NCBI GenBank assembly: GCA_043381765.1
Contig: JBHJMP010000530.1
Coordinates: 1-49,493, forward strand
DNA length: 49,493 bases
Direction: 5' to 3'
Origin: Collodictyon triciliatum
Lineage: Eukaryota
Position numbers and translations under genes: made by a program. Shown piece after piece: positions 1 to 49,493 of this stretch; the first letter of the stretch is position 1; each line of letters opens with the position of its first letter. Under the pieces are notes generated by a model, which was given only the letters and a program-made list of their open reading frames with translations, made no database searches and had not been told where the DNA came from.

Positions 1-62
1 GTTTTTTTCTTTGTTTTTTTGTTTTTTGTTTTTTGTTTTTTGTTTTTTGTTTTTTGTTTTTT
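1..62 (+). repeat. (TTTTTTG)n-like low-complexity tract
   Basis: Seen directly. Confidence 0.85.
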
Positions 63-139
63 GAAAGACCACAATTCATCCAAATAGAGTATGATTTAAA
101 TATAATTATAACTGGAAAATAAAAGCCACATAATTTTAC

Positions 140-178
140 CTGCTAAATCGTGATGAAGAGCATATGTGTGATAAAACT
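140..178 (-). CDS. Possible small exon of a gene divergent from USP40
   Basis: On the minus strand, a 39-nt segment flanked by TGTAG and GTAAAA has an open frame (FYHTYALHHDLA). No family recognised. Confidence 0.25.
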
Positions 179-426
179 CTACATTGATATCATAAATATT
201 ACAAAAAAAGGTAGCCGTGTCTCGCCTTGTGCCTTCCTCGTCCCTTCCTTCATGGATCCGGCGAGTCAGATCCACTTGTTTGAGATTCGCGGCAAGGGTG
301 ACTCACCCACCGCGCAGAAAGAGTGCGTCCGATTGTTGCCTTCTGCTTCAGAAACGCCCAAGTTCCAAACAAACCCGGACGACAACACAACACATAGAAG
401 TTAACACCAGCAAAAGGCCGAGCGCA

Positions 427-3400
427 ATGTTTTCCGGGCTCTTCGACGAGTTTGAGGATGTTGCCGACTTCCAAACCCCCGCCAGCACCGGAGAAAAGTA
501 AGTATTCTGGATCGGTTCTGCAAACATCCCTTCCGTCTCTTCGAAAAGACTCTAGAGGGAGAGATAGAGAGATTCCAGATCCTGCAACCTTTTTGAGATG
601 GGCCTGTTGACTCTTGCGGGCCACTCTAATCTGTTCTCCCTGCTCTGCATGGCTCTTAGAAATAGGGCGACACAAACTTATGTACCTGAGGAAGGACGAT
701 CCTCATGCGGCTTTGCTGGGCTGGATAATCAGTGAGTTTTGCTTCTTTCTTTGTTGCTCCCTTCCATCTTTGCACAAAAAAAGCCCGGATACGCTCAGCT
801 ACTCCATCTGGGTCACTCCGTCTAGCAGCTGGCAATCATTATCTCCTGCCACATGCCTCAATGGCCAAATCAGCCCCACCTTACTCGTTACATTATGAGA
901 CCGTGAATGCTTACCTGGTGACTCACAAAATGTACCATGACAAAATAAAATGAAAGAGGAGCCACTTGCTACTTGAACAGCCTAATCCAAACACTCTTCA
1001 TGACTCCGGAAGTCCGACACGAAGTGCTCCGCTTTGTATTTGAGTCACGGTATTGTAAACATGAAACGAAAACTCTTCTCTTCGCAAAAAAAAAATAATA
1101 AATAAATAAATAAAAAAATAAAAATAAAAATATCAAGAGAAATTTGCGTGTCCCTATTGTAAAGATTCTTTTGAAACAAAACCATTACCACACCCGACTT
1201 GTTGAAATCGCTCCAACAAGGTCCCGCAAGTGGATTCCTCTTCGGCTCCAACGTCTCTTTTGTGATCTTCTCGCAACAAACAAGTAAATTGACGAATAAA
1301 TATACACGTGCCCAGAATGAATCTCACACTACCGTTATATATATTTCAAATATCTCATTCAATCATCCTCTCTCCATTTTTAAAAACGTCACCTGAAAAC
1401 AAAAGTTTGTGTTAATAACGCCTTTGTCGTATCTTTTTTTTTTTTACTTACCTTTAGTTTGTTCCTATGATATGAGATTACCAAGGCTGGGTATTTACTC
1501 TTTACTTTCTTGAAATCACTTTTTGTATAACATTTCAAAACAGGCGATCTGTCAGCACCATGGACCTCACTAAAAGCTTCGGCTGGCAACACCATGACGC
1601 AAGAGTTCAGCATGACGTGCACGAATTTATTCGGTAGATATTTCCCAAACAACTTTATCATCGAAAAGAAAGATAAAAAATGGACGATAATTTAAAATCC
1701 CTTTCATACATAATTTTGGCATATTTCGATGTATTCAAATAAATTTTGTTATAAATCCATGAATGATGATGAATGCCCACGTTTTCTTATTTACAAACGT
1801 GTGTCAGTGTGCTCATGGATTATTTGGAGCAATCGCTAGAGGGAACGCCGTACGCTGGTCGTATCGAGGGTCTATTTCGAGGAATCCAATCGAATTATAT
1901 TGTGTGTTCCTCCTGTGGATGTATGTAACTTCTCCATAATATATCTACCAAGGTCAAGCACCTATTAAGATAACACACCCCACTAAACTAAAATATCTAG
2001 ACCGCAGCGAGCGTGAGGAAGTCTTCCTTGATTTTCAAATTCAAGTCCGAGGACTCAACAGCCTAGAAGCTGGGATAGAAAAGTATCTTGAAGTAGAAAT
2101 TTTGGACGGGGACAACAAGTAATTGCAAATCTCGCTATATCTTGAAATTTGACCGGGTTCATCAAGTTACTCATATCCATTTGCAACTACAAAGATATTC
2201 TTGTGATGGATGCCAAAGCAAGGTTCGTGCATCAAAAGGCATTCGTATTCAAAAGCTCCCCACTATCCTGGCTGTGTCGATGATGCGCTTTGAATATGAT
2301 TGGCAAAGGGTGTGACTTCAATTCGCTTGCAATTAATTTATGATTCTTTAATGCATTTGTCTTATTCACACACTTGAGCTCTTTTTTGTCCCTTTTTTCT
2401 TTTTCAATTCTGCTCATGACGTTGTTTCTGTATCATATTTTATCACCTAGGATTGTCGAATGAAGCTAGACCATGTCTGCAGTTTCCCAGATACCTTGGA
2501 TATGTCCAAATATGTTACAGAAATTCCGGCAGAGGACGCATTATACGAGCTCTACTCTGTGGTGATTCACTTGGGTGGTGCGTACGGGGGCCATTATCAT
2601 GCATACATAAGGGACATTTACCAAAGCCAAGCAGCTTCGAACGAGGAGGGTCAAACGACATCAGCTTGGTTTGACTTTGATGACTCCAGAGTGTCCTCCA
2701 TCCAACCCTCTCGAATCACTGGGCAGTTTGGTGGCAAATCAGAGTGTGCCTGTAAGTAACTGTAGCTATGTTATAAATGAAATATATCACGGTTTCATTC
2801 AATAGAATTCTCAAAATGTTTTAACCTTTACAAACGGCATGTAGCATTATTTCTCATATATCCAAGATTGAATAACCTTTTCCTGTCTTCCTATCTTCCC
2901 CTTCATATCTTTCAAAGACATGCTTTTTTACCGCAAAAAAACCGCCCATCCTCCGGAGCGATCAACTGTTGATGCCTCTTCCATACCGGATACCATCATG
3001 CGTGAAATTCAAGAAGAAAATGAATCTTACGTTAAGAAGAAAGTTGAAGCCGAAGTAAAGGCGAATAGTATCAATATAATAGTGATGCTTCCTTATCACT
3101 TGAGGATGGAAAATGGAGGAGAAGACCTTGTCGGAGCAGCTCCACAGCCATTTTTTTCCTTGGTCAACAAAGAGGACAAGAATTCATCAGAAAATGGAAT
3201 TTCACTGCAAGTAGACAAGCGTTGGACAATCGAGGAACTTAAAGCATTCCTCATATCTCACGAAATCGACTTTGATCCGGGTTTGTAAATATCCTGCATC
3301 AATTACATAGCCAAATCATCTGCATTAAGCGCGCAATAGATAAAAGATAAAGTATTTGTAAATTTTAGTTCGCCTTACACTCGAAAGTCTCACATATTGT

Positions 3401-6400
3401 AGTTATATTTCTTTTTTTTTTCTCTATTAAAAATGCATATCTCTATAAAAACTAGCCCATCGGTTTGATGAAATTCGTGTGCAAGCTCATCGAGTCAAAT
3501 TGATGCCTCTTGAATATTCTGAATCAAGCACACTTGTAACTGCACGGTTCTACAATTTGATGCGTGTGATAATATGGAATGGAGATTCTATTCAGGACCA
3601 GCCGATGTCTGCCAAGGGAGATTTACTAAAAATTTCTGGAGTTCATTTCATAGACGAGACAACTACAACTAATTTTGTGGTCGAGGTTCATGAATACGAG
3701 TTATCCAATACACTTTGTTCAAAATTGACTGACATCTGCCTCATACCTTCAGATGAGTTGATAGTGTGGGTGGTAAGTCTAGCATTTTTTTTTTTTTACA
3801 TAATTATGCTAATTTTTCATATAAACTATAAATTTCATGGAGACGACTTTTAACATGGACATTTAAAAACAAAATAAATGAAAAATCATGGTTTCAAGTG
3901 CTCAATTATTATTCCACATGACTACGTTTTTCATTATCCATTAAAATAATCTAAACCATGTATTCGACAGATGAATGGAGTAGGTTTGACAAAGTTGAAC
4001 AGAACCGGAAACCTCATTGAGAATGGAATCAACTCATCAGTAAAAATTGGTGTCGAGAGAAAGACTACTGAGCAGGCAAGATTTGATAATATACTTTATG
4101 ATATTCACTTTAAAGAAACTGCAATTTTTTTTTTTGTGACTTAAATTTCCAAGTCTTGTTTCTCAGTTTTTTTTCTTTTACCTCTCGTATCAAAAGATGC
4201 TGCTATTCTGTAAAACTCCTAGCTAATGTAAAATAAATAAATATTGAAACGATTCAGAAACCAGCTCTCGCAGTAGCATACCAAATATCATCCTCCCAGA
4301 ACATGGAAGTTTTCATCACCGTATCCCAAGAAGATTATCTTACCCATGTAGGAGAGAAGAATAGAACATTTGTATTGAACGAAACCACAAATTTATACGA
4401 GCGCGCCATACCAGTGTCAAGACATAGTTCCTTAGGAACATTAAAGAGCTCAATAATGGAATTTTTACCACCAGGGTTTCAACTTAAAAGACTTCTTTTG
4501 AGAAGGTTGCCACTATTTTTTTCTTCTGAAGTGTCTCATGAATCAGATGTATTCCTTTAGAAAATGAAATAGTCATTATTGGATTAATTTGAAATTTTCA
4601 AAAACATATCAATTTTAAAGAACAGGTAGAACAATCGTCCTCTTTCTTTACAACAAACTTGGCTACATTTTAGAACTCTTCCTGGGAACGGTGTTGGAGA
4701 TGCCCTGCTAAAAGATGAACAGCTCTTGAAGAACTTGGGAATTTACGAAAATGACTGTCTCCGTCTAGAATTCCTGGAAAAGCCAGTTTCATCTTTCTCT
4801 GTTCGCTTCCAGTTTATACCGTCAGGGAAAGATTTTTCATCTGCTTCTGAAGATGATGTATATGTTCTTCCCGTGGAGCCTTCGTGGACATTGTCTAAAT
4901 GGTTTTTGAATATATGATTTCTTTTGTAAAACAACTAATAATAATCATAATAAAAAACACGCATTGCCCCTCAAAGTTCATCATAATACATACAAGCCAT
5001 ATGCACCACCAAGGAAAGATAAAATCAAAACAAAGTTAAATATATTACGGCTTAAATCATATGCAAGAACTAGAATGATTATAAATATTATATACGAATG
5101 ATTGACCATGCTTTATCTTTGAAAATTCCAACCTTTTTTTTTTAAAAAAAATCTCGCAAATTTGTTCGGAAATAATTAAGTAAGGAGCTCATGGCTGAAA
5201 TCGTGGCTCGCCCAGCCGAAAACCTGAGGATTCGGGAGTCTGATACATGGGAACATCCTGCTCGAATACTTTCGGTAACTTTCAAAAAATACCATCAAAA
5301 CATCTTATTATTTTGACATAATAGACATATACATTTCCATATTATTGCATTTAATTGTTTCAAGTCTCTCTTTTCTTTTCTTTTCTTTTTTGTTATTTTT
5401 TGTTCTGAAAACCTCATGAAATGTAGAATGAACAAGAAACAATTAATGGAGAGCACATACAAAACGGAGACCTTCTATTTCTTGAAGAAGGAAAGGTACC
5501 ATTTTTTTAACTCTTTTATTCATAATACCTAATTATCAGTTGTAATTAGAATGAATACTGCCAAAGGTTCCGCCAAAGGGTCAGATATCGATACATGTTA
5601 TGGTTGACCAGTTCATCAAGACCTCGAGTGGGGTGCTGCCCACAACAGAAGTAAGCCCATCTATCTCATTTTTTTATTTGTCTTCATACACGAAACTCTT
5701 TCAATATTGCCAAAGATGTTTTGAACCAATCAAAAGCACGAAAATGGCAAGATAAGTTTTAAACCCATGAGATTATTTATTTGTATTTCTTATGACACAC
5801 CATCTCCATCCCAAACCGGTCATAATACCATACATTTCATAGAATCATAGTTGAATATTTGAATGTGCCTCAGTTGATGGGCATATGTTTCCTTATTTTA
5901 GGCTTACGAGCCTTTTGTCCATGCTTTCCAAGTAACCAAGCCTTTGTCTTTGTTCAAAATGGATGTAATGTCCTCTTTGACCTTAAACGAATTCAAAGAC
6001 CAGCTTTGTCAGATCGAATTATTCAGCGGCAAGGTAGTACTGATGTCTTTCTTTTTCTTTTTCCTTTTCTTTTTTAAAAGAATAACAAAAAAAAATAATA
6101 AATCGAAATAAATTTCATGCCCTTTTCATATCCTGTACTCTTCTAATGCTTCCACTTCGCCCTCATCAATGCGGAATATAGGGGTATGCTCCATCTAAGC
6201 TCAGAATCTGGGATGGTGGAAGATTTGTCCGCTTCGGTTCCAAAACACTGAAGCAAAACAATATAACCGATGGAAGAACAGTTACCGTGCAAATATCCTT
6301 CATCTTTTTTTTTTAATAGAACATTCACCAATTTTTTAAACAAGAAAATATCAAGAAACACAATTACACGTATTCCTCTTGATTGAATCACCATCGATTA

Positions 6401-7545
6401 TCGATTAATTCAACGTTTTCGCTATATTTCGTATATTTTCATAACTTTTATATGAACATCTTGGACAAGGAGGATGGTGAAGTCCCCATTAGTGCAATAG
6501 TGCTTCAGGTGCACCGACGTTACAGAAACTTAGAGGGGAACTTTGTTCTGGGAGAGCCTTTTGAGGTCGTCATTGACAATGATGGCCAGCATATACCGCC
6601 GAGCCTTCTGGAGACAACACTACAAAATCTTTCGCCCAGTGGCGACCCCACATCTGCTTCCATTCGAATCGCAAAGTACGTTCCTACCACCGGCCACTGG
6701 ACTGTGTTGGGAGACACCTCGATGAAGGCAGCCATTTCTAAGCTGGAGGCCAAAGAAAGAGAAGACATCGGCCAGTCCACAGCAAACAACAACACCACCA
6801 CTGAAGCAAAAGTTGCAGAAATGGCGTCACAAAGTTTTACACCACCTACAAACACTTCCCAGGAAAATCAAACATCCGCTGCCGGAGTAACGAAAAGTGT
6901 AGATGAAGAGGCTGGGCTAGCGAATGCAAACAGGAAAGAATTGCAACCGAGCCCGGATGACTCCATTCCCGAACGCTTATCACCAGAACCGCCGTTTGTT
7001 GCTGGTGGCCTGAAGGAGGAGCTATCGGCCGTGGGTGAGACTCACACCACAGCGACCACCATTGTGGAGGCAGCACAGAAAAACTCCCAGCCAGCACAAA
7101 CCGAGAGCGAAGGCGACAATCTGCACAACCCGCCAGCCCCACCGCCACCCGTAAGCTTGTCCCTGAAACTTCCAAGATTATTGGCGTATGTGGTACGGGG
7201 CTGTCCGTCTTTGCTCTGCGTTCTTGTTGCCTTTTTGTATGCTGGTTGTTTGCCCCGTCCCATCACCCGGCTCTTTTTTTATTTTTATTTTATTTTTTTA
7301 TTTTATTAATGCGTATGTGCTTTTCTTGGCTGCGAATCTTGACACCTGTAACTTTACATGTGACTTTTTACGCACGGGACTCAGGCGCCTCCGGCTCCGA
7401 GGAGCGCCAAGGGACAGGGGCAGGCCAAGAGTGGAAAGGCCATCCAGAACATCCGCGGACACCCGTTCTTTCTCAAGGACGGAGGTAAGAACATTTGTGA
7501 TTGAGCGAGTCGGTTATATGGATGTGCACGCATGTGTGTGTGTGT

Positions 7546-7623
<78 letters not shown>

Positions 7624-8032
7624 TTGTGATTGTGATTGTGATTGTGATTGTGATTGTGATTATGATTGTGATTGTGATTGTGAAGGTTGTGAGCACGCAC
7701 TGACGAGCCCGCGTGTTTTTTCTGCGCGGGACACAGACACAATCTGCTTCCTGTACGAGGCGGAAGACCCAGACGACAAGGACGACTTCGACGGTCTGCT
7801 GAAGCGGCCGCGTGCAACGCGCTGGGTGAGCGAGTCGGGCGGACTTGCGGCGCCGTGGAAGGGCAAAGGCCGCAGCAGCCGGACGCAGGAGGTGGGCGTG
7901 CGCATGCGGCTGCTGGACGCAGAGGACCTGGACGAAGAGACGCAGCGCTTGCTTCTGGATGCGTGCGCAGGCAACTCCGACAACCCGCGCGCCGACGACA
8001 TGAATCTGCTCTTTGACGCGTACTTTATGTGA
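427..8032 (+). CDS. USP40: Ubiquitin-specific protease, USP40-like (multi-exon)
   Basis: Spliced translation starts MFSGLFDEFED (exon 427-498). Cys box GLDNQ|GATCYLNSLIQTLFMTPE (Cys codon 967-969), IPLRLQRLF, SFGW..QHDVHEF, CSSC/CDGC zinc ribbon, His box IHLGGAYGGHYHAYIRD, WFDFDD, ECA|YMLFYRK. C-terminus PFFLKDG|DTICF...DDKDDF, stop 8030-8032. The N-terminus, His box and C-terminal motif resemble recalled USP40. Confidence 0.88.
6293..6457 (+). other. U12-type AT-AC intron in the USP40-like gene
   Basis: 5' end ATATCCTT (6293-6300), branch-like TTTCATAAC (6437-6445), AC at 6456-6457. Removal joins TVQ|ILDKEDGE in frame. Confidence 0.8.
7534..7683 (+). repeat. Compound microsatellite (GT)n + (GATTGT)n in the last USP40 intron (7485-7736)
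   Basis: Seen directly. Confidence 0.95.
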
Positions 8033-8119
8033 CAGCCACGCAACGTCCGGAATAAAAGCAGCCGAGCGACAACAGACAAAAAACCACACACAACAACAGA
8101 CAGAGTCAGACACCGTGCG

Positions 8120-11100
8120 ATGGAACCAGCTGCACTCGCCCTGCGCCGGCCCACGCCGCACACGCCCGTCCGCCCGCTCCCAAACATCGGCCCGCCGCAC
8201 GATCGCCCGCCAAACGCATATGCAGGCGACGATGGAGATGAAGAAGACGACGACGACGACATCCCCGTTGTGCGCCTGCACCAAATCGCCTGCTGGCCGG
8301 ACGCTGACGCAAACGAAGACGCAAACACAAACACAAACACAAATGCAAACGCAAATGCAAACGAAGAAGAAGCCGCAAACGCAGACAGCGAAACAGAGGA
8401 GCAGGCGGCCATGGCAAGCAGGCGCCTCACCTTTCTCCTGCGGGCCGGTGCAGACGAAGGCATGGACGAGGATGACACGCAGCCTGCCCCAAACACCATG
8501 TCGTTCCACTCATACCAGGAAAGGCAGGCCTCCCGAAGAAACTCCTCGTCCTCCGCCCACCGCAGAAGGCCCGCCCCAAACGCAGCTCCGGTGGACGGGG
8601 TCATCTCCGTCATCAGGCTTCCGAGGCCGCTCCAGAGGCTCTTTTGGGTCACGTGGTCTCTCCAGATCTTTCTGCAGGGCTTCGTCTGGTTTGTTGCCTC
8701 CCCGAGCCACTCCCGCGTCGCCTCGTACTACGGCGCCACGGCTCTCGAGGTCGATTTGTTCAGCATACTCCACCCGCTCGCGTACTTTTTGGTCTTGCCC
8801 ATCGGCACACTCGGCATCACCCATGGGTCCTTGGACGGAACGGTACCCACCCGAACGCCTTTTCCAGTTCTCCTCCTCCACGTTTCGCTCCATAACCACC
8901 GCATTCCTCCAAAATCTTTTGACTGTGCTCCACCACCCTTTGAAACCCCCTCTCTTTATCCACAACCTTACATCCACACAATCATACATCCACTATATAT
9001 GTATGCCCTGCCTTTGAACGTCATGCTTAAAATGTTACAAACAGTTCACTGTGTCCATGATCGGTCACCTTGTTTGCACCGTCATACACCTACTCTTTGG
9101 CGACTCCAGAGATGGGTTTTGGGTCACCTTTACCGCACAGGCCATCAGTGCAGTTTGTTCAGTCTTTACTTTCGATGGACACATGAAGGCAGCATCCTTG
9201 GTGCATTCATCATTTTATTTCCCACGCTCTCTCCCCTTGTTCGTTTTTTCTTTCTTAAATGAATTGCGTGTATGTTTAATCCCGCAATCGTAGATTTTTT
9301 CACGTTTCTCATGAAATATCTGTCTATGATGAAAATTTTGTTATCTATCTCGCGCGCCAATAGAAAACTTTCCGTGTTTTGGCTTATCAAAATTCCTCTC
9401 CCTACTTAGTGGCTGGGCAATGACCGCTATTCCACAGTCGCATCTTCTGCTTCGTTTATTTTCTTATTAGCGGGTGTTGCAACATCTTTCGTATTATCCT
9501 ATGCCTTGACCCATAATGAGAGCAACTTTAAGCTCTGGTTCACTACCCAGCTTATTGTGGTTGGGGGGCTGTCCTTGCTTTCTGTGTTGCTCCTTATGCA
9601 TCGTCGTGTCAATAAATTCATGATGGAGAGTACATGGTAATAAAAAAAATATTATCCTTTATTCAAATTCATTTGATTGACTTGTATAATTATTTTGACC
9701 AGGCCTTTTTTTTTTTTTGCGGCAGATTTCTGAGATATGATTAACAATGCGATGCATAGGAGAAAAGACTACAACAGACAGGGCTACGCCAGCCTTTTAA
9801 AACAAAGGAATCATATTACCGGGTCCATTTTGTTTTCAATTTCTTTCTCGGTTGTCTTCTCGTTCTTAATCTTGTTGGAGCAAATTTCAGTGAGCCAAGG
9901 TTATGAACATGTATGTTTTCCCTCCGGTTTTCTTTGTGTCACTTTTGCATCGAAGCTAAACATCGCACGCCCAAGGCATGCAACTCCTGGTATCCGCATT
10001 ATTTTGACCGCGATTGTACTGGCTAGGATAAAGTATGGATTCTTGGGGTTGTATTTTGTGGAGGAGGATGCATCTCTGCAGCCTTTTTGGGTTCTGTAAT
10101 GTCGCATCGCAAGTTTATGAAGTGGACATGCTTTATTTGTCTGCTCGGGTTCAGGTTCTCTTTAATTAAATGGTTGATTCTATCCGTTATTTTTATCATT
10201 TTTATCATTATTTGGAAAAAGAAAGCGTCCAACTGTTCAATATAATTCGTGGAATAATCCCTTGAGTCCTCTTCATGCGTGCCTATTGCATGGAATCGAA
10301 ACCACACTCCGTCCTACTGTGTGCACGTCACTGAAAACAAATCTGCTTCGTTTAACAACACATGCATTTTCAATAAAGCGGCACCATTTTGTGGTTCAAT
10401 TTGGTTGTGTCGTCTGCATCCTCTATCCATCTGCAAGTGTGTGTCGGCCTTCTGGGACTCTTTAGCGTGCCATGCCTATCATTTCTCCAGGTAATTGCCA
10501 TATTCTTCCTTCCTTCTCCTGTGCTTTGGTACATGGACGTCACCGACAATCTCTTGTCACCTCTTTGCTATTCACAATAGTATTTCCCTCTTCCCTATGT
10601 GTCGGTGTCAATAGCATATGTGTCTTTTGTTCTTTGCCATGCACGATAACTTTACTTTCTTTTTATTCTCTTGCCTTCATTCTAACATTTGTTGTTACAA
10701 AGAAAACAAAGACCTCTGCGATTCAAAGCACCATACAGCTAAAAAGAAAAGAAAAGAAAAGAAAAGAAAAGAAAAGAAAAGAAAAGAAAAGAAAAGAAAA
10801 GAAAAGAAAAGAAAAGAAAAGAAAAGAAAAGAAAAGGAAAGGAAAAGAAAAGAAAAGGAAAATAAAATAAAATAAACGAAAAAAAGGAAAAGAAAAGAAA
10901 ACCATTACCCATAGACAGAGATTTTAATAAATGAAATGAATAATTTTTAGAGAAAAAATGAGTAATATCACAGTCTGAACACCGCCGACCATGTAGGTAT
11001 ATCAGTTCGAGTCACGAGGCCGCTTAAGTGAAAGGCTAGTGGTGACGTTTGTATGGGGCCTGAACGCTGCGCTGACATGCGGAATCGTCCTTGTCTTCCA

Positions 11101-11751
11101 CATTGTGCGAGGCTTCTACGAAAGCGACGAGGCAAGCCAAATAATTGTATGGGTTATATTTGGACTCGTGACCTTGTCGGTCCCGTTATCATGTACAATG
11201 CAGTCCAACGTGTCGCTGCGTCCGGTCGTCTCGTCGCGGCGAATGGAGACAAGTGAGTTACCCGCCTCTGTGCGTTAAGCAGCCAGGCTCTGATTCGTCT
11301 CAGAGGAGAGGCGCTTGTTGCAGTGCGTGCCTTGCATCCCTGACACAGCGCAGACACATAACAGACACACCTCAAACACACCGCTAACTCTCTCGCAGTG
11401 TCGAGCCAGGAAATCTCGTCGGAGCACATCCGGCGCACCCTGTCCAGGACATCGAGCAACCACCACGAGTACTTTGCGGCCGGACAATGGGCGTCTGCAA
11501 CCACACCTGCAACCACACCTGCAACCACACCCGCACCTGCACCGCAGACGCCGCGCCGTGTGAATCCGCTGCTGCTGCAGCCATCCCAGCCATCCCAGCC
11601 ATCCCAGCCATCCCAGTCAGGCACGCGCCCGACACCCGCAACAGAGACTCCGCGCCTCGATGCCGACCCGCCTGCGCAGCCACGCCGTGCAAACCCGATT
11701 CTGCAGCCGCCCGCCCCGCCCGTGCTGGTGGGCTCGCGCTTCGACTTCTGA
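8120..11751 (+). CDS. MFS transporter, FLVCR/SLC49-like (multi-exon)
   Basis: Spliced product contains LQGFVW..SYYGATALEVDLFSILHPLAY, FWVTFTAQAISAVCSVF, AASL|WLGNDRYST and LLGLFSVPCLSFLQ|VYQFESRGRLSE, colinear with recalled FLVCR1 motifs (NAFQW, FWVTMLGQ, IASVWFG, EITYPESE). Many hydrophobic segments, disordered acidic N-tail and Pro-rich C-tail. Approximate exons: 8120-8842, 9044-9199, 9410-9636, 9760-9898, 10027-10148, 10379-10490, 10997-11252, 11399-11751. Confidence 0.72.
10741..10860 (+). repeat. (GAAAA)n intronic microsatellite
   Basis: Seen directly. Confidence 0.95.
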
Positions 11752-12343
11752 CGTGCCATAAAGCAATGTGCACCCTCCACACGCTCATGGCCCAGGCCAC
11801 ACCCGCGCCCTTCAAAGAATCCCGTGTGTGTGTGTGCTAGAGAGACATGGAAGGGGTTGAAGAGCCGCCCGCACACACGGGGACTCACGGAACCGCCCAT
11901 AGCGCCCGCTCCTTGTGGGCGAATCCGCGTTGCACACGCCCGGTGGAGCAACGAGTAATGGACGGGGGCAACAAGGAACAGAAGATTCGATGCTGCTGCT
12001 CGTTCCTGCTCCGTATATACCAGACCCGCCCATATAAATACCCATCGGATGGATGGCGCGCCGGCTGTCGGGGATTATATTGGCCGGACCTGCGCAGCAG
12101 CACATCTAAACGGAACACCAGCGCTCCTGAAGGCACATCTCGAGACACTCAAGCATTGCAGATACAGCGCCCGTGGGACGGCTGGCGGTATTGACTGGCT
12201 GGCGATGTTAGCCTCGGTCGATGTCTTATCTGGCTGCTTTCCCTCCGCCCTTCCTCCGCCCTTTCTCACCCCGTATTCCGTATTCCGGCCCTGTTCTGAC
12301 GGCGGACCGTCCCCTGTAGGCAACCGCAGCGACACAACCGGCC

Positions 12344-15300
12344 ATGGAAGCCCCAATCTTCGACGCGTCATCCATCCAGCTGGGCAGCGAACTCGGCAGA
12401 GGCGGCTTCGGCGCCGTCGTGAAGGCCACCCTGAACGTCCACACAACCGTGGCTGTGAAGATCATCCAGGACCTGTTGCAGCCCGTCGGGGACATCCAAA
12501 AGGAGGCCAACTTGATGATCCGCGTCACACATCCGCACGTCGCAAAGTGCTTCGGCATGTACCGCGATGGGAGGGTGGTGGGCATGGTCATGGAGTATGC
12601 TGACGCAGGCAGTCTGTCGCGCGCCATCCACGCCAAGCCCGGCGGCCTCTCCTACGCCGAGATATGCATGTACGGCAGCCAGGTCTCGTCCGGCATGGAG
12701 GCGCTCTACGCTGTCTACAACATTGCTCATCGTGACATCAAGCCGGCAAACATCATCATGGTGACGTCCTACGACCCGGAGGCTCGCTCGGCCCGCCTGA
12801 CTGCAAAAATCACCGACTTTGGCCTTTCCAAGATGAAAAAAACAACCGCCGATGTATCCCACATGAATCCCAGCAGCGGCTTTCGGGGGACTGTCACATA
12901 CGCGGCCCCCGAGTGCTTGGGTATCAATTGCGAGAAGGAGGAGCACCTCGGTGAAAAAAGCGATGTCTACTCCTTCAGTCTTGTCCTGCACGAAATGTGC
13001 TCTGGAGAGATCCCATACGCCGGCTTCAACGTCTCCAAATTCATCACCGAGATGACCAAAGGAAAACGTATGCCAATTCCTGCAAACATGACCAACGACA
13101 TGGCCGAGATTGTCACCAGGGCATGGAGGCAGGACCCGACCCAGCGCCCATCCTTCACCCAAATCACAAAGTCTCTCAATAGAATGTCCGATAATCTTTC
13201 CCGGGGGATTACTTCGACTCCGATTCCTGACATTGTCCGGCTCCTGGACCCACCTCAGGCAAGCAGTTTGGTTGGTTCCCTCAACAAAGGTGCTGTGCTT
13301 TCACCCAGAAACGAGCCACCCCGACCAATCGCCCAAGTAAATCCTTCTGCAGTTACATCTCCCAGAGCCTCGGTTAAGGTGGAGCCTCAAAAGGATTCTG
13401 CTAGTTCTGCTTCCAAGACAGGAGACAATCGCACCGGAAAAATTAACATCCCTGCAATATTCAACGCATGTTCAAGCGGCGGATTGCCTATCAAGACTGG
13501 CCCACTCCCAAAGTCTTCAAGTACATGGTCGCAAAACCCAAACGCCCCTTTAAATGTACAGAGTGAACAAACATATCCTAAAAGTACAGAGGTCGTACCT
13601 GAAAGCCGGACCGAATATAACCCGAGAAGTCCTCCACAAGTATTGTCTCCTAGAAACTCGATCATGGTAATCATCAACTTTCATATGACCGACTGCTTCA
13701 ACCATCGACAACGCATTATTTCAACCTATCGGGCCCAATTATTCATTGTTTCTCTCCATCCTTTTACTCCCCTCTCTGAATTTCTCTCTTTCATTTTCCT
13801 GCTATTCCACTTGTATCCTTCCCCTTACTCTCTTTGTCTTTGTTTTTCACTTTCCCTGTCGTAATAGGAAGATGTACCTCTCAATATTTTCCCTGTGGGA
13901 AGCCAGGTAAAGCTGGCAGAGAATTACAAACTGTATGGTGATGCAACAAGTGGACCTCTTCGTCCTGGTTTGCTAGGGACTGTGGTGGCCATGTCCTCCG
14001 GCCCAAATCCAAAGTACAAAGTCAAGGACCAAAACAACACCGAATGGTGGTATGAATTTGGAGCGCTTTCTCTCTTTACAGGAATGACAGAGCGCATTTC
14101 TTTTCCAAAAGTCCCCCCAGCACCAAGTGTCCAAAGCAACTTTGTATCTCCAAGAAATTCTGCTGCCATGGCAAAGCCACAAGGAAAAGTCACGTCTGAC
14201 CTGGCTCGAGCTGGGCTTAAAGTTTGTCGAGGACCTGATTGGAACTGGGCAGAGCAGGATGGTGGCAAAGGCGAGGTAGGTGTGTTGATGGAGCCAACAG
14301 TTAAAGGTTGGTGGTTTGTGGAGTGGGAATCAGGAAACTGCAACCACTACCGTGTTGGTGGAGAAGGGTGCTTTGACCTTGTGTTTGTAGACCCATGGAA
14401 GCAAGCATCCGAGTCTGATATCCCCATCGGGACTTATGTGATTCTATCGCAAGGCTTCAAGGATTGCCCCGATGCAGCAAACGGACCACTGCAGCCCGGA
14501 GATGTTGGTATTGTCAAGGAAAACGACAAATCAAGCAAGCCTTACAAGGTAGAAACAGCATCAGGCAAGGTCTACTGGTACAAATCTAGCGTCTTGCAGA
14601 AGTTTGATAGCTCCTCTGTAGCTGTGGGAGATAAAGTAACCAAGGTGCTTGCTCGGTCTGGATTGAAAGTGTGCCGAGGTCCAGACTGGAAATGGGGGAA
14701 TGCAGACGGCGGGAAGGACAGTGTGGGCGTGCTCATCGAATCACCATCACAAGGGTATTGGAAGGTCAAATGGCAGACCAACGAGATGGGAACCTACCGA
14801 GTAGGGGCAGAGGGTGCCTTCGACCTTAAATTTGCAAAAAACGAAAACTCTGTCACCAGTCGGCCGAAAGTGGGAGGGTATGTTAGACTATCGAATTGCT
14901 CTCAAAGTGAAAGTTCATCAGGCCCACTCTCTCTTCAAGATGTAGGACTAGTGATTCAATACAACAGCTCGAGTAAACCATATCAAATTCGAGGGCCATC
15001 TGGAAAACAAGGATGGTATGATACTTACTCAGTTCTAACTTGCGAAGCGCCGGCCAGTGGTGTTGGTTCTGTCATTACAGCGTTGAACGTGAAAGATGGT
15101 TTGCGTGTCTGTAGAGGGCCAAATTGGAACTCAGGCAACCAAGACGGAGGAAAAGGTAATCTTGGCACGATTGAAGCTGCCTCTGGTAGGGAGGGCTGGT
15201 GGAATGTGCGCTGGGACAACGGGTACGTAGGCAAGCATCGCGTGGGTGCCGAATCTTCTTTTGATTTGGAATATGCCGACCAAAGTTCCAAGGCTCCTCT

Positions 15301-16801
15301 TATTTCCAAGCTCAATGTTGGTGACTACGTGAAGCTGGTGCGCAATTTTAGAGATTTCGAAGACACAGTTGATGGAACCATGAAGCCTGACCAGCTGGGA
15401 TTAGTGGTGAGTGTAGAAGAATCGAGTAAGCCTTACAAAATCAAAGCTGAAAACGGGAAAACCTGGTGGTACACGGGAGCTGCCTTGATGAAATCAGGCT
15501 CAGAGTGCCCAAAGTCAGCTGGGAGCAAAGTGACTGCACTAAACGCAAAGGTGGGATTAAGGGTGCGTCGCGGACCGGGATGGACATCAGGCAACCAGGA
15601 TGGAGGGAAAGGTAAGTCAGGAAAGTTGAAGAATGAGGCTCGAGTGGGTGTTTGGACCGTTGTATGGGACACAGATGATTCAGGAAATTACTGTGTCGGT
15701 GAAAACGATGTATACGAACTTGAAATATCAGATGCGCCATTGCCAGCTCCACCAGCTCCAACAGCTCCAACAGCTCCACTAGTACCAAAAGCAACGACGA
15801 GTATAGTGGGTAGCAAAGTTGTACTTGCAAAGGGATACGAGAGCCACGGAGATGCCAAGGACGGCCCGTTGACACCCGGAGTGGAAGGGGTTGTGGTCGC
15901 GGATGACGGGTCAACCAAGCCGTACAAAGTGAAGGGCCCGAGCGGGAAGGAGTGGTGGTACCACAAAGAAGCGCTGACAACTCCAGGAAGTGCAAACGCC
16001 GTGCACCATCTGGCCGGGCAGCGCGTCACAGAGTCGAACGCAAAGGCGGGCCTGGCCGTGTGCCGCGGGCCGGACTGGAAGTGGGGCGACCAGGACGGCG
16101 GGAACGGGGCGGTCGGGACGCTGAGAGAGGGGTCGTCCAGCAGGGGCTGGTTCAAAGTGGAGTGGGCCAACGGCAACTCAAACAACTACCGGGTCGGCGC
16201 CGACGGCAGCCACGACCTGGTCTTTGCGGGAGGGGCGGTTTCAGGCAGCATCACGGTGGGCAGCAAGGTTGTGCTGGCGCGCAGGTTCATGAGGCACGGA
16301 GATGCCAAGGACGGCCCGCTGTCGCCGGGAATCCAGGGCACGGTTGTTGCGGACGACGGGTCGACCAAGCCGTACAAGGTGCGTGCGCCGAACGGGCGGG
16401 AGTGGTGGTATCACAAGGACGCAGTGACCACTCCAGGAAGTGCAAACGCCGTGCACCATCTGGCCGGGCAGCGTGTCACAGAGTCGAACGCAAAGGCGGG
16501 CCTGGCCGTGTGCCGCGGGCCGGACTGGAAGTGGGGCGACCAGGACGGCGGGAACGGGGCGGTCGGGATGCTGAAGCGGGCGGACACCAAAGGCTGGTTC
16601 AAGGTGGAGTGGGCCAACGGCAACTCAAACAACTACCGGGTCGGCGCCGACGGCTGCCACGACCTGGTCTTTTCCCTGAACCCGGAGGGCGCAGACTCGG
16701 ACGCCGACCAAGACTCCGACTCCGGCTCAGACTCCGGGGTCCCGGCCAACCTGCAGGGCCTGCTTCTGCTGCTCGCACTGCGCCGCGCCCTGGCCGACTA
16801 G
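12344..16801 (+). CDS. TKL-group Ser/Thr kinase with six tandem [SH3-like + MIB/HERC2] dyads (about 1418 aa, two exons)
   Basis: Kinase motifs GRGGFG, VAVK, HRDIKPAN, DFG, YAAPE, SDVYSF, W..DP..RPSF. A phase-0 GT-AG intron at 13667-13867 joins the 12344 and 13895 ORFs in frame. Six copies of the MIB/HERC2 signature (V.RGP.W....DGG...G...W.V.W......Y.VG.....DL) alternate with six GPL.PG..G.V.....KPYKV....G..WWY repeats. Confidence 0.9.
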
Positions 16802-17160
16802 GAGCCCTGGCCGACACCCCGGAAGAGACGCCGGCAATAAAGCCGCAGGGCAAAAAGCCACCATGCGCACGCAGCCCGTGGCCACCCTCTGCAGGGCCGC
16901 GCGGCTGTGGTGGGCTGCGGTCTGTCCGCCTGTTTGCAAGGGGAAGCGGCCGGCAGATCAGACCGAGGCCAACAGCATGATGCGAATGAGAGGAAAGGAA
17001 AGAAAGGATAGGAATGAAGCGAGAAGCGAGAAGTGAAGTGAAGGAAAGGGAAGGAAAGGAACGGAAAACGAAACGAAAGGAAAGAAAGAATAGGAAAGGA
17101 AAGGGAAACAAGAGGCTAAGCAGGACACACACAGGCCCATATCCCCGGATCGGAAGGCAG

Positions 17161-19321
17161 ATGGGTCTGCAGCGCGTGGCTCTCGGGTGCGCTCGCGCCT
17201 CTGCGAAAGTCTTTGTGCGCTGCGTCGGTCCAGTCCTCGTGCTCTTTGCGCTCGGCCTGATGTCGTTCCTTGTGCAGCTCTACTACGCGCTGATCGTCCC
17301 GCTCGTCTTCCCCGACACCGTCGCGTTCCACGTACGTCTTTGCCGCGGCTGCGCAACCGTGCGACTCTGACTCGCTTTCCTCTCTCCCCCTTTTTTGCAG
17401 TCACTGCACCTGCCGCTGACGGCGTTCCTGGTCTTCAACATGGCCTTCAACTACCTGCGCGCCGTCTTTGTTGCTCCGGGGCTGCCACCCTTGGCTAAGG
17501 TATCTCGTTCTTTTGTCGTTCTTTTGTCGTTCTTTTCTCATACTGTTCTGCACCTCGCTCTCGGCCGTGTCTGTTGCTGACATCCATCCTTTCTCATGAT
17601 GTTCCTCCCAGGGCGACGGCGACAACGATTGTGACGGTGATGGTGATGCTATTGCTGGCTCGATGGAAGCAGGGACACTTCTGCCTCTGCGTGACTCTGC
17701 AGTCGCCTTAAAGTCCTGCAAGAAATGTCTGTTTCTCGAGGGTGCAGTTTCAGTCCCCCGCGCTTCTATCTGCTACTTTACATCTCATGATTAATTAAAA
17801 TATTTCATCCACTTTCTATGTATTCGAATCATATCATAATCCAGGAGGTTGTAAAAGGAATCCTCCATGCACATTTTTTTCTCCAAACAAAAAATTATAG
17901 CTGGTAATACAACAATACTAAAAGCTACACTTAATCGTTGTATCTCAAAGGCAAACGCCGGAAGCCTCCACGAGCACACCACTGCCATATATGCAACGTG
18001 TAATATAAAGCGAGAACATACATTTTAACATCAGTATTATTAACCAAAAACAAACGTTCCTATCATCGCGTTCTGTACATAATAACAATTTTTTTTCAAT
18101 CTATGCAATTTTCTGTCCTAATCATTAATGCGATGCATCAATTATTATCCCAACAAGCTAATATATACAATTCATTCTTAGGTGCGTCCTCCGCATGGAT
18201 CATCATTGTCGTATCCAGAAAACTTTCATTTTACACTCTCCTAAAGTCATTTCTCGTCGGTTCGTAATCCATAATCGTATATGAAGCGCGGAATATTTCT
18301 TTAACCCTTGATTTTGCGCTATTTTGCGTAATATTTTTTTTTAAAAAAAAAAAGCGTGGATAAATAATTGTGTGGGATTCTACAACCACAAATATTTTGT
18401 GCTTTTTCTATTCTACACAATCGTGTGCTGCCTTTGGCTAACGTTCACGTCAGCCATTCCGCTTTTCCTGTCGGTAAGTGGAACAAATCGATTATGAAAA
18501 AAAAAACACCCCTTCCTCCCTGAACCCTTGCCACTCGCTACCAACACACAAGTGGATTGACGCATGCATCTGAGCATCTCTTTGTGCCCTCCATATAGTT
18601 CATAGTTTATTATATGGCACACATTTACACCCATGCAAGAAACCCTTAGACACCTCACAAAAGAAAAAATCTTGATATGTATGCAATAGACAAAGACCTT
18701 GGGTGTTACAAAGAATCTAAGTCTGACTTTCGCGTTTGTATTCGGCATCGCTGTCTCTGTATCGGTCGGGGTTTTGGCTTCGTGGCAGTTCTACCTTGTA
18801 TTCACGTCGCAAACAACCATCGACTTTTACCAGTTCAATGAAGACCAACGCGATGCAAAACTTAGAGGAGAGGCATGGCTGAACCATTCTTCGATCCGAA
18901 CATCATAGCCGTATATCCCATCCCAACCACCAGACCTCTTTTACAACACAAGCCGGGAATATGGACGAAGAAAAAATTTATGCTGATGCTCGCTTAATAT
19001 CATAGATTTTAAGCAACCCGTACGACCTTGGGTATCGAGAAAACTTGAGAGTCTTTTTTGGGACTGGAAGGTAAAGCCACCCACGAAAATATACATAATG
19101 AGCTTGAAATCGTGAGCGATGAATTTAACTGCTGCGACTTTGACTCTAGAAATAACAATGTCTCTGCAAATCATATGTATATTCGGTATTTTCTCATCCT
19201 GATACGCCATATTTTGATGTGTAGAAATTTATGGACGTTGTTTTTTCCGTCGCTGAGCCCTCCACCTGGAGATGGAATGCGATTTCCCACCATCCACAAC
19301 AGTTTCTCAAAAGATGTCTGA
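17161..19321 (+). CDS. DHHC-type protein S-palmitoyltransferase (multi-exon)
   Basis: Spliced CKK|CKRRKPPRAHHCHICNV|CVLRMDHHC|PWINNCVGFYNHKYF, flanking transmembrane segments, QTTIDF, NPYDLGYRENLRVFFG and PPPGDG. Stop at 19319-19321. Confidence 0.93.
18211..18354 (+). other. Probable U12-type GT-AG intron at DHHC|PW
   Basis: 5' end GTATCCAG, branch-like TTTCTTTAAC (18296-18305), A-rich 3' end (AAAAAAAAG). Phase 1, splitting the Pro codon after DHHC. Confidence 0.55.
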
Positions 19322-19332
19322 GTCCAGTGGGT

Positions 19333-19418
19333 GTTTTTTTTGTTTTTTTTTTTTTGTTTTTGTTTTTTTTGTTTTTGTTTTTTTTGTTTTTGTTTTTGTT
19401 TTTTTTGTGTTTTTTTTT
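19333..19418 (+). repeat. (TTTTTG)n tract between convergent stop codons
   Basis: Seen directly. Confidence 0.9.
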
Positions 19419-19459
19419 AAGGTGGAGAAGGACTAGGTTCTCAGAGTTTGCGACCCTCC

Positions 19460-34608
<15,149 letters not shown>

Positions 34609-34988
34609 GGACTTCTGCAGATGGGATGTATTTCGAGTGTGAGGTGGGGGCTGCGGGGGCTGCGATGCTGTGCGGCTTCTGCGCGTGTGTTGTGGCGCCC
34701 ACAAACTGCATCGTGTCCGAGTGTTTCGATTGACAAGCGCCCCGCCCGCACGGACTCCACCGCTTATGCTCCCCTGCATGCGTTTGCTTTCTTTGAATTT
34801 CTGGCCGTGGTGCGCATCGCCACAAAGCCGGCCGGGTCGCGAGTGCCGCTTGTTTGACAGGCAAACGCTTCGTTTTCAGGCGGCATTTTGCGACGCATGC
34901 AATGGTGGCTGGGCGGTCCGCTCCAGTCTCCCCCGCGTCACTCCCACAGCACGGCAGAAGAGTCCATTGCACTTTCCAATGTCCAGGG

Positions 34989-37900
34989 TCAGAGGGAGCC
35001 GCTTCCTCTTATTCCAAAACACAGTCGTAAATATGGGATGCCTGGATTCAACTCGCCAGCCTTGATAGCGGTATACATATTCCCTTCCCACTCCACTGGA
35101 ACAATATGAATTAAATGTCCTCAGACCCTAACTTGCCTGTTGTTCAGGAGCCCCTCTTTCATGACATGTGGCCGCAGTGTTCTTCTAAAGGGGAAAGAGG
35201 CACCTCAACATCATGAAATACATTGCATGGCAGTGTACAATTATCCTTACATGAAAATGCAGGGGAAGATTATAATCGCCACTTTCCAAGATTAAATTAG
35301 CGCAGTGACTCCAGTCGCTGTATTTCTTAAACGAGTTGAGGCGCATGACATTGTCGAGATGGTACTTATTCTATTAACGTGCTCCGCCATAAATCACTTA
35401 TTGAAGCACAGCAGAATCGTGCAGTCAAAAAGGCAAGAATCAAATCAAAAAGGTCACGAAAGGTTCGCTAGTTTGAGAGGGGAAAAGAGCTTTTAAAGAC
35501 GAATATATTATCATGTTTCATACAAAAAAAATTTTGAACGACAGCAAGGAGGGGTATGTTCCCCGAGATTAATTTTTGTACTGTATTNNNNNNNNNNNNN
35601 NNNNNNNNNNNNNNNNNNNNNNNNNNNNNNNNNNNNNNNNNNNNNNNNNNNNNNNNNNNNNNNNNNNNNNNNNNNNNNNNNNNNNNNNNNNNNNNNNNNN
35701 NNNNNNNNNNNNNNNNNNNNNNNNNNNNNNNNNNNNNNNNNNNNNNNNNNNNNNNNNNNNNNNNNNNNNNNNNNNNNNNNNNNNNNNNNNNNNNNNNNNN
35801 NNNNNNNNNNNNNNNNNNNNNNNNNNNNNNNNNNNNNNNNNNNNNNNNNNNNNNNNNNNNNNNNNNNNNNNNNNNNNNNNNNNNNNNNNNNNNNNNNNNN
35901 NNNNNNNNNNNNNNNNNNNNNNNNNNNNNNNNNNNNNNNNNNNNNNNNNNNNNNNNNNNNNNNNNNNNNNNNNNNNNNNNNNNNNNNNNNNNNNNNNNNN
36001 NNNNNNNNNNNNNNNNNNNNNNNNNNNNNNNNNNNNNNNNNNNNNNNNNNNNNNNNNNNNNNNNNNNNNNNNNNNNNNNNNNNNNNNNNNNNNNNNNNNN
36101 NNNNNNNNNNNNNNNNNNNNNNNNNNNNNNNNNNNNNNNNNNNNNNNNNNNNNNNNNNNNNNNNNNNNNNNNNNNNNNNNNNNNNNNNNNNNNNNNNNNN
36201 NNNNNNNNNNNNNNNNNNNNNNNNNNNNNNNNNNNNNNNNNNNNNNNNNNNNNNNNNNNNNNNNNNNNNNNNNNNNNNNNNNNNNNNNNNNNNNNNNNNN
36301 NNNNNNNNNNNNNNNNNNNNNNNNNNNNNNGTAACAAAGTTAGGGGAACCCCCTGAAAAAATCAAAATGAAATAGAGTAATAAAGGACATTTAAAGCACA
36401 AAAAGAAAACCTTCTTCATGAGAGATGTTACAAAGGAGATGCTGATTTCTGTGTTTTCCATCAGCTCAACTATATATATGAAGGTATCCAGCCTAAACAT
36501 ATGAAAATTTGATGCCTGGTCAGTTGGCTGGTTAAACTTGGCTAGAGAGTAAGATGCGTACGTCAGATTCGCGGGTGTCATGAGAATGGCCTCCACGCCA
36601 GATTTCAGCCTATGTAAGGAGTCCATGGATACAGGAATTTCAGCTGCATTAGAGCATTGTGATATATGGATGAAGTCGGCCAGCAAAACGAGAAGTAGCC
36701 TGTTAAGCAAGGATCGTGTGGACATTAGCAACAGTATATAAATGGTTTAAAATGGGAAGGTTGAATGGATTTGAATCAACTGCTCCATAAGCACGCTCGG
36801 TTGGATCGTTTCCATGAAATCCAAAACCTTCAAGGTATATGTCCGGTTATTTATTTGGGGTTTCAAATTTGCTCGTTTAAAAGCAATAAATTATCTGTGT
36901 GAAATACAAGTAGTAGTTGCTATGTATCTTTAATATCAGCAAAATACATCATGTGTTAAAATTGTTTAGCGGAAACCCCTACAAATTCGGCCTCCTTTGT
37001 GTAGTCATACAGCGCGTCTTGATTAGCCGCAGATATAGGCTTTGCCTCCTAGACCATGGCACAGTTTTTATAAATTAGAGGTCAAAAAGAAAAAGACGAT
37101 TGTTGACGTATGTACACTTGAAAAGAGTGATATGTATAAATAGAAAAAAGTGGACAAAGGGGATTACTAACCTTCCATAAATTTTGCCATAAATTACCAG
37201 GATGAGTCATCCTTTGGCTTAGCTTTCCATTTAATATCATGGAATTTTTCATTTGAGGAGACGACTCTGGGTGCTGGCCAAGATTCCTATTTGATTAATT
37301 GAATTGTCATTATTTTTGGTACGTAGTTGTAGTCGTTAAGAAGTTGTATGATTTTGATCATAATTTTATTATGAAGTATTTGCTAAAACTGTTATATGTT
37401 AGAATCCGATAAGATAGAGTGATATTATAAGTAAAATTAAATACTGAATCCTGAAAAAAAAAATAATTCTATATCCCTTCGTGGAAAAAATAGAGAAAAA
37501 AGAAGATATTATTTTCATACGGTTCAACTATCCAGTCGCGAGGCGAATGCCACCGTACAAAATCTTCTAAAAGTGCTCCTGGATTAGCAGCCTTGAAAGC
37601 CTGCATGTCTGGTTGGGGAAAAGTTTCAAATCATTTGACTATACAAAAAAATTCTAAACTCGGTTCCATCTCCGCTTCAAAATAACACTGCTGTGAATAA
37701 TTGACATGCCCACAAGTTTAAAAAAATCACTACCTGAAAAGAGAGAAGCGCTTTGAAGGCGCGCTCGATAATTTGTTGCCTCTTCGGTGGTTCCTAACAG
37801 GCAAAATATCTCCTGTTGTCGTTGGATCATATCCTCTGTTATTGGTGGGCATTCCTGGAATAGAAGAGAAATATTAATACATCACATATCGAAATACACA

Positions 37901-40295
37901 ATAGTATATACATTATAGAAAGGAAGAAGAAAAAAACTCTTGCAAAAAAAAAAAGAAGGAATTAGACAACAATGGACGGTATATAAGCAGAAATTGAATG
38001 GGTGAAGGGGGTACCAAAGTGATGGGCTCATTCATTTGCTTTCCATTTGTTATAAGGTACATTCCTTCAAGCTCTGCTTTTGCACCTTGCGGTTCCCTTT
38101 CTTGGGTGTCAGATTCTGCATCTTCTTTATTCGACTCAACTGGTCGGGTTGAAGAACTTTGCTCATCAGGATTCTCTTGACTTGTTAGGAGCTATGTATT
38201 TATTTATTTATTTTTATTTTATTATATATTTTTTTTGTAAATATGAGAGGATGCTCAAAGGCAAAAAGTGTGCTGACAGGCATATGAATAGTTGAGAAGA
38301 AAATTGCCCATGCATGTAGAATGTTGATTTAAGTGTGTATACATGATACTGAGTAATGAATTAGATTAAATAACTATTTGGGACTTGAACTGCAGATTAT
38401 TTTTTAGCAAAAGTTTTTTACGTCATCCTCGATAGAGTCTTCAACATCCCATCCGTCATGGTCATCATGATCGCCTTTTTTTTCATTATGCTCTTCAACT
38501 ACATCCGCACGGTCTGTCTCGATAGATATTTCATCTCCAATAATCCCCACCTCCTTAGGTTTCATGTACTTTAGCTTTTCAGTAGCCTTGCGTCTTTCAA
38601 GGATACAACAATTAAGCTACATATAAAAATAAATCAGTTGTGAGCTTATAGTCAAAGTGTTTGATTGGCAAATAAATATATGTAATGTCAATGTCTTTGT
38701 AAAATGAATTGACCATTTGTAGCTTTTGGAAAATCAAGCAGTATCTTGTATTCGGAAGTCCAATTGTGACTCTAGGGATTGTGATAGAGTTTTCCCAATG
38801 CCAGCGCAACTCGTGTGTTATTTCTTTCCAAAGAAGGCTCATGGCTAGTTAGTTGGTTTTATGAGTGACTTGTATTATCAATTATATTAAAAGATCGTGC
38901 AATTCTTATAAAGCATGATATGCTGTATTTTTGACTGACTTCGAAGCGGTGGTAATTCATCGACAAACCTATTATTCCAGGCATATCACTCATGTAATGA
39001 GCCACCAGACTTAGCAATGAACCTGGTGGTGCACCTTTGATGGGCGAGGGCTTTTGGGTCAAATATTTCATGAGTAAAATACAACTTATAAATTCACTTC
39101 AAGAAAGAAATTTCGAACCCCGAAAGTGTATCAATCATCTCTTTTCTTTATTCGATTCCAAGGAAGGTATAAATGTCATATAACAGGCTGTAGGATAATC
39201 GAATAAACGGTGGAGGGAGAGAAAAACCTTGGATAATTCTGGATCTGCTGTCTGATGGTCAAACATATCTTGAAGAACGGCATTTATGTCAGAAGCTGAA
39301 GGAAGTTTCGACGATTGGATGCTGTTGGCAATTGTTTTCAAGATTCCGCTGCCCCAGTCCATCTCTGGATGCGGCGTAATACCAGCTATGCATCCCAAAC
39401 TCATTATTTGTGCCTCTTTTTTATAAAATTTTAACAAAGTCTTGTATCATGAACATCCAAACCGCATTTGATTGAAAAAATAAAAAAAAATGCTTTTTCA
39501 AATAAAATACATGGTGGTAGAACTGTGAATGATTGAAGAACTTCGGTTTCTTTCATTGTAACAAGAATCTTTCGAAAGGTTCGAGAATATGACACGCTCA
39601 GAGGGTCGATACTTTTTGGATTAAAATACGAGATTCAGAAAACAGAAACTGTAAGTTTTAAATATGTACAGATAAATATTATTATTGAATGCAAAATCTT
39701 AATTATGAATGTATTTAACTTTTTGGAAGAAAAAAGGAAAAAGGAAATGTATTACTTTGTTCTGTGTGTTATGTCAATTAGCCAGTTCGGTGCGTCTTTG
39801 GGCTTCAGATGAGAGAAAGATCCGTTGTCAATTAACTCATCCTCTGCAAAATTGCTCCATATGGCACTCAGTCTTACAGCTACGGTTTCCCATGCAAGGT
39901 TTAGGTGATGAATATTTGAAATTGGTTTAACTTCAACAAATTGTCTTGGATGGTGTTGGACTTTAAATGAATCGAGATTTGATTCATATATATATATATT
40001 CGCCACTTCAAGGATATGGCTTAGTTATCTAATTTTTTGACATTACATTCTATTGCATGAGAAGTGCTCGAAAGGAAATATACATTCAATAGGGTCTAAA
40101 GTCGGTCCCCAAGCAACAGAGGCCAACCAGTCAGTGGGTTGGATGTATGCATGGCTCGACGATGCAATATGTGCAACATCCTTTGCCTTAATCCATGCAC
40201 CTCTCCAAGAGTCGCGGCTGTTGTTTGTAAATGAAAGGGTATAGCTCAATTTAGCTGTCAAGTAAATAAGCTCGCCTCGAGGAACATTCCCGCCC
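34989..40295 (-). CDS. RAB3GAP1: Rab3 GTPase-activating protein catalytic subunit (5' end missing, interrupted by N-gap 35588-36330)
   Basis: Spliced motifs LLWKEITHELRWHWE, CLIFQKLQM|LNCCILERR, TEDMIQRQQE, RARLQSASLFS|DMQAFKAANPGALLEDFVRWHSPRDW, GKLSQRMTHPGNLW, LYDYTKEAE. The tentative last exon beyond the gap (NMYTAIK..LRLCFG, stop 34989-34991) is less certain. Confidence 0.85.
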
Positions 40296-40616
40296 TAATT
40301 GCACGTCTTTGTCAGTCTTGTGGTAGATAATACAGAAGTAACTTTACTTTCTTTTTTCCTTTTTTCTTTTTTTCTTTTTTTTCTTTTTTTCTTTTTTCTT
40401 TTTTTCNNNNNNNNNNNNNNNNNNNNNNNNNNNNNNNNNNNNNNNNNNNNNNNNNNNNNNNNNNNNNNNNNNNNNNNTTTTTCTTTTTTTCTTTTTTTCT
40501 TTTTTTTTTTTTCTTTTTCTTTTTTCTTTTTTCTTTTTTCTTTTTTCTTTTATTGAACGTCAAAATACAATGAATCTCCATCAGTGAGAAATAAAACAAC
40601 GCAACGTTTCATATAG

Positions 40617-43600
40617 TTCGATAGCATATTATGCTGCCTATGCTGTACAATCTTATCCCTTGGATATGAGTCAGTACAACAAGCTCTTCTCCACCACAAG
40701 AATACCGAAGTAGTTGTCTCTCTTTGTCCCAAAATATCATACCTTAGTATGACCTATCCGTTTTTCATTGAAATAATCATTGTTTTCGAGAAAAACCAAC
40801 GAAATTGATACATTTGATTTAGCCTTTAACAATTGATTTGATTGACACTAGGGTTGGACGTGATGATATCAAGATTCCGAGCAATCCCTCAACGTATGTA
40901 TTCTATATTCTGTTTCTACCATTTTTAATTAAGTTTCCCTATGATCATTATAAAATCAGTTAGTATTTGTATACCAACACTAAACCATACAACATAAATA
41001 ATTGTCTCGTGATTTATCAATTGTATGCCATCTAAGTACATGTATTTTAACAGAAACATAATTGTGATGTCAAAAAATCGCTTCTTCAAAATCGATGGCC
41101 TGGGTACTTACGGTCAATGGAAGACTGAAGCCGAGCTAGAAAGTGAAATTCTTGGGATTTTGAAGGTTGCTACATGTCCCCGAATGTCAAATTATGTGAT
41201 TGATATCCTTTTCCTTTTGGTTTTCTTTCGGTTTTCTTTTAGTTTTCTTTTAGTCTTCTTTTGGTTTTCTTTTGGTTTTCTTTTGGTTTTCTTTTGGTTT
41301 TCTTTTGGTTTTCTTTTGGTTTTCTTTTGGTTTTCTTTTGGTTTTCCTTTGGTTTTCCTTTGCTTTGTCTCAACTCTTATTTTATCTCGAAATTATTCTT
41401 TTCAATTCACATCAACATATCTATAGAGAACTGAAAGTGGACACGGTCCTGCAGTTGGTGCGTTAACAACAGAAGAGCGGTTGGTGCCTCATATATAATC
41501 TTCATTTTTTATTTCATCCATTCCCATCCATTTTTTATTTAATCATTCATCGAATTGTTGTGCACAAGACAAGCTGAACTATCTCGCTTTTATTCATTGT
41601 TATTACGCATTTGCTACTCATTACGACGAGGTTATTTATTGTTTTTTGTACTTTCCTTCATGTCGAATATATCATGTAGTGATACGTGGGCCAATGCTCG
41701 TGCTCATTTAGGGGTATGGTAAATTTTCCAAAAATTACGTTGTTCGCCTTTCTTTTTCTTTCTATCTCTATCTCTATCTCTATCTCTATCTCTATCTCTA
41801 TCTCTATCTCTATCTCTATCTCTATCTCTATCTCTATCTCTATCTCTATCTCTATCTCTATCTCTTTTACCTTATTTTTTCGCCGTGTCATATACTAATA
41901 ATCATCGCTTGATATTCCAGACAAATCCAAAGAATCGCGATGTTCTGGACGTTATTGATGGAGCGCTCTTTGTTGTGGCTCTGGACGATATCAAGCCGCC
42001 AACAAACGACGAAGAATGTGTGAAGGCTTTTTTGCATGGAGAGACAAGGTGATGTCCATTCTAGATAGTACGAAAGCAATTTTTGAACCTTCCTTGCGCC
42101 CCAGAAAAAGTAGAGAAATTTAATCATATTTATACAAAAGCAATCGTTGGTTCGACAAGTCTTTCTCTTTGATTGTTTCTAAAAATGGAGCCAGTGCTGT
42201 TAACTTCGAGCATGCATGGGGTGATGGCGTCTCTGTTCTCAGGTAACCCCATGCGTATATTCGTATGCCTCCAAATCTGCTTGCAATCCTGCAACTTTTG
42301 TATACTGATTAAAATCTGTTTCATTTTTACTTCACTGCTTTTTTTCTTTTACAAATAAATAATTATTCACAATGCCTTACCAACTCAAACCGTATTTTTT
42401 TTTAAAAAAAATGTATCATGTTTTGGTTATATGTGCAGATACACCAACGAAGTCAACGAAGAAAGTTTCAAGCAACCTAGTTGGTGGCAAGAAGGCGCTG
42501 TGGCTCCAAAGGATTCTGCCGCAGAACTCTCCTTTGTCGTTGATGAAAAGGTAATTTGGATTTGCCGCCGTTTATTATTCATTTAATATAGAGTTCTTGT
42601 ATTTTCCAATATTACAGCGAAGGGAGTGGCAGGTTAGATATCTGAAATTTTTTCTTAGTGATTCCGTGTTTTCTTTTCTATTCGCGCAGACCAAGGCATC
42701 GATCGAAGTTGCCAGCAAAAAGATTGAAACTACATCAGCTGCTCTTCAAACCAAAGTAACAACATGCGCGAATCAGATAAATGATTATCCATCACAACCA
42801 CCATACTCAGTAGCTACGGTAGTACTCGATAAGATGGAAGACACGTTCGATTACTCGTAACTATCACAGGTTTTCAGTTTCAATGGATTTGGAAAAGAGT
42901 TTTTGAAGAAGATGAATATCTCTCCTGATGGGGTGGCGCAAATGGCATTCCAAGTTGCATATCATCGCCAGTATGGGAAGGTTGTGTCCACATATGAATC
43001 TGCTAGTACCGCTGGGTTTAAGGTAAATAAATCATTGTGGTTATATGTTATTAGCTTCATTCATAAATGTGCTTTTGTATTAATTTTTTCATTATTTCCT
43101 CTCTTTTTTTCCCGATAATTAATATTAATTCTGAATTTCACTTTGTCAAGGCCGGTCGTACGGAGACAATTCGTTCTTGCAATAAAGTTTCAAGCAAGTT
43201 TGTGGAAGTCTTCAACAACCCTGCTAAAATCCCTGAATACGATGACCTTGTAAGGATTGTGTACATCAAAAAGCTTATTTCATTCATTTAGGGATGGTGC
43301 ATGTAATTTAAACGTATATAATAATTTTTAAATATCCTTCTGCTTTGATGATATAGGCACTGAAGGCTAAATCCTTGCGCCAAGCTGTCGATAATCACAG
43401 AAACATCTCCAAAGATGCTGCCATTGGACAAGTTCCATTTTTTTCATTTTTTTCCCTTCCTTACCTTTCTATTTTCTTTTTCTTTTTCTTTTTCTTTTTC
43501 TTTTTCTTTTTCTTTTTCTTTTTCTTTTTCTTTTTCTTTTTCTTTTTCTTTTTCTTTTTCTTTTTCTCTTGTTTGTTTCATGGACAAGCGCTGCATCAAG

Positions 43601-44280
43601 CGGATAGAAATGTGTAAATGTATTGGTGCCTCAATTGCCCTTCTCATCTACAATGATTCATCTTCAGGGAATAGACCGCCACTTGTTTGCTCTTGCCAAT
43701 ATCGCTGCTGAACACTCATCAAAGAATACCGCTGGAAAAATACCCGAAATATTCACAGACAAAGTATCTATTGAAAACATATATATGCGTGTGGTTGTTT
43801 GCCTTTGACGATGGGCAGTGAAAAGATAATACCCTGAGAATATGCTCCCTCATATGATTTATGGAGTGTGGTGACAAGCTATATCATCCGTTCTTGTGAA
43901 CTATTTCTAAATGTGCGCTTATACAGGCATGGCAGTTGATGAATCACAACATCCTGAGCACGTCGACACTCTCGAGCGAATTTATTGAGGGAGGTGGCTT
44001 TGGCCCTGTTGTTGCTGATGGATACGGAATCGGCTACGCTGTCTTGGATGACTTTGGAAGATTTGTCCTGAGCTCGTACAAGGTCTTGTCTTTTTCTCTT
44101 TTTTTCTTCTCTTTTTTTCTCTCTTTTTCAACATATAACAAAATTCCTAAATAGAGCGAGAAGGAGACTGTGGAATTTGGAGAGAATATCACCAAGGCGC
44201 TCGATGACATCGGAAAGCTTCTGGCGTGGGAAAAGGAGTCGGCCCCAAGGAAAAGCGGGAAAGAGGCAGAGACCCAGTAA
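40617..44280 (+). CDS. CPT2: Carnitine O-palmitoyltransferase 2-like (5' end missing)
   Basis: [33 protein letters not shown], catalytic [81 protein letters not shown]. Stop at 44278-44280. Confidence 0.9.
41213..41360 (+). repeat. (TTTTGGTTTTC)n 11-mer intronic repeat
   Basis: Seen directly. Confidence 0.85.
41761..41865 (+). repeat. (TCTATC)n intronic microsatellite
   Basis: Seen directly. Confidence 0.95.
43471..43566 (+). repeat. (TTTTTC)n intronic microsatellite
   Basis: Seen directly. Confidence 0.95.
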
Positions 44281-44961
44281 AGGACGTCTGGCTTGCTGGC
44301 ATGATGCGTTGGCTTTAGAAAGGGTCTTTTTTAATTCTTTTTCTTGATTCGTCATGATGAAGATGACTGCGCTCTCGCTCCGACTCAGTATCCCGTAAAA
44401 CAGCCTTTGCAGTTGACAACCGCGCATTCCGTGGACAATGATGCCTGGTTGAATTATGATAAAGATGGGATATTCCATTTGCAGCGGCAGAATGTGCCAT
44501 TCCGTGCTCAACTTGTATCGTTACAAAGAAAGGGAAAGTAAAAAAAAAAATGTGATGGTAGTATATAAGGAAAAGGGGAAAAAACGAAAGAAAAAATCAC
44601 TGGTGTCTGTAACTTTTTTTCTCTTTTTGATTTGTCAAGTACTTTGACAATAGATTCCACCAAAGCGCATTTCTTTTCCTTCCTGAAAGATTTATCATGC
44701 CACATTGGAAAGTATATAATCACGGATGGAGTTTTAGTGTCATGTGGGGAGGAAGACAAAGTGATGAATGTAGTGTGATGATGGCGCCGTCTAAGGCCAT
44801 AATTCTGTCGTGTTTCTGATTCGTTCAAATGTGTCAGGGGCTTCTTTTTTCTTTTCCTTTTTTTCTTTCCCGAGTTGGTGATAAACCCTCGCAACATGCG
44901 CTGTCGCGTTGGCCTCTCTCTCATTCCTGCCCACTTCTCTCGGGATGACCTATTCTGCAGC

Positions 44962-47599
44962 TCAGTTTGCTAGGAGAGCGGTGACTCCCTTGGGAGTTGT
45001 GCGGTCGTTGATGTGGATGGTTGTGTACCGAATCGAGTTCAGGAGCCCGTTCTGGGGTGGGTCAGACCGTTTAAGAAGCTCGATGCAGCGTTTTACCTGA
45101 GGCAGCATAAAACATTATGTTGTTGCCCTTGTCGTTTTTACGTCTCTTCTATTTTACAAAATAACTGTCTCTCTCTATCCTAATTTCTTATGCACTCTAC
45201 CTGAACAGGACTACGTTTGTGAAAGACTCCAAGTGGGTGGATGTGGTCGTAGAGTATGAGGCATCCGGTCATTGAGCGGAGAACGGCGTCCACTGCCGCA
45301 GGGTGGTGGATTCTGCATCAGAAATTAGTTTGTGTAAATCCCTCTTTGTCTTTTAGTTATCTCCGGGCTCATCATCAGACTCCAAGGTCAAGGAAAGATA
45401 TTATAGTAGAATATCAGGCATGTATTGTATTATATTGTATTGTATTGTATTGTATTGCATGAACATGGAGATATTAAACAGGAAAAGCGAGCGGATAGCG
45501 TCTTGGTAGCGGAGTGGGTCTGTTTCTCTACCTTTGCTTTTGTATTGTCCCTTGAAAAACATTTGTAATGAGCGCAAGTGACTGAGTGAATGGCTCTAAT
45601 GCGGTGGGATTTTCCAGAAGAAATTTTCTTGTTGTATCTGTCACTACTTTCATCATCTACGCCACCACAAAAGAAAAAAAAAATTAGAAATAATAGAGGT
45701 GTTAATCAAAAGTCGAGATTTAATAGTATACGTGCATATATGATTAAAAATAAATATTCCATTTTAAAATGAATACAAAATGCACCGTGGCCTATTATTT
45801 GAGCTACTTACAGGCGTTGGTGAGGCAAAGAACATGGAGATTTTGTTCGCAACTTCGTCTTTCATTCTACTGCTTTGTTCCTGTAAATAAAAAGAGGAGT
45901 GAAAGTCAAAGTGTGCTAACATTCGTGAACCTCAACTATTTAAAATTCTCCCAAGATTAATGATTATGGTTCGTTTTCTTTATTGAAACTGATTGCTAAA
46001 CGGTTAACGAAATAAGTAGTTGTGCATTTTTCGTGGGTATTGTTAAATGTAACTTACAACGCCTTTTTGTCTGTTGATAGTTCTTCGATAATATGAAAAA
46101 TCGTTCTGGATGTGGGGACATGACATCTTCGCATGAGACATCAAGCAAAAAACGTGTTTAGAAAATACATTTGTTGTTCTTCAAATAAAATGCTGATTTA
46201 TTCAAAAAATATTTTTCTCAGGAGATGGAATTCAAAGCACGAAGCAATTATTTCATTGGCTAAATTAGTTTCAAAAAAAAAAAGTTGGGACCGAACTTGG
46301 CATTTCTGGCTTACCTTTTTCTCATCGAAGCTGATAACAAAGTTGAACAATTCGCACAGCTCCTTCAAGACAGCCTGTCAAAATACGTGAATTAAGTTTT
46401 CGACTCGTGTGTCAATGATCTTTAAGGATTTATGTTTGATTTGTTCAATGCTAACAGCATGCACACAAGGGAAAAAAGTTACTCAAAAATAAAATGACCC
46501 TTATAAGCCCATACCTGGTGCTGTTGGAGAGTAGATTCACTTATGGACACAAGATGGTTACACAAAGCTATCACAGCAGTTTCTAAAAACAAGAATGCAT
46601 ATAAACAATTGTCCTGCTAAGAGAAAAATACATTGGCCAAACCTATATTCGTGGAAAACTCGAAAAAATCCTTCTGTTTGTAGACACATGGAACGACAGC
46701 GGCCCACGCGGCATCGTCATTTTCCTTTGAAGGTGTGCCGATGGCCTATTTCAAAGCATTCATATAAGATACCTTACGGTCTCAACCTTGAAACATTCAG
46801 TGCACCAATGTCTCAACAGAATGAGTTGATAGAATCGAAATTTCCCAGTCATTCATACAATGCTTGGTGAGCGAATAAATGAATATTGCACAATAAAAAC
46901 ATATGATATAATGAGGACAAAGCAGTTCAAAGCAGAAAGAAAAGAAAAATCATTTTGAACCATTTTATCACTGTGTACCTGTCGAATAAGCCCCTCGCAT
47001 CCTTTGTATTCATGCAGTGCAGCCAAATGCGCTGCGCCGTTTTGTAAAAGCGAGCGGATCTGATCACACACTTTCTTATCTGCCTCAGAGCTTGGAGGGG
47101 GATCTGTATGAGAAAAGGATGAATATAATTGCTCAAATGACATGGGCTATACAACACCTGCATAGAAGAATATCATAAAAGTATACTGTCCATACACTGG
47201 GCCGCATTAATTAACGCAGAGGTTCATTGAGGAGTCGTTTATCATTCAATCGAAGAGTCCGAGAAACAAGAAAAAGAAAGGGAAAAAGAATGGAAAAGAA
47301 TGGAAAAGAATGGAAAAGAATGGAAAAGGTTAAAGAAAAGATAGAGAAGAGACAAGGAAAAAGAAAAGACTGGAAAAGGTTAAAGAAAGGAAAAGGAAAA
47401 AGAAAGGAATAAGAAAGGAAAAAAAGGAAAAAGAAAAGATAGACAAAAAAGAAAGAAAAGATGAAAAAAGAAAAGAGAAAAGAAGAGACGAGTAGAAGAC
47501 GAAAAGCCAGCTTCCCTCGGAAGTTCGCTTACTTTCAAGATCAATTGCAATCTCCGAGTAATCACGCTGTTGGCTGCCTCCAGACATGAGCTGACCCAT
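44962..47599 (-). CDS. CYRI: CYFIP-related Rac interactor (CYRI/FAM49, DUF1394)
   Basis: Ten exons splice to MGQLMS..IDLE|NPPPS..YKGCEGLIRQ|AI..AWAAVVP..FDEKK|MSCPHIQNDFSYYRR..ANKISMFFASPTP|M..LRSMTGCLILYDHIHPLGVF..LLNSIRYTTIHIND. N-terminal MG fits myristoylation. Confidence 0.95.
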
Positions 47600-48119
47600 C
47601 CCGATTCCTTTCGCACTTGGTTTCTGAAAGCTGGCTTTGAATACTTCAGTTCAGATCGAGTCCTTGAATCGATATCTTTCAAGCGCGGTGCGGTTCGCAG
47701 GGAAGATCGCTGCTTCTCCAAAGGCTCCGCTTAAGCACTCGATTTTTGCAGTGTGTTCTGCTGCTGAACAAACGGGTACGTGATCAATTTCTTGTGCGTT
47801 ATGATCTTTGTTATATACAATAATTATGATTGTGTTTATATCATCAATTTCAAGTATATTACTATCATTATGCCATTATTATTACGTAAAAATATGTTTT
47901 TATATAATTTCCAATATTAGATAAAAATTCTGCGTTTTTGATGTAAAAAAAGTCTTAATTGGAGTGAAAGTCGGAGAATATTTCGAGCCGTTAACCACAC
48001 AACAAAAGGAAACAGAAAAATGGGGATGATAAAAGAAGGATAACTGCTTCTTCACTAATGCGACGGAGTCGGCGATCCTAAAAGAAAACGAAAACCCCTG
48101 TTAGGTTCACTCAGCAAGT

Positions 48120-49493
48120 ATGGGCGACTTGAGCCACGAGGATCAAATACACCCGTTTTCTCCAGCAGAGTCTTGTTTTGTTGACACGGCTTCCCAGAAT
48201 TCCAGAGTCGCACAAACGAGTCTCGGGCCGGGCAGGCAGAACGACAACCCGAGCGGACGCCACGAATCAGTCGAGAGCCTTCACAGTCATCAATCAAATC
48301 CACAACCGCTCCAGGAGAGCCTCACCACTGGTCATGCACATAATATATCGTGTTTGTCCTCACAGTCTTCACAACACAGAAACAGCGATAATTATGAACA
48401 CAAAGGAAAACCCGAAGCAAACGTGGATATTATTGTACAAAACAACGAAGCAGAAGTTGCCACAAAAAAGAATAAATTGCTCACTGTATTGAAGATGTGG
48501 TGGCTCATCACACGCCATATATATGCATCGACATGCTGGACAGTTTTTTTTATGTGGGTTTACTACTTACCGGCTATCGCACTGTCCACAAACATGCTGC
48601 TTATTGTCAGTCCCATCCTTTACGGTCACGTGAGGGAGATAACAGCTCGCTCTTTTAATATGATTTCGTACGCAATTATGTTCAGAGAAGTCTTCGGAAA
48701 TCATGACTCAGAGTCATACAGATTCATATTTTGGCCAAAGCTCTTGGCAGCATACATTTGTCACTACGCGCTCGAAGCAATATTTGTGTTTACAATACCT
48801 GTGCTTGATATTATTATGATACCACTCATATTATACATCTCAATAATGTACGTCCTCATATCGTATAAAAAACTATCAAAAATTCTTGCAAATCCTGATA
48901 TATTGAGGAAAGGCAAGGAAAGATGTTATCTAACTTTAAAACTTATCGTGGCGAGTTTGATTGCATTCGTATCATTCCAATTTGTTCTTCAGTCCTTCAT
49001 GAAGTCCAGTTTCCTGGAAAAGCTAGTCATCCGATTTATCTTGTATCCTGCCATTAGCTTCATCGTCAACAATTACCAACTCGCCGTCATCGGAGACATG
49101 GCGACATACCGAATATATATTACTCCAATCACTTATGTAAGATATGTTTTGCAGTTTACGAGCCGCTCAATGCTGACAAGCATAAGTCACAGTCCGCTTT
49201 CGATCCAATATGGCATCTTTTGTGTGGGGGCATCGTTGGCTCAGATTCTCAACAGAACCACAATCAAGCAGCAACAGCTCTTTTCTCTATCGTTTTTAGA
49301 GGTCGCCACAAAATGTGCCTCTATGGTAAAACGTGTTTATACATCATCAAGCTGGCCAAAACCCCGACATATATCTGTCGTTCCTAGCGCACACAATGAC
49401 AGGAATGACTCAACACAAGAGCTTTCCATCACGCAAAACTCATGCCCAATAATGAATGAAGAATTCAGAGTCATCCGTGCAATTCACACAATC
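48120..49493 (+). CDS. Intronless multi-pass membrane protein of unknown family (3' truncated by window)
   Basis: Stop-free frame read by hand from ATG 48120 (in-frame TAG just upstream) to the window end, 458 codons. About 120-aa hydrophilic N-terminus, then several hydrophobic segments (TCWTVFFMWVYYLPAIAL, LEAIFVFTIPVLDIIMIPLILYISIMYVLI, LIVASLIAFVSFQFVL, LVIRFILYPAISFIV). Confidence 0.8.
   Translation, partial: MGDLSHEDQIHPFSPAESCFVDTASQNSRVAQTSLGPGRQNDNPSGRHESVESLHSHQSNPQPLQESLTTGHAHNISCLSSQSSQHRNSDNYEHKGKPEANVDIIVQNNEAEVATKKNKLLTVLKMWWLITRHIYASTCWTVFFMWVYYLPAIALSTNMLLIVSPILYGHVREITARSFNMISYAIMFREVFGNHDSESYRFIFWPKLLAAYICHYALEAIFVFTIPVLDIIMIPLILYISIMYVLISYKKLSKILANPDILRKGKERCYLTLKLIVASLIAFVSFQFVLQSFMKSSFLEKLVIRFILYPAISFIVNNYQLAVIGDMATYRIYITPITYVRYVLQFTSRSMLTSISHSPLSIQYGIFCVGASLAQILNRTTIKQQQLFSLSFLEVATKCASMVKRVYTSSSWPKPRHISVVPSAHNDRNDSTQELSITQNSCPIMNEEFRVIRAIHTI

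Follow-up and report, generated by a model that had tools for sequence, protein, structure and literature searches.

A U12-type AT-AC intron in a USP40-like gene of a diphylleid-like CRuMs protist, with the minor-spliceosome genes of its genome

The USP40-like gene near the start of the 49,493-nucleotide window (the whole stretch of DNA that was analyzed) contains a 165-nt phase-0 intron with AT-AC ends, its last letters being GAAC at 6457. RNA contigs from two studies join position 6292 to 6458, and the intron is therefore confirmed as real by the RNA joint rather than by its donor motif, which alone is not above chance. We consider it highly probable (about 95%) that the intron genuinely belongs to the U12 class with AT-AC ends, as the initial annotation had proposed, and that it is removed by a complete minor spliceosome, known here from genes, in a diphylleid-like CRuMs protist. 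The minor spliceosome is ancient and ancestral, so its retention in CRuMs was to be expected, and the single USP40 intron is ordinary in this respect. What deserves follow-up is the possible skew of the minor introns toward AT-AC ends, along with the CC form of U6atac and a detectable U4atac in a CRuMs genome.

The AT-AC intron and its host gene

Removal of the 16 introns from positions 1545-7485 (Table 1) yields a stop-free frame of 1093 amino acids in which TVQ is joined to ILDKEDGEV in phase 0, exactly the in-frame junction first suggested, whereas retention of the intron introduces stops. One exon encodes a UCH domain, and a homolog search with this exon returned 40 proteins, the named ones being mostly USP40 or USP40-like, with no other USP among them. 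The label USP40 thus fits the gene, judging from the UCH domain and the annotation of the closest homologs, features that the predicted protein shares with the USP40 deubiquitinase family. The best homologs come from Diphylleia rotans (55% identity over 916 aa) and Rigifila ramosa (41% over 333 aa), and on the strength of these protein similarities the host is diphylleid-like and belongs to CRuMs, the sister group of Amorphea (PMC11603278). A metagenome scan for further USP40 loci produced no relative in 476 pattern matches, so that the intron position is not comparable in orthologous genes.

Table 1. Features of the USP40-like gene and of its AT-AC intron, in window coordinates
Feature	Position	Strand	Remarks
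Modeled portion of USP40-like gene	1545..7485	+	17 exons, 16 introns (14 GT-AG, 1 GC-AG, 1 AT-AC); gene ends not fixed
GC-AG major-type intron, same gene	4076..4257	+	Spliced in X1 and X2, after shifting the joint by its 3 ambiguous letters
Upstream coding exon	6182..6292	+	Phase 0, 3' end ...GRTVTVQ; RNA contigs, reading frame, alignment to D. rotans USP40
U12-type AT-AC intron, 165 nt	6293..6457	+	Joint 6292>6458, AT..AC, in X1 and X3
U12 5' splice site ATATCCTTC	6293..6301	+	Complementary to 5' end of U11 of the same genome
Putative branch site TTTTCATAAC	6436..6445	+	Against U12 snRNA, 1 wobble and 1 mismatch; branch A 6444 predicted from sequence
3' splice site AC	6456..6457	+	10 nt downstream of branch motif; sequence and RNA joint
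Downstream coding exon	6458..7150	+	First residues ILDKEDGEV; RNA contigs, reading frame

RNA contigs of four runs (X1-X4) were placed on positions 100-7450 of the window. The joint of 6292 to 6458 that the initial annotation had called for was seen in two of the four runs, namely X1 (study P1; a presumed RNA run that does yield spliced contigs) and X3 (study P2, a metatranscriptome from freshwater). It slides by two letters, and AT..AC is the only recognized pair among the possible cuts. The X4 contig covers the downstream exon only, from 6458, and X2 provided no contig spanning 6292/6458. The best 15 of 19 joints comprise 13 with GT-AG ends, one that can be read as GC-AG (4076-4257), and the AT-AC joint of 6293-6457. 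Contigs of X1 and X2 show isolated single-site differences to the assembly, and these runs probably represent other strains. A further spliced transcript, with higher contig depth, lies upstream of the USP40 model (282-1082, joint 497>660).

The same RNA data bear on the reading that the true intron is of the GT-AG type, running from 6281 or 6287 to 6469 or 6472, with the AT-AC motif present by chance. Such an intron would keep the frame, the number of RTATCCTT motifs in the window does not exceed chance, four weaker joints lie outside the best 15 of 19, and an X2 contig has its start at 6469, next to the competing AG; the loose end of that contig, however, is library adapter, so it bridges nothing. 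Both bridging contigs (X1 and X3) instead use 6292>6458, and a joint from the GT at 6281 or 6287 to the AG at 6469 is absent among the best 15 of 19. Moreover, the GT-AG alternatives, although in frame, would remove six to nine residues that are kept in D. rotans and Rigifila, whose USP40 proteins align unbroken across the 6292/6458 junction. This reading is thus largely refuted, and we regard it as vanishingly unlikely.

The splice signals of the AT-AC intron are those of the U12 type, with an imperfect branch site. The donor ATATCCTTC at 6293, described at the outset as an exact U12 5' splice-site consensus, does match RTATCCTT and is used as the donor by the RNA contigs. By itself, this motif is no more than chance in the window, where six copies compare with an expectation of 3.5 and 12 of 100 shuffles contain at least as many. 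Three of the remaining five sites lie, by eye, within apparent major introns (41203, 43332, and 38599-38606 on the minus strand); the other two are at 40010 and 13813. At the 3' end, the branch motif anticipated before the AC is present as TTTCATAAC at 6437-6445, but it stands 10 nt, rather than about 12 nt, from the final AC, and its match to TTTCCTTAAC is broken by one wobble and one mismatch. The putative branch A at 6444 would lie 13 nt from the intron end, inside the 10-20 nt range for a TTCCTTAAC-like branch site of U12 introns. A CCATAAC branch variant is listed for human NEDD1 (Olthof 2019; PMC6717393).

Elsewhere in the window, a multi-exon gene at about 40850-44200 carries ATATCCTT sites within apparent major introns, and at 12320-16801 a protein kinase ORF precedes a long ORF with repeated modules. 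We take the former gene to be a carnitine acyltransferase and the repeated modules to be MIB/HERC2-like.

Minor snRNAs, proteins, and the route of excision

Searches with Rfam models, using the cut-off of each minor snRNA model, identified one gene each for U6atac (75.7 bits), U12 (72.1), and U11 (55.3) above the cut-off, with none in 14 control genomes. One U4atac scored 47.4 bits (E 1.7e-5), under its cut-off of 53 bits yet beating U4 within the clan, and two separate U4 genes were found besides it. The proposed retention of U11, U12, U4atac, and U6atac is thus corroborated by all four genes, that of U4atac being sub-threshold. The U4atac-U6atac duplex reaches -32.2 kcal/mol, which none of 500 shuffles matched, and in full-length folds U4atac binds U6atac with -11.7 compared to -4.2 for U4. 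The U12-U6atac duplex is no better than shuffles, 253 of 500 being equal or better. Both the 5' end of U11 (AAAAAGGG) and the branch-recognition stretch of U12 (GUAAGGAAAA) are retained.

U6atac was found as a single copy (locus L001, 1501-1616; G000:C2465), and by eye the adjoining gene is presumably a glycolipid transfer protein. Its box reads GCCGA, as opposed to AAGGA in vertebrates, and pairs with the donor of the USP40 intron at only -0.9 kcal/mol; the pairing of AAGGA with the donor is lacking here. GCCGA is a known natural variant, and membership in the minor spliceosome is not excluded by it. The idea that the box is a new form of U6atac was rejected, given that it is the published CC variant, a [GU]CCGA box with similarly poor pairing to ordinary U12 donors that occurs in Trichoplax, cnidarians, sponge, Acanthamoeba, Physarum, moss, and oomycetes, with the ancestral state left open (PMC2396436; Davila Lopez 2008). 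The present host differs from those in being a member of CRuMs, sister to Amorphea, which do not appear in the consulted passages of that survey.

Among minor-spliceosome proteins, four of the six families searched yielded matching exons, namely, CENATAC, SNRNP25, TXNL4B, and SCNM1. The CENATAC exon has its best match in D. rotans (58%), and the gene therefore does not derive from an unrelated contaminant. A second DIM1 gene is closest to TXNL4B, and the SCNM1 match lies in its zinc finger. PDCD7 and zf-U11-48K had no match in the exon-by-exon search of the fragmented assembly, where negatives are weak. Of the proteins named in the initial annotation, SNRNP25 is represented by a matching exon. 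A ATATCCTT site in the SNRNP25-like gene, considered as a self-regulating minor intron, was discarded, as the reading frame places it inside an ordinary GT-AG intron.

These genes also speak to the reading that the intron is a U12 relic and that the snRNA genes are pseudogenes or stem from a contaminant. The fragmentation of the assembly (75 Mb in 14,576 contigs) and the weak score of U4atac favor it. The precise splicing, the matched complementarity of U4atac and U6atac, the diphylleid affinity of CENATAC, and dozens of further AT-AC candidates stand against it, as does the presence of only one full eukaryotic SSU rRNA, a number to be read as at least one because it comes from a stricter first look. 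We therefore judge a relic or contaminant extremely unlikely. The 18S rRNA gene (L005, G000:C1045:6387-8539) is AT-rich and, with about 2150 nt, exceeds the 1831-position model; a bacterial-type SSU rRNA with a tRNA nearby (L006, G000:C834) is probably mitochondrial.

A third reading accepts the AT-AC intron as real but assigns its excision to the major spliceosome. U2-type AT-AC introns are known among sodium-channel introns, and both the imperfect branch site and the poor pairing of the donor with U6atac would suit such an assignment. However, introns of this class have G at donor position +5 (PMC2831892) and lack U12 signals, whereas here positions +5 and +6 are CC within a full U12 donor, the branch spacing matches the 6-10 nt observed in 38 of the 40 passing AT-AC candidates described below, and the minor snRNAs are present. 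We consider excision by the major spliceosome very unlikely.

Under removal by the minor spliceosome, the known pathway predicts that the 5' end of U11 would pair with donor positions +4 to +8 and U12 with the branch site, so that U11/U12 would recognize donor and branch together. U4atac/U6atac.U5 would join next, with CENATAC and TXNL4B presumably supporting the AT-AC ends; both proteins are required for AT-AN/AT-AC introns in human and Arabidopsis (PMC11039992). Because the pairing between the CC-variant U6atac and the donor is poor, a situation also known from Acanthamoeba and oomycetes, recognition at this step probably leans on proteins.

The genome-wide complement of U12-type introns

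To survey further U12-type introns, four combinations of donor and branch patterns, with equal donor strictness and gap range, were each compared with their own reversed control across intron lengths of about 70-280 nt in the fragmented assembly, by motif. AT-AC introns exceeded the control with both TYCTTAAC (44 vs. 19) and YCTTGAC branches (93 vs. 26), whereas the GT-AG counts were 6 vs. 24 and 41 vs. 36, respectively. A single coding/intron classifier trained on the window, which passes 15 of its 16 training introns (a circular figure), accepted 15/39 (TYCTTAAC) and 25/85 (YCTTGAC) AT-AC candidates, 1/4 and 8/34 GT-AG candidates, and 287 and 227 of 3000 decoys. Accordingly, 40 of the 49 passing candidates genome-wide are AT-AC, by motifs and a crude classifier; this count was made before collapsing two donors shared by the GT-AG sets and two AT-AC pairs and one GT-AG pair of near-duplicates, and collapsing duplicates gives 38 AT-AC and 8 GT-AG. 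Some passes are implausible by eye (L039, L168/L216, L192, L208), and some real-looking introns fail, among others L110 (GT-AG) and L052, L079, and L183 (AT-AC). L168 and L216 are near-identical Rab-like loci in which ATATCCTTTC directly follows a plausible exon end, with the called AC leading to an implausible downstream frame. Among 52 exon pairs scanned, Pfam profiles ran on across the junctions of four AT-AC candidates (dynein twice, G-alpha, and PI3K) and two GT-AG candidates.

For calibration, a hand count was made of the human entries in 125 rows, or 2 of 12 parts, of a published table (Olthof 2019; PMC6717393). These rows comprise 33 AT-AC and 92 GT-AG introns, of which the same motif filter passes 13 and 24; the filter favors AT-AC, yet the human AT-AC share among passes is 13/37 (35%), compared to 40/49 here (Fisher p 1.6e-5). 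After correction, the AT-AC share would be about 75-80% of roughly 110-160 introns in total, a motif-based estimate that assumes GT-AG branch sites here no looser than human ones, and the share would still be 51% if all GT-AG sites were real. The minor introns of this organism thus seem, from their motifs, to be unusually often AT-AC. The stronger statement that GT-AG minor introns are almost missing, based on the TYCTTAAC-only comparison, was abandoned when looser and YCTTGAC searches found real ones. Indeed, the GT-AG U12 intron of a Derlin gene (L240) has a branch site outside both strict patterns, that is, the survey misses introns of this kind. An exact short-gap pattern gave 0 matches, its gap being too short for introns of this genome, and a loose AT-AC pattern (639 vs. 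403 in the control, multi-counted) was set aside as mostly noise.

Of the 40 passing AT-AC candidates, 10 are in phase 0, 19 in phase 1, and 11 in phase 2. A skew against phase 0 is the classic pattern of minor introns.

Several candidates bear on the age of these introns. USP40 does not occur in eight supplementary files on mammalian minor introns from Olthof 2019 (PMC6717393), the first of which lists only USP2, USP10, USP14, and USP21 among USP genes; as consulted, these mammalian tables also lack dyneins, ATP2B, PI4K, ABCA, GNA, RAB7, NEK, PIK3C, and several other candidate hosts. Conversely, exon-end triplets in the table, weak PDB alignments, and the presumed neighboring human residues provide leads to sites that appear to be common with mammals in NR2C2AP-like (L084), formin (L193), EML-like (L159), AP4S1-like (L139), SLC44-like (L094), and Derlin (L240) genes. 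The EML-like intron is AT-AC here and GT-AG in mammals.

Three paralog pairs have a U12 intron position in common, namely L042/L079 (presumably ABCA-like), L074/L161 (presumably PI4K-like), and L121/L136 (Ca-ATPase). At one phase-1 position, two dynein heavy chain paralogs carry an AT-AC (L038) and a GT-AG U12-type intron (L110), an apparent subtype switch. The RPB5 intron (L233, about 1311-1507) follows the exon-end triplet that also precedes the human U12 intron, is major GT-AG here, and looks converted. So does the intron of the second of two Derlin paralogs whose introns share a codon position: L240 has a U12 GT-AG intron and L241 a major GT-AG one. ATG3 here has no intron at the supposed human U12 position, and a search for the Vac14 family returned several paralogs. 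The apparent conversions of RPB5 and Derlin accord with a published observation of more frequent conversion among GT-AG minor introns (PMC2831892).

Relation to other lineages and significance

Compared with human and mouse U12-type introns that have AT-AC ends (Olthof 2019; PMC6717393), the USP40 intron is alike in its ATATCCTT donor, in a branch near the AC, and in being one minor intron amid many major ones. The differences are the AT-AC share (about 26% in human vs. about 75-80% here, by motif estimate), the GCCGA instead of AAGGA in U6atac, and a host gene outside the mammalian hosts in those tables. The AT-AC share is 47% in Drosophila (PMC7367187) and 77% (196/253) in Blastocystis ST1 (Larue and Roy 2023; PMC10639083), the latter close to the approximately 76% estimated here. 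The minor introns of Blastocystis, however, are about 40 nt long, and 49% are in phase 0, whereas those found here measure about 85-275 nt within the searched range, with 10/40 in phase 0. The U4atac gene is detectable in this genome, whereas outside opisthokonts it was rarely found in the material consulted from PMC11347168. We found no report of minor splicing in CRuMs among the papers listed by our literature searches, although species tables of large surveys could hold an entry; terms for CRuMs splicing drew a blank in the consulted parts of PMC10492846, PMC11603278, PMC11347168, and the supplement of PMC9887622.

A broader scenario, which we offer tentatively and with slightly less than even confidence, is that in this CRuMs lineage a complete minor spliceosome, its U6atac of the CC type, serves introns of which about three-quarters are AT-AC. 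GT-AG minor introns would have been drained by conversion to the major type, whereas AT-AC introns would have been trapped and perhaps newly gained where mammals have no minor intron (USP40, dyneins, G-alpha, Rab7, and Ca-ATPases). If this is true, the AT-AC majority would be the inverse of the situation in animals and plants, Blastocystis being the only match in the literature consulted, and this lineage, as sister to Amorphea, would tip the ancestral state of U6atac toward the CC form.

The present analysis contributes evidence, backed by transcripts, for the retention of the minor spliceosome in CRuMs, the sister group of Amorphea. It also provides a data point on whether the ancestral U6atac was of the CC or AG form and on whether the U4atac function in non-opisthokonts is served by a genuine U4atac or by a U4 hybrid. 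In practical terms, gene finders limited to GT-AG introns would produce wrongly spliced models for around a hundred genes in this genome. Should the AT-AC skew be borne out, this free-living organism would lend itself to testing subtype-biased conversion and, possibly, the gain of minor introns.
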